In this document: positions 1 to 64,000 of the stretch, one piece after another | Layout: the number at the start of each line of letters is the position of its first letter | Numbering within the stretch: position 1 is the first letter of the stretch | NCBI GenBank assembly: GCA_964016885.1 | Contig: OZ024743.1 | Location: 27,032,001 to 27,096,000 of the forward strand | Direction: 5' to 3' | DNA: 64,000 nucleotides | Origin: Eledone cirrhosa | Taxonomy: Eukaryota | Translations under genes and position numbers: made by a program | Notes under the pieces: generated by a model | The model's database searches: none | The model's input: the letters and a program-made list of their open reading frames with translations, nothing else | Told to the model about the DNA's origin: nothing

Positions 1-249
1 ATCCTTCAAGGTAATAAGGGCATCACGTTCAGCTAAGTGTTCTACTCTAATATCAATCTTAAAATTTCTGACAATATCTTTGGCTTCATCGTTTGTAGGT
101 GTTAGGTTTGGTCTTCTGGTATTTCTTAGTTATGTTATTAAGGATAAGGTGGTTATACTTTTCTTTATCTAGTTTATACAAATTTTTTGTCTTGTCTGAA
201 AAAACAAAGACACTATTAGATGATTTGAATTTTTAAATGTCATCAAAAA

Positions 250-588
250 CAGTGGTCACCAACCTTTTGGACCTCACAGACAACTAAATTCCTAATTTTA
301 AATCCAGCGGACCACTAATATGAATTAATGGTCAATGGTCGAAATAATACAGAAGTGTATGTGTGTCATATTGTCAAGAAATGATACATATATATAAAAT
401 TTTTTTATGGATGTTAGCTCTTTACTGAAAAGATATTTTGGGGGGGGGGGGGGGGGTATAAAATATATTTTAACCGAATATTATTTTTGTTTTATTATTA
501 ATAAAACATAATCAAAGTTGCAAATAATGTCCACATTTTTCTGCGGACCATCAACATTTTCTCTCAGACCACCAGTTGGTGATCGCTC
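250..588. mobile_element. Non-autonomous hAT(Charlie)-like MITE
   Basis: Imperfect terminal inverted repeats cagtggtcaccaac / gttggtgatcgctc; internal gcggacca motifs; no clear TSD. Confidence 0.5.
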
Positions 589-1134
589 TTCTAAAAGTGT
601 ATTTTGGAAAGGATTATAGTATTTATGGAACTTGATATTGGAGACTAAATCTAACAGGTTAGCTTTGAATGGGGCTAAATCCTTAACTATGGTGGTGGTG
701 ATGGCCATGTCAACATCAAAGAGAACAACTTTCCATCTCAATCTATGTACAATATCTTCTACTTTATTGAGAAGAAATTTGGTGCAGGCAGTGCAGGTGA
801 CCATCACATTCAGATGTGAATTAGGCATTATCTCATGATAAATTCACATCAGAGGTCATCTGAACAGTTTTTTTCTAGAAAAATACACTCAAAAGGCAAT
901 GGTCAGCCTGAGGTTATATTAGAAGACACATATCTTAAAGTTCCACACGGTGAGATAGATACCAAAACCATGTGGCTGCAAAGTGATCTCTTTTATTACA
1001 CCACATGTCAACATCTACACACACACATCATCATCATCATATATATACTTTTTATATATGGCTAAGAGATGAGTCTTGTTACTCTGAAGTTTCACCTGTG
1101 CACTCACAAGATCATATGTCACTGGCAATATACC

Positions 1135-1196
1135 TAAGAATAACATTAAGAAAGATGCTGTGTTTACATAAAGCATCTTTCTTAATGTTATTCTTA
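1135..1196. repeat. Perfect 25-bp-arm inverted repeat (hairpin, 12-nt loop)
   Basis: taagaataacattaagaaagatgct (1135-1159) is the exact reverse complement of 1172-1196. Confidence 0.9.
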
Positions 1197-1301
1197 TACT
1201 GAATCTCCATAGTAATGTAGAGAGCTTTCTCCTGCTTATTCCTGTTTTTACCAAAGTGACAACCCAGCTCACATGGATATACACATTTTTACTGAAGATA
1301 T

Positions 1302-1585
1302 ATCATCATCATCATCATCACTGTTTTACGTCCATTCTTCCACTCTAGCATGGGTTAGACGTGTTGTTCCGTTGTGAGCGATGTTAGGTAGGATGACCTT
1401 GTCTTGCTCATATGGGAACTGATTTTGGCTTGATTTTTACAGCTGGATGCCCTTCCTAACACCAACCTCATTTACAGTGAGTGCTGAGTGCTTTTTTTTC
1501 CCGTGACACCTACACAACCACTTTACAGTGTGGGCTGGGTGCTTTTTTGTTGTGACACCTCCACGACCACCCTGCAGTGGGAGGG
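1302..1585 (-). mobile_element. SINE-like repeat with (GAT)n tail (family B)
   Basis: Shares the ggaagggcatccagc core and (GAT)n tail with copies at 2778, 6668 and 12890. Confidence 0.65.
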
Positions 1586-1629
1586 GATGGGGGCATATAT
1601 ATATATGCTTGAGCTTCGGCTTGTTGCTG

Positions 1630-1851
1630 TGGGAAGTCAGGTCTTCTGTATTACTGCATGACACCAGAGATCATGATCCTGTGTCATCACCGTTGAAAGG
1701 TGTAAATTAGGCAAGGTCTGCTTTTATCACCTCACCCCAGGTCTTCTTGGGTCTCCCCACTCCATGGCTTCCATCAAATTTTAGTGCTCTGCATCTTTTT
1801 ATGCAGCTGTCATCCTTCATATGCATTTCATGTCCATACCAACGCATCCTC

Positions 1852-1855
<4 letters not shown>
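1630..1855 (-). mobile_element. RTE-clade LINE 3' fragment
   Basis: Translates RRMRWYGHEMHMKDDSCIKRC...GRPKKTWGEVIKADL, matching the end of the + strand ORF 1821-2636. Confidence 0.8.
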
Positions 1856-1908
<53 letters not shown>

Positions 1909-2700
1909 GTGATGTGCATAAAAGATGTAGTGGGATCACAGGTAAGCTAACTAAGAATATAGATTTTATATGTGGCCGGTGCTCTGGTGCAATAAGTAGC
2001 AGCAAGTGCCCACAAAATACTAGCTCATTCCATTGCACAGATGGTTCTATAGAAATAGTGGACACCTTCCGTTACTTGGGTGACAAAATCAGCAGTGGTG
2101 GAGGGTGCTCTGAAAGTACAGTAGCTAGAGTCAGAACTGGATGGAAAAAGTTCAGAGAGCTTATACCACTATTAGCCGCTAAAGGGTTCTCTCTAAAAAT
2201 GAAAGGCAGGCTGTATGATGCCTGCATACGAACAGCAATGTTACATGGCAGTGAGACCTGGGCATTGTGTGCAGAGGATATACGCAGACTGGAGAGGAAC
2301 AAAGCTTGCATGCTCCGCTGGATGTGTAATAGTAATATACATGAACGGCAAAGCATAAATGAACTAAGGGAAAAATTAGAAATAAGAGGGATCAGATGTT
2401 GTTTACTTGAGAGAAGACTACGTTGGTATGGTCACGTGATGTGCATGAAAGACGACAGCTGTATAAAAAAGTGCAGGGCAATAAAAATAGACGGTAGCCA
2501 CGGAGTAGGCAGACCCAGAAAAACCTGGGACGACTTGATAAATTCCGACCTCACACACTTACACCTCTCCAAGACAATGTCACTGGACCGAGATCTTTGG
2601 CGCTACACAGTAATACAGAAGACCCGCCTTACCTAAGTACAAAGTGAAACCTACTACAGTCAGTAGGCACCTCTAACAAAAATACACCCCCGTCCCACTA
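1909..2700 (+). mobile_element. RTE-clade LINE 3' fragment (RT thumb/C-terminus and 3' UTR)
   Basis: VDTFRYLGD, MLHGSETW, RRLRWYGHV and GRPRKTW motifs; 5' end abuts (TA)n 1856-1908. Confidence 0.88.
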
Positions 2701-2777
2701 CCTCCACCCCATCCACACCACCCCTTTCAATGTAAAGTTATGTTGGTACCACAACATCCAGTCCGAAACAAATGAGG

Positions 2778-3030
2778 TCGTGTAGGTGTCACGACAAAAA
2801 AAACACACAGTCCACGCTGTAATGTGGCCGTGTAGGTAACACGGTAAAAACCTCCCAGTCCACACTGTAAACGTGGTTGGTGTTAGGAAGGGCATCCAGC
2901 CGTAGAAAACCCGCCAGACAGTCCTATGTGAGCAAGACAACCACTCTTGCCTCAAGTGGGAAAACTCCCGTCCAAACCCATGCAAGCGTGGAAGATGGAC
3001 GTTAAACGATGATGATGATGATGATGATGA
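2778..3030 (+). mobile_element. SINE family B with (GAT)n tail
   Basis: Near-identical reverse complement of 6668-7135; ends gttaaacgatgatgatg. Confidence 0.75.
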
Positions 3031-3099
3031 TATATATATATATTGACGGTCAATTAACAAGATCCCAGACCTCATTCACTTAATGAGTTGGGTGGAGCT

Positions 3100-3292
3100 C
3101 GTCAAATTGGACCAAGGAAACAATGTTACCGTTGGTTTTTCCAATGGCTAATACTATCTGTTGGTCACAAGTTCAGGCAGAAGGAGCAACATGAAATAAA
3201 GTATCTTGCTCAAGGACATAATGCATCGCCTGGTCAGGGAAACAAAATCACATCCTCATGATTGCAAATACAATTCTCTAACCACTAAGCCA
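3100..3292 (-). mobile_element. tRNA-derived CORE-type SINE (family C)
   Basis: gaaataaagt(a/g)tcttgctcaagg core; same subfamily as ~37405-37600. Confidence 0.65.
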
Positions 3293-3873
3293 CCTATTTC
3301 CTCTGCTAGCAAATGTTGAATGGGTCGTCACACATGATATCAGTATTTAATTAGTTCTACCAATTTCTCAGATCAGTCAGAAGCCTACATCCCCTTACAT
3401 ATATTCCAACATGCTACAGATTACATACACACACATGCACAACACACACACATATATATATTTATATGCATGTATGTATATATAATTATATTAGAATTAT
3501 TGGGATATACACTTTTATTGTTGATGTTGTCATAAAGAATAATAAACTAGAAATAAACATCAGTACGGAGAGTAAGAACTACTGATAATTGCATTTGTTT
3601 TTAATATATCATTGCTACAACCACTATATCAGTTATCCAAAGCACAACATTTAACTCTTCATCACTAATACTACTGAATATTATATATTCACAGCACAAT
3701 GATTTCTGTTGTCAAGTCACCATGACCAAAACATTTGGTCATAATAATGGCAATATTCTTTTCATATTTTGATATTCTGTTCACTTGTCTTGGTGGACAG
3801 AAATGTAGAAATAAAAAGAAAATTAAAGATTCTTGTCTGTGACTGAAATTGATAAGGGGCTGTAATTTAATAA

Positions 3874-3913
<40 letters not shown>

Positions 3914-4015
3914 TGTCGGTGGCATATCACAAAATCGAATTTCATCAGAGGATACCGTCGAAATATTTATAATGAATAAATGATTTATGTAACATCACCA
4001 TGTTTTGTAATGTTC

Positions 4016-4198
4016 TCAGTATCAGTAGAGGGTCGGATGCCATGCTTTGCAGCAAAGAGTTACGTCCCTTTACGTTCTGAGTTCAAATCCCGCCGAGGTC
4101 AATTTTGCCTTTCATCTTTACGGGGTCGATAAAATAAAGTACCAGTAATACACTGAAATAATTGCTGGCATTGTGCCAAAAGTAAAAACAATTATTAT

Positions 4199-4200
<2 letters not shown>
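4016..4200 (+). mobile_element. tRNA-derived SINE family A
   Basis: B-box gagttcaaatcc, body gcctttcatc..ggggtcgataaaataaagtaccagt, (ATT)n tail; many copies in window. Confidence 0.85.
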
Positions 4201-4236
<36 letters not shown>

Positions 4237-4315
4237 TATATAATTCAAGGAGACATCAAAGAAGGGTAAAAAAGTCTTATTAGTTTGATGTTTTATATTA
4301 GAAAGAGAAAAGAAA

Positions 4316-4352
4316 GTTCGACGTGTCAGACTTAAGCCCTTCTTCAGGAGTA
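4316..4352 (-). ncRNA. Degenerate minimal hammerhead ribozyme remnant in a TA-flanked insert
   Basis: Minus strand CTGAAGA-a-gggc-ttaa-gtct-GACA-cg-TC; GAAA mutated to GACA, weak stem I. Confidence 0.35.
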
Positions 4353-5264
4353 CAATATATATATATATTATGATCATTACCACTACCATTACCCAACACC
4401 ACCACATAACACATCACCCAGTCCAGGAATCAAACTCACAACTTCACGATTGTGAATCCAATCCTCTTACTACTCAGCCACACATCTTCACAATATATAT
4501 ATATATATATATACATATATATGCACTAAGTTGAGTGTTTATGAGTCTTGTATCATTATAATACTTCATTATGCATGTGAAACATGGGCTTTCTTTCAAC
4601 AACAGGCGAGACTACTTACATGTTTTTACCAAAATTGTCTGAAATGTTTATCATGTATAATTAGGAAGAGTATAACACCTAATATGAAAATGCTTTAGTA
4701 GTCTAAGACTTTGAGCATCATGATAGCTAATAAAAGTAGATTGAGATTAGCTGTTAAATGACTACTGGCACACCAAGTAAGCTTTTATTGGAGAACTAAT
4801 GAACTGTAAGAGACCACAACACAAGCATAAAGATTATTTGAAGTCAGACCTAAGAGAAATATGAATCAGAATTGCAAATTGGAAAGAATTGGCAGTTAAC
4901 CGTGCTGCTTGGAGAAAGTAGTTTTATATATAATGATTGAAAACAAAAATGAAGCCTGGAGCTTCTCCCACATAAAGTTATTTTATAGAGCTTACTTTCA
5001 TTGAGGTGAGAAACAAAGGAGGTTTTAAAATGCATATGTTGTGAATGTATCTTCATATATAGAACTGGATTGACCAACTACTTGAAATCACATAAGAGGC
5101 AGACAACCTCTTTGAAATGACCTACCTGTATCAAATCTATCAATCAAAACCAGGTTTCACAAGACACATTAACAATGGTAATCAAGACATTCAAGTAGTA
5201 GTAAGACATAGATACCTGAGACCTGTGATAGAACCTGCAGGTCAGCAGTTTAAGAAGTTAGTAC

Positions 5265-5560
5265 CTGACAACAAAGGGTTTCTCTCTCAAAGTGAAGGGT
5301 AGACTGTAAGATAACTGCAAGGCTACATGACAGTGGGACTTGATTGCAGAAGACCTGTAAAGGCTAGAAAGAAATGAAGTAAGTATAATCCGGTGGATAT
5401 GCAACATCATTGTGTATAAACAACATAGCATAAGCAAGCTGACAGTAAAGCTTGGCATAAAAGGCATTGAATGTAGTGTGTAAGAGAGAAAACTGCACTT
5501 GTATGGACATGTGGTGCATATGAATGATGACAGCTGTATAAAGAAGTGCAGAGAAATCTC
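5265..5560 (+). mobile_element. Decayed RTE LINE fragment (same family as 1909-2700)
   Basis: aaagggtttctctctcaaagtgaagggtagactg and tgtatggacatgtg...gatgacagctgtataaagaagtgc similarity. Confidence 0.7.
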
Positions 5561-5601
5561 AGTGAATGGGATTCATTCATGGTATATTTTCTCACCACTT
5601 C

Positions 5602-5950
5602 CAGACCTGTCAACTCACCCCACACACTTTGGGGTGGGTGAGAGATGTCTTCTCTTGTTAAAATGGGTTTAGCTTTCATTATGTAAAATCGGCGGTGGAT
5701 TGGCAGTATTGGTAGAGGGTCGGACGCTATGCTTTAACGTATAGAGTTACGGCCCTTGCCATTCTGAGTTCAAATCCCGCCAAGGTTAACTTTGCCTTTC
5801 ATCCTTATGGGATCGATAAAATAAAGTACCAGTAATGCACTGGGTAATTGCTGGCCTTGTACCTAATGTAGAAACAATTATGTAAAATCTGCCCATTTTG
5901 TCTCATTTCTCCTCGTTTGGGGCACTTTATTTCATGGTACTCCCCGATTC
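5602..5950 (+). mobile_element. ~200-bp MITE (cagacc.gtcaac family) interrupted by a family A SINE
   Basis: Homologous to 47460-47652 and 51299-51678. Confidence 0.75.
5691..5876 (+). mobile_element. Full-length family A SINE with 13-bp TSD
   Basis: TSD attatgtaaaatc at 5678-5690 and 5877-5889; A/B boxes. Confidence 0.9.
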
Positions 5951-6299
5951 TCCACTTACCTCCACCAATTCTCCACTTACCCATGACATACTTATCTTTC
6001 TACCTCCCCCATCCTATTCCCTCCATATCCCATCATACACCCCACAGCACAGAGATAACCCTTCAGTCATGACACTACCTCTCTTGTGCTTGGTTTCACA
6101 AAAAATGCCTTCAACACATCATATAAGGTAGGTGATGGTATGAACCTCATATAGTCGTCGAAAGCTTGTCAAACAATTGATTGAAAGGACTCATTAGTTG
6201 TGTCAAAGACATGACAACCTCCCTAGTGGTGGGTCCAACACTTGCTAATAGGGAAAATAGAAGTGAAATGATGATTATAATGATATATATGTATATACT

Positions 6300-6490
6300 T
6301 TTGTGTCCTTGAGCAAGACACTTTATTTCAGGTTGCTCCAGTTCACTCAGCTGAAGAAATGAGTTGCGATGTCACTGGTGCCTTTGCCTTTCCTTGGCCA
6401 ACATCGGTAGTGTGGAGACTGGGGACTGGTATGTATGGGTGACAGCTGGTCTTCCACACCTTGCTCGGGCTTGTGCCTTGGAGGGAACTT
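6300..6490 (+). mobile_element. CORE-type SINE (family C), 5'-truncated
   Basis: gtgtccttgagcaagacactttatttc..gttgctccagttcactcagctg; reverse copy at 46290-46545. Confidence 0.75.
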
Positions 6491-6667
6491 GACTCTTTAC
6501 TCATACATATACATATATAATACAATATGTAGAAAAGACAACACACCAGAGAGAGAGAGATAGTGCATTATCAGTCAAACAGGGAATAGCATTCCCTCTT
6601 CTTTGAGCACATTAATGACAGGGAATAGGTAGAGTCTATGGCTCCGTTAATTTATCGTAATATATAT

Positions 6668-7135
6668 CATCATCATCATCAGGTTTAGCGTCCGTGTTCC
6701 ACGCTTGCATGGGTTTGGACGGGGGTTTTCCCACTTGAGGCAAGAGTGGTTGTCTTGCTCGCATAGGACTGTCTGGCGGGTTTTCTACAGTTGGATGCCC
6801 TTCCTAACACCAACCACATTTACAGTGTGGGGCTGGGAGGTTTTTACCGTGTTGCCTACACGGCCACATTACAGCGTGGACTGTCTGGCGGGTTTTCTAC
6901 AGCTGGATGCCCTTCCTAACACCAACCACATTTACAGTGTGGGGCTGGGAGGTTTTTACCGTGTTGCCTACACGGCCACATTACAGCGTGGACTGTCTGG
7001 TGGGTTTTCTACAGCTGGATGCCCTTCCTAACACCAACCACATTTACAGTGTGGGGCTGGGAGGTTTTTACCGTGTTGCCTACACGGCCACATTTACAGC
7101 GTGGACTGTGTGTTTTTTGTCGTGACACCTACACG
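6668..7135 (-). mobile_element. SINE family B with internal 112-bp unit triplicated
   Basis: Units start at 6766, 6878 and 6990 (ggactgtctgg...), nearly identical. Confidence 0.85.
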
Positions 7136-7799
7136 ATCTATATATATATATATATATATATATGGGTATATACACAAGCACATAAAAAAATATAAAATAA
7201 TTTGACACACATTTGTATACATACATACACACACTAACATACACACTCATGCACAAAAATATGGGCACACTCATATAAAAACATACCCATATATACACAT
7301 GCACTTACATGCACAAAAAACCACAGAAAGCCCCCCACATAAATATACACACACTCACTTACTTGCACTCATGTATACATAAAAAAACACAGGATACACA
7401 GACACACGTGTATACATGCACACACAAACAATACAAAAAACTCACAGACAGACATGTATATACACACATGCATGCTTATACATAAACATACAAACACACT
7501 CATATAAAACATAGGCATAGGCATTAACGCACACAAAAACTACATTAAAAAATTCACAGACACACACATGAGCACTTCCATCAATGATACATAAACCACA
7601 CACACACAGAAGCAATAATGCACACCCATCAAATGCACTCCACCTGCACAGATAAAACCCATGACACAACTGGACTCTCCAACTCGGCCCCCACCCCACA
7701 AATGCTAGACTACTCACCTACCATCCCCAGCCTTCTAAAATTCTTTTTTTTTCCAAATTCTGATTTTACAACTTTTTCTTTCTGTCTCTCTGAACTTTC

Positions 7800-8485
7800 C
7801 ATTTCCTGAAGATGGAGATATCTGAAAGATGGACTTATGTACAGAGGAGCTGTCAGTAAAGTGAGAGTAGGAAGTAAGTTTAGTGAGGTATTCAAGGTAC
7901 AGGTTGGAGTTCATCAGGGTTCGGTTCCTAGCCAACTGTTGTTCATCATAAGTCTCCAGGGAACTTCTCTATCCAAATGATTTGGTCATTATAGCCAAAT
8001 CCATAAAAGAACTAGAGTATGGAAATGGTATTTGGAACCAAAGGGTCTGAGAGTAAACTTAGCAAAAACTAAAGTGCAAGTGCGTCCCTGATCCCTTCAG
8101 GAACTTGGCCCTGCTCCATATGTAGAAAAGGAGTAGGCATTAATGTACAATGTACACTATGTACATTTTGGGTTTACAAGAGATGTAATGGGATAATGGA
8201 TAAACTAACATGAAAGGAAGACTTTGTATGTAGAAGATGCACAGGAGTAATTGAAAGGAAGAGTGGCAGTGATATAAGCCTCTTCAAGTCACTGGAAGAG
8301 TCTTTAGAAATGGTTGGTAGCTTCTGCTATCTAGGTGACTTAATTAACAGCGGAGGAGGATGCTTTGAGAGTATAATAGCTAGAATAAGGATAGGATGGA
8401 AGAAGTTTAGAGAGCTACACCCACTGTTGACAACAAAAGGTTTCTCTCTATGTACAAAAGGATGACTGTATGATGCCTGTGTGTG
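7800..8485 (+). mobile_element. Decayed RTE LINE RT fragment
   Basis: VGVHQGSVLS-LLF motif (gttggagttcatcagggttcggttcctagc), FCYLGD, ARIRIGWKKFREL. Confidence 0.8.
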
Positions 8486-8544
8486 AAACCTACAGTCAGA
8501 AGGCACTACCATGCAGCATGGTAGTGCCTTCTGACTGTAGGTTT
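8486..8544. repeat. Perfect 59-bp palindrome (29-bp arms, 1-nt centre) at a LINE inversion junction
   Basis: aaacctacagtcagaaggcactaccatgc-a-gcatggtagtgccttctgactgtaggttt. Confidence 0.92.
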
Positions 8545-8945
8545 AAGTTTGTATGCAAGGGAAGGCAGGTCTTCTGTATAACTGCATAGTACCAAAGATC
8601 TCGATCCAGTGACATTGTCTTAGAGAAGTGTAAGCAAGCAAGGTCAGTTTTTATCACCTCATCCCAAGTTTTTCTTTGTCTACCCACTCCGTAGCTTCCA
8701 TCACTCTGCACTTTTTTATACAGCTGTCGTCCTTCATACGCATCACATGTCCATACCAATGCAATCTCCTCTCCTGCACACAACATTTGATACCTCTTAT
8801 GCTTAGTCTCTCTCTTAATTCGTTTATGCTTTACCGTTCACATACATTACTATTACACATCCATTACTATTACACATGCAAGCTTCATTTCTTTCTAATC
8901 TACACAAGTCTTCTGCACACAATGCCCAGGTCTCCCTACCATGTA
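8545..8945 (-). mobile_element. RTE LINE 3' fragment, inverted
   Basis: GVGRQRKTWDEVIKTDL...MSLDRDLWYYAVIQKT matches the end of ORF 1821-2636. Confidence 0.82.
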
Positions 8946-8993
8946 ATATATATATATTGATACACATATATAGATTTGGTGTGTGAAAAAGAA

Positions 8994-9090
<97 letters not shown>

Positions 9091-10369
9091 TGGATAGTTT
9101 GATTTTTATTTCTTGCTCTATCTTATATTGAGGACATTTATTTTGGTATTTACAGTACACAATAAAAAAATAATAAAAGCAGTAATAATATTAGCAATGA
9201 CAATAATCTTCTCAACAACTCCAATGAAACAAATGTCCATTTTCCTCTCTCTCCCCATCTCTACACTACTTTAAGAAATCTATCAATCTTATGAAGATCT
9301 AGATCTATTTGTTCCATAAATCGACCATATATAGCTAATGGAGCAGCTGAAAAAATTTTCTGTTCACATCACAGAAATAGCAAACACTCAGTGAAAATGT
9401 CTCAAGATTCCTCTTGTTACATTCCTTAACGTAACTTCCTTTCTGTATAACAAGCAACTAAATATCAAAGAAATTATTCCACCTTTCTGTAAATGTCTCC
9501 AGCAGAATAGCTGCTGGCAGAATAGGAACAAAAGTAGTGTTTATATTATTTTTTAATTTTATTTTCATTTTCATGAATATGCCAATGTATGATTTTGTTT
9601 CATATATTCTTTCAGGCATTTTTTCCATTATTATTTTCTTCACAATTCTGAAAGAGAATTGTGAATGTTTTCTTTTATATATATATATTCTTTAATTATA
9701 CCTTCTTTTCTTTTGTATTTCTATTCACTACTTTTCTTCTTTCAAAACGCTGAAATCAAATTCTGCTCATTCCAATTTCTTCCTCCCAGCTATTTCAACT
9801 ATGATCTGCCATGTCATATTTTTATTTTAAATTCTTTTCCTACTGCTAACAATTATGGTAGAACAACAAAATCATATCTGCTTGTTATTATTTTCTGTTG
9901 CTTAATAATTTCTTCTTCCTAGGAGATACATTTTACATCATTTCCCAGTTAGCATTAAAAGTTGAACCATTAATGGGAATATTACATCTTTGATGCTTCA
10001 TCCAAATAATTGAAATAACTAAAAAATAATGGGATAATAATCATTAAAAAGAAAAAAATAAGGGCACTTAACTGCTGATGGAGTTCTGGGGGTGCTGACC
10101 TGGCATACAAGGAATTTGGGGATTTTAAACCTAGTGGATCCCATCAATTCTGAAGGTCAGAATACAGCCCATTTCTTCCAGAGAAGGAACATAAGAAAGA
10201 GAGAGAGAGAGAAGAAGAATCGACTGCAATATTTATCGACCATGAAAGTATGAAAGGTAAAGTTTATCTCAGAGATATTTTAACCCAGAGCATAGTGAGC
10301 CAGAACAAATCTTGAGTCATTTTTAAGCTGACATTAAAATGACTGTCAATTCACTATCTTATGATTAAC

Positions 10370-11135
10370 TTTCTTCTTCTTCACCCACTTATTCCTGAAA
10401 GGGTTGTGGGGGCAGATTCCTCAAACATGACTTCTACTGGGTCCTGTCAGAAGCAACTGTCTCCCCAATTCACCCAGCTGGATTCCAAAGCAAGACCATC
10501 CAAGTGTATAGATGTTATCCATCTGTCTTGCTCAGGGTCTACCCCTGTGTCTCCTGCCAGTTGGTTTTGCCGATAAAATCTCAGCAATTCTATCCTGAGA
10601 CATTCTAACAACATACCAGTAATATTGGAGCTGTGATCTCTCAATTTGGAGAAGTAGCAGCTCTACCTGGAGTGGCTCTCTGATCTCCAAGCTATGCACT
10701 CTATTGAGTAATGTTACTCCAACGACCCTTTACAGGAACCCCATTTCAGCTACTTGTATTTGCAATCGTACTCCATCGGTCATTATCCAAGATTCAGAAC
10801 AATAGGTAAGGGTTGGCATGAATACCAAATTGATGATTGTGAGTTTGGCTTTTATGCCTACCTCCTCCCTTCTGATTAATGAATGTTGAAGCTGACGCAT
10901 TACTGCACCAGCTCCTGCAATTCTTGTACTTAATTCAGTCTCCTGTCTTCCATCACTCATGAACACAGCCCTGAGATAATTGAACTTCTTCACCTGCTTC
11001 AGTAGAACTCTATTCACATGTAGAGTGCGCTGCGCAGGCTTCTTTGAGAGGAAAGTGTCTCAGTTTTCACAGCACTGATTTTCATTCCAGCCATGTAGAA
11101 CTTAGCATCAAACCTATCAAGTGCAAGTTGGAGAT
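10370..11135 (-). mobile_element. RTE (Expander-like) LINE 3' fragment
   Basis: LKQVKKFNYL, PTLTYCSESW, IQVAEMGFL; (GAA) tail at the left end. Confidence 0.8.
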
Positions 11136-12889
11136 CACCTTATTTGATATAAAAATAATTTATGATGTATTACAAATTCTTATTTTGGTATTATGCATGT
11201 TGGGCTGTTCACGTCTTTCTCAATAGCATTATTGATAGAAGTCTGGATACAGAATTTTTGATTAGTTAAGAAGTTAGTTTCACAATCATAAGGTCTCTGT
11301 ATCTATAATTCAAAGGGCTAGATTTCTGGTATTTTGCTGAATCTCCATGAGAATTAAGTTAAGGGTTCATGCATGTGTTTGGGGAATACTTAGATACTTG
11401 GACCTTAATTTCTTGTGCAGTCTGTTCAATTGGTTGAACATTTAGAACACTCAGCTTCAAAACCAATAGAGATCCATTCCATTCCAATGATAGAAGTAAA
11501 ATCACTATCAAGTACCATATAGAAATTTCTAAAGATTTACTATTTCTTTCCAAACTCTCAAAATGCTATTTGGACTCCACTTGCTGTCATGTTGCTTCAA
11601 CATCAGCTGTTTCCCACAAATACATTTCTCAATGGGTAAGGCTAATTTCCCATTGTAGATGGAACTAACAGGGTTAGACCAAGGGGATCGAAAAAAATTA
11701 GGTAATAAGACCCTTATCTGAGGTGTGGCTTGTTGTGATACTTTCTTCACAGTGGCAATCAAACGAAACCTGTGTCAAACCCACATTCAATTGCTCAACA
11801 GGCTAAAGATTACATTCTTGCCAGCTGCTTTTGAGGTCGATAAAAAAAGTACCAGCCTTAGTACTAGGGTCGAGTCTTCCTCTATATCTCTTTCTCACTT
11901 TCTATCCCCCTCTGGAAGAAATCTGCTGAGTTCAGATTTAGAGAGGGATGGGCTCTGCCAGGTTTAAAAATGTCCAAGAAACACTGTCAGTATAGTGCCC
12001 AAAATGAGTATGATTCCACCAGAAATTATGGGACCATACCATGATAGGTATGTTCCATTGAAGATGACTACTGACAACCAAAAATAAAACTCATTGGATG
12101 CCATGCCATAGCTCCTTAACTACTGGTGAAGTCATATGAGTAATGAGTACCAGTGACTAACAGTGTGTCTTGGGTATTTAAATCTGACAGATCCCATCCT
12201 ACACCAGATTGGAACATACATGATTTCTTTGAGAGAGAGGGAGGAACATTCAGTCCCAGTATTGAACAAGTACTTTATTGATTTTCAAAGAATGAAAGGC
12301 AAAGCTAACTTTGATGGAATTTGAACTCAGGACACAGAGAACCGAAATATATACTGCAATGCATTATATCCAATGCTCTAACAACTTTGCCAATCCATAA
12401 CCTTTATCATCAATTTCACATCCTAATTCAGTAATTATTAGCAGACCTTTATTGACATCTCATTGGATATCAAATTGTTTCATGGGCTTTGTTTTACAAA
12501 TTACTGTGTGTATTGTATCCCAAAGTGTCATAGGAAGCAACTAAAAGGGTGGACACCAGGAAGGTCAATTGACCATAAAACATTACCCTTTCATGGGGCT
12601 TGCTTGTCTAACCCCTGTTTTAATAGGGGAAACTAATCTTAAAATACTTGCTGCTGCTTTGTTTTACAAATTATATTATATTATAATAATTTTTCTGGCA
12701 CAAAAAAAATTGATTTTTGGAGTCATATGAATTATAACATAGGCATGGCTGAGTAGTTAAAAAGTTTGTTTTGTAATTATGAAGTCCTGGGTTTAATCCC
12801 ATTGCATGGCATCTTGAGCTCATGCCTTTACTATAGCCTCAGGTCAACTCAAGTCTTGAGAGTGAATTTGTATAAATGGAAGCACCCCG

Positions 12890-13140
12890 CGACAAACAGC
12901 ACCGAGCCCACACTGTAAAGTGGTCGAGTAGGAGTCACGATAAAAGGCACCCACTCGATATTGTAAATGAGGTTGGCATTAAGAAGGGCATCCAGTCATA
13001 GAAACCAAGCTAGAAACGGTTCTGTGTGAGCAAGACATGGTCACCAGACCCAACTTGCCTCAAATGGGACAAGCCATTTAACCCATGCTAGCATAGAAAA
13101 TAGACATTAAATGGTGATGATGATGATAATGATGATGATG
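12890..13140 (+). mobile_element. SINE family B nested in a decayed family C SINE (~12745-13330)
   Basis: aagaagggcatccagtc core and (GAT)n tail. Confidence 0.6.
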
Positions 13141-13664
13141 AATCTTTGTGAAAGCCCATGAGATTGAGTGTACCTGTAATTCAAACAGTTAGCCTTGTTA
13201 CATATTGTGTTATGCTGAATTAGCTTGGAAATTACATTAAAGGTACACATGTCTGTAGAATACTTAAATGCTTAAGTGTTAATTTAATGAGGTAGACATA
13301 CAGACTATCAAACAACTAAATGATCATCATCGAAATTGGTGGAGGATACATCAGCATTTCCAAATAAACAGTTTATGAAATAAATAAGTTAAATAAATAG
13401 ATTGTTTGGCTTGAAAGGAAATATCTAATTAGTTTGTTCACAATTTCTATAAATGAATATTATTATGTTTTGAACATTTTCTTCAAGACATAAAAAATAG
13501 TTAAAAATTATAAAAACAAAATACGAAGAGTTTTATTGAAAATGAAATATAATATTGTCTGCGGATGTTTTCTGGCTTGAAAGACAGCCTCATTTGTTTA
13601 TAACACTTTACCAAAGTAGATATCCTATTCCTCCTCACCATCAACACCACCAGATAGATAGATA

Positions 13665-14858
13665 TGTTTCTTTATTAGCCACAGGGGCACAAAAGAGAGG
13701 GACAAATACAAAGGGGGAAGTTTACATACAATAAAAACGTGTAAAATGTTATCGCAAATGCAATTTAAAAAGTTAGTCGATTTTCCCCAATAGGGGGAGA
13801 CAGTGTATATGGGTAACACATACCCCCGAAAAAAATGTGCAACCCTCATCTCCAGGAGTACGAAGAGTTTGTACTCCTTTCCTCTCCTCCTCCTTTTCCT
13901 CAACCTACAGGCTGATATAGAGAGAAGGCTCATTCACTCGGGCCATTCTCGCCACTTTCATCCACCTTTCATAAAACTTGCTGGGGTACAGCACCTCTCT
14001 CTCCATCCTGATTCTTCTTCCAAAGTGGTATTTGAAAAAAAGAATCAGTTGTTGGCCGGAGAGAAAGGTGTCTGACCTCAGCCCTTTCAACCTTGTCCAC
14101 CATACAACCTCTTTCGCCATAGCTATCACACAAAGGAAAACCACCTCTCCTTCGTTTTTGAAGGAGGGTGGCGGTTTGATCATGACAATGGACTCGGTGG
14201 TCAACCGGATTGGTCCCACCCATGACAATAGTCGTTCTACATAGCCCCACAGGTCAGTGACGCCCGGGCAGTGTATGAATGCGTGCGCGACGGTTTCTTC
14301 GTCTCGCACGCACCTCCGACAGATCTTTTTTGCAGGGTCCCTGCCCGGGCGTCCATGTCTGTAGAGCTTGTCTCGAACTGGTAGAGCTCCTCGGTAGCGC
14401 TGCCAGGCCAGGGACTTTTGGAAGTTGTCCATCGGTCCCGGGCGGAAGGTCCTACCGAACAGACTGGCCAGTTCATCTTCCTCTACGCCTAGAGTTTCAC
14501 CGAGCGCGTCGTCGCACTTGCTGCGGATCAACCCTCTATAGAATGACTTCACTGATCGCCGGGTCCACCTGCCAGAGGGCTGTGAGCGCCTGAGCACATT
14601 CGATGTGCCAGTCGCCCATTTTCCTCGGTCTTTGCTTGACCCAGGACTGCAGCTCGGTCAGCGAGACGAGTCGTGGGAAGGCTCGCCTCACGAACGGGGC
14701 CCACACCGGTTGTCCGGTGAGGAATATGTAGAGATGCCGCAGCCTGAGCGCATGTTTGCGCATCGTCAACCACGGCATCCCCAGCCCTCCGTTAGAAGGA
14801 TGTTGGGAGCAGATGGATCTTCTCACCAAAGGAGCCCGCCTCTTCCAAAGGAATTGGA
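13665..14858 (-). mobile_element. L1/Tx1-clade LINE, 5'-truncated, inserted in (GATA)n
   Basis: GGLGMP motif and zf-RVT-like W..YRGALPVRDKL..CRRC..EETVAHAFIHCP; AATAAA near 3' end; agatagatag on both flanks (13652-13661, 14859-14868). Confidence 0.85.
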
Positions 14859-17366
14859 AGATAGATAGTTAGATAGAGAGATATGTAGATAGAGAGATAG
14901 GTAGGTAGATAGATAGGCAGGTAAATAAATAGATGTTGCTTTTATTGTCTGAAGATAGATATGTAACTAGAGATAGTAGCTGGGGGTAGGGAGGAAGATT
15001 TAAAATTGCCATTTCTGAAACAAATCTAACACAAAAGTTGTTGCCACAGGACATATGAGTTTTATCACAAAGATACTTGCATAAGCCCTGATATAATAAT
15101 AATACATCTCACTGTGAAAGTAAACAAAGTGTTTATACAAAAGTTTTTTTTATCTCATTAAGGGTAGAAAAAGTGGAATCTGTTTCACTAGTTTCTTGTC
15201 TTGGACCTTTATTAGAGAAACATATTTTATGAGAGACTTATATTTTATAGATATTTATTAGTTTGATATGGCTAAACTAGCCCATTTAATTTACATAACA
15301 GTATATGCCCTGAACATAGTTGATAATTAATAATGCACTTGAAAATCTAGGAAGAATAGAAACTAGTCTGATTAATCCCACTTGATCCAAAATAGGAAAG
15401 GAATGTCATATCTCTACATGTCATAAAAGGTTAGCATTAAAATGAGAATTTGGTTGTAAAACACCACCTCAAAAGTCCCATCTAACATATACAAACATAG
15501 AAAAGGGGATGTAAAAATAATAATGATGTGAATGATGAATGCATATCCCTCAGTGTGTGTATTAAAACACATCCATTTTCAAATATCGTAGCATATTCTG
15601 ACTTGTTACAAAAACTTGTGGAACACCTGCAGATCATATGTAGTACACATTATACCACAGTGCTTAGCTTAACTTAGTTTCTACCATGATGCTGCAGTAG
15701 AGTGGTTGAAAATGTTTGTTTTAGGGCAAGGTTAAGGAAAGGAAAGAATGCATATATAAGAAGTGATTTGAAATCAGAACGTACAGAGCCTGAACAAAAT
15801 GCCACTAAGTATCTAACAATCCTGCCAACCCATCTCACTGGATTGGTATCTTTTTTATTGGTTCCAAAATGATGAAAGGCATAGTTGATCTTGGCAGGAT
15901 TTGAACTTAGACTGCAAAGAACCAGAACAAATACTGATACATTTAATCCAACTTTACAACAATTCAAGCCATGTTAAATATATATTATAGGCAGTCAAGT
16001 GGCAGATTCATTAGGCAGTCATTAAAATCCTTTGTAGTGTTAGTCCAAACTCTCTGTGCTCTGAGTTCAAATTCTACTGTAGCCAACTTTGTCTTTTATC
16101 CTTTGGGATTGATAAATAAAGTACCAACCCAGGGGAAGTAAATTGGTGGAATTGTAAAAGCACCAGATGGGTGTTCTGAATTTAAATCCCACCTCCTGTC
16201 AGGGGAAAATCAGTGATGTATCTGCCAGAAGTTGCAAGCAACAGATAGTATTAGAAATGGAAAGACTAGTTTTCTTGGTCTGATCTAGAAAATCAGCTAC
16301 TTTTCTTTTTTTCTTTCCTTAAATATATATTGATAATATAGAATTAATAACAACTGATTGTTTGATAGCTGACTTATTTTAAATCGAGCCTGGTCGTATG
16401 ATTCAACACAGAAATATGTCACACTGTCCCAAAAGATTTGATATTGATTGGTGAAATTCTTGTTTAAAAGGTTTCTTCTATGTAAACAAAGTAGAATGGA
16501 GATTGGCAAACATCTTGGAAGAAATGAATAGGCTGAATATGAAGAAATATTACTGTTTTTAGAGACAAACCTTGAAGGATTACTGCAATAAAACAGACTT
16601 TTCTGTTGTTGTTGTAAACAAAAAAAATATTCTTCTGAATCGATCTGTATGTTGTTCATGGCTTTAGAAACCAGTAAACTGTGTGATTTAATAAGAGAAA
16701 CTACCAAAGATTTCATAAAATGTTAGTAATTCAGGCTTCTAACCAATAAATAATAATAAAAAAAAAACGAAATTAGAAAGTCAATTCACTCGATATGTCA
16801 TTAAAACTACTGAAATAAAAAAAAGAATTGAATTTTGCATAAACATAATTGCTGGTGAAAATACCTCCTTTCAATTGTTACTCCTCCTTTTTCTTCTTCT
16901 TTTTTTGTCGTCTTCATCTCCTCCTCCTCCTTCTTCTTTTCCTTCTGCTGTTGCTGCTATTGCTGATATTTTTGTTGCTGTTGCTACTGTTACTGTCAAC
17001 ATCACCATGACTATTATCACTAATATTGCTACTTTGCAATCGTCAGGTTCTGGGTACGATCCTACTGCATGGCATCTTGGGTAAATGTCATTTAAGCATC
17101 TCCCCATGTATTGAGTACTCCCATGATTAGTGGCCTAGTCGGTCTCAGCACTGCAGACTCTCTCTCTCTCTATATATATATAGCTCTCACTCTCCCTCTC
17201 TCTCTTTCTCTCTTTATATATATATCACTCTCATTCTCCCCCCTCTCTCTCTCTATATATGTGTGTGTCTCAAGAGGGGGAAGAGAAAGGGAACAATGTA
17301 GAGAATGATATGTATACAGAAAGGCACACTCTTAATACATGCATGGGTAACTGAATAGATATGCAT

Positions 17367-17596
17367 TGTATGTGTGCACTTGCATGCTTGTATGTGTGCA
17401 TGTGTGTGCACTTGCATGATTGTATGTGAACATGTGTGTGCACTTGCATGCTTGTCTGTGTGCATGTGTGTGCACTTGTATGCTTGTATGTGTGCATGTG
17501 TGTACACTTGCATGCTTGTATGTGTGCATGTGTGTGCACTTGCATGCTTGTATGTGTGCATGTGTGTGCACTTGCATGCTTGCGTGTGTGTGCATG
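17367..17596. repeat. 32-bp minisatellite (~6-7 copies)
   Basis: Unit tgtatgtgtgcatgtgtgtgcacttgcatgct. Confidence 0.85.
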
Positions 17597-18250
17597 AAAC
17601 AAAGCTAGATTGTGAGAACACCAGCTAGAACTGGCATGAATAATGAAAAATATCTGATTGATGTCTTTGGCTCATGAAAGCATAGAAAGGAAGTTATAAA
17701 AAACATAAAGAGATATATTTCAATATTGTTATTTGAATATATTTTGATATATTCTAGAAAGTTCTAGGTTATAGTGTAGCCACAATGTTTCTAAATATTG
17801 CCACTGTAACAACTATGAGTAACAATAAAATGAGGATATTTTCTGCTATAAGTTGTTGTCAGTGAAGTAGACATTCATGTGAATTATATTGATATATCTT
17901 CATTTTATTTGATTTCCAATCTTTGCATAAACTCTTCTGTCATTCTTAACCACTATTCTGGAAAAAATGCCAATTATCTCCCCCCTCTTTACACACACAC
18001 ACACATATTTATGTAACTATCTGTATGTCTGTTTCTCTATTTATCACTTTCTCTCTTTCTATATACCTATTTATCTACCCCCCCCCCCCATCAAACATAA
18101 ATTTAAGCTTAGTATTGATGGTTATAAGAATGAGCACTCAATACCATACAAGCAATTAATGTCTGGCTCTTATGCTGTACCACATATCACCAGTGATAGT
18201 GGTCCTTTGTCGTCTAATGTCTTATATATATATATATAATGTCTTATATA

Positions 18251-18368
18251 TACAGATAGACATATGTGTTCAATCAAGGGGGATTTAAAGCCACCAGTGT
18301 GACAAACATATGTTCACCACATTGGTGGTTTTAAATCCTCTATGATTGAACACATATCTCTATGTGTA
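18251..18368 (+). repeat. 51-bp-arm imperfect hairpin in a TA-flanked insert
   Basis: Arms 18251-18301 and 18318-18368; 7 mismatches by eye, 4 of them G:T. Confidence 0.85.
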
Positions 18369-19174
18369 CTTCTCTCTATATGCTGATCTATAAAGAGCCT
18401 GGAATCTGTTCCTTGAGCTCATTAAATTATAGAGGATGATTGTGAGTCTTTAACTCCACTTTTTAATTTGATATATATATATGTGTGTGTGTGTGTACAT
18501 TTAACCCTTTAACATTTAAACGGGCTGTATCTGGCCAGAATTCTCTTACCTCTTTCTGTTCAAATCAAATGTAATCATCTGCTCATACTTATGTTAAGGT
18601 GTTGTTCTCAAAATAAATAATATAAAAATCCCAAATTCGATATTATGTGAGGTAAAGTGTTTACAGTGAAAATATAATAGTGTATATAGGGTAAATGCTA
18701 AAGGGTAAAGGCAGTATCAGTGACAGCAACATGTTTTTGGAGTTGCCTATTTGTCCCCCCTTTTTTCTGTTGTAAGAGAAGTGGCTGTACTCGGACATGA
18801 GTAGGCTTTCCACTACTTATATAGATGACAGGCTTCTGCAGTTTCAGTCCACCAACTTCCCCTCACAAAGATTGTTTAACCCAAGGTTATAGTAAAAACA
18901 GAGCCTATGAGAAGGGCGTCCAGCTGGTACTTTGTTCTGGGGCCCAAGAACTAAGGAGGACCAATAGCATCCATGCAACATCTATTTTGAGAACAATCTT
19001 TGCCTGCTTCAGGCCCTGAATAAAAAAGGAACTTGCCCCAAGTGCCATGCAGTGCAACTGAACCTCGAACCACATAACTGCAAAGTAAATTCTTGAACCA
19101 CACAGTTATACCTCTGTCTTTATCTGTTTTGCTGAACTATCTGCATTGCTATAGATTGGTTCATTTATTTATGG

Positions 19175-19790
19175 CTTTTTATGTTCTGAGTTCAAATCCT
19201 GCTGAGGTTTACTTTGCCTTTCATTTTTCCAGGTTTGATAAAATAATGTACCAGTAAAGTACTGGGGTCAATAAAATTGATTTTCCTCACCATCAAAAAA
19301 TTGCAGTTCTTGTACTTAAATTAGAAATCGTTATTAGAGCTAAGTGAGGGCGGTGGATTGTCAGTATCGGTAGAGGGTCGGACGCCATGCTTTGCAGCAT
19401 AGAGTTACGCCCCTTTATGATCTGAGTTCAAATCCCGCCGAGGTTAACTTTGCCTTTCATCCTTATGGGGTCAATAAAATAAAGTACCAGTCATGCACTG
19501 GGGTCGATTTAATCAACTTTCCCCTCCCCCAAAATTGCTGGCCTTGTGCCTATATAAGAAATCATTATTAGAGCTAAGTGAGTGTGGTGGATTGGTAGAC
19601 TCATTGCAGCATTGAGAAAAATGCTTTGCAGTATTTGCTTCAGCCTTTTACATTCTGAATTGAAATCATGTTGAGGTCATCTTTGCCTTTGATGCTTCAG
19701 GGGTCAATAAAATAAAGTATTGAGGTTGATTTAATCAACTTTCGCCTTCCTGAAAAATGCTGGCATTGCGCCAATGTTAGAAAGAATTAT
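19175..19790 (+). mobile_element. Head-to-tail trimer of family A SINEs
   Basis: Middle copy 19349-19564 flanked by 18-bp TSD ttattagagctaagtgag (19331-19348, 19565-19582). Confidence 0.85.
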
Positions 19791-20429
19791 CAGAGTTAAG
19801 GAAGGGAACTCTGTGAAATTGATATGATCAAGCAGCATACTAGAAATCATTATAACTGCTTCGTTGAAGAATGGGTGCTGTTAGAAAAACTAGAATGTAG
19901 GACTGAAAATTGTATTTAATGAAGTTTCATCTCTCTATATTTTAAGTTCAAACTCAGGGTCTACATAACACAGCAATCATATCATAGGACTTACTGAATG
20001 GGAGCTACAAGCAGTCTTTTCACAGTCACTAAAGCTGTTAGAAATAACAACCAAATATCCCTTAAATCATACTCTCCATTTTAAATAAGGAAAAGAGACA
20101 ATATATAATGTAGTCTTATATACTCACTAAAAAGATTGGATAGAATCACTTTAGTCATACGTTTGCCCCATTCTATTCCCAAACCAATAAATTTACTTTC
20201 ATGAGACAAAAAAAATAAATTTATATCTGGCAGCTATTCTTGGTATAAGAGTACTACAATATCTGTTGAAAAAAAATCTGACTTTATTTTTTCCTGTGGG
20301 ATGTAAGGGAGACAAAGTATGCAGAATAGAGCTACAAACATTCATGTGTATGGGTTGTTTTTGGAGAGTTCACTGGATGATATTAGGCAGTTAGCTTGTG
20401 AGGTGCTGTTCCACTTACTCATCACGTTT

Positions 20430-20780
20430 TCATACTACCAACAAGAATCCTGAGTTGCTGAATATTTGATAACAGAAGATGAGATGTGGGTCTCCAGGTA
20501 CAACTGGGAAACCAAATCTCAGCCATCATATGGGTGTAGTTAACATCGCTAAAGATCAAAAAAGCATATCCAGTCTTGAGCAAAATCAAGGTGACTTGAT
20601 TTTCTTTGACTACTACGCATCAGAAGGACACATAGTTACAAATGAGTACTATCAGGAAGTCTTTTGATGTCTTCATGGTGAAATATGGCACATACTTTGA
20701 AAGACCAGACATGCTTTGAACAGTGAAAGGATTACTGAGCGAAGTGTGTGAAGGAACAAGGGATTAGCCATTGAACCCCA
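20430..20780 (+). mobile_element. Decayed mariner transposase fragment
   Basis: ITEDEMWV..Y..ETKSQ, FFD, EGHIVTNEYYQEV, KCVKEQG motifs with frameshifts. Confidence 0.7.
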
Positions 20781-22465
20781 CCAAGTATGTAATTTGTTTC
20801 CCAGCTTAAGGTTTGATATTTTTCCAACAGAAGCTGTCTAAATAAGCAATAACTATATTTTAAAAAGTCAGGATTTATATTTAAATAAAATAGAAACTAT
20901 TTAACTGAGACAGGATCTATTTATATAATTATGTAAACAAAGAACTATATTTACTTTAGTCAGGATATATAGGTGACATGTTATAACTGAAAATATTTAT
21001 GTCACAGCTTGATACAGACAGTTTATGAAAGTTTACTGGCTTCAAAAAATTATTCTTGTAAAGTTGTCATTTGAAAATGTGAATAACATTTTATCATTCC
21101 TTAATAATAAAAAAAACCATATGCAGTTGAATAAAAACATAAAATCCTTTCACATAGTGATCAACTCATTTGACAAAGCAAAACTTTGAAGGTGATCACC
21201 ATTTGCAAACAAAATGTTGAGTCTACATGTATTTTAATTTCCATGAATGAATAATAAATGTTGGTCAGTTTATCTGTTTGTATTTGCAGAAGATGGACTA
21301 TATTTACAATAAATGGAAATCATAGTTATACAATGTAAGAATGTTAGCATGAAAGAAATATCTAATTTATCAGATAGATAACTTAATATGTGGCTGGGCT
21401 ATGATATTTACATGAGATTAGATCTATATCAACATATGGCAGTGTCAATATTTACCTGAAGCAAGTTCTATAGCAGTATATGACAGAAATTGATGATATG
21501 AAGTAAGAAGTAGATACTTAATACTATGAATTCAGTGTAGACAAACGGTAAACAAAAGATACAATGGGATCTGTGACAAGGAGAGAATCAGATGTCATTC
21601 ATGTACAGAATAGTTAACAGTAAGAACATAATTGTTTCTACTTTTGGCACAAGGCCAGCAAATACCCAGTGCATTACTGGTACTTTATTTTATCGACCCC
21701 GTAAGGATGAAAGGCAGGTGGCTCATTAGACATACTTTCTGATACCAAGGAAATCTAATTAATATTGCAGAGCTTATAGGGGAATATGGCAATTATAATT
21801 TAAACAAATTAGAGGAAATTTAGATTAGCAGCAAATATTCTCCCCCCCTCTCTCTCTGAAAGGTAGTATGTAAAAAGTATTATATTGCATAGCAGTAAGA
21901 TACAACAGTGAATGTAAAAGATCCATGCAGGTTGGAGAGAAATATGGAGAGAAAATCCATTATGTGTGTAACAGGAAGGAAAGACTAGTAAAAACTGACC
22001 TGAGAAATAAGCCAGGCATTTAGAGCCTCAATTTGTGCCCCCAAAACCATAACTGAAATGATAAATGACCAATGGCATTCTAGTCACAACCACTGTGTTT
22101 TTAGCCAAACATTGTTATTTAGGATTACACTATCCAGTTATCAATTTTTACCCTTTTGGGCTACCATACAGAGACTCTATTAGCCAGTGTCCTTAAATAT
22201 ATAGGAAGGTTTAAAAAGTGTTGAGTTTAGTTGTCAGGATACTGTGTCTCACATGTTATAACTGGTGTTTACTGTATAGCTAAACCATTTAATAAATTTA
22301 ATAATAGAAAATGGATAATCATTGGTGTTTGTGATGATGATGCTATAAGGTTTATTTTAAGGAAATTTTAGAATTGCACAAATATTAGAGACAAGTAACA
22401 TGACCCAGTGTTTGATAGTTTCTGAGTCAGAAGAGCATTTGTAATAGATTGGAACAGGTGATTTC

Positions 22466-22500
<35 letters not shown>

Positions 22501-22644
22501 AATCGATTTCAAGTACTGGATTTTATTTCATATATTGGCTTCATAAGGATGCGAGGCCAAGTTGACTTCGATAAGATTTCAACCCAGAGCTCAGTGAGCT
22601 AGAAAAAATACCGGGGAATTTTTTTATCTAAAGCCCTAATAACG

Positions 22645-22995
22645 TTACTATCACCACCACCAGCAGCATCACCACCACTAGCACCAGCACTATCACCACC
22701 AGCACCAGAACCACCAGAACCACCATCACCAGCACCAGGACCATCACCAGCACCAGCACCAGGACCAGCACCAGCACCACCATCACCAACACCAGCACCA
22801 CCAGCACCATCACAACCACTTAATATTTTTATTATAAAACAGTCGTAACACAATCCACCACCACCACCACCTTCACCACCACAACCACCACCACCTTCAC
22901 TACCACCACATTCACCACCACCACAACCACCACCACCACCACCACCACATTCACCACCACCATCACCTTCACCACCACCACCACCACCACCACTG
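22645..22995. repeat. (CAC/CAG)n low-complexity trinucleotide tract
   Basis: Direct reading of the sequence. Confidence 0.9.
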
Positions 22996-24417
22996 TTTTT
23001 AAGGCACTAATTATATTAGAATATTTTGTTACATTTAGTTGGGTCCCAAGCATAATTCATTCACCGTGATGTGCTGCGTGTAAATTTCTTTTGCTCTTCA
23101 TAATAACAGTGTTCATTAAGTCTGTTAGAAGAAGAAGAAGACGAAGGAGGAGGTAGTGACAGAGTCACATGAGAAAGAAAGAAGACACATAGAAAAGAGG
23201 GATGAGGGAAGAAGAAGAAAAAGATAAAGAATTAATAAAAATTACAATACAAAAAAACAATCAAAAGTTTCAAAAAAACAAAAACAAAAACAAAACGAAA
23301 CAAAAAGAAAAGAAAAGACATTTATAATGCAATGAAAATAGAATCCAGCTTTTATAATTTAAACATTGTTTTTATCTTTTTTTAACATCATTTTATGTTG
23401 AATAACATTCTTTTTGTTTCTGTTTGTCATATTGATAGTATTGTGCAAGCATTTTAAGAATATTTTCAGTATCATTCAATCATTCAGAGGAAAGCTTTCT
23501 TCCACAAAAGAAATGCTTTGTTTATTTAAGTATCTTTATTTATATATTTATTTAATTTGTGGTGACGAATTGGCCGAGTCGCTACAACATAAGATATATG
23601 AGTAATGTCTTGTGGTATTCGTTCCAGCTCTCTGCGTTTTGATTTTGAGTTCAGATCCAAGGTAAAGTTTGCTTTTCATAGTTTTGAGGTCTATAAATAA
23701 GGTACCAACCCAGTTTACAACTGGGGTCGATTCTTCATCGCTCTCTCTCTCTCACTTCCTCTCTCGCGCTTATTTTCTCTGGGAGAAATCAGCTAGAATT
23801 CAGGCCTAGAGAAGGCTAGATTCTACCAGATTTAAATAGCCAAGACATGCCATATATTACTAGAGGGATTCACAACTCAATCAGGACTTAGATGTATCCT
23901 GTTTAGAATAGATACATCATATACCTGCATGTCATAAGAGATAACTAAAACAGTTGACGCTAGAAAATGTATCCAGCCATTGCTTCAAATAGGATCCTAT
24001 GATGCACATAAAAACCTTTCATGGGGCCGTTGGCATTCTCGGTTCGAATCACAGTGAGGTTGACTTTCCTTTTCATCATTTCGATGTCGATAAACTTAGT
24101 TAAATTATTAGTGTAACTGTATATATTATAGAAAATAGTAACCTAAGTAAACCCAGTGATAGCCAGAAGAAACACTCTTAAAACATTTGCTGTTGCTGCT
24201 ACTGCTGCTTTATTTATTTGTGTATTTATTTGTTGTTTCATTTTCTTTAGATTTACGATAATACATATGTGTGGAATAGAACAATGTCTACAGGTGCACA
24301 AGAATGTTCACAGGACAGGTGTAATGAGTCTCCTGGCATAACAAATCTGCGCCTGGAAAGTTACTCTTCTTTGTCTAAAATCAGCTTATTTACTCCACTA
24401 CCTTCTACCTGCCATTA

Positions 24418-24738
24418 TTGAATTGGCAGTATCGGTAGAGGGTCGGACACCATGCTTTACAGCATAGAGTTATGGCCCTTTACATTCTGAGTTCAATTCC
24501 TGCCGAGGTGAGCTTTGCCTCTCATCTTTACGGAGTCGATAAAATAAAGTACCAGTAATGCACTTGATAATTGCTGGCCTTGTGCCAAAAGTAGAAACAA
24601 TTATCTGGTGGATTGGCACTATCAATAGAGGGTCGGACACCATGCTTTGCAGCATAGAGTTATGTCCCTTTACATTCTGAGTTCAAATCCCATCGAGGTT
24701 AGCTTTGCGTTTCACCAGTAATGCCAAAAGTAGAAACA
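24418..24738 (+). mobile_element. Tandem family A SINEs (second internally deleted)
   Basis: Two A-box/B-box heads, shared gtagaaac tail. Confidence 0.8.
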
Positions 24739-25562
24739 CTTACAAAGCTTATTACATCGTTTTTTTTTTGTTTTTTTTTATTAATTTTTTTCATTCTTTG
24801 ATTTCTCCTTGTCTTGCCAAATGGATGTCGGAAATTTTGAATTATTTTCCTTAATTTTTTAATGGAAAACCAGCAGTTGTCCATACATGCAATTTTTCTC
24901 TCTCCACGCCACCGATATTGTCCAAGGGAAAGGCATCTAATGATACAGTGTGACACTGCTATCATTACAGGCGTTGTCAACAAAACTCAAATACATTCAT
25001 CACAATCACCATCTGTCCCCATTAGTGTCTTTAGAATCCTCCATCCAACCTTAATTACCGCCCCACTCTACCATGGCCATCACTATAATCATATCCAGGC
25101 CTTTCTCTCATTTGTCTGCTTTACTAAATACTAACTTATCCCACGAAAAACTGGAAGCTTATCAGCACAAAATTTATTTATTGATATTAGAGGCCAGCCA
25201 ATAAAAAACAAAACAAAACATTTTTCAACTCTGTCAAAACACACCAATCACTTACTTCCTTAGCTGTCAATATTAAATTAACATAGAGACAGATATAGTG
25301 AGTTTTTGTTTCCAAGCATCCAACTTGTTCACAGCAGTTCGCCAACTACCCACAGGCAAAACCTTCAAAAACTTATCTGTGCATGCTAAATGATGGCTTG
25401 CCTTGAGTATGAAATATTGTACCAGAACTACTAAATTAACAAACACGCAAAGATCACGTAAAACTTGCTTTTTTCTCTGACAACTACAAATTTACTGTAC
25501 ACATATCTCTTACATATTCAGTATTCATTCTTTACTGAATTATATTGATTTTATATTACATA

Positions 25563-25928
25563 GCGGTGGATTGGCAGAATCGTTAGAGCATCGGACAAAA
25601 TACTTGCAGCATTTAGTTACGACCTTTTATGTTCTGAGTTCAAATTTCGCCGATGTAAATTTTGTCTTTCATCGTTCCAGGTTCGACAAAATAAAGTACC
25701 AGTTACGTACAGGGGTCGATGTAATCAGCTTATTCTACATATCTCAAATTGCTGGCCTTGTACCTAAATTAGAAATCATTAAGGGCGGGCGGTGAATTGG
25801 CAGTATCGGTAGAGCGTCAGACACCATGCTTTGCAGCATAGATTTATGGCCTTTTACGTTCTTAGTTCAAATCCCGCCGATGCACTGGAGTAATTGTTGG
25901 CCTTGTGCCAAAAGTAGAAACAATTATT
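25563..25928 (+). mobile_element. Tandem family A SINEs
   Basis: Two heads ggtg(g/a)attggcag; second copy internally deleted. Confidence 0.8.
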
Positions 25929-26510
25929 AATAGTGACTGTTCGCTTCAAAATTTCTCCAATTCTGGTTTCGCCTTGTCACAAATTGTTGGCCTTGTGCAT
26001 GACAGATCATGACAAATACAATAGAATTTTGTATCAAATGAAAGATACTAGAAATAGCAATTTATGAACATACACTTCTCTGCGTGTCGTTGCTATTTTT
26101 AGTTATGTATGTTGCTATTTTCTGTTACCGATTAGTTGCGGTCGTTCCAATTATTGTTTAAAGTATATATAGATACCATTGTAGATGCAGCATAGTCGAA
26201 TGGTTAAGAGGTTCGCTTTGTAACCATTAGGTCCCACGTTCGATCTGTCTGCGAGGCATCTTGGACAAGATTTTTAGGGAAATTTGATTGATATTTCAAG
26301 CATACTTGAAATACTTCTGTTATCGACTCTACCTGTCATCTATCTAAGGTTGGGTAACTGAAATTTTCTCCAGTATTCTACTGGTGTGGTTTACAGTTTC
26401 CGTCAACTACACCTGTTTAGTAAAAAAAAAACAAACACTGTTGTGTGTCAATGTAAAACATAAAAACAAAACAAAACAAAAATATTATATCCTTGTGGTG
26501 TAACTATACT

Positions 26511-26723
26511 CAGGGTCAGATTTAGACCTCAGGGGGCCCGGGCAACTTTAGTTTTTTGGGGCCCCCACATACACACAGGTATTAAATTAAAAAATTCAAC
26601 CATCTTAAAACTGAAAAGCCCAGTAGAGGGCACAAATAAATTGCTCTGGCCGTTGTTGGTGCCCCCTCCTCACAGGGGACCCAGAGAAATTGCTCCCTTT
26701 GCCCCCCATTAAATCCGGCCCTG
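26511..26723. mobile_element. hAT-type MITE with 8-bp TSD
   Basis: TIRs cagggtcagattta / taaatccggccctg; TSD actatact (26503-26510) / actatgct (26724-26731); gggccc subterminal motifs. Confidence 0.85.
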
Positions 26724-27504
26724 ACTATGCTACGACAGATGAAATAGAACCAGGATTGGCGCTACCATTAGGCCAACTAAGAAGCCATCTAAGGTGCGGA
26801 CCTCAAAGAAGTACATTACTAAACCTTAAAGGATCATAGTTTTATACATAATTAAATCAAATATATAATACTTTGCTGTTGAAAATAAATTAATTGCTAA
26901 ACATCTTTGACGCATAGAAACGTTGATGGCAATATCCAAAGCGGTGGAAAGGGTAGTATGGTGATGTGACCTGCCACATGATTTGGTGTGGGTGAGAGTA
27001 GACTGTGTAGTAGAACATGCAGGTTTAGTCATTTTCATAATGTGGCCAGAGCACAAAATGTCACACCTTGACACACTAAATTGAAATTATGTTATTTTGG
27101 AAAAGCGTTTATTTAGCCTAAAGCACTAAATATCCAGACTGAATTGTGGGCAAATGTATTGAAATCTTGCGTTAAAATTAAAGGTCCGAATTCACATCTC
27201 CACCCAACAAAGGTTGGCTATAATTGTAGAAATACATAGAACAACTAAAAAGGAAACATAAAATATAAAATATTTTCCATGTCTCACTATTACCATGCTG
27301 GGGTTATAGTGATCATAATAACATGAAGGCTGTGGAGTTTATATGTCATGATCGGAAGCTCTCCATAAACCAAAATGTCGATAACAACAAGGACATTTTA
27401 TATCACATTTACACTCATTCCACGAAGTTTAGAGATAAAAAATACTTCCCAATAAAAGACATGAGAACCTAATTTCCTTAAGAAACACTAAGACACAATC
27501 GTTC

Positions 27505-27678
27505 AGTATCGGTAGAGGGTCGGACGCCATGCTTTCCAGCATAGTTACGTCCCTTTGCGGTCTGAGTTCAAATCCCGTCGAGGTTAACTTTGCCTTTCAT
27601 CCTTACGGGGTCGATAAAATAAAGTACCAGTAATGTACTGGGTAATTGGTGGCCTTGTGCCAAAAGTAGAAACAGTTA
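27505..27678 (+). mobile_element. Family A SINE
   Basis: High similarity to 5691-5876. Confidence 0.85.
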
Positions 27679-28434
27679 TGTTGAGAAAACTATTTTGCAC
27701 AATATTCTTTTTATGAACAACACACGACTAAGCTCGCTAAAGTGGATATACATACTAGAGTGGTTTAGTATTTATATCATGTCGAATCCACATCTATACT
27801 TTTGGTAATTCTAGGTCCCAAAGACGAGGTTTTCTTTTCAGTGTTGTAAAATATAACAACAATAACAGCGACAACAACCGATTATCTGCGCGCCATAGAA
27901 CTGCCCGTTCAGAGCTGACCTTCAGTTTACATAACACGAACGAACAACAGTAATAATATCAATAATAAATACTTTCACTTCAGCAATTTAATAATGTAGT
28001 ATTTACTTAAGATTGTGATAGAATGCAGGAAATTCGTGAACTGGCGGTAAATAGATATGGAGACAGGAAGAAGAGCTATCGATCTCAATAACAGATGATT
28101 GCGCTTGTGTTTAAATGGTAACGATGAATTAAGAAGCTTAATAAAATATTGGCAGAAATATTTGACAACCTAGATAAAAATAAAAATGTCATATGTAACA
28201 GTAACAAACATCTGTTGCTTTCCTCTTGTAATTTCTTTTAACACAGTTTCTGAAAACACGATTCTTATCAACAATCAATGCTAACGGCTTTTGCCATTTA
28301 ACTTCAATTTACCGACCTTTTGTTAGTTACTTTCTCCTTTCAAACGTATTCGGAAAGTATCGACAGAATCTAAGTCAACCTCGACTTCAAAGTAAAATAG
28401 CGACGAAGAAAAGAAACATGATAACATCGACTGA

Positions 28435-28618
28435 TACATACATACATACATACATACATACATACATACATACATACATACATACATACACACACAAGTA
28501 CACACACACACACATACATACATACACATGTACACACAAACACATACATACATACACACATACACGCATACATACATACATATATATATATGCATACATA
28601 TATACATACATACATACA
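28435..28618. repeat. (TACA)n/(CA)n microsatellite
   Basis: Direct reading. Confidence 0.9.
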
Positions 28619-28619
28619 C

Positions 28620-28768
28620 TGGAATATGGTAGTAACTGCCTCAGTACAAATCTTGAGAAGCTAGGCTTCACAGAAATTGAAAGAACACGACTAGCTAGGA
28701 AATTACAATTACAACCCATTAATGGAACAGTAGAAATATGTAAAACATTCCAAAAATTCTGTATCTAA
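28620..28768 (+). mobile_element. C-terminal fragment of a probable REL-endonuclease non-LTR element
   Basis: LSTNLEKLGF..ERTRLARKLQLQPINGTVEICKTF*; related fragment on the minus strand at 34663-34790. Confidence 0.45.
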
Positions 28769-28772
28769 TACT

Positions 28773-31700
28773 TGGTGAGGAGGGTGACTTTGGACATCCT
28801 GCAGGACTAAAAACAAAACCTGTCAAAGGGCAAAGGAGCTCTTAAGAGTCAATGGCCATCCAAAATCACCGGGAGAGATGACCCCTTAGCCTTTGTCAAG
28901 GCAGAATTCTAGGAGAAGGAAAACTCTGATATAACACCTGCAACTCTGATGGTATCCAATGATGTTGACTTGTTCTTCTTTTTGGTAAATATCATCTTGG
29001 TTAAGAGAGTGGGACTGGCTTTGTGCAGTGCCTTTGCTCACTATAAAAGCTTCACGGCACAGGTATTGCTTTATATCTGAAGATCTCTCTGCACTTGTCA
29101 TTTTGATGTGGAACTTTGGCTGGCCGTAGCCTAAAAAGGCAAACTACATTACAATGAAGGTACCTAACACAATTGAAGTAAATGGCAATAAGGGATCTGG
29201 ATCAGCATCATGTGAAAGGGTCTGGCCCGGCAGGTGTCCCAGGGCTCCGCAGTCTGGGCCCGGTCGTCATCGGTCTACTGTGTGCAAACCACTCAATTTT
29301 GGGTGCTGGAATGTGCGTACTTTGCTTGATGTTGAAACAGATGTGCAGCGACCTGAAAGAAGATCGGCTTTGGTTGCCAAGGAGCTCAGGCGTTATGATA
29401 TGGATGTTGTGGCCCTCTCGGAAACTCGATTTCATGGTGAGGGCCATTTCACAGAGAAATCCGGTGGTTTTTCTGGAGGGGAAGGAAGGAGGGAAGGAGG
29501 GAAGCTGGTGTCGCTTTTGCCATAAAACAGTTATAACAGACCATCTTCAGGAGCTGCCGACAGGCGTTAGTGACAGACTGATCACTGTGAGAGTTCCTCT
29601 AGAGGGTGGAAGATATGCAACCGTGATTGGTGCTTATGCACCAACTATGGAATGTATTGATGAAGCAAAGCAGGCTTTTTATGACGAATTAAGGTCTCTT
29701 GTCTGGAAAGTGCCTGCAGCAGACAACATTTTCATTCTTGGAGATTTTAATGCTCGCGTGGGCCGTGATTGTGCGACCTGGAGAGATCTGGGCAAGCATG
29801 GTGTCGGAAAGTGCAATGGCAATGGATTCTTGTTATTGCAAATGTGCACTGAGCTGGACTTGTTCATTGGCAGCACTATGTTCCAACAGAAGGACAAATA
29901 CAAGACAATATGGATGCATCCTGGATCGAAATAGTGGCACCTGATTGATTATGTCCTTGCGAGGCGGCGGGATGTACAGGATCTGTGCAGTGTTCGTGTG
30001 ATGTGTGGGGCAGAGTGTTGGACCGACCATCGTCTGGTGAGAGCAGGAGCAAGATGTGTAGTTCGTAAAAGGGAGAAACGGCGAGGGGTATCACTTCCGA
30101 AACGGCTGAATGTTGCCCATCTGAAGGATCCTGAAGCCAGAGAAAATCTGGTTTAAAAAATGGATGCGTTAGAGTGCGGAAATGACTGGACTTCCTTTAA
30201 GGAGGCAGTTTATGGAGCATGTGCTGATGTTGTTGGATTCACAGATAAGAAGCATCAGGATTGGTTTAACCAAAATGACAAGCTTATGGAGGAGAAACAT
30301 ATGCTCCACTCCGCATTGCTTGGTAGTGATGTAAGCACCGATCGGCAGAAGGCAATCGCTGATAAGCTGAAGCTCGTAAAAGCTGATGTGCAACGAAAAT
30401 TGCGTGAAATGAAGAATAAGTGGTGGAATGACAAAGCCGATGAAATACAACTTGCGTCGGATGTGAAGGACGTTAAGGCAATGTATAATCTTCTTCGTGA
30501 ATTGTATGGACCACCTATATCACCAGTTGCGCCTCTTAGGACAAAGGATGTCAATCAGCTCCTTAGAAATCCCAATGATATCCTGTTGAGATGGCGGGAC
30601 CACTTTGACGAGCTTCTCAATAGGGATTCAGAGGTTGACGAAGAGTTTATCAAGTCCATACCTGATAAGCCAGTAAAGGAAATCCTTGCTGAGCCTCCAA
30701 CGATCGAGGAGGTTAAAAATGCTGTCTAGAAACTCAATGGTGGGACGTCGCCTGGATTGGATGGGCTGTATGCTGAGATCTTGAAGCACGGTGGAGAGAA
30801 TCTCTTGCACCGACTTCATTCTTTGGTTCTGGATGCCTGGAACAACAATCATGTTCCCGATTACTGGAAGGATGCTGTGATGGTTGTTTTGTACAAGAGG
30901 AAGGGATACAGGGATGACTGCGGAAACTATCGTGGGATATCACTGTTGTCTGTTGTCGGCAAAGTTCTCTGTAGAATTCTGTTGGACCGTTTATTGCTCC
31001 ATATTGCTGATGAAGCTCTACCAGAGTCGCAATCGGGCTTTCGGGCTGGGCGTGGCACTGTGGACATGATCTTTACAGCCAGACAACTGCAGGAAAAGTG
31101 TGTTGAGCAGAATGTGGATCTCTACCAGGTGTTTGTTGATCTTACAAAGGCGTTTGACACGGTCAACAGAAAGGCTTTATGGGATATCTTGAGGAAGCTG
31201 GGGTTCCCTGAGAAGTTTGTTTCCATTTTGCGTTTGTCCCATGATGACATGAAGGCATAGGTAAATGTTGGTGGAAAGCTCTCTGAGCCGGTGACGGTCG
31301 AGAATGGAGTCAAACAGGGTGACATTCCAGCTCCAACGCTCTTTGCTTTGTACTTCTCCATTGTCTTCGAACAGGCCTTCGGGAACTGCAATCATGGTAT
31401 ATATGTTCGCTATCGATCAACTGGAAAGCTGTTTAATATCAGGAGGTTCAATGCTAAGTCAAATGTTCATTTGTCACTAATCAGGGATTTGCTTTATGCA
31501 GATGACTGTGACCTGGTAGCGCACACTAAGATTGATATGCAGCATCTCATGGATGCATTTTCTAATGCGTGTACTGCATTGAGACTTACCATAAGCCTGA
31601 AAAAGTCAGTAGCCATGTGCCAACCAGCCCCTGGGAAGCCATGTTGTGAGCCCAACATCTTGGTTTATGGTGAAAGGCTAAAGGTCGTTGGCAGTTTTGT

Positions 31701-32798
31701 TAATCTTGGAAGCACTCTGATTCTGTCCTGCGATCTTGATGGGGAAATATCAAACAGGATACAGAAAGCCAGTGATGCTTTTGGAAAACTGAACAAGCGT
31801 CTCTGGTCTCAACACGGAATTTCGGTAAAGACAAAGCTCATAGTGTATCATGCGTGAGTGCTCGCGGCACTTCTTTATGCTTGTGAGACGTGGGTGGTCT
31901 ACCGTAGACAGATGAAGCGACTTGAGAGGTTCCACCAGTACTGCTTACGACGGATCCTCGGCATAACTTGGCAAATGTTTGTCAGTGACGTCGAGGTTCT
32001 GGACAGAAGTGGCTGTGATAGTGTCGAGTCCTTGATTTTGAAACATCAGCTGCGCTGTACAGGCCATCTTGTAGGGATGAATGACAAGCGAATGCCGAAG
32101 CCACTGCTTTAGGGCGAGCTCCAAATGGGAAAAAGGAACGCAAGTAAACCCAAGATGCGTTTTAAGGACTGCATCAAGAGGGCGCTCAAGAAAAGTAACA
32201 TCCCTTGTGAGCACTGGGAAGCATGCGCTAGCGACCGATCGCATTGGAGGAAAGCAGTGGCTAGTGGCAAGAGTCTATTTGAGGAAACAAGAAGAAGGCA
32301 CGCGACACTAAAAATAGATGTCCGGAAAGGAATCCATGTTGGCTTTCCCGAAGGCACTGACAGACGGCCTGACCTGACATGTGAGACCTGTAATAGGGTT
32401 TGTCTGAGCATGGCAGGTCTAAAGAGTCATCTGAGAGTGCACAAGAACAGGGAAGCAGGCACCTGTGGAGCTATAAGTGTTCATCAGACGACGACATGTG
32501 ATGTTTGTGGAAGGGTATGCAGGTCGAGTAGTGATCTCACACGACACCTTGGGTCACATGGTGCCATGGGCCCAGCACTAGGTGTCAATAATTGTCACAA
32601 GTGTAGTGTTTGTACCAGAGTTTTCAAGTCGCTGGCTGGACTAAAAAGCCACACTCGTTCAGCGGATCGGTAGGGGTTCTCCTACATGGATATAAAGTAG
32701 TGGCCGTACTCGAAAACGAGTTGGCAGCCACCATGTATGTATGTATGTATGTATGTATGTATGTATGTATGTATGTATGTATGTATGTATGTATGTAT
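28773..32798 (+). mobile_element. Near full-length RTE (BovB-like) LINE with (TATG)n tail
   Basis: 5' UTR with tctaggagaaggaaaactctg; APE and RT coding region; (TATG)n tail 32733-32798. Confidence 0.93.
29154..32673 (+). pseudogene. RTE ORF (APE endonuclease - RT - three C2H2 fingers), disrupted
   Basis: WNVRTL, ALSETR, GDFNARVG, IDYVL; NYRGISLL, QSGFR, FVDLTKAFD, GVKQG, LLYADD; in-frame stops (e.g. 29932, 30727, 31258, 31855, 32110) and a frameshift near 29470. Confidence 0.92.
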
Positions 32799-33040
32799 GG
32801 AGGGTGACTTTGGGCATCCTGCAGGACTAAAAAACAAAACCTGTCAAAGGGCAAACAGCTCTTAAGAGTCAATGGCCATCCAGAATCACCGGGAGAGATG
32901 ACCCCTTAGCCTTTGTCAAGGCAGAATTCTAGGAGAAGGAAAACTCTGATATAACACCTGCAACCCTGATGGTATCCAATGATGTTGACTTGTTCTTCTT
33001 TTTGGTAAATATCATCTTGGTTAAGAGAGTGGGACTGGCT
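32799..33040 (+). mobile_element. Second copy of the RTE 5' UTR directly after the tail of the first element
   Basis: Near-identical to 28779-29020; runs into microsatellite. Confidence 0.9.
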
Positions 33041-33901
33041 ATGTATATGTATATGTGTGTATGTGTATGTATATGTATATATGTGTATGTGTATGTATAT
33101 ATGTGTATGTGTATATGTATGTATATGTATATGTATATATGTATGTATATATATATGTATGTGTATGTATATGTATATATGTGTATATGTGTGTATATGT
33201 ATATATATATGTGTATGTGTGTATGTATGTATATATGTATGTATATATGTATATATGTGTGTATATGTGTGTATATGTATATATGTGTATATATGTGTGT
33301 GTGTATGTGTGTATGTGTATATATGTATATGTATATATATGTATGTGTATATGTATGTATATGTGTGTATATATATGTGTATATGTATATATATGTATGT
33401 GTGTATGTATATATATATGTGTGTATATGTGTATATATGTATATATGTATATATGTGTATATATATGTATATGTATATGTATATGTATGTGTATGTATGT
33501 GTATATATGTATGTATATATGTATGTATATGTGTATGTATGTGTATATATGTATGTATGTATGTATATATATATGTGTGTATATATGTGTGTATATGTAT
33601 GTATGTATATGTATATATGTATATGTGTATACGTATATATGTATATATATGTGTATATATGTGTATATATGTGTATGTATGTGTATATATATATATGTAT
33701 ATGTATGTATATGTATATGTATATATGTGTATATGTGTGTATGTGTGTATGTATATGTATATGTATGTATGTGTATATGTGTATATATGTGTATATATAT
33801 GTATGTATATGTATATATATATGTATATGTATATATGTGTATATGTATGTATGTATGTATATGTATGTATGTGTGTATGTATATATGTATATATATGTAT
33901 G
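33041..33901. repeat. ~860-bp compound (TATG/TA/TG)n microsatellite
   Basis: Direct reading; source of the spurious long Y/I/H/M ORFs. Confidence 0.95.
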
Positions 33902-34527
33902 TCAGGTCACCAGTTGGTGCTACTGGTAACATGTATCCCAGTACAACCTGTCCCATGGTCGGGTCGTTGGCGACTAAACTGGCAACCCCACCAAGGTTTC
34001 ATGGTGAGGAGGGTGACTTTGGACATCCTGCAGGACTAAAAACAAAACCTGTCAAAGGGCAAAGGAGCTCTTAAGAGTCAATGGCCATCCAAAATCACCG
34101 GGAGAGATGACCCCTTAGCCTTTGTCAAGGCAGAATTCTAGGAGAAGGAAAACTCTGATATAACACCTGCAACCCTGATGGTATCCAATGATGTTGACTT
34201 GTTCTTCTTTTTGGTAAATATCATCTTGGTTAAGAGAGTGGGACTGGCTTTGTGCAGTGCCTTTGCTCACTATAAAAGCTTCACGGCACAGGCATTGCTT
34301 TATATCTGGAGATCTCTCTGCACTTGTCGTCACATGGTACCATGGGCCCAGCACTATGTGTCAGTAATTGTCACAAGTGTAGTGTTTGTACCAGAGTTTT
34401 CAAGTCGCTGGCTGGACTAAAAAGTCACACTCGTTCAGCGCATCGGTAGGGGTTCTCCTACATGGATATAAAGTGGTGGCCGTACTCGAAAACGAGTTGG
34501 CAGCCACCATGTATGTATGTATGTATG
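33902..34527 (+). mobile_element. Bipartite non-autonomous RTE derivative (5' UTR fused to 3' end)
   Basis: Matches master 28773-29099, then jumps at 34328/34329 to master 32553-tail; extends ~100 nt further 5' than the master copy. Confidence 0.9.
33905..33982 (+). ncRNA. Candidate HDV-like ribozyme at the RTE 5' end
   Basis: P1 ggtca/tggtc, J1/2 hairpin ccagt..actgg, P2 ccagt(33938)/actgg(33978), P3 aca/tgt, GGG, P4 tcg-ttgg-cga, J4/2 CTAA; L3 is atypically short. Confidence 0.45.
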
Positions 34528-34662
34528 TTTCTCTTTCTCTTAATTTCGGGTACATTTTTGACCGGCCACCTTCCAGGTGGCAAGGTTGTAAAAGATAAGA
34601 TATTGTCATCCCTTGAATCGCGAGAATGTTTTGCAAAAAAAAAAAAAAAAAAATTTTGAAGG

Positions 34663-34790
34663 CGTCAGCTATCGCAGCCATTTGTAGTTTATGAATTAGG
34701 GAGCTACGTTCTTTGTCCACAAATCCAAGTTCAGTTATACTTTGGTCCAAGCGGGTTGGTATATAACCTGTACCTCCAATAATGTTATGT
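34663..34790 (-). mobile_element. REL-type non-LTR C-terminal fragment
   Basis: IIGGTGYIPTRLDQSITELGF..ERSSLIHKLQMAAI. Confidence 0.45.
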
Positions 34791-35716
34791 ATGTATTCCA
34801 CAAGTTACTTGCTTAAGATGCTATGCAATGGGATCGAACCAGGGACCTCATGATTAGAAAACGAATTCTTTAACTATTCATTCATACCTACGTCCACAAC
34901 ATACAACTTTATACATTTTTTGCTATCTAAAGACCAGCGATGAAACTTTGTTTCTTAGTTAGAAGTCAGTTCTTTATTTATAAGAACAAGTCAAGGAATT
35001 AACAATAGAAACTAAGTATACATATGATGGCGAGAACTATAATTCGAAAGTTTAAAGAGGACCCCTGAAGGACCTTATTTCCATACAATTTACCTAGAAA
35101 AAATCCGTTTGCTCTACCAAAACTAGAAAATAATTGTACTAGACATTCATCTAGAGGACCAGGGCTAACGGAACATTGCAGTGCCACTGAAAGGACATGA
35201 ACTAGTGTCCTCTTGACTGTATGTCCGGCTTTATGGTCTTTGATGTCTTCATGAAGTGACATTCGGCATTTAAATCTGGCGGAGAGCATCCCACTCTAGG
35301 TCAGAGAAACAGTCAGAGAGATAGACAAAGTCGGGAGGAGAGATAGAGACAGAGTTGGGAAAGAATCAACTCCACAGCTGAATAGGGACTATTTATCGAA
35401 CTCGGAAGGATTAAAGGTAATGTTGACCTCGGCGGGATTTGAACTTCGATCGAAAAGATGGGTGGAACGAATACCGCGAATCATTCTATCAGACGTTCTA
35501 ACGGCTCAGCCAACTTGCCGCCTTTTGTGTTCACGTCTATTAGTCTATAAACTCGATCTTCTATGCTCTCAACATTTGTCAAAATACCACTTCAAAAGAA
35601 ACACAATCAATTCTGCATTCCTGTATGGACTTACTGTCTTCTTTGAAGGGTATCAATTATTATAGAGTCATATCGATTTAGAAATTCACAGATCAAACGA
35701 TAACCTTACACACACG

Positions 35717-35758
<42 letters not shown>

Positions 35759-36119
35759 CTTATATATTTCTCTCTCTGAATATATATATATCACTTCATT
35801 TTCTTTATAAAATTATTCAGAGTCGAAGAAATCAATAAACATACTATAGATCCAGCGGAGATGACAGCATGGAAACTTCCGGTATGTAGAAAGTATGTAA
35901 TGATATGGAAGTTTATGGAAAGGGAGATATGTAATAGTTAAAACCGTTTCATTTACAACATTTGATGAATAAACAAATTAAAAATCAATATTATTTAGTA
36001 TTCCATTCTTGGGAAGAATTATACGATATTTTCACCCCCATATCTGCATTATCATCTTTGTCATTCCTATCGACACTCAACAATGTATAACGCTACCACC
36101 TATATAACATTTTAAATCA

Positions 36120-36820
36120 TTGTTTCGCATTGAAGCACATGGTCACCAATTTGGAGTGGGGGAGGGGAACAGTCGATTACATCGATCTCAGTACTTGACT
36201 GCTACTTTATTTTATCGACCCCGGAAGGATGAAAGGCAAAGTTAACCTCGGCGGTCTTTGAACTTAGAATTTAAAGAGACGCAACAAATACCGCAATAAC
36301 ATTTCTCCGACGTTCTATCAGTTCTAACAATCCACTGTAATTATATTTTCAACAAAAATAGTAATGGCATCTAATTTAAACATAATGCCAGCAAATTTAG
36401 GTGCAAAGGTGTGAACTAGTCGATTGTATCGACACGAGTACTTGACTGGTTTCATATTTTATCGACCTCCAAAAAGTCAAAGGAAAAGTTGATCTCTGCG
36501 GTATTCAAAATCAAAAACGTAAAAAGCCGCAACAAATAACACAAAGCATTTGCCCGACACTCTAACGTTTCTGCAAATCCATCACCCTAACACCACCAAT
36601 AATGTTTTTTGATTTAGGCACAAGGCCAACAATTTTTAGGGAGAGTTAAGTCGATTAAATTAACCTCAATTCGTGACTGGCACTTTATTTTATCGACCCC
36701 GTAAGGATAAAAGGTAAAGCTAACCTCGACGGGATTTGAACACACAACGTAAAGAGCCGTAACTCTATGCCGCAAAGCATGTTGTCTGACGCTTTACCGA
36801 TATTGCCAATCCACCACCCT
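36120..36820 (-). mobile_element. Three tandem family A SINEs
   Basis: Three ttttatcgacc...gaac(t/a) motif sets about 240 bp apart. Confidence 0.75.
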
Positions 36821-37997
36821 CGTCACATCCATCGTTACTACTTTTAACATCCCCACAATTAGCTCGCCATTACCACCATCGCCACCATCACCAGTATTAC
36901 CACTATCATTATCACCATCATGACAAATACTTCAACCAACATCACCAATCAATGGATATTTAGCCCGAAGCAACGAGGTTCATTAAGATGTCTTTGATTA
37001 TGCTTTCCATTTCACGAAAGTAATGAAATTGGAATATGCGACGTCATCTAAAATACAAGTAATCTACTTTATTTATAACTCATAATCAGCAAAGGTGGTG
37101 AATTGGCATTGTCACTAGAACGTCGGATAGAATGCTTTACTTTACAGTATTCGTTCCGGCTTTCTACGCTCTCTGTTGTAATCCCGGTGAGGACTACTTT
37201 GTCCTTACTTTTTTGAGGCCAATAAATAAAGTGCAAGTACAGGACTGGTATCGATTCTCCATACTTTCTCTTTCATTCTCTTTGGCAGAATCGGCAGTGC
37301 CCATAGCATTTTGTAACGACGCCGCCCCCACCACCACCCCGACTTTACCAGCCTTTAAGAGCTTTTGGTATGACCATGGCATGACATGTATGACAGTCGA
37401 TCGACTTTCGTCAAATCGGACCGAGGAAACAATGTTTCCGTTGGTCTTTCCAATTGCTAATACTATCTATCGGTCGCAACTCTAGGTAGAAGGAGCAACA
37501 TGAAATAAAGTGTCTTGCTCAAGGGCATAACGCATCGCCTGGCCAAGGAATAGAACTCACAACCTCACGATTGCGAATCCAATTCTCTAACCATCCCAGC
37601 CACTATTATCATCACTATCATCATTATTGCCGCCACAAGTACCATTACAAGTTCTACCATCAGCTAAAACATGTCGGGTGATAGAGGTTTTAACTTATCC
37701 TTAGACATTTAATGCTTGAATTCTATTTCTCAATGAACCGTGAACAGGGTGATATCTGCAGAATTTGAACTTCAATTGCAGAACGCCGGAACAAATGATG
37801 CAAAGCATTCTATCCGGCGTTCCAATGACTCTGCCACTTTGCTGCTCCAGGGAGTTCTTACACACATTAAAACAACAACTCTGCTAGACACAGTCAAAAC
37901 TATGCGTAAGACACTTTTAATTCAACCGTATAACTTAGTAAAACTGAGCAGTACTCCTTACCTTAGTGCAAAATAAATTCTCGCGAAACAGTTGAAC

Positions 37998-38245
37998 ATG
38001 CTGCTACAGCTACTGCTGCTGCTGCTACTGCTGCTATTGCTGTTGTTACTACTACTACTACTACTACTACTACAATTACTACTGTTACTGCTGCTGTTGC
38101 TACCACCACCACCACTACAACTACCACGGCTGCTGCTACTGCTACTACTACTACTACTACTACTGCTGCTGCTACTATTACTACTGCTGCCACCACCACC
38201 ACCACCACCACCACCACTACTACTACTACTACTATTACTACTACC

Positions 38246-38335
<90 letters not shown>

Positions 38336-38630
38336 GCTGCTGCTACTGCTACTACTACTACTGCTGCCACCACCACCACCACCACCACTACTACTACTAC
38401 TACTATTACCACCACCACTACTACTACTACTATTACTACTACTACTACTGCTGCTGCCGCTGCTACTACTACTATTACTACTGCTGCCACCACCACCACC
38501 ACCACCACAACCACTACTACTACTACTACTACTACTACTGCTACTGCTGCTGCTGCTACTGCTACTACTACTATTACTACTGCTGCCACCACCACCACCA
38601 CCACCACCAGCAGCAGCAGCACCACTACTA

Positions 38631-38662
<32 letters not shown>

Positions 38663-38725
38663 ACTATTACTACTGCTGCCACCACCACCACCACTACCAC
38701 CACCACCACCACCAGCAGCAGCACC

Positions 38726-38756
<31 letters not shown>

Positions 38757-38757
38757 G
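37998..38757. repeat. (CTA/CTG/CCA)n trinucleotide tract
   Basis: Direct reading; yields poly-V/L/P ORFs. Confidence 0.95.
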
Positions 38758-39457
38758 TAAATGGTGCATCTTTGACCTTATCATCGAATGTACTCTTCTT
38801 CCCTTTTAAGATGTTAGTGTGTTATTTGAAGAAAATCTGGCTGTTATTTTCCAGCCCGCCGAGTGGAAATATAGAGTTATCCTCATTGATCGGATCTTTC
38901 TTGTGAAATAGTAAACCGGTGAAATTATAAAAAAACCCATTAAACTAAACCATAACTTTAAGCCATATTAACTTGCTAAACCATCAATTTGAGAAGTCAT
39001 AATTAGCGGTACAGGGTGCAAAGGTGTTTTGATGTTTAAGACGACTGAAAACTATATACAGGGATGAGACAGAAATCAATATTTAGGGATTTTACTTAAA
39101 TTGCTGGAACTACATTAAAAAAAAAAAGGTGTCGAATTGGCAGAGTCGTTAGAGCAAAAGATTAGATGCTTTGGGGGTATATATTCCGATCCTTTGTGTC
39201 ATGAGTAAAATTTCCACCAAGGTAAAAAAAAAACAAAAAAAAACACTCATATAGTTTATTGTTAGAGCCTCGGGCCAGATGCTTTGTGGTATTTGTTCCC
39301 GCTCTCTGGTGTTCTGAGTTTAAATTCCGTAGCCTGTTCAACTTGCACTTGACCTTTGAGGCCTGAAATCATCGTCCTACAATAGTTCGAACACTACTGG
39401 GTGAAAACATATCTGAAAAAGAAGCTGTATTATAAATAAACAACGATTTTGGGTGTA

Positions 39458-39511
<54 letters not shown>

Positions 39512-39733
39512 AATTAAGTTAAAAATGTACATCTACATATGCATACTGAAATACTAGTATGCATATGAATACACACACGTATACATATGTAGATGTAACA
39601 AGTCTTTCACTGGTTACTTTACTGTGAGTAACCCAGCTATTCTGTATGTAAACACAGAGACAAACCGGTTTTTAGAGTCATACTGGTTTTCGAGGAAACA
39701 CCTTTCCTCTATTCTCCAGAAAGCCAGACAAGG

Positions 39734-39778
39734 AATATTGAACTAGTTTCGTTGTTGTTACAACTCATCAGCAATATT
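39734..39778 (-). ncRNA. Minimal type-I hammerhead ribozyme (mirror copy)
   Basis: Exact reverse complement of 40084-40128. Confidence 0.8.
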
Positions 39779-40083
39779 TACCTATCTACCGGCCTTTCTG
39801 GAGAATCGTAAAAGCACATATCGTTATATGCTTTTTCTATGAAAATTAGTAGTGGGCAGACTAATTTGCATAGAGTGTGAGTACGCACCGGTTCAGCGGA
39901 GACGATAAAAACAAATAACGAAACGAAATTTAATTTCGTTTCGTTATTTGTTTTTATCGTCTCCGTTGAACCGGTACGTACTCACGCTCTATGCAAATTA
40001 GTCTGCCCACTACTAATTTTCATAGAAAAAGCATATAACGATATGTGCTTTTACGATTCTCCAGAAAGGCCGGTAGATAGGTA

Positions 40084-40128
40084 AATATTGCTGATGAGTT
40101 GTAACAACAACGAAACTAGTTCAATATT
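40084..40128 (+). ncRNA. Minimal type-I hammerhead ribozyme
   Basis: aatattg-CTGATGA-gttgt(aaca)acaac-GAA-ACTAGT-T-caatatt: 7-bp stem I, 5-bp stem II, palindromic stem III, GUU site. Confidence 0.82.
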
Positions 40129-40417
40129 CCTTGTCTGGCTTTCTGGAGAATAGAGGAAAGGTGTTTCCTCGAAAACCAGTATGACTCTAAAAACCGGTTT
40201 GTCTGTGTGTTTACATACAGAATAGCTGGGTTACTCACAGTAAAGTAACCAGTGAAAGACTTGTTACATCTACATATGTATACGTGTGTGTATTCATATG
40301 CATACTAGTATTTCAGTATGCATATGTAGATGTACATTTTTAACTTAATTGTTTAAGCGTCAGTCATACAAAAGTGAGTTACAAACGAAACGAAATTTAA
40401 TTTCGTTTCGTTATTTG

Positions 40418-40487
<70 letters not shown>

Positions 40488-40508
40488 ATAAAAACACCAT
40501 GTTATTTA

Positions 40509-40570
40509 TTCATTCTGATGACTGAAGACAGATATAAATATCTGCCTTCAAGAAACCACTGGTAAATGAA
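40509..40570 (+). ncRNA. Type-I hammerhead ribozyme in a ~120-bp TA-flanked insert (40486-40608)
   Basis: ttcatt-CTGATGA-c tgaag a cagatat(aa)atatctg c cttca a-GAA-ACCA c TGGT-A-aatgaa; closing pair of stem II mismatched. Confidence 0.72.
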
Positions 40571-40603
40571 ATAATTATCTTATGTTGTTTATTACATAAC
40601 TAA

Positions 40604-40641
<38 letters not shown>

Positions 40642-40697
40642 TAATTATAATGAAATGACAGGAGGCTGGATTTGTGTAAATCCTTGAAAGGTTTATT

Positions 40698-40755
40698 ATA
40701 CTATGATCATTTCAATGACCGGGTTCCGTATGAATCCGGTGATATCATCAGGTAT
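40698..40755 (-). ncRNA. Type-I hammerhead ribozyme
   Basis: Minus strand atac-CTGATGA-tatc accggattc(atacg)gaacccggt catt-GAA-ATGATCAT-A-gtat; palindromic stem III, AUA site. Confidence 0.72.
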
Positions 40756-41128
40756 TCGAAATATAATACGTGAATGTAATAGGTAAAATCCATGGGGCTG
40801 AAAATCGAGACCCGAGGGCGACCGCTATTCTGTTCCTTCAACCTCAGCCGGTCGCCCTGGAGTGACGTGGCTAAATTTTATAGTATGCTACTACCGGTCA
40901 GATGAACGAAAACAGAAAGAGATGGGAGCATAGGTTAACGTCGATCCCATGACACAAGGTAAAAGAAAGAAAGAAAGGAAGGAGAAGAAGGGGGAAGAAA
41001 GAAGAAGAAGAGAAGTCAGGGTTAATGTCAGCTAAAAGAGGAAGGTAACTACTACTGGTCAGATATAGGCAAGCAAGAGGGGGAAGGAATATAAGTCTGC
41101 AGGGAGGAGAGGAGAGAAGGAAGGGAAG

Positions 41129-42148
41129 AGAGAAGTAGAAAAGTAAGGGTTGATGGCTACAAGAAGGAAGATAGAAAGGAAGAGGAAGAAAGGTCGATAT
41201 TAATGTCAGACCACAGTCAAGCCAGGAGTGACGCGAGAGAATTTTCACAGGGACCCGCATCTTAGCGGAGATGGATATATTGGGAGTCAGTGTTTTACAG
41301 TGTTTAGACTTCTAGGATGAAGTTAAAAAAATTTAATAATCAATATTCAATATTAAAGAGGTTAGAAAATTTAAAGTTCAACAGTTTAACAATTAATTAT
41401 ATAATAGTTCCGATTTGTTCTGTAATTTAAAGGTACTATTTGGCGGTTAAAACAACGGCCGCGCCCCGGGCCCCATGGCGAATTAAGCCACGCCGAGTAT
41501 TTTCATTTACTGAAAGAAGGGGAAATTTATTTTTCCAAGCACTCTAGGTGAGCTCGTTCGCCACGGAGCTGGTCGCGCCGCCATTAAAACCCACCCAACA
41601 GTCCGACAGAAAGTTGGAACTTTAAAATTTAGCTTAGAGAAGTAAAAGAGTAATGGTTGATAGCTACAAGAAGGAAGATAGAAAGAGAGAGGAAGGAAGG
41701 TCGATATTAATGTCACACCACAGTCGGGCCAGGAGTGGCGCGACAAAATTTTCACAGGGACTCGCATCTTAGCAGAGGTGAATATAATGGGGGTCAGTGT
41801 GTTACAATGTTTAGACTTATAGGATGAAGTTAAAAAATTAATAAATTAATAATCAATATTCCATATTAAAGAGGTTAGAAAACTTAAAGCTCAACAGTTT
41901 CAGGTTGATATATATAATAGTTCCGATTTGTTCTGTAATTTAAAGGTACTATTTGGCGGTTAAAACACCGGCCGCGCCCCAGGCCCCATGGCTAATTAAG
42001 CCACGCCGAGTATTTTCATTTACTGAAAGAAGGGGAATTTATTTTTCCAAGCACTCCAGGTGAGCCCGTTCGCCAGGGAGCTGGTCGCGCCGCCGCTAAA
42101 ACCCACCCAACGGTCCGACAGAAAGTTGGAACTTTAGAATTTTGCTTA
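41129..42148. repeat. ~507-bp tandem duplication
   Basis: Units 41129-41635 and 41636-42148; also 12-bp ttcagaataaca x4 (~42174-42221) and a 70-bp dimer (~42458-42597). Confidence 0.88.
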
Positions 42149-43414
42149 ACTCTATCGGATGAAGTTGAAAGAATTCAGAATAACATTCAGAATAACATTC
42201 AGAATAACATTCAGAATAACATTATGAAACTAAGGAGTAAGAGGATTGAGAATTGAACAAACAGAAAATTGAAGATTAGACATTCAAATAACTTCTATGA
42301 GGTTTTGGGTTGCGGGGTTTAATTAAATAGTCTTTTATGAAGAAACGTTAATTGTATTATGTAGATTTGTAATTTATCCTAGTGGGATGTAGAGTACGGG
42401 ATATAGTCGTGTAATGTTTAATTTTTGTTCTCAGGAGGAGACATTCTAGTGTCGTGTGCTAATGGGTACAGGTCCCAATGTGAGGAGTAGAAATACATGG
42501 ATACATAGAAGTGGAATACGTGGAAGAGCTAATGGGTACAGGTCCCAATGTGAGGGGTAGAAATACATGGATACATAGAAGTGGAATACGTGGAAGAGCA
42601 CATTGGTACAGCAGAGGTATAAATATATAAACATATCAATATATAGGTATAAACATGTAAATAAACCAACAAGAGTGGTGTTGGAGTAAGATGGAGAAAT
42701 CAGGACATTAATACAGCAAACAAAGATGTGAAGATATAGATAAACAAACAATAGTCGTTGTCTAGTAAATGTAGAGTTCAAGAGACAGGAGAAATACAAT
42801 ATAGTTCGGGTTGCGGTATTTATGTTCCCAGGGGGAAATATTCCAGTGACGTGTGCTGAGGGTACACGCGAGTAAAAGTCCGAATAAGGGAAGTAGAAAG
42901 TACATGGATAAGGATTTACACAAATCCAGCCTCCTGTCATTTCATTATAATATTTAACTCCGTAATAGCACCACCAACTACAAAAACAAAGACGGTTGAA
43001 CTGCTTTACGTTGAGTACTCTCTATATTATTGCATTACGATTGACCATACGGAATAGACCAGCTCTATACAGTGGTGAACCTCAAACCTGAATAAATATA
43101 TATACATATATATATATAAAACAACCAATCAAGGTACCCGCCTCTCACTCGTATGTTTTGTTCAAAACTGGTTAGAAGTGCCGCATCAGGTAAAGATGAT
43201 ACATATTTATGTCGATCACAAGTAAATACATTCTTTCTCCCAGGGGAATATTACTTTTTGAGTTTGTTTTTGTTTTTAGTTATACAAATATAAACATTCC
43301 TTTTCGCATATTTTGACCTTCTGAGATTTCCTCTGATTTTTTGGTTGGATTTAAAGTATCAAGTTTTTCTTTGGTAAAAGACATTCTTAGCTGTCGTAGT
43401 TGGTAGCATTTGTT

Positions 43415-43830
43415 GATTGGCAATATCGGTCGGTAGAGCGTCAGACACCATGCTTTTTAGAATAGAGTTATGGCCCTTTACGTTCTGAGCTCAAATCCTG
43501 CCGAGGTTAACTTTGCTTTTTCATCCTTACGGGGTCGATAAAATAAAGTACCAGTAATGCACTGGAATAATTGCTGGCCTTGTGCCAAAAGTAGAAACAA
43601 TTATTACCGTTGTTCAGGGTGGTGGATTGGAAGAAACATTAGTGCGTCGGAACGCATTTCAGAATTTCGTTACGACCGTCTACGTGTCGAGTTCAAATCT
43701 TGCCGAGGTTAATTTTGCTTTCATCCTTCAGGGTTAGAGTTAGGGTAAAATAATGTACCAGTCATGTATTAGAGTCATTGTAATCGACCTTCCCCTTCTC
43801 ACAAATTCCTGGCTGTGTGACAAATATAGA
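43415..43830 (+). mobile_element. Two tandem family A SINEs
   Basis: A/B boxes and conserved body. Confidence 0.8.
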
Positions 43831-44349
43831 AATTATTATTACATGTTGCTTTCTTTCGCTGTCACTCTTATGTATTCAGACAACGATCTGCTCTCCTTTT
43901 GTGAGAAACAGTTGTTCTTGATAAAATACCTTCGTTGTTAGTTGAAGAATCTTTTAATAGCTTTCAGACTTGCGTTTTATTACCCGTTTACCAAACACCT
44001 ATAACACGACCACCACCAACAACATTATAACCCACCATGATTAAGCCAACACTATTGGCAGTGCTAACAACACCACCACTAACTTGATACTTCTCAATAA
44101 ACAAAAAAAATTCTGTTTTGTGATGAACAAATTGAAAGTTGTCAAAGAATTGTTTTAGGAGAAAGATGTACTGTTGTTATTCCATTAGTTCAAAATTGTT
44201 TTCTACACACAATAATGATATCGTTGATTTTATTTGATATATTTTAGTTGATTTTACAGTTTTTCTAGAGTTGAACAGCTGATTGTTTGTAATATATTAA
44301 CAAATGTCTCCCAGAATTTTCAATATCCATTCTCGCTATATAATTGAAC

Positions 44350-44625
44350 AGATTAACCCAGGTTCTGCTGCCCGTCGGGTTGAGGAGGCCAAACTCCTCA
44401 AATACCGGTCGCTCTCCAACAGGTTTGCGGTTGTACCCTTGGCAGTGGAGTCTTCTGGTGTCCTCGGCCCTAGGGCTACCTCCCTACTCACCACCATAGG
44501 CGCTGAGCTGGCCAGTCGCAGGTGTGAGCACCGCGAGTTGGAGTGGCTTTTTCAGCGCGTCTCTCTTGCCGTCCTCCGGGGAAACGCCTTCGCCATTCTG
44601 TCCGCTGGGGCTGTGGGGAAACAAG
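44350..44625 (+). mobile_element. CRE-clade non-LTR REL-domain 3' fragment
   Basis: GSAARRVEEAKLLKY..VPLAVESSGVLG..LFQRVSLAVLRGNAFAIL. Confidence 0.8.
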
Positions 44626-44684
44626 CCGATTATATTACGAATTCTGTTGAATAGTCTTAAATACGATTATCTTCCCATATAAGG

Positions 44685-45104
44685 AGTTAGTGTGTGGAGT
44701 CTATGCTTGTTTATGGCTCTATCACTTGGACGCTAACGTCGAAACTGGAGAAAAAGCTAGACGGGGCATACACACGTATGCTCCGCGCTGCTTTAAACGT
44801 GTCTTGGAGGGAACACCCAACAAATAAGGATCTCTATGGCAATATACCACCTATCAGCAGGTCAATACGTGGACAGAGACTCAGATTTGCTAGCCACTGT
44901 TGGCGCAGCAAGGAAGAAATAGCAGGTAATGTGTTGTTATGGAGTCCATCTCATGGAGCAAGAAACGCTGGTCGTCCCAAGAAGACATACGTCAAGCAAC
45001 TTGAGGACGATACTGGATGCACTGCAGAAGAACTGGCAAACGCTATGAGAGACAGAGATGGATGGAGGAAACGTGTCGTAGAAAGCCGAGCAAGCTCGAC
45101 CTGA
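44685..45104 (+). mobile_element. RTE LINE 3' fragment
   Basis: ESMLVYGSITW, YTRMLR, RLRFASHCWR, GRPKKTY, MRDRDGW. Confidence 0.85.
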
Positions 45105-45391
45105 TGTTGGAGTAAATAGCTTTGATGACGTTATCTACGTTAAACACTTATCTGTTAATATTGTTACTGTTGTTATTTGCCTAAATCTATTTATTTTTAG
45201 TATAACGACATCAAAATGATGTTATCCGATGTGATTAACTAGTTCATTTATTCCTATCTACTTTCATTGAACCGATATTTGGTTTCATTGACTGATGAAT
45301 CTTTCTTTCAAGTGTTAATTGTTGAAACTGAAAAGGCTGACAATTCAGAGCAAGCTTCATTTTGAAAAGACAATTTAAGAAAAAAAGGAAT

Positions 45392-46017
45392 AGGCTACGT
45401 AGCCGGTCCCGGCAAAATAGACAAAGATGTTTTTAAAGCTTATTTTACCAGTAAACCCTAAAGGGACGCAACTCTATCCGGGGTCCCGGAAGCTTATTTT
45501 ACCACTAAATAATTGTTTCTACTTTTGGCACAAGGCCAGCAATTATCCAGTGCATTACTGGTACTTTATTTTATCGACCCCGTAAGGATGAAAGGCAAAG
45601 TCAACCTCGGCGGGATTTGAACTCAGATCGTAAAGGGACGTAACTATGCTGGAAAGCATGGCGTCCGACTCTCTACCGATACTGCCAATCCACCGCCTTT
45701 TTACCACTAAATAATAAATAGAATACATGTAGTGACTACTGTCTTTAACCCAGGTCGTGACTTTCTGCTAAAATTCTTAAGCCATGGAACTCAATAGATG
45801 TGTGTGTGTGTAACTCAGTAGATGTGTGTATGTAACTCAGTAGATGTGTGTGTATATAACTAAAGAGTAACGTACGTTACGAATGGATGACTAAATGATT
45901 TTAACTTGTTTTTAACAATTGATGGTGGGAAAGATTTCAAATTGTCTTAATAGTTGTCTTAATTCAGGCCGCAACATAGCCTGGTAATATATTTTACCGG
46001 GACCGGCTACATAACCT
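45392..46017. mobile_element. MITE with 28-bp TIRs, containing a SINE insertion
   Basis: aggctacgtagccggtcccggcaaaata (45392-45419) vs reverse complement of 45990-46017, 3 mismatches. Confidence 0.75.
45514..45697 (-). mobile_element. Full-length family A SINE with 17-bp TSD
   Basis: ttttaccactaaataat at 45497-45513 and 45699-45715. Confidence 0.9.
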
Positions 46018-46289
46018 CTTTCAAAAAAATAAAAAAAAAAAGATCGTGGAGCAGATCTCAACATAAATATAATGGTTGAAGTAATTCGCATTGACGAGAC
46101 AAACTGGGAGTGAAATTGAGAAGAAGGAAACTGTTTGGAAGTCCTTCAAATGAGCTGTACTTGTGATTCAAAGAGCCAAACCTGTCACACAATGTGTCAC
46201 TGTGAATCTCTTGGAGAATTATGTTAAGGGTACACGTGTCTGGGGAATCCTCAAAATATCCCTCCGAGGCACAAGTCCGCGCTAGGTTG

Positions 46290-46545
46290 TTTTTGGAAGA
46301 CCAGCAGTCACCCAAGCATACCAGTCTCCCCTCTCCACGCCACCAATGTTGTTCAAAGGAAAGGCAAGGACCGGCGCAGCCTGGCATCAGTGACGTCGCA
46401 ACTCATTTCTACAGCTGAGTAAACTGGAGCAATGTGAAATAAAGTGTCTTGCTCAAGAACACAACGCAAAGCTCGGTCCGAGAATCGAACTCACAACCTC
46501 ACGATTTTAAGCCCGACGCTCTAACCACAAAGCCATGCACCTTCA
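46290..46545 (-). mobile_element. Full-length CORE-type SINE (family C)
   Basis: tRNA-like head (rc gcatggctttgtggttagagc..gagttcgattctc), CORE-like body, reverse of 6300-6490. Confidence 0.8.
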
Positions 46546-47124
46546 CGGTTGTGGCGGTACTGTTTATATAATATTCATTATTAAGGTTAATAACCACTAT
46601 CGACAGCTAACATCCGCACTGAAGTACCAAAACTGACATTCTGTGATTGTTTGACATTTGCCATTCCTTCTTAGATACATTCTACCAGTGTTGTATGTGT
46701 GTGTGCGCGCGTGTCAGTGTGTATATATGTATGCATGTGAGCATGTGTGCATGTGTGTGTGATTGTGTGTCTTTGTGTTGTGTGTATGTGAAGAGAAACT
46801 TACTGTTGGATGAGAGTGGTGTAAGATAATGGAAGCAGTCAATTTCTCCACATTCCAACCATAGTCAAGTTTCATAGTATCGCTTAAATAAAAACTTAAG
46901 ATCTTTAAGACTGAATTAAAATAATCGATGAAATCAGTGTAATATGAACATATGACAAAAGACAAGCATTCATGTATACATGCAAGCACACACTCACCTA
47001 CATACATACACACACACACTTTTACTTGTTCCACCTATAGAGTTGTGGCATTTTTCTTAGTACACCTTCTTTAAGAAACTGTAGTTAATTCACATTTCAT
47101 CTCAAGCTGATTTCTGAAAAGGAC

Positions 47125-47808
47125 GATAAGAACTGGAGATACAACCACAATCTTACAGTGACGAATTTGTAAACCGTTTGAATTTGACCATGCGGAAAAA
47201 TATGATCATAAAGCATAATATATTCTTGAAAACTCCCATGTAAAAGTACTATGGAATATGAAAATCCAAGCGAATATGCAAATGGTCGCTTCCAGATATT
47301 TCTATATTCAATAAAGGAGAGCAGGCGTATTGGTTAATCAATACTGCTTGTCCGTTTTATACAAGAGAGGTCGACAAAGAACGAGAACTGATAGAAAAAT
47401 ATGAAGACGTAAAATAGAAAATGCAGAGCTGCTGGAATTACAGTAAAGGTTGCTATCGTAGACCCGTCAACTCTTCCCGTTTGGCGAGGAGATCTCCTAC
47501 CCACTTTGGGGTGGGTAAGAGATATCTTCTCTTGTGAAAATGGGTATAGCTTTCATTATGTAAAATCTCCTCATTTTGCCTCATTTCTCTCCGTTTTGGG
47601 TCACTTTTTTTCATGGTACTCCCCGTTTGGGTCTTTAGAGGCTGGCAGGTTTGTTATCGTCTCTATTGTAATAGGAGTCTTAGTAACAGTAACAATAAGT
47701 TTATATGATTGGTTGAGGAGGTGTGCTATAGAAGTGGATTTCTCGACTCTAAAAAGAACTTGTTTGCTTGGCACAGCAAGAATCACGAGAAAGGTGCTAG
47801 ATAGCTAA
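47125..47808 (+). mobile_element. R4/Dong-like non-LTR REL-domain 3' fragment, interrupted by a MITE
   Basis: ILEN..VKVLWNMKIQ, PDI, ACPF..E.IEKY, IVIG..LKRTCLLGTARITRKVL*. Confidence 0.78.
47460..47652 (+). mobile_element. Uninterrupted ~190-bp MITE (cagacc family) with 8-bp TSD
   Basis: gctatcgt (47452-47459) / gttatcgt (47653-47660); TIR agacccgtcaac / gctggcaggttt; 8-bp TSD suggests hAT. Confidence 0.78.
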
Positions 47809-47879
47809 GACTTCTCTAAAATTTGAAAAACAAAGTCTGATCATTGATCACTGAAATATCATTCTACTGTTACTATTAC

Positions 47880-48972
47880 ATCAGAATCATCTGAAAATTC
47901 ATCGAAATCCCATCTTTATCCCCCACGAATAATAGCCACGACATTTCCAACTAAACTTTCTATCTTGAATTTCTTTGGCCGCAGACAACCTATATGCCAC
48001 CACTCCACTGATTGTTGCTTAATCTCTGGATCATAGTGGTGTGACCATATTTCATCAACAGTAGCAAGTCCTTTCAAAACATTATTCTGAGATCACTGAA
48101 CTTACTACCAAATCCAATTTAAGGTCCCCACTCGATTTCGTATCAGTATTTAAGTATTTCAGCACCCACTTGACTGACAGCTTCTACATGCCCAAATGCT
48201 AAAGAATTATAAATCCAACGCGTTTACTGGATCTTTTCACCAATTGCTTTGGCCAAGAATTGTCGATCAGTCAAGATTAGGTTATGGACTTGGTCAAAAA
48301 TCAAAATAGTTGACACCATTGATTACTTTCCAGACCATGACTCATTTTCAGTTTCAAAATCTCCACACTAAAAGTTGGCCTACCACTTCCTTAAAGTTGA
48401 GTAGGATGGATACTTCTCGTTCTGAGGAATCAATGGAAGGCACTGAATCGCTTGTAAACTAAAACAGGATGATCAAAACTTTTGGCTATATGGGGCTCCA
48501 AAACTGGATCAGTCACCCGTGAATGTGGAGAAGCAAACCAGGCTATAGCGTACTGCCTTGTTTGTTCTTTGCAACCCAACGTATGCAGCTCAAAAGACCT
48601 TGAAAACTTCAATGAAAATGTAAAGAGCTGTGTGGAGAGGTGGAAAGCTGTTATATAACCACCGTACTTGTTTCCAAGACAAGAAGAACGAATGTTTGAG
48701 TAATACACTCACGAATTTATTTTATAATTTTCTTCTGCAAGAACAGGAACTTCATGACAGTTCTGAGTTTAACATTTGAAAATTCTACATTTAACATTGA
48801 CATATTTAATTTAATCTGAAAAACAAAACCAAAACAAATAAAAAAAGAAAATCAGTTTTTGCATATTGGTACTTTACACCATAAAAAACGCTATTTCCGG
48901 CTACCGTGACAAACATGCACTCAGAGTTTGAGAAATCGTTTAAACCGAGAACCTTTCGACACCCGCCTTGTA
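47880..48972 (-). mobile_element. Decayed mariner element
   Basis: Minus strand TVDEIWSHHYDPEIKQQSVEW..RPKKFK; TIR-like tacaaggcgggtgtcgaaaggttctcgg at ~48945-48972. Confidence 0.72.
48435..48700 (+). mobile_element. Non-LTR 3'-end fragment (Cys-knuckle C-terminus) nested in the mariner
   Basis: WG..ECGEANQ..CLVC..P..CSSKDL..VERW* followed by a short (GAA)-like tail. Confidence 0.45.
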
Positions 48973-50139
48973 TTTCTGTATATGCAATGTACCAATGTGT
49001 GCGTAGATACATCTAGAAACATCCATCAAAGATATTTTGCCCTTAGTTTGTGTATTTATGTTGTGATTTTCTCCAATGTATATCATATACGAATTATTTT
49101 AATTATTTTCATTCAGGGATTTAAGAAAACAAGAAAAACCAACTTTGTTACATTATGCATTTTTCGATATTTGCAAGAAAAAATCGTCACAATGATAATT
49201 TGAAATAACTTTATTTAATAATGCTTTTTATGTTAACAATAGAAAAGGTTGACTCTCCACGATGTTACTACTTTTTATTACAATTAATTATAACCTTGTA
49301 AACTACTATTCCCACAATGTATCGGTGGAAGACAGTGGAACTTGTATTGAATTACATTAAAGTGTAAATATTCTGAGATAAAAGTTTTCCTACAAATCGC
49401 TAAAAACTTTAAATACAATTACTGCCGTGGTTATTCGATCGGAAGAGAAAAGAATTCCCAAAGAAAATTTTATTGATCTACGATTCTCACTCTGACAGAA
49501 ATTAGTTAATGTCGTTAACGGTAACAACAATACGTAGTTAGTAGTTGACTGCACCGAAACTATTAATAAATCCATCTACTTAGAAGTTTATCCGCTACCT
49601 AAATTAGACGACTTCGGTAATCAAATATTTTCTTACTAGATAATTAGTACTATCGACTTACATAGCTCGTACCAATTTGCTGCGTTACTTTCCGTGAACG
49701 ATAATTATAAATTTTAAATTATTTTCTAGGTCATAGAATTAGCCACAAAATATTGCATCCTGGCCCTTCAAGTTTTATTTCGTATGATAAGTCTATTGTT
49801 TCCGTAACCTATAACAATATTACAGTTTTGGTGGTCTTATTCGCGCCAGTCACCAATCTGGAATTTTTATCAAACCCACGAAGACTAGGCTTATTTAGAG
49901 GCGGCCTCTACTCACCTCGTTGTAGCTACATCACTGGATTGTGATTGTTTTTTGGGGAGATAAAGGTATCATCTATTGCTCTATCTCTTATAGTAGTTTT
50001 CTACTGTTGATCCAAGGCTGCTTACTTGTCCGAGAGAAGCCCCCTTATGTGGCAATTAACCTTCATATCTGGTGGTCATATCGCTATCCACCACATGCGA
50101 CCCGTTCTCTAGCAGGACAGTTCTGCTGAGTGTTGCAGA

Positions 50140-50360
50140 GGCTGGTGCAATAATGTGCCAGCTTCAGTATTCAGTCAAAAGCCAAACTCGCTATCTGCAA
50201 TTCGGGATTGGTCATGAATGTTGAGTGATGACCAAAAAAATACGGTCGCGAATACAAGTGGCCGAAATGGGCTCCCTTTGAAGGGTCTTTGGAGTAATGT
50301 TACTCGGGAGAGTGTAGCTCGGAGATCATTAAGTCGTTCCAGGTAGAGCTGCTACCTGGT
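50140..50360 (+). mobile_element. Decayed RTE fragment (family of 10370-11135)
   Basis: KAKLAI, IQVAEMG motifs. Confidence 0.6.
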
Positions 50361-50550
50361 CCGGCAAACCAAAGATGTGGGTTCGTGTCTCATGTACGTC
50401 AATACTCATCCTTTTTTCCGTTCAGAGGGTTTTTTTAAAATCCGAACTAACATTTTAATTTTATGTAGCTAAATACGGCGTAAGTACATGTTTCTACCTA
50501 ATTTTCAAATTCACTAGCCGTTTGTAAACAAAGCCTTCTTTGTGTCTCCC

Positions 50551-50662
<112 letters not shown>

Positions 50663-51298
50663 GGAGGGTAAGACAAGGTGGAAGATGTAACTTTACATTT
50701 AATTAAAACACTGACTAAGTTGCAGAATCTGCTAGATGCTACTAGAATATTCTAGAAACTTTATGTTGTTACTTTAGCTGGTGGAAACTTTATTGGTGGC
50801 TCGTATCCAAGCAATTGTAATATTTCACTTCAGTTCATGATAAATTGATCATGTTATCAAGTTTCAGGATATTTTTGGTATGGAGGAGGATGTGGGGAGA
50901 TGATGGAGATCTAGAGGAGGAGAAGTCCTTGAAGAGTGGCTAAGTGAAAGACAGAGACTGATAGAACGAGAGAGAGAGAGAACAAGTGAGAGAGTGAGAG
51001 AAATAGCAAAAACTAAAATATATATGTGATACTTATAGAGAGTAAAATAGAATTACAAAAAGAAACAAAAAAAAAAACAAAAAAAAAACAGGCAGTATGC
51101 AAGAAAGAATGAACAAAATAATAAAGAAATAAGAAATAAAAGGAAAGGAACCGATCGGCAGATGGGGTCAAGGAAACTGTTTCTGTTGTTGCTTCCATTA
51201 CTATGAGACCTGACGGTCGCAACTCCTGACAGATGTGTCACCGCTTTTCTGGTGAAAGGAGGCGAGATGTGAACTCAGAACACACAGGTCCAGGGCAG

Positions 51299-51678
51299 CA
51301 GACCTGCCAAACTCTAAAATCCAAACGGAGAGTACCGGGAAAAAAAGTGCCCCAAAACGGGGAGAAATGAAGTAAAATGGTGAGATTTTACATAATAGTT
51401 TCTATTTTAGGCACAAGGCCAGCAATTACCCAGTACATTACTGGTACTTTATTTTATCGACCCCGTAAGGATGAAAGGCAAAGTTAACCTCGGCGGGATT
51501 TGAACTCAGATCATAAATGGACGTAACTCTATGCTTCAAAGCATGGTGTCCGACTCTCTACCGATACTGCCAATCCACCAATGAAAGCTATACCCATTTG
51601 TGCAAGAAAACACATCTCTTACTCACTCCAAAGGGGGTGGGAGATCTCCCCGTCAGACGAGGAGAGTTGACGGGTCTG
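51299..51678 (-). mobile_element. MITE (cagacc family) interrupted by a family A SINE at 51397-51579
   Basis: TIRs cagacctgccaaac / gttgacgggtctg; homologous to 47460-47652. Confidence 0.8.
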
Positions 51679-52069
51679 GAACAGATATCGCAAAGCATTT
51701 CGTCCGACTCTTTAATAATTCCTCCAATACACCGTCCCTGGATTCATACTTCATTTATCGATTCCAAAAGGATGAAATACAAAGTTGGCTTTGGTGTGAT
51801 TTGAACTTACTATGCAGATGGCTGGAACAAATACCCACACTTTAACTATTCTGTCAATTCGTCGCCTCTAAAAACATGGTAGTGTTTGTATATGTGCATT
51901 ATCTGAGTTGAAATACCGTCGGGGTTGTCTTTACCTTTCATCCTTCCGAGGTCGATAAAATAAAGTACCAATCAAGTCCTGGTCCAATTTAATCGCCCCC
52001 TTCCTACAAACCGCTGTCCTTATGTTTAACGTAAGACGGTTAGCATCCTACTCGTCACATTGACAAAGA

Positions 52070-52505
52070 AGTGGTCGGAAAAAGTGCTTTGCAACATAGA
52101 GTTATGGCCCTTTACGTTCTGAGTTCAAATCCTGCCGAGGTTAGCTTTGCCTTTCATCCTTACGGAGTCGATAAAATAAAGCACCAGTAATACACTGGGG
52201 TCGATTTAATCGACTTTTCCCCTCCCCCATAATTGCTGGCTTGTGCCTATAGTAGAAATAATAATAATTATTGTTGTTTTTAGGGCCGTGTTTGGCAGGA
52301 TCATTATAATGTCGTACGAAACCCGTAGGAATATTGCTTATGGCTCCTTACGTCCTGATTTCAAGTCTATGCTGAAGTCAATTTTGCCTTTCATCCTTAT
52401 GGGGTGGATAAAATAAAGTATCACTAATACCCTGGGTTCGATTTTATCGACATTTTCCTCCTCCAAGATAGTTAGCCTTGTGCCTAAACCAGAAACCAAT
52501 ATTAT
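52070..52505 (+). mobile_element. Two tandem family A SINEs
   Basis: Conserved body and (ATT)n tails. Confidence 0.78.
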
Positions 52506-54104
52506 TATTGTTGTTTGCCGTGGATGTAAAAGTTTTCACAGAGCTTCGTTTAAAAGCTGGTTTCTTCCAATATTACTTGATGAAAACATTAAAAAACAGA
52601 CATTTTTATTTTGGTTCTTCTCACCAGCAAAAAGAAAATGTTCTTCCTTAGATATTTATAAATGTGTGAAGATATTTTTCATTTTTCTCTGTTTATTAGT
52701 TGTCCAAGTAACAAACTCCACTGTATTTGCCAGAGCAGTGGAACTCTGATGAAACTTGCGGTAGAAGGTAGCAGCCTTAAGTGCTATTGATACGTTAGCA
52801 CCAAACATTAGAAGTCATATTGCGATAAAATGAGAGCAAAAATGGGAACAAAAGCCATCCTGCTGTCAAAACCTCAAACATTAACACCACCACGACGACG
52901 ACCACCACAACCACCACCACCACCACCGACAACAACAACATAAACAGCAAAAACAACAATAAAACGAGTGTTAGTAACACCACCGCCACCACCAGCACCA
53001 TCATCGTTATTCAGTTATAACAATAGGAAAAACATCATCAGCAACAACAATGACACCACAAAGGTTGAGAATTCTAAAAAAAAAAATGAATAAATTAAAA
53101 CAACAACAAAAACAACAACAACAAAACGAGGTATATCAGTAAAGCTTTGAAACATAATTACTGGTTACTGTAGTCATTCACCTAATACTAATGAAGTACA
53201 AGATTGAGTCTGTGACTATAGTAAACACTTATATCAATGTGTAATTATCGAAAATAGCATTTCATTGCACATTTTAATTATAAGTAGCGGCCGGGCAAAC
53301 CATTCAGCAGGCTTCGTTGCATTTTAGGTTGGAGGCAATTTACATCAATTATATCTCTAACGGTCTTGAGAAAAGGATGAATGTTTGCAGGTGAAATTAA
53401 TACGTGGACACTCAGTCTACTAAAAATAGGATACAAATCTCTTCAAATTACACGCTATCACTAAAATAAAGAAGGAAGCATTATATAATGTAGTCATGGC
53501 ATGGATATTCAAAAAGAAGGGATTGTCACGCCTGGAACGCCTTTGACGATAAGGGATGTTTTGAAGAAGAAAAAAAAGAAGAAAAAAGAAAGAAAGAAGA
53601 AGAAAAAAGAAGTAGAAGAAGAAGAAGAAGAAGAAGAAGAAGAAGAAGAAGAACAACAACAACAACAACAACAAGAACAACAACAATGAAAATATAAAAG
53701 TGTTACATATTCTCACTGCTCCCTCATCTATAAATATATGGCCTTCTCGCAAAGTTATATATCAATACGTAAATTATTGATTGTAGTTTGATGGTTCTCT
53801 CCTGAAATAACGGGAAAGAAGAACGTTGGTTGTGTAGGTAGCCATTTAAACATTATGAGTAAAATGTCGGCGATTCTACTCTAGGGCTTCTTTAAAATGC
53901 GGTTCTGTGTTAGTTATTTACATAACTTCTGAAATTTATTAAATAATTACCGTTATGTACAAAGATACGTGAATCGGTGAAATAATAATATTTACAATTA
54001 AAAAACAATATTTAAATGAAACAAAAAAAGGGGGAAAAGAAAAAGCTAATCAAGCAACGAAAAAAAGGGAGAGGGTGAGGGAAGGATAGACTCTACTCAC
54101 CAGT

Positions 54105-54780
54105 GAGAGAGATGATTCAGCTGTGCCCTGCAGACAAAATGGCGAAGGCTTTGCCATGGAGAATGGCCAGCGACATATGCTGCTACAGTCATCACATCTC
54201 TTGGGGTTCCTTCCACAGGCGGGCTACCGTCTTTCTGATATTATGGAAGAAATCGGTAGTGCGGGGACCAAAAACGCCAGATGTCTTAACGGTGACCGGT
54301 AAAAAAAGGAAGTGGTTGATTAAGCCTCGGTACTTGTTTATCTTCCCCTCCTCTGTCTTGCAGGCGGCGGTGCCCTAGTTTACGGCCGAGGTGACAAGAT
54401 TGGAGGCAGAGAACGAGTCACAACACGCCGTGGCCCAGATTAGGGATTTATCTCCCTCGAATGGTAAGAGTGTTATTCTATCGGGGCCTTAACCATCTCC
54501 ACAGTCGATGCTAGCTGGCTCCAGTTGTGACGGGAAGCCGGTTGCCTCGAGGCTCCGCTTAATGATGACGCACCACGCGACGTGTCAGGGAGAAAGGCTT
54601 GTGTTAAATCGGCATGATAGCGTGTGCAGGCCAAACTCGTCAAAAACAGTCCAACAACGGCATTTGTGTGGCTCTCACACACGGAGGCCGAGACGTTAGG
54701 CTACTCCAATGCGAGTGAACCTATCATCAAGAAGGGTACTGGTTGATGAGGAGGGAACCGAACTGAGCCAGCGCATTTGC
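54105..54780 (-). mobile_element. CRE-clade non-LTR fragment (Zn knuckle and REL)
   Basis: GLHTLSC, IIKRSL..GFPSQLEP..GDG.GPD, KINKY..PVTVKTSGVFG, GKAFAILSAG; same family as 44350-44625. Confidence 0.78.
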
Positions 54781-55216
54781 AATAAGAGAATATTCAGATA
54801 TTAGAAAAAAAGAGAGAAAATAGCAAGCAGCCAAAAGAAGGTGGTAGAAGACATGCACTCACAATTACAGTCCACAGCATGGGGCGTTGGAGTGTTCCTC
54901 AAATAATGTTTGAGGCATGCCATCACACTCACGGCATTGCTGCAGGTGATATGGAGGTTAAGGTGTTGGAGTAACTAAGTGATATGTCAGTAAAGAGAGC
55001 CATCAACAACAACAATAACTTCATTGTCAGATATCTCGAACGGCACAGACTGGAAAAAAGGTTTTCGATAATTCCTTGTAGTTGTAGTGTAAAAACAATT
55101 TATTTCCACGTCAGATTAACATGAAGAAATCGCAAGGGAAAAATGTTAAATATATCAACTAATTTTATATGGCTGTGATCATCAGAGTAGATAAATCTAA
55201 TTTCGTTTATATATTA

Positions 55217-56349
55217 CTAGCAGAGGTACCCGGCGTTGCTCGGGTATTAAATAGCAGTTATGTATACCATTTATGTCAATACTTCAGTGCTGCTTCGAAA
55301 ACTATACTTTTATAAACTCATCGACTTTTTCCAAAAGGGGGTTCCTGCCCTCAGGGGTCCCCTACTCAATATGTGCCAATTCTGAGAGTTCACATTCATC
55401 TGTAGAACAAACGTATCCCATGTGTCAAGTTTTGTGAAAATCGGTTGCGAACTCCAGAAGTTATGACGTTTTTTTTGCATTGCACTGCAGTGCTTCAGTC
55501 GACTCCAAGGAAGTGGTTAAAGGGAGTTATCTGCCGGGAGGCCCTATAATCAATATCTGGAAAAATGAAAGTGTCCATGACCATCCGGAGTACATGAGTA
55601 ACCTATGTCTTAAGTTTGGTGAACATACTGTAGAAATGCATAAGGTTTACACACACGCGCGCACGCGCACGTGTGTGTGTGTGTATGTATTTGTGTGTGC
55701 GTATGTATAAGTATGTGTATGTTCGTCGGTGCATACGTATGTACTGGCCTAAATCTTCACTATTTATTTTTACTATGTTAAGGCAAAGTTAAAATCCCGT
55801 CGAGGTTAACTTTGCCTTTCATCCTTACGGGGTCGATAAAATAAAGTACCAGTAATGTACTGTTTAATTGCTGGCCTTGTGCCAAAAGTAGAAACAACTA
55901 TTTTAATAACCTGTCATTTTCGTTTACAATTTTATTTACATCATTCTTAAACTCCGGGGCTGGAAATCATTCGGTTATTTTAAATAGAATATTAGGCTAA
56001 CGACTCCATTTACACCATACACTTGGTCTTCTCTTTGCATGAAATTGTTCTTCTCGGTCCACCGCGTCGGTTATACGTAACATAAATAGATAAGCAAATG
56101 ACGCCATAAAAGGGAAATAACTCGTCTCTCATCTCTATTTATACATTTGAACTGAAAAATCAATACATTACAAATTCGATTTTTACACTTGGCGTGGGTC
56201 GATTTGAAAATTTATTTGACCGATGATTCCGCCGGACCTTCATCTATAAGTGTAGCAATTTCACCGAAATTTGAACGTACGGTTTAAGAGATGTGTACCG
56301 AAGGTTTTAGTAGACAGACAGACAACCTCAGTTTTATATATATAGAAGA
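55217..56349 (-). mobile_element. Non-autonomous Helitron
   Basis: Minus strand A|TCttctatatatataaaa ... cccgagc-aac-gccggg hairpin-tacctctg-CTAG|T, the canonical Helitron ends; SINE fragment inside (~55790-55900). Confidence 0.72.
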
Positions 56350-56789
56350 TATACAGAAACGCTGGCTTGGCTGAGTGGTTATGGGGTTTGCTTCGCAATC
56401 CTGAGGGCCCGGGTTCGAGCTTACTTGTGGTATCTTGAGCAAATGTCTTTACTACAGCATCGAGTTGACCTAAGCCTTGTCAGATGGATTGTACCCATAA
56501 TTCAAAGATCCAATTTTGTCACATATTGTGTCACGTCGAAATCAACGAAAGATTCAACATATACCGAAAAACAATGATTTTTACAAAGATTATTTTCGTT
56601 GATAGTGAATTGTTTCTTTATTTCCTTACCTCGTATATTTACGGCTACAATCTTTCAAATAAGAGCTGATAGATGATATTTCTACGTAGAACATTAATAC
56701 AGAGATTCCATCGGCCATTCAGCGAGCCTCTAAGTGGTTACTCGATCTGCTAAAAATAGAAACATTTTGAAAGCACATTTCTGCTTTAA

Positions 56790-57016
56790 TAATGGTTTCT
56801 GATTTTGGCACAAGGCCAGCAAATTTTGGGAGGAGAGGAAAATCGATTAAATCGACCCCAGTGCGTGACTGGTACTTTATTTTATAGACCCCCCCCCCCA
56901 AGGATGAAAGGCAAAGCTAACCTCAGCGGGATTTGAACTCAGAACGTAATGGGTCGCAACTATATGCTGCAAAGTATGTCGTCCGACGCTCTATCGATAT
57001 TACCAATCCACCGCCC
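56790..57016 (-). mobile_element. Full-length family A SINE (long subtype)
   Basis: Contains the tcgattaaatcga internal palindrome; A/B boxes. Confidence 0.85.
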
Positions 57017-59088
57017 CTTTCTCTGTTTTAATAATGGAAATGAGATACAGTCCTAATTACAAAAAAAAAAAAAAATGAAAAACGCGGTGTGGTCACAACT
57101 ATAATACTTCTGATCATAATTTTGTTCGACCAGAGTTGACCTGGAGCTAAACCTCATCATCCTCATTATAAAAAAGAGACAATAAAAGGACAAAAATAGC
57201 AACAGTACTAATAACTACAACAGCAACTAGCAACAAGAATGGCAACAACAACATGGCTGCTTCAAGTATGGCTATATCCTGAACAGTGAAACCAGTGAAA
57301 GAGATTACGCTAAATTAATTCCTTTTTCATCGATAGATATTCATTGATGACATTTATAAGATCATTAATGAAGTAAATGAAATAAGATGGATTAAACCTT
57401 CTCTCAACCAATCAAAAAATCATATTACTAAAAGTTGTTTTGTTTAAAACGAGACTGCATAATAATAAAAAAAATGCTGTAGCCATTTTGTAGTGAATGT
57501 TCTACCAAAGATATTAGCTGACGTTGATCTATAACTTTATGAAAAAAGGAACGGAGCCGATTGTAAGATCAGTTCAAAGAAGCTACGTTTCAATATTGGT
57601 CTTTCTACTGCCAATACTATCTGCCAGTTCCAACTCCAGACAGAAAGAGGCAGGATTTGAACTCAAAACACACAGAGTCGGAACAGGTGCCGCAAAGTTT
57701 TCCACTCAACCGTTTAACAATTTTGCTTTTCCATCGGTTCTTCTTTCTACTGGTTTACTTAGATATTTTTCATATACCCTTCATGGTTATCTACAATATG
57801 AACCATCATACTGCTTTATCGAACAATCGTTAAATGTAAACCCAGATAAAAAATAAACAGCGTAGACCCATACTTTTCGATCTATTTCAACATAAGAGGT
57901 ATACTCACTAACTTTTCAGAAGTTGAATCTCATTTCTAAGAGTTAAAAACAGATTTCATGTTCCTTTCTGAAACAGACTTCAATAACTTCAGTCTCTGAA
58001 AAAGGTTTCAAAATTTCTGCCTATTCCCCAATAATCTCCAAGCAAGTCGATTGAATCAATTATCGAATTTTTAACTTGGCACAAATTCGATATTTTTTGT
58101 AGAGTGTATAGCTTATATTAGAGGAACTTATTTTATCGACACAGTAAAAGTGAAATGCAAAGAACAAAACTAATAACTTTTTTTCTCGAAACTCTATTAT
58201 TTCAGTCAAATTACTGTTTTAGGGACATTCTATAATTAGCTTCCAATCATCATTGTCTATATCATATTGATACGATAGCCAAGTAGATAAGGCGTTGAAC
58301 TCTCTCTTCACTAATCATTAGTTCAATTCTACTGCAAGCATTTTATTAGTGTTTATAGATTCTACAATGCATCAGTTTTCTAAAATATGAGAAGGAAGTA
58401 TAGAATCTATCTGGTTTCATTCCGATCACAGTTCGTTAGATATCTAGCTTTGCACAGCCATTAGTAATTGAAGCTGGTTTTGATTTACAGGATGTGTATT
58501 CCACATTTAATTTGTCACGTATTGGCCATCCACCTCCAGATAGCCACCTTCGCCGTCTACAAGGCTTCCACTATGATTCTAGCATGAACTATAGTCCTGC
58601 TTATCAAATTATATTTCGTATAAAAAAGGAATAATCATATCACGACTCCAAAGAACAAAAGCTACCACATGAACATTTCACTACCATCAACACAATTTCG
58701 CTAATGCCGCAACATCATCATCAACACGATTACACCAATACCATTGTAATACCACCACAACATTCAACATAATCTCAACAATAGCATCACACCAATTTCA
58801 TCACGCAAATACTCTCCCACCAATATTAATACACCGACATAACAAATACTATATCAACATCAATGCACTACAGTACCACCACAGTAATAGCATTACTCAA
58901 CACTATCATAACAATATCACTAAGGCTTCTGTGCCTTTGGCATTATATCGATCTAAATTCCCCATTATACACACACACACATATATATATATAAATAAAA
59001 TAATAATAATAATAATAATAATTATAGGGTGAAATCAGCGATTCTTTGCTTAAACTTAATCTGTTATTTTAATAAATATATATATATG

Positions 59089-59167
<79 letters not shown>

Positions 59168-59229
59168 TTGGTAATAATAAATGTGAAGACTAAAATCCGA
59201 AGAGGGTTCGATAAGGATTATATATATAT

Positions 59230-59860
59230 AAAATATATATAAAACCGTAGAGCAAATATTTATTATAAGAACAGATTAAAGTTTAAGCAAAGAATCGCTG
59301 CTTTCACCCTTACGGAATCTTCTGAAACTAAAAAAAATCAATCTGTGGACGCAAAAGTAAATATTTCGAAAAAACGTTACAACCGAAGGAAAAGAGGAAC
59401 ACGATACTTTGGTCCATGAAGACGTTCCCTGGCAATGAACGGAAACAAGCGAGGATAATACATTGTTATGTGGAGCGACAAGAACAATTTCACGCAAAGA
59501 CAAAAACACGTTTATGGTATAAATGGAGTCATTAGACTAACCGAATGATTCTCAGCTCCGGAGTTTAAGAATAATATAAATAAAGTTGTTAAATGAAAAT
59601 GATAGAGGTTATTAAAATAGTTAAGATTTAGGCCATTTGGTCTAGGTGACCTAGTTGACCTTAGTGGCGGTAGTATTGGGGTTGTTAGTGAAAGATTCAA
59701 ATATGTAACCAGATATAGGTTCATTTGGGAATGTGTATACTTATCAATATTACGAGCCCTGATAGTAAGAGGTGTTAAAATTATAATCCATTTTGTAAAC
59801 ATATAATACACACCCTCACACACATATCTGTCGGTAACCAACCAGCATATTCTCAAATGT
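59230..59860. mobile_element. Possible decayed PLE 3'-end/pLTR remnant between (TA)n tracts
   Basis: Minus strand KWI...N resembling a GIY-YIG C-terminus; degenerate HHR-like fold at 59413-59455. Confidence 0.3.
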
Positions 59861-60107
59861 TTATATATATATATATATATATTTGAAAAAAGGAAAATAA
59901 TGTCTTCACTTGTAGTTCTAAACAATTTGATTTAATTTTATAATATTATAATTTTACAATTTAGTTTTGTAGATATAGTAAGTTCTTTGTTAACTTCGCT
60001 GGGAAGATTTTTAAAGATTCCTGGTTAACTTTCCTGGAGAACTTTCTCGCATTCGTCGGTGGCGATTGTCAAACTGAGATCAGGTTTTTCTACTCATCCA
60101 TCCATTC

Positions 60108-60187
<80 letters not shown>

Positions 60188-60622
60188 TCGTATATATATA
60201 TATATACACTCGTATATATATATATATATATATATATATGAATAAAGTTAGTCCTTCATCAGTGATCTTCCAACCATCATTGGTATTTCATCGCTTTAAA
60301 GACCATATACCTCCGGTTGGTGCGAGCAACGGCTAAAAAAAGTCGTTGGGACACGTAAATAAAGGGGACACGAGTGTAAACAAACAAAAATGGTGAACCA
60401 ACGAAAAGTGAGGAAGAAGGAGTCAAGTCCCAAATTTCTATGAATTTAAATTCGGTGAAATCGTGAACGAGAGAGAATAAAGACCACCAAACCTGGTTGG
60501 AATGTGAGCAAGGAAGGAATTCCGTACAGCTCTAACGGGAGGAAGAAGGGATCTAGTCTGTGATTTCGGTGAACGTAAGTTCTGTGAAATCGTAGAGGAG
60601 AGAGAGAAAAAAAGTGACCTGC

Positions 60623-61298
60623 CAGACGAGTCCGCTTAAGAGTATGGCATAATCAATTCCCGTTTATATAATTTCTATATAATTTAGTCCGAATAAGAGT
60701 ATGTACAGCCACCGGAAATAACATCTGTGAAATAAATAACTCTATCTATCTGCTTAGCTACCATGAAACAAACAACCCTTAAGCCACCAAAATAAAACAC
60801 CTACGCAGCAGCTAAACATCAAACGATAATTTTTGTATAGAGTGGTTCCAAACACAGTCGTCCTTTGGCAGAGCCAGCTAGCGTATCGTTGTTCCATCCT
60901 CTGCCACACTTGTCACTCACACACGCCTTGTACCTCTGTATCGTCGCTTCAAATTATACTCTGTCTGAAATCGAGGAATTGATTGAAAAAAAAATTGCGA
61001 GCACGCGAGTCCAAAAAAGCATTTTGGACTATTTTCAGGAAATAAAAATTGCATACCAATATGTTGAAATATTGCTTCATTTATCTATAATTTGCAATAA
61101 TACTTGTTGAATTTTTTGGTGTAACTTTCATTTTTATTACTTATAAATGCATTTTAAACGATAATAAAGCGATTTTTAATCATTGAAAGATTCAAAATAA
61201 TAATACTATGGAATATTTTTACTTAGTCCGGATAAGAGTATAGTCCGGTTAAGAGTATACTATTTTCCATTCCCGAGGGTATACTCTTAAGCGGACTC

Positions 61299-61303
<5 letters not shown>
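60623..61303 (+). mobile_element. pogo/Tigger-like internally deleted DNA transposon
   Basis: TIR cgagtccgcttaagagtat (60627-60645) / rc 61281-61299; subterminal agtccg..taagagtat repeats; C-terminal QKSILDYF PIP-box-like motif. Confidence 0.8.
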
Positions 61304-61360
<57 letters not shown>

Positions 61361-61556
61361 TTGGGGAGGGTCATATTTGTGTAATATTGCCAGAATTAAT
61401 AACAGAACACACTCACTGTTTGGTTGGTTTTCGCTTCTCGCTTCTGTGTCTTTTATATCGGTAATCTAACTTACTCGGTCCTCAATGTTGCCATTGACTG
61501 ACCGACGGTCAAAAATAATACAGATACAATATAGACACAAACACATATATATAGTT

Positions 61557-61600
61557 TATCATAAATCTTTCGTTGCACATCTGCAACATCGTCAGTGGTG
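61557..61600 (-). ncRNA. Minimal hammerhead ribozyme in the PLE pLTR
   Basis: Minus strand cca-CTGACGA-t-gttgca(gatg)tgcaac-GAA-AGATTT-A-tga; same strand as the EN ORF; stem I weak. Confidence 0.7.
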
Positions 61601-61839
61601 TTATATTTTCCTCTTGTTGTATTGTATGTCTACGCCATTTTTATTCAGTCTGTCTATATATTTATTTATTTATTTGCTTGTTTGTTTATTTTATTTTGTC
61701 TTCTTTGCGCATGCGTTTGCGTGTGTGTATAGTGTTTTGTTTGCTGTGTGATGGGCGACTAGTGTGTGTTTATGTGCTTGTTGTTATTGTGCTTGTGTAT
61801 GTATTTATTTATTTATTTTATTTTATTTTATTTACTTAT

Positions 61840-62226
61840 TTATACTTCTCTTAGGTCAGTGTTGTTTGTTTGGGTGTTGTTATTCCATTCATTATTTCTG
61901 TTTAGCCTTGGTCTTCTAATTTCTATTTCACTGGCCTCTCTGATTTGCCTACCTGCTGGGTCATTTCTATGTTTAGATATTATTCTAATTTCTATGTTGT
62001 CTATGTTACCGTCAGGTTGTTGTCTAGCATGTTCGTATAGTACTGACCCGTTTTTTCGTCCTTTTAGTTCCCCCCAGTGTTGGTCTATCCTTTCACCTAT
62101 GCTACGAGCTGTCTCACCTATGTATGTTGTTGTCATGTTTCTGCAAGTACCCTCCGTACATCTTATGCTATAGACTACGTTTCTAGTTTTACAGTTTATC
62201 CGGGGGTTCACCTTACATATGATACA
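61840..62226 (-). CDS. GIY-YIG endonuclease domain of the PLE (inverted, 5'-truncated copy)
   Basis: CIIC..NC..RNVVYSIRC..C..YIGETARS..ER..QH..SVLYEH..RQIREASEI..P.LN. Confidence 0.85.
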   Translation of the reverse strand, partial: CIICKVNPRINCKTRNVVYSIRCTEGTCRNMTTTYIGETARSIGERIDQHWGELKGRKNGSVLYEHARQQPDGNIDNIEIRIISKHRNDPAGRQIREASEIEIRRPRLNRNNEWNNNTQTNNTDLREV

Positions 62227-64000
62227 CGGATAAGTCTGGTAGGATGTCAATAGATAGCATGCCGAACTACATCGAGGATATGCAACCCCACATCACCAAC
62301 ACGAGCGAAATTGCACAACAAACACACGATGGGAGAGAGAAAATCCTCAATGCTCACATGATGATATGGACTGACATCCTAAAGCCAAGCAGACGCACTG
62401 CCAACAACTTCCAGGCGTCTAACAATGGCATACCACCCTTGTATGGGCTCCGCAAAGACCACAAGACAGTCGACGACCCGACAACATGACCACCAACAAG
62501 ACCCGTATGCGGAGCTAATATAGCTAGCAACTACAGGATCTCCTACTTCCTCTCAATGGTTATACGCCCCATAATCAAGATGTCCCCAGATGTATGTGAC
62601 AGTACAGAGGACCTCCTCAGCAGAATCAGTGAGTGCAACAAAAACAGGAGCCTATCCAACTGCATAATAGGCAGCATGGATGTGGTGTCACTGTACCCAT
62701 CCATTAACATTGATTTTGCTGTGAAAAGATGTGTGGAGATGATCATTGAGAGTGAGGTGGAGTTCTGTGCGACGTCGATACAGACGAACTGGGCCTCCTA
62801 CTTAGACTTACCTACGACACTGACTACCTAGACAGCCATGACCTTAGATGTTTCTGCCCTAGTAGACCTATAAGAGGTAGACCCCCCACCATAACCTCAA
62901 TAGCAAAAAAGACTCCCATGGGAAGGTGGATTGGGTGGACCAAAGCTATACGGACCCCCCAAAACAATGATCAGGTAAAAAAATGGTCGCACATGCAATA
63001 GGGGCTAGTATCAAAACTACCCTAAAGGGCCACATATTTAAGTTCAACGAGAAGATCTACACCCAAAATGAGGGAGCAGCCATCAGCGTCAACATAGCTG
63101 GTGATGTTGCCAACCATTTCATGGTATGGTGGGAAAGGAGACTTAAAGATCTCCTTAATGAGAGCTCCATAGACCTCATCATGTACTCTCGTTATGTAGA
63201 CGATATCAATATAGTTATAAGAACACCCCCACTAGAGAGCACTAACAAGTTTGATTTAGAACGTGGAAAGCATCCAGCAAATAGCTAATTCCATACACCA
63301 GAGTATAACTGTAACTATCGGCTTCTCTTCCAAACACCCTAACAATAGACTACCTGTATTAGACACAGAACTCTGGATTAACACTATAGACGAGAGAGCC
63401 CAAATTCTCCACTCACACTATGCTAAACCCATGGCCTCCAAATACCTGATACTCAAAAACTCAGCAATGTCCAGTAGTGCTAAGTTTAATATTCTGATCG
63501 CAGATTTGGTACGAGTGATGAAGAATGTGTCCCGCATGTGCGACCCAACAGAAATGGAAAGACACATCCAACACTTCATCAATCGCATGCAGTTCTCTGG
63601 CTACAACCAAAGAGACAGAGTCAGAGTATACGAAGGAGCCATGGAAAAGTATAAGACCCTCATAGAACTGGACATGAAAGGAATTTGCCCATTATACAGG
63701 AGCAAATCATGGAATAGCTTAGATAGGGCTAGACATAAGATAGGGAAAGCCACCTCATGGTACGACAACCAGAGATACCAGAGTGTCATGTTTGTGGACG
63801 CTACCCCTGGAAGGAAATTAGCTAACCAGTGTAGAATGGCCCTGAGAAAGACCCACTTAAAAATAAAGGTGGTAGAAAAGCCAAGAACCACCATAAAATC
63901 CCTGATCAGCAAAACCTACCCTTTTAAGAAAACCCACTGTACCAATAGGAAATGTATCATATGTAAGGTGAACCCCCGGATAAACTGTAAAACTAGAAAC
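62227..64000 (+). pseudogene. PLE reverse transcriptase, 5'-truncated, disrupted, running off the window
   Basis: TDKSG, LYGLRKDHK, RPVC, SMDVVSLYPSI, YTQNEG, RYVDD, LPVLD, HYAKPM, then Cys linker CTNRKCIIC; stop at 62487 and frameshifts. Confidence 0.9.

Follow-up and report, generated by a model that had tools for sequence, protein, structure and literature searches.

The stretch of Eledone cirrhosa DNA analysed here, which at its full length of 64,000 nucleotides we call the window, contains a palindrome inserted between two (TA)n target microsatellites, one on its left (39460..39508, no strand assigned) and one on its right (40422..40484). The arms of the palindrome (39507-39930 and 39932-40355) are 424 nt each, meet at a single central nucleotide, T39931, and differ at four positions (39657, 39876, 39886 and 39896). 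Recomputation thus returned the arm length, the 1-nt centre, the four mismatches and the (TA)n on both flanks that a preliminary description of this DNA had given. It also confirmed that a 41-bp direct repeat, with copies at 39917-39957 and 40384-40424, recurs at a spacing of 467. This repeat carries a 29-nt hairpin with a 13-bp stem, found once at the inversion junction (39917..39945, centred on T39931) and once more at 40384-40412.

The repeated unit is 467 nt long with a GC content of 0.355, and we number it u1-u467 after window positions 39958-40424. The left arm, or A-arm (39507..39930), has the unit on the minus strand and consists of u441-467 followed by u1-398; the right arm, or B-arm (39932..40424), lies on the plus strand and consists of u442-467 followed by the full unit at 39958-40424. 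The 69-nt difference between the two is a "tail" (40356..40424, plus strand), which is present at one end only and includes the second hairpin copy. The outer end of the A-arm, at 39507, and that of the B-arm coincide with two sites, A and B, that are fixed throughout the family described below and that we regard as the putative first and second starts of reverse transcription. Near the beginning of the unit the A-arm has the haplotype C9-G19-A29, and the B-arm has T9-A19-G29 at its 5' end. The unit is also contained in contigs of four runs, including X4, X5 and X6 (two other organisms and a second sample), and in contigs of two runs it is joined 467 back on itself; since none of them spans the whole stretch, these contigs neither support nor question the window junction.

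The hammerhead motif and its surroundings

Each arm holds one type-I hammerhead motif, on the minus strand in the A-arm (39734..39778, with a predicted cut between 39741 and 39740) and on the plus strand in the B-arm (40084..40128, predicted to be cut after GUU, between 40121 and 40122). Rfam Hammerhead_HH9 has a single match in each arm, at 38.6 bits (E 1.4e-7), which falls short of its gathering score of 52, and a strict type-I descriptor found just these two motifs in the 64-kb window, compared with zero or one in each of 10 shuffles, which bears out the one motif per arm previously claimed. The label "minimal", in contrast, was wrong. Helix I has 7 bp (AAUAUUG/CAAUAUU) and is accompanied by CUGAUGA, helix II has 5 bp (GUUGU/ACAAC) and is accompanied by GAAA, and helix III has 1-2 bp with a palindromic ACUAGU, whereas the minimal hammerheads of Penelope-like elements (PLEs) are defined by a helix I of 4-5 bp, a helix II of 7-8 bp and no helix III (Cervera & de la Pena 2014, PMC4209133). 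Its predicted helices therefore place the motif in the canonical metazoan type-I class, which is reported to act as a dimer (PMC4209133, PMC7229834). Between copies the cut triplet alternates between GUU and GUC, and one pair of helix II, which is U142-A153 in 53 insertions, reads A-U in the other 33, none of the 86 being discordant; this compensatory change is a single evolutionary event and as such modest evidence. Covariation over the whole unit is weak (double changes in 4 of 145 pairs, covariation term -2.75). No frame free of stops exceeds 67 aa in the element or 57/62 aa in the tandem unit, in agreement with the non-coding nature ascribed to it. Rfam matches to miRNA and sRNA families proved to be generic hairpins, far under gathering.

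That transcripts of either strand of the window copy could cleave themselves is a weak claim. Against it stand the predicted structure of a read-through transcript, in which the hammerhead would be locked inside the arm duplex, the single hammerhead that each strand carries in sense orientation, and the reported dimer dependence of its class. Since the ribozyme would be buried in duplex and each strand has only one hammerhead, the window copy is probably no source of circles and is likely to be a dead-end insertion. Two or more consecutive hammerhead units, which Li, Clavereau & Pollet (2026, 10.64898/2026.07.22.740005) take as the mark of an active copy, are found at many other loci of the family and not at the window locus, with its single hammerhead per strand.

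Upstream of the ribozyme, at 39991..39998 on the plus strand, lies ATGCAAAT, which we take to be an "octamer"; a TATA-like CATATAA follows it at a distance of about 40 nt. The intact form of the octamer is the commonest among 77 tallied variants; it is found in 28 of 30 copies of a sister family and in a third family as well, including a copy (L135) that has it upstream of the ribozyme. The spacing of octamer and TATA-like sequence 5' of the ribozyme (window 39991-40040) is common to three families that are otherwise about 60% alike, and the segment is a possible internal promoter.

Two further sequences resembling a hammerhead lie to the right of the element. The first (40503-40580, plus strand), between two (TA)n runs, reads CTGATGA...GAAAC with a 6-bp helix I and an unpaired base in helix II, and failed the strict descriptor; its 3' part recurs next to another locus (L092). 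The second (40690-40770, minus strand) reads CTGATGA...GAAA and is also present in L131; its helix II closes non-canonically, and it may not be a ribozyme.

Copies of the unit and their two ends

The palindrome is not isolated. Within this genome of about 3 Gb the 33-nt ribozyme core has 5,114 exact copies, a count that leaves out the A142 variant (the control gave 0), and B ends that run into (TA)n number 2,269 genome-wide, so that there are at least 2,269 insertions. The family is young, and its copies take the form of truncated monomers, tandem arrays and head-to-head pairs of arrays, the largest with some 20 units. The family includes copies with a tail at just one end, inverted 5'-truncated copies and partial tandems. 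Two fixed sites, roughly 70 nt from each other, mark the ends of copies, B at u465-467 and A at u393-398, with end sequences TTTTTA and TTAATT(GTTT). The region from A through the tail to B belongs to the least variable sequence of the unit, with 3 variable columns out of 80 compared with 30 out of 192 in mid-unit (24 copies).

The two ends are paired. Our sample consisted of 93 of the first 100 listed B ends on one contig (C1), in genome order, six having been unfetched and one lying inside another region. At 57 of these 93 loci the far end was an inverted arm that stops at A (u388-399) and runs into TA, the end being u393, 395 or 398 in 50 of the 57; at 10 it was a short A-like stub, a few of these being weak calls. 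The remaining 26 comprised truncations into TA (6), non-TA ends (6), complex loci (10) and ends beyond the region (4), and an A end was found further out in five of them, a B end in none. Conversely, 20 A ends picked for having no listed B partner yielded 10 A/B pairs, two A/A pairs and eight other arrangements, and two B/B pairs (L045 and L112) came from other samples. Because A/A and B/B pairs occur, A/B pairing is a strong bias rather than a rule. The window copy obeys the family layout, its left arm leading to an A end and its right arm to a B end.

Target duplications of 12-13 bp are clear at four loci (L036, L088, L113 and L116). A duplication score picked out 11 of 23 informative loci compared with 2.7 in shuffles, a noisy measure given that the shuffle maximum was 8; at the window the target is pure (TA)n, in which a duplication is unresolvable. 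Retrozyme copies also lie in (TA)n at the 3' ends of autonomous PLE families (flanks of L046, L052, L108 and L117), so it appears that (TA)n microsatellites collect nested insertions. At one locus, L263, two subfamilies stand tail to tail and are joined at the hairpin, which suggests insertion or recombination there.

A sister retrozyme has a unit of about 424 nt, roughly 62% identical to the 467-nt unit and colinear with it, its own hammerhead, the same (TA)n target and a matching arrangement of two ends, here with a tail of about 49 nt. It has 3,884 candidates, the best copies being 91-94% identical (examples are L139:1392-1955 on the minus strand, L097:1193-1737 and L226-L255). A third, more distant hammerhead repeat also occupies (TA)n (L135:679-986, minus strand; L140:1808-2112, plus strand), and further hammerhead-like families are seen at L127, L131, L137 and L138.

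Origin of the inverted arms

The reading that we favour with reasonable confidence is that the palindrome is a head-to-head insertion of the 467-nt hammerhead family, for which a PLE enzyme primed twice, on both strands of a cut (TA)n, and copied one template. Tandem arrays would be transcribed, and their hammerheads would cut and perhaps circularise the RNA, as the retrozyme literature leads one to expect. A Neptune-type PLE protein with RT and GIY-YIG domains, a putative helper acting in trans, would bind the conserved A-tail-B region and cut (TA)n with a stagger of about 12 bp, in keeping with the duplications. One 3' end of the target would then start at A and the other at B, as the pairing of ends indicates, possibly with a dimer placing one active site at each start. 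Each cDNA would run an independent distance, often several units, with a tendency to stop at the hairpin (u427-455), and the two cDNA ends would be joined by microhomology or a few added bases. Where both had stopped within the hairpin, its self-complementarity would join them as an exact mirror, as in the window. The earlier proposal of a retrozyme-like non-coding unit that was reverse-transcribed into (TA)n and copied past one unit is supported.

Its further proposal, that a cDNA snapped back and primed its own copying, fared less well. According to it, a cDNA folds back at the hairpin or at a stretch of microhomology and serves as its own template, the product being resolved at the other fixed site, so that an extra step is needed for a precise stop at A or B. 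The hairpin is indeed involved in the window junction, and hairpin-centred junctions are enriched, but they account for only about 5 of the 57 unbiased copies (one more is centred on another short palindrome). The exact hairpin-centred junction was matched at 19 loci genome-wide, of which 12, on several contigs, are A/B pairs, 7 of these with a B-arm of about 41 nt; two others (L114 and L125) have a 34-36-nt arm that ends at neither site and lacks a TA flank, and these look like brief true snap-backs. Snap-back would also account for the haplotypes shared by arms; in L031 unit-private variants are common to both arms around a near-mirror junction, and the lengths of 46 of the 57 copies are compatible with copying one arm.

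A fold-back copy, however, has to fall short of its template arm by a fixed length, and 11 of the 57 copies are impossible as a fold-back of either arm, by 47-228 nt, which is the rate of independent arms (14.4 expected under independence, 9-20). Arm lengths are uncorrelated (rho 0.04, p 0.76, 57 copies), 51 of the 57 junctions are asymmetric, and near-mirror junctions show no excess (7 versus 5.4 expected). Moreover, the two arms of the window copy carry two haplotypes known from other insertions. The length test therefore argues against self-priming as the main route; for the window locus itself snap-back is admissible by length because the junction there is an exact mirror. Snap-back is thus disfavoured as the general route, and we consider it unlikely as the explanation of the palindrome.

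The two arms meet with an overlap of 1-8 nt in 27 copies, 1-19 added nucleotides in 19, a blunt join in 4 and an overlap of at least 25 nt in 7. The junction falls within u415-455 of the A-arm in 13 of the 57 copies (p 9e-5) and of the B-arm in 12 (p 0.02), and the hairpin at u427-455 is best read as a stall and joining hotspot for both arms, not as a primer.

One may also consider that the arms came from separate RNAs or separate insertions and were later homogenised by gene conversion. Among the 64 of 91 A/B insertions with enough overlap for comparison, offset arms and old subfamilies included, the median arm divergence is 0.53% within an insertion versus 4.2% between insertions, which is difficult to reconcile with separate origins. 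The same holds for variants that are private within the sample and fixed in all units of both arms, present in 7 of 33 multi-unit insertions. An arm's own partner is its best or tied match in just 30 of the 64, which speaks for this explanation, although it ranks in the top 5% in 50. So does the fact that the arms of the window copy and of L002 differ at haplotype sites. Three of the four window mismatches correspond to haplotypes of other insertions (T9-A19-G29 in 11 and C9-G19-A29 in 25), so that simple copying of the right arm does not account for the left. Within the right arm, which is a mosaic, the switch lies between u29 and about u105, away from the ribozyme cut, and later gene conversion is therefore possible at this locus. 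Haplotype switches at the ribozyme cut are unsupported in the window and merely compatible with the data in L002. Similarity of arms could thus stem partly from later conversion, while separate RNAs or insertions as the source of the arms seem improbable to us.

The shared haplotypes fit two cDNAs made from one RNA, perhaps a circle. On the template the two arms lie in mixed register. Among the 21 unit pieces of L056 and the 20 of L099 no difference was seen at the scored sites, which, together with the fixed private variants of 7 of the 33 multi-unit insertions, is no more than suggestive of rolling-circle templating. Such uniformity is not proof of a circle, since assembly polishing or homogeneous source arrays would look alike. 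In L043, variants with a period of 2 are confined to one arm, a sign that this array grew at the DNA level after insertion.

Such array duplication at L043, the tandem arrays and a hairpin close to end B might also recall a DNA-level rolling circle of the Helitron/Helentron kind, or a recombining satellite, with the hammerhead as a passenger. Helitrons and Helentrons have a CTRR 3' end and a 3' hairpin about 12 nt from the end and make no target duplication. Here the ends lack CTRR, and the target is duplicated over about 12 bp; 5' truncation is variable with two fixed 3' ends, the hammerhead core is kept with compensatory changes, and the same A/B architecture is seen in elements with RT and GIY-YIG domains, all of which makes this explanation very improbable. 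Long near-perfect palindromes are a known class of assembly or library fold-back artefact, yet an artefact is scarcely credible for a copy whose arms differ at family haplotype sites and which stops at the two sites fixed in the family; in addition, 12 of the 19 loci with the exact hairpin junction show the A/B layout on several contigs. A MITE or foldback DNA transposon, which has identical inverted termini and a constant interior, was rejected because the ends here differ (A versus B) and junction and length vary in every copy.

Relation to retrozymes and Penelope-like elements

By its sequence features the 467-nt family is best read as a non-LTR retrozyme, that is, a non-autonomous PLE, as has been proposed for animal retrozymes generally (Cervera & de la Pena 2020, PMC7229834; Li 2026, 10.64898/2026.07.22.740005). 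Like those described in animals, it has a low-GC (35.5% here), non-coding tandem unit with one type-I hammerhead each (PMC7229834; Li 2026) and thousands of copies ranging from monomers to multimers; the short palindromic helix III resembles that of amphibian repeats, and the duplications of 12-13 bp compare with more than 4 bp reported. The unit is slightly above the 150-450 bp given in PMC7229834 and within the 51-972 bp of Li 2026. The available text of the retrozyme papers describes neither head-to-head copies nor two fixed ends, and "inverted" occurs 0 times in that of PMC7229834. Li 2026 ties retrozymes to PLEs by co-occurrence and pLTR homology; for the 467-nt family the link is the anatomy of insertions (tail, inversion, duplication of about 12 bp and (TA)n target), with no homologous pLTR among 50 GIY-YIG loci.

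PLE insertions, as described in PMC3846280 and PMC8557442, likewise include partial tandem repeats and inverted copies truncated at the 5' end; they carry the tail at just one end, favour microsatellites and have palindromes at some inverted junctions. Unlike them, the 467-nt family has no ORF, its tail is 69-74 nt compared with 30-40, and both arms can have several units. Arkhipova 2013 (PMC3846280) took the junction palindromes of Penelope as self-priming, whereas the present data favour two target-primed starts. Purified Poseidon PLE protein from Anolis nicks and extends both target strands and cleaves AT-rich targets; its RT initiates on the RNA at two internal positions, one on each side of the tail, and it is predicted to form a dimer (Frangieh 2024, PMC11167929). 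The chemistry needed for twin priming therefore exists, at least in an autonomous element of another clade. In the text of PMC11167929 covered here, no difference in start site between the strands is reported and the two starts are not tied to inverted insertions, whereas in the 467-nt family nearly every copy indicates a different start site for each strand.

In the main texts of a mainly open-access literature, searches on Penelope twin priming, PLE structures and head-to-head self-priming returned no twin-priming proposal for PLEs and no published account of the 467-nt family. For L1, Ostertag and Kazazian reportedly described twin priming in 2001, in which both target strands are primed on one RNA and a 5' inversion results via microhomology. 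The present case differs in that the second start is fixed rather than a chance internal match, and in that both cDNAs copy overlapping sequence. The retrozyme kind and the insertion architecture of PLEs are known, and what the 467-nt family contributes is chiefly statistics bearing on mechanism.

Plausible enough to propose, if somewhat short of even confidence, is the wider idea that Penelope-type integration is itself a paired reaction, in which a dimeric RT/endonuclease keeps a single RNA bound at its two fixed starts and hands A and B to opposite target strands. Were this true, a single event would produce both features of PLEs, the inverted pLTR and the tail on one side, and on a circular retrozyme RNA the two enzymes would travel round the same molecule in opposite senses, each laying down identical units, up to about 20 of them. 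The origin of the tandem and inverted structures of PLEs has been named an open question (Craig 2021, PMC8557442), as has the mobilisation of animal retrozymes (Li 2026, 10.64898/2026.07.22.740005). The family offers thousands of reaction products that would record a likely PLE insertion, it separates two mechanisms of inversion, with twin target priming favoured over self-priming, and its unit, being compact, would suit the in vitro PLE assay that already exists.

Autonomous PLEs with RT and GIY-YIG domains and the same (TA)n target are present in the genome. GIY-YIG candidates number 10,596, of which 150 were scored; two of five ORFs tested matched both RVT_1 and GIY-YIG, and several families carry before GIY-YIG the Cys motif assigned to Neptune and Nematis (Craig 2021, PMC8557442). 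One PLE family stops in (TA)n at either of two sites some 66 nt from each other, and in its head-to-head copies A is paired with B in all three that have both ends visible. Searches of 50 GIY-YIG loci with the unit and with a two-family profile found no autonomous PLE that shares the unit sequence, the matches being separate retrozyme insertions and low-complexity sequence only. One 61% match beside a PLE ORF (L139) turned out to be a sister retrozyme in (TA)n and not a pLTR. Since the sister family has the same layout at 62% identity, the lineage of mini-units must be old and its parent may be unrecognisable.

Several other features of the PLEs were observed. A near full-length Neptune-like element (L126:190-6900, minus strand) has pLTRs at both ends and a frameshifted ORF with open frames of 402 and 938 aa. 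The tails of three PLE families have in common a CTCGTGT motif that is absent from the retrozyme, and one PLE family has a minimal hammerhead in its 3' region (L129, L130, L133, L138 and L141).

Follow-up and report, generated by a model that had tools for sequence, protein, structure and literature searches.

Three probable Penelope-type inserts with hammerhead motifs in one TA repeat of the Eledone cirrhosa genome

Four hammerhead ribozyme (HHR) motifs lie close together around a TA microsatellite in the window, as we call the whole 64,000-nucleotide (64-kb) stretch of Eledone cirrhosa DNA analysed here. How did they come to be there, and do they cut anything at this site? The earlier note on this DNA proposed that one TA tract had been hit repeatedly by different ribozyme-bearing retroelements, and that the outcome was a site cutting transcripts on both strands. 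Our analysis agrees with the former and speaks against the latter. One TA tract, extending from 39460 to about 43118, carries three inserts (E1, E2 and E3), each with a hammerhead. Three ribozyme types occur in the three inserts, which show no mutual similarity in blastn comparisons, and every insert end is found on the (TA)n microsatellite, with no discernible target-site duplication. The (TA)n stretches that were said to part the inserts are all present. The locus probably holds the traces of three Penelope-type elements in one TA repeat and is largely ordinary, mostly known biology. The motifs do fall within about 1 kb, as had been described; the third insert appears to reach further, to about 43092. 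Along the window the features are as follows.

39460..39508: (TA)n, left end of the original target tract (TRF, 24.5 copies, 100%)
39507..39945, minus strand: E1 inverted copy, from the junction hairpin to (TA)n at the position matching 40355, without the final 66 nt (the tail)
39734..39778, minus strand: HHR1, identical to HHR2; GUU triplet; predicted cut 39741/39740
39917..39945: native 29-nt hairpin, in both arms, palindrome centre at 39931; recurs at 40384-40412
39917..40421, plus strand: E1 direct copy, the 467-nt unit and a 38-nt repeat of its start; ORF-less, strongly folded
40084..40128, plus strand: HHR2, canonical type I; GUU triplet; predicted cut after 40121; HH9 match, E 1.2e-7
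40356..40421, plus strand: tail, 66 nt, in the direct copy only; the left arm ends at the equivalent of 40355
40422..40484: (TA)n between E1 and E3
40485..40603, plus strand: E3, a 119-nt insert with (TA)n on both sides
40509..40570, plus strand: HHR3; GUA triplet; predicted cut after 40564; found with the relaxed descriptor
40604..40640: (TA)n between E3 and E2
40641..42909, minus strand: E2 main segment, HHR4 near its 3' end; no recognisable ORF
40698..40755, minus strand: HHR4; AUA triplet; predicted cut at 40701/2; found with the relaxed descriptor
42910..43092, plus strand: E2 inverted short copy, a 42-nt terminal segment and about 140 nt; ends on (TA)n
43093..43118: (TA)n, interrupted, beyond E2

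The common CUGAUGA...GAAA core and stems I-III were confirmed for all four motifs. A relaxed type I descriptor, which allows up to two mismatches in stem II, has exactly four matches in the 64-kb window, namely HHR1 to HHR4, and the strict type I descriptor has two, HHR1 and HHR2. Such a density is not reached in shuffled sequence: 100 block-wise dinucleotide shuffles of the window gave 0.03 relaxed matches per window (three of the shuffles had one), and there was no relaxed match in any of 2000 shuffles of 39501-40800. At the gathering score Rfam has no match in the whole window. Below it, HHR1 and HHR2 each match Hammerhead_HH9 (RF02275, clan CL00010) with 38.6 bits (E 1.2e-7), the gathering score being 52; the alignment covers the full model (1-77 of 77), but helix III is 5 nt shorter. 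HHR3 and HHR4 have no Rfam match up to E 10. Matches to sRNA and miRNA families were rejected as by-products of hairpins. Hammerhead cores with a perfect stem II number three in the window (HHR1, HHR2 and one at 61595), against 0.18 per window in shuffles. All three lie 236-331 nt from one of the 17 TA arrays of at least 16 nt, although three cores are too few to carry an association. The E1 hammerhead pattern had no match in metagenome contigs or in viral contigs, and the HHR3 pattern none in viral contigs. The single match of the HHR4 pattern (L001), which has neither the stems nor similarity to the window, was set aside as a chance match.

What identifies E1 is a palindrome, a permuted 467-nt unit and a tail, which had escaped the earlier note. 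The palindrome comprises 849 bp (39507-40355), and its arms, 39507-39930 and 39932-40355, are 424 nt each, stand 1 nt apart and are 99% complementary, with four differences. HHR1 and HHR2 lie in these inverted arms and are identical in sequence, so the description of the motifs as having unrelated stems is valid between the three inserts and fails for this pair. The direct copy runs through 39917-40383, then through its own first 38-41 nt again and into (TA)n, which amounts to 1.08 turns of the unit; the start of the unit holds the 29-nt hairpin on which the palindrome is centred. The inverted copy meets the left (TA)n 66 nt before the point that corresponds to the end of the direct one. The marks of a Penelope-like element (PLE) insertion are accordingly present in E1: an inverted, 5'-truncated copy placed head-to-head with a direct copy, and a tail on one end. 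After the tail comes the unit's own start, without an ORF, and no ORF of at least 90 aa overlaps E1. The G+C content is 0.34 over 39001-41000. The unit folds at -164.6 kcal/mol against -99.0 +/- 5.5 kcal/mol for dinucleotide shuffles (z -11.9), none of 100 being as stable.

HHR2 has the G10.1-C11.1 pair, a palindromic stem III of 1-2 bp and a GUU triplet. The 2-bp stem III of HHR1 needs a partner, because a 2-nt loop cannot form in the monomer, and the short palindromic stem III of HHR1 and HHR2 is of the dimer type. Self-complementary stem III segments, to which attention had been drawn before, are found in all three ribozyme types, with self-duplex energies of -8.2, -10.2 and -9.2 kcal/mol (plain energies, with no shuffle control). 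E1 fits a PLE-signature insertion of a non-autonomous, ORF-less hammerhead repeat of the non-LTR retrozyme type. Like animal non-LTR retrozymes, it is a tandem unit without an ORF, has a single type I hammerhead, is low in G+C and highly self-paired, and lies in a genome where PLEs co-exist (Cervera and de la Pena, 2020, PMC7229834; 10.64898/2026.07.22.740005). As in the axolotl HHR_Amex1, a single-pair helix III is capped by a palindromic tetraloop (PMC7229834). Unlike the retrozymes described in the portions covered, it makes 1.08 turns, has a head-to-head inverted copy and a one-sided tail, and lies in (TA)n; insertion sites and inverted copies are not described in those portions of PMC7229834 and 10.64898/2026.07.22.740005.

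Sequencing runs extend the picture for E1; the comparison covered 39946-40421, and the read support concerns this stretch. Among the matches listed there are 24 runs, 20 of which hold the E1 stretch or part of it (16 studies; three with at least half of the words), and no RNA run among those listed holds it. Four runs were compared: X1 and X24 from organism A, X5 from organism B and X6 from organism C. Organism A has E1 in 1120 contigs (X1) and in 3398 of 12.5 million reads (X24); elsewhere it is found in 34 contigs of X5, 11 of them at 99% or more, and in 11 contigs of X6. Since so many X1 contigs and X24 reads fall on the unit, with many shared variants, E1 is presumably multicopy. The copies in X5 and X6 are near-identical to E1 (for example, 155 nt with one difference and 221 nt with four differences and one gap, respectively), and this near-identity may reflect close relatives, recent activity or transfer.

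The tandem form of the unit is seen in head-to-tail joints that lead from 40412 to 39946, 467 positions back. X24 has 63 such reads with 15 starts, one of them with 73 letters on the shorter side, and X6 has one contig spanning 40233-40412 and 32 letters more; X1 and X5 have none, so the joint is present in two of the four runs compared. Tandem support consists of these joints, an array of two full units being absent from the four runs. Against the tandem form, reads that start in the 38-nt repeat yield the same 467-back joint. Some of the X24 joints may also be ligation products: the reads of this restriction library end on AATT, and the hairpin has two AATT sites. Loose ends of X24 reads at 39999, 40015, 40347 and 40397-8 were rejected as AATT library cuts. 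Five X1 contigs have (TA)n behind 40355, where the left arm ends, although X1 may be the window's own source and the contigs need not represent a second locus.

Variants among the E1 copies respect the fold. Only five of 27 variant rows break a pair, against 11.7 expected (P 0.0012); these are 27 of about 70 rows, 40 being shown, 13 clustered A>G rows excluded from them and 30 not shown. Two pairs covary, 40099/40110 in hammerhead stem II and 40232/40247. At the former pair X24 has T>A in 410 of 579 reads (40099) and A>T in 403 of 553 (40110), counted per site and not per read, and the changes recur in X1 and X5 contigs. Another variant, at 40121, turns the triplet into GUC (186 of 526 X24 reads). 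The whole E1 unit is under selection for its fold.

E3 and E2 are less complete. HHR3 has a long stem II, C.A at 10.1-11.1 and a 3-bp stem III with a 3-nt loop, and its catalytic fold (-12.1 kcal/mol) nearly equals the best fold (-12.2 kcal/mol). E3 has no second copy within the window and probably represents the 3' end of a further PLE or retrozyme family, truncated on its 5' side. HHR4, with U.U at 10.1-11.1, C.C in stem II and a 4-bp stem I, is probably decayed: its catalytic fold of -3.0 kcal/mol is separated by 11 kcal/mol from the best one (-13.9 kcal/mol). In E2, which reads on the minus strand, it stands about 60 nt from the TA-joined end. The terminal 42 nt of E2 (40644-40685) recur inverted at 42910-42951, 42 of 42 identical, followed by about 140 nt; we read 40641-43092, on the evidence of this single locus, as one insert with a short inverted copy. 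E2 has internal repeats as well, a 507-bp duplication (90%) and repeats of 70 and 12 bp. The tandem duplication of 507 bp, at 41129-42148, includes part of a third unit and, near 41440-41500, a stem-loop region rich in G+C. We considered a second class of ribozyme in this repeat and dropped it (no Rfam match to E 10; fold z -0.6 and -3.2 against mononucleotide shuffles).

HHR3 and HHR4 resemble the minimal metazoan PLE hammerheads in that helix II is long, helix I short and helix III palindromic (PMC4209133). Published PLE hammerheads conserve G10.1-C11.1 (PMC4209133), which both motifs lack, although they have the core and three stems; HHR1 and HHR2 differ from the minimal type in being canonical. 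The missing pair, the missing Rfam matches and the fold z of -0.58 for HHR4 might suggest that HHR3 and HHR4 arose by mere chance in DNA rich in A and T, and one might likewise take the palindrome for an assembly artefact. Either is most improbable in our view. The regional shuffles mentioned above argue against chance, as does the position of HHR3 and HHR4, 40-60 nt from a 3' end joined to (TA)n. The arms of the palindrome differ at four sites and in length, and nine X24 reads with six starts cross the opposite-strand junction at the hairpin, subject to the caveat of the restriction library.

Enzymes of the kind required are attested by a broken PLE at 61360-64000, arranged head-to-head, which also ends on (TA)n (61301-61359). 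Its minus-strand copy has the endonuclease end and the 3' UTR on (TA)n, and its plus-strand copy has reverse transcriptase (RT) from 62223 past the window end. The motifs DKSG and YVDD, a CX4CxxC linker, YIGET and, at the C-terminus, a GIY-YIG-like domain were recognised. One fragment has 2081 homologous proteins at E <=0.001, and the alignment puts RT on the plus and the C-terminal endonuclease on the minus strand; in the protein atlas clusters for the PLE fragments GIY-YIG is found in 15-18% of members. Pfam has no match on these fragments, and a comparison of the GIY-YIG fragment with longer proteins gave none among 135 candidates. A C-terminal GIY-YIG domain together with a CX2-5CxxC linker marks the Neptune and Nematis clades (Craig et al., 2021, PMC8557442), and by these characters the remnant would be a PLE of Neptune/Nematis type, judged from its sequence. 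Its 3' UTR holds the hammerhead core at 61595 (minus strand), with G10.1-C11.1 and a good stem II and without clear stems I and III. E1, E2 and E3 share no DNA with this element, including its 3' UTR. Because of this, it shows that such enzymes acted in the genome, and not that its family moved E1. In the inserts themselves there is no ORF for RT and GIY-YIG, and tblastn with the local PLE frames was empty over 1-61200.

We therefore explain the locus by three RNA-templated PLE insertions in one TA microsatellite, E1 being a retrozyme-type repeat and the hammerheads here being passengers, and give this reading a probability of roughly 0.8. The tract would have been struck three times by a PLE reverse transcriptase with its GIY-YIG endonuclease, probably of the Neptune type. 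Tandem E1 copies elsewhere would be transcribed and, to judge from the literature, their hammerheads would cut as dimers, giving unit-length or circular RNA. The E1 template was probably uncut or circular, because the insert crosses the hammerhead intact. The PLE protein would nick both (TA)n strands and prime two cDNAs on an uncut multimeric or circular RNA. These would start at the two end points observed, the tail end at 40421 and, 66 nt upstream, 40355, presumably in that order. Both would pass the intact hammerhead and join at the self-complementary 29-nt hairpin; the outcome would be a head-to-head palindrome of which one arm bears the tail. E3 and E2 would be truncated 3' ends of two other families, E2 likewise with a direct and a short inverted copy. 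By dividing the TA tract, the insertions would leave fresh TA to their left and right and so keep the site a target.

Much of this is familiar from PLEs. In their insertions an inverted pseudo-LTR (pLTR) overlaps the direct one and is shorter, a tail is found on one side and a palindrome at the junction (Arkhipova et al., 2013, PMC3846280), and a preference for (TA)n, or a microsatellite bias, has been reported (Craig et al., 2021, PMC8557442). In vitro, PLE enzymes nick both strands, extend them and copy mainly RNA that has not been cut, and the two sites at which RT starts enclose the tail (Frangieh et al., 2024, PMC11167929). E1 is like endonuclease-bearing (EN+) PLE insertions in its overlapping inverted copy at a palindrome, its shorter 3' end, the one-sided tail, the microsatellite and the hammerhead in the repeat (PMC3846280, PMC8557442, PMC11167929); it is unlike them in having no ORF and in a 66-nt tail that continues into the same unit again. 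From metazoan PLEs, pairs of hammerheads on opposite strands, at distances of 100-700 bp, have been described (Cervera and de la Pena, 2014, PMC4209133), and 320 nt separate the cores here. Several points weigh against our explanation. The 467-nt unit and the 66-nt tail exceed the published typical 170-400 nt and 30-40 nt, although retrozyme families of 51-972 bp, a range that includes the E1 unit, are given in the preprint of Li, Clavereau and Pollet (2026, 10.64898/2026.07.22.740005). The mobilising partner has no sequence link, E1-E3 being unlike the local PLE 3' UTR, and E2 and E3 rest on one locus.

The palindrome might also have been made by a single cDNA that self-primed on the 29-nt hairpin and copied itself, instead of two cDNAs meeting. 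Such self-priming has been proposed for these junctions (PMC3846280), the palindrome centre falls exactly on the native hairpin, and minority alleles of the family, e.g., at 40074, 40264 and 40320, are common to both arms. Two of the four arm differences, 39966 and 39986, nevertheless coincide with variants that are common in the family (in X24, 467 of 1223 and 578 of 1030 reads). This match suggests two templates, although weakly, one of the differences being a CpG and the other two not being among the 40 rows shown. In addition, the inverted parts of E2 and of the PLE at 61.3-64 kb are not mirror copies, and fold-back cannot make these. We favour two cDNAs joining at the hairpin, and consider the single self-primed cDNA possible though the less probable of the two.

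It is unlikely that E1 belongs instead, as the pseudo-LTR, to an autonomous PLE that has an ORF and was truncated at this site. The layout is like that of published truncated PLE insertions (PMC3846280, PMC4209133), and retrozymes and pLTRs are related, non-LTR retrozymes being derived from PLE pseudo-LTRs according to the same preprint (10.64898/2026.07.22.740005). On the other side, the tail is followed by the start of the unit itself and E1 has no overlapping ORF, the hammerhead agrees with HH9 in its full canonical form and not with the minimal type of PLEs, and selection on the fold extends over the whole unit.

The claim of the earlier note that the cluster cuts transcripts on both strands is not upheld by folding predictions, and a functional or co-opted site cleaving host transcripts has, in our estimate, hardly any likelihood. 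There are two cores on each strand, the catalytic fold of HHR3 is practically as stable as the best one with stem I pairing at 0.26-0.63 in context, and an axolotl retrozyme with U.U at the base of helix II still cleaved, to 22% in 1 h (PMC7229834). As the axolotl retrozyme tolerates U.U, this mismatch alone does not exclude HHR4. Its stem I probability in context is 0.0, however. HHR1 and HHR2 are predicted to be unable to fold in read-through RNA, being locked in the 424-bp hairpin: in a transcript across E1 the two arms pair with one another, which brings each of the 14 hammerhead pairs down to a probability of 0.00, whereas in a single unit stems I and II have 0.66-0.99. On either strand the antisense arm would be transcribed first. 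Lying on opposite strands, HHR1 and HHR2 would not serve as mutual dimer partners, and none of the four motifs has a dimer partner on its own strand. Minimal PLE hammerheads gave no cleavage as monomers (PMC4209133), and eight of nine Xenopus dimers tested were uncleaved (10.64898/2026.07.22.740005). HHR3 would be the only plausible solo cutter, yet C.A replaces its G10.1-C11.1. Finally, no host gene was recognised in the 64-kb window. As passengers of the insertions, the hammerheads would have little or no cutting role at this locus.

The cluster follows published PLE behaviour, and its value is that of a test case for PLE-driven retrozyme mobility. PLE mobilisation of retrozymes has been argued from co-occurrence and phylogeny (PMC7229834, 10.64898/2026.07.22.740005). 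E1 shows the PLE insertion signature in a hammerhead unit that lacks an ORF and has a junction hairpin and two end points that can be mapped. These features make it possible to test which template was used (circle or multimer), where priming began and how head-to-head palindromes arise. Among the papers listed by a literature search, none reports inverted, tailed retrozyme insertions in TA repeats in its title or in the opening of its abstract. An octopus repeat annotation lists Penelope-like families, and the word "ribozyme" is absent from the portion covered (PMC13282606).

A further observation concerns the genomic DNA run X24, which on E1 has 26 A>G places against nine G>A, with clusters within 40147-40244 on the sense strand of the element. 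Eight of these places (40174-40193) are carried by 111-112 reads with one or two starts and three others (40242-40244) by 68 reads with two starts. Ten of 13 clustered sites are unpaired in the monomer fold, and 12 of 13 are preceded on the 5' side by A or T. Such a pattern is expected of ADAR acting on a perfect duplex. The X1 contigs have only one clustered A>G site, in one contig. The clusters may stem from one or two copies in the genome that derive from edited RNA, or from library errors that were amplified, and nothing in the literature search could be linked to A>G-clustered copies.

A bolder and rather doubtful view would make E1 a viroid-sized circular RNA, copied by double PLE priming at both nicked strands of a TA repeat on a circular or multimeric template, with the two cDNAs meeting at the native hairpin, the palindromes giving long dsRNA that is hyper-edited by ADAR and in part written back, in a family near-identical in at least three organisms. 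If true, it would provide direct insertion-signature evidence for PLE-driven retrozyme mobility, a hypothesis in the literature covered so far, and a route from RNA editing to heritable repeat variation.

Other repeats are found in the window. A frameshifted LINE at 29130-32673 has endonuclease-like, RT and C-terminal C2H2 zinc-finger pieces (Pfam RVT_1 and zf-C2H2), and a LINE fragment with a zf-RVT domain lies on the minus strand at 13905-14868. Two very long simple repeats, at 38047-38756 and 33040-33900, consist of 237 copies of a 3-nt unit and of an 860-nt TATG/TA mosaic, respectively.
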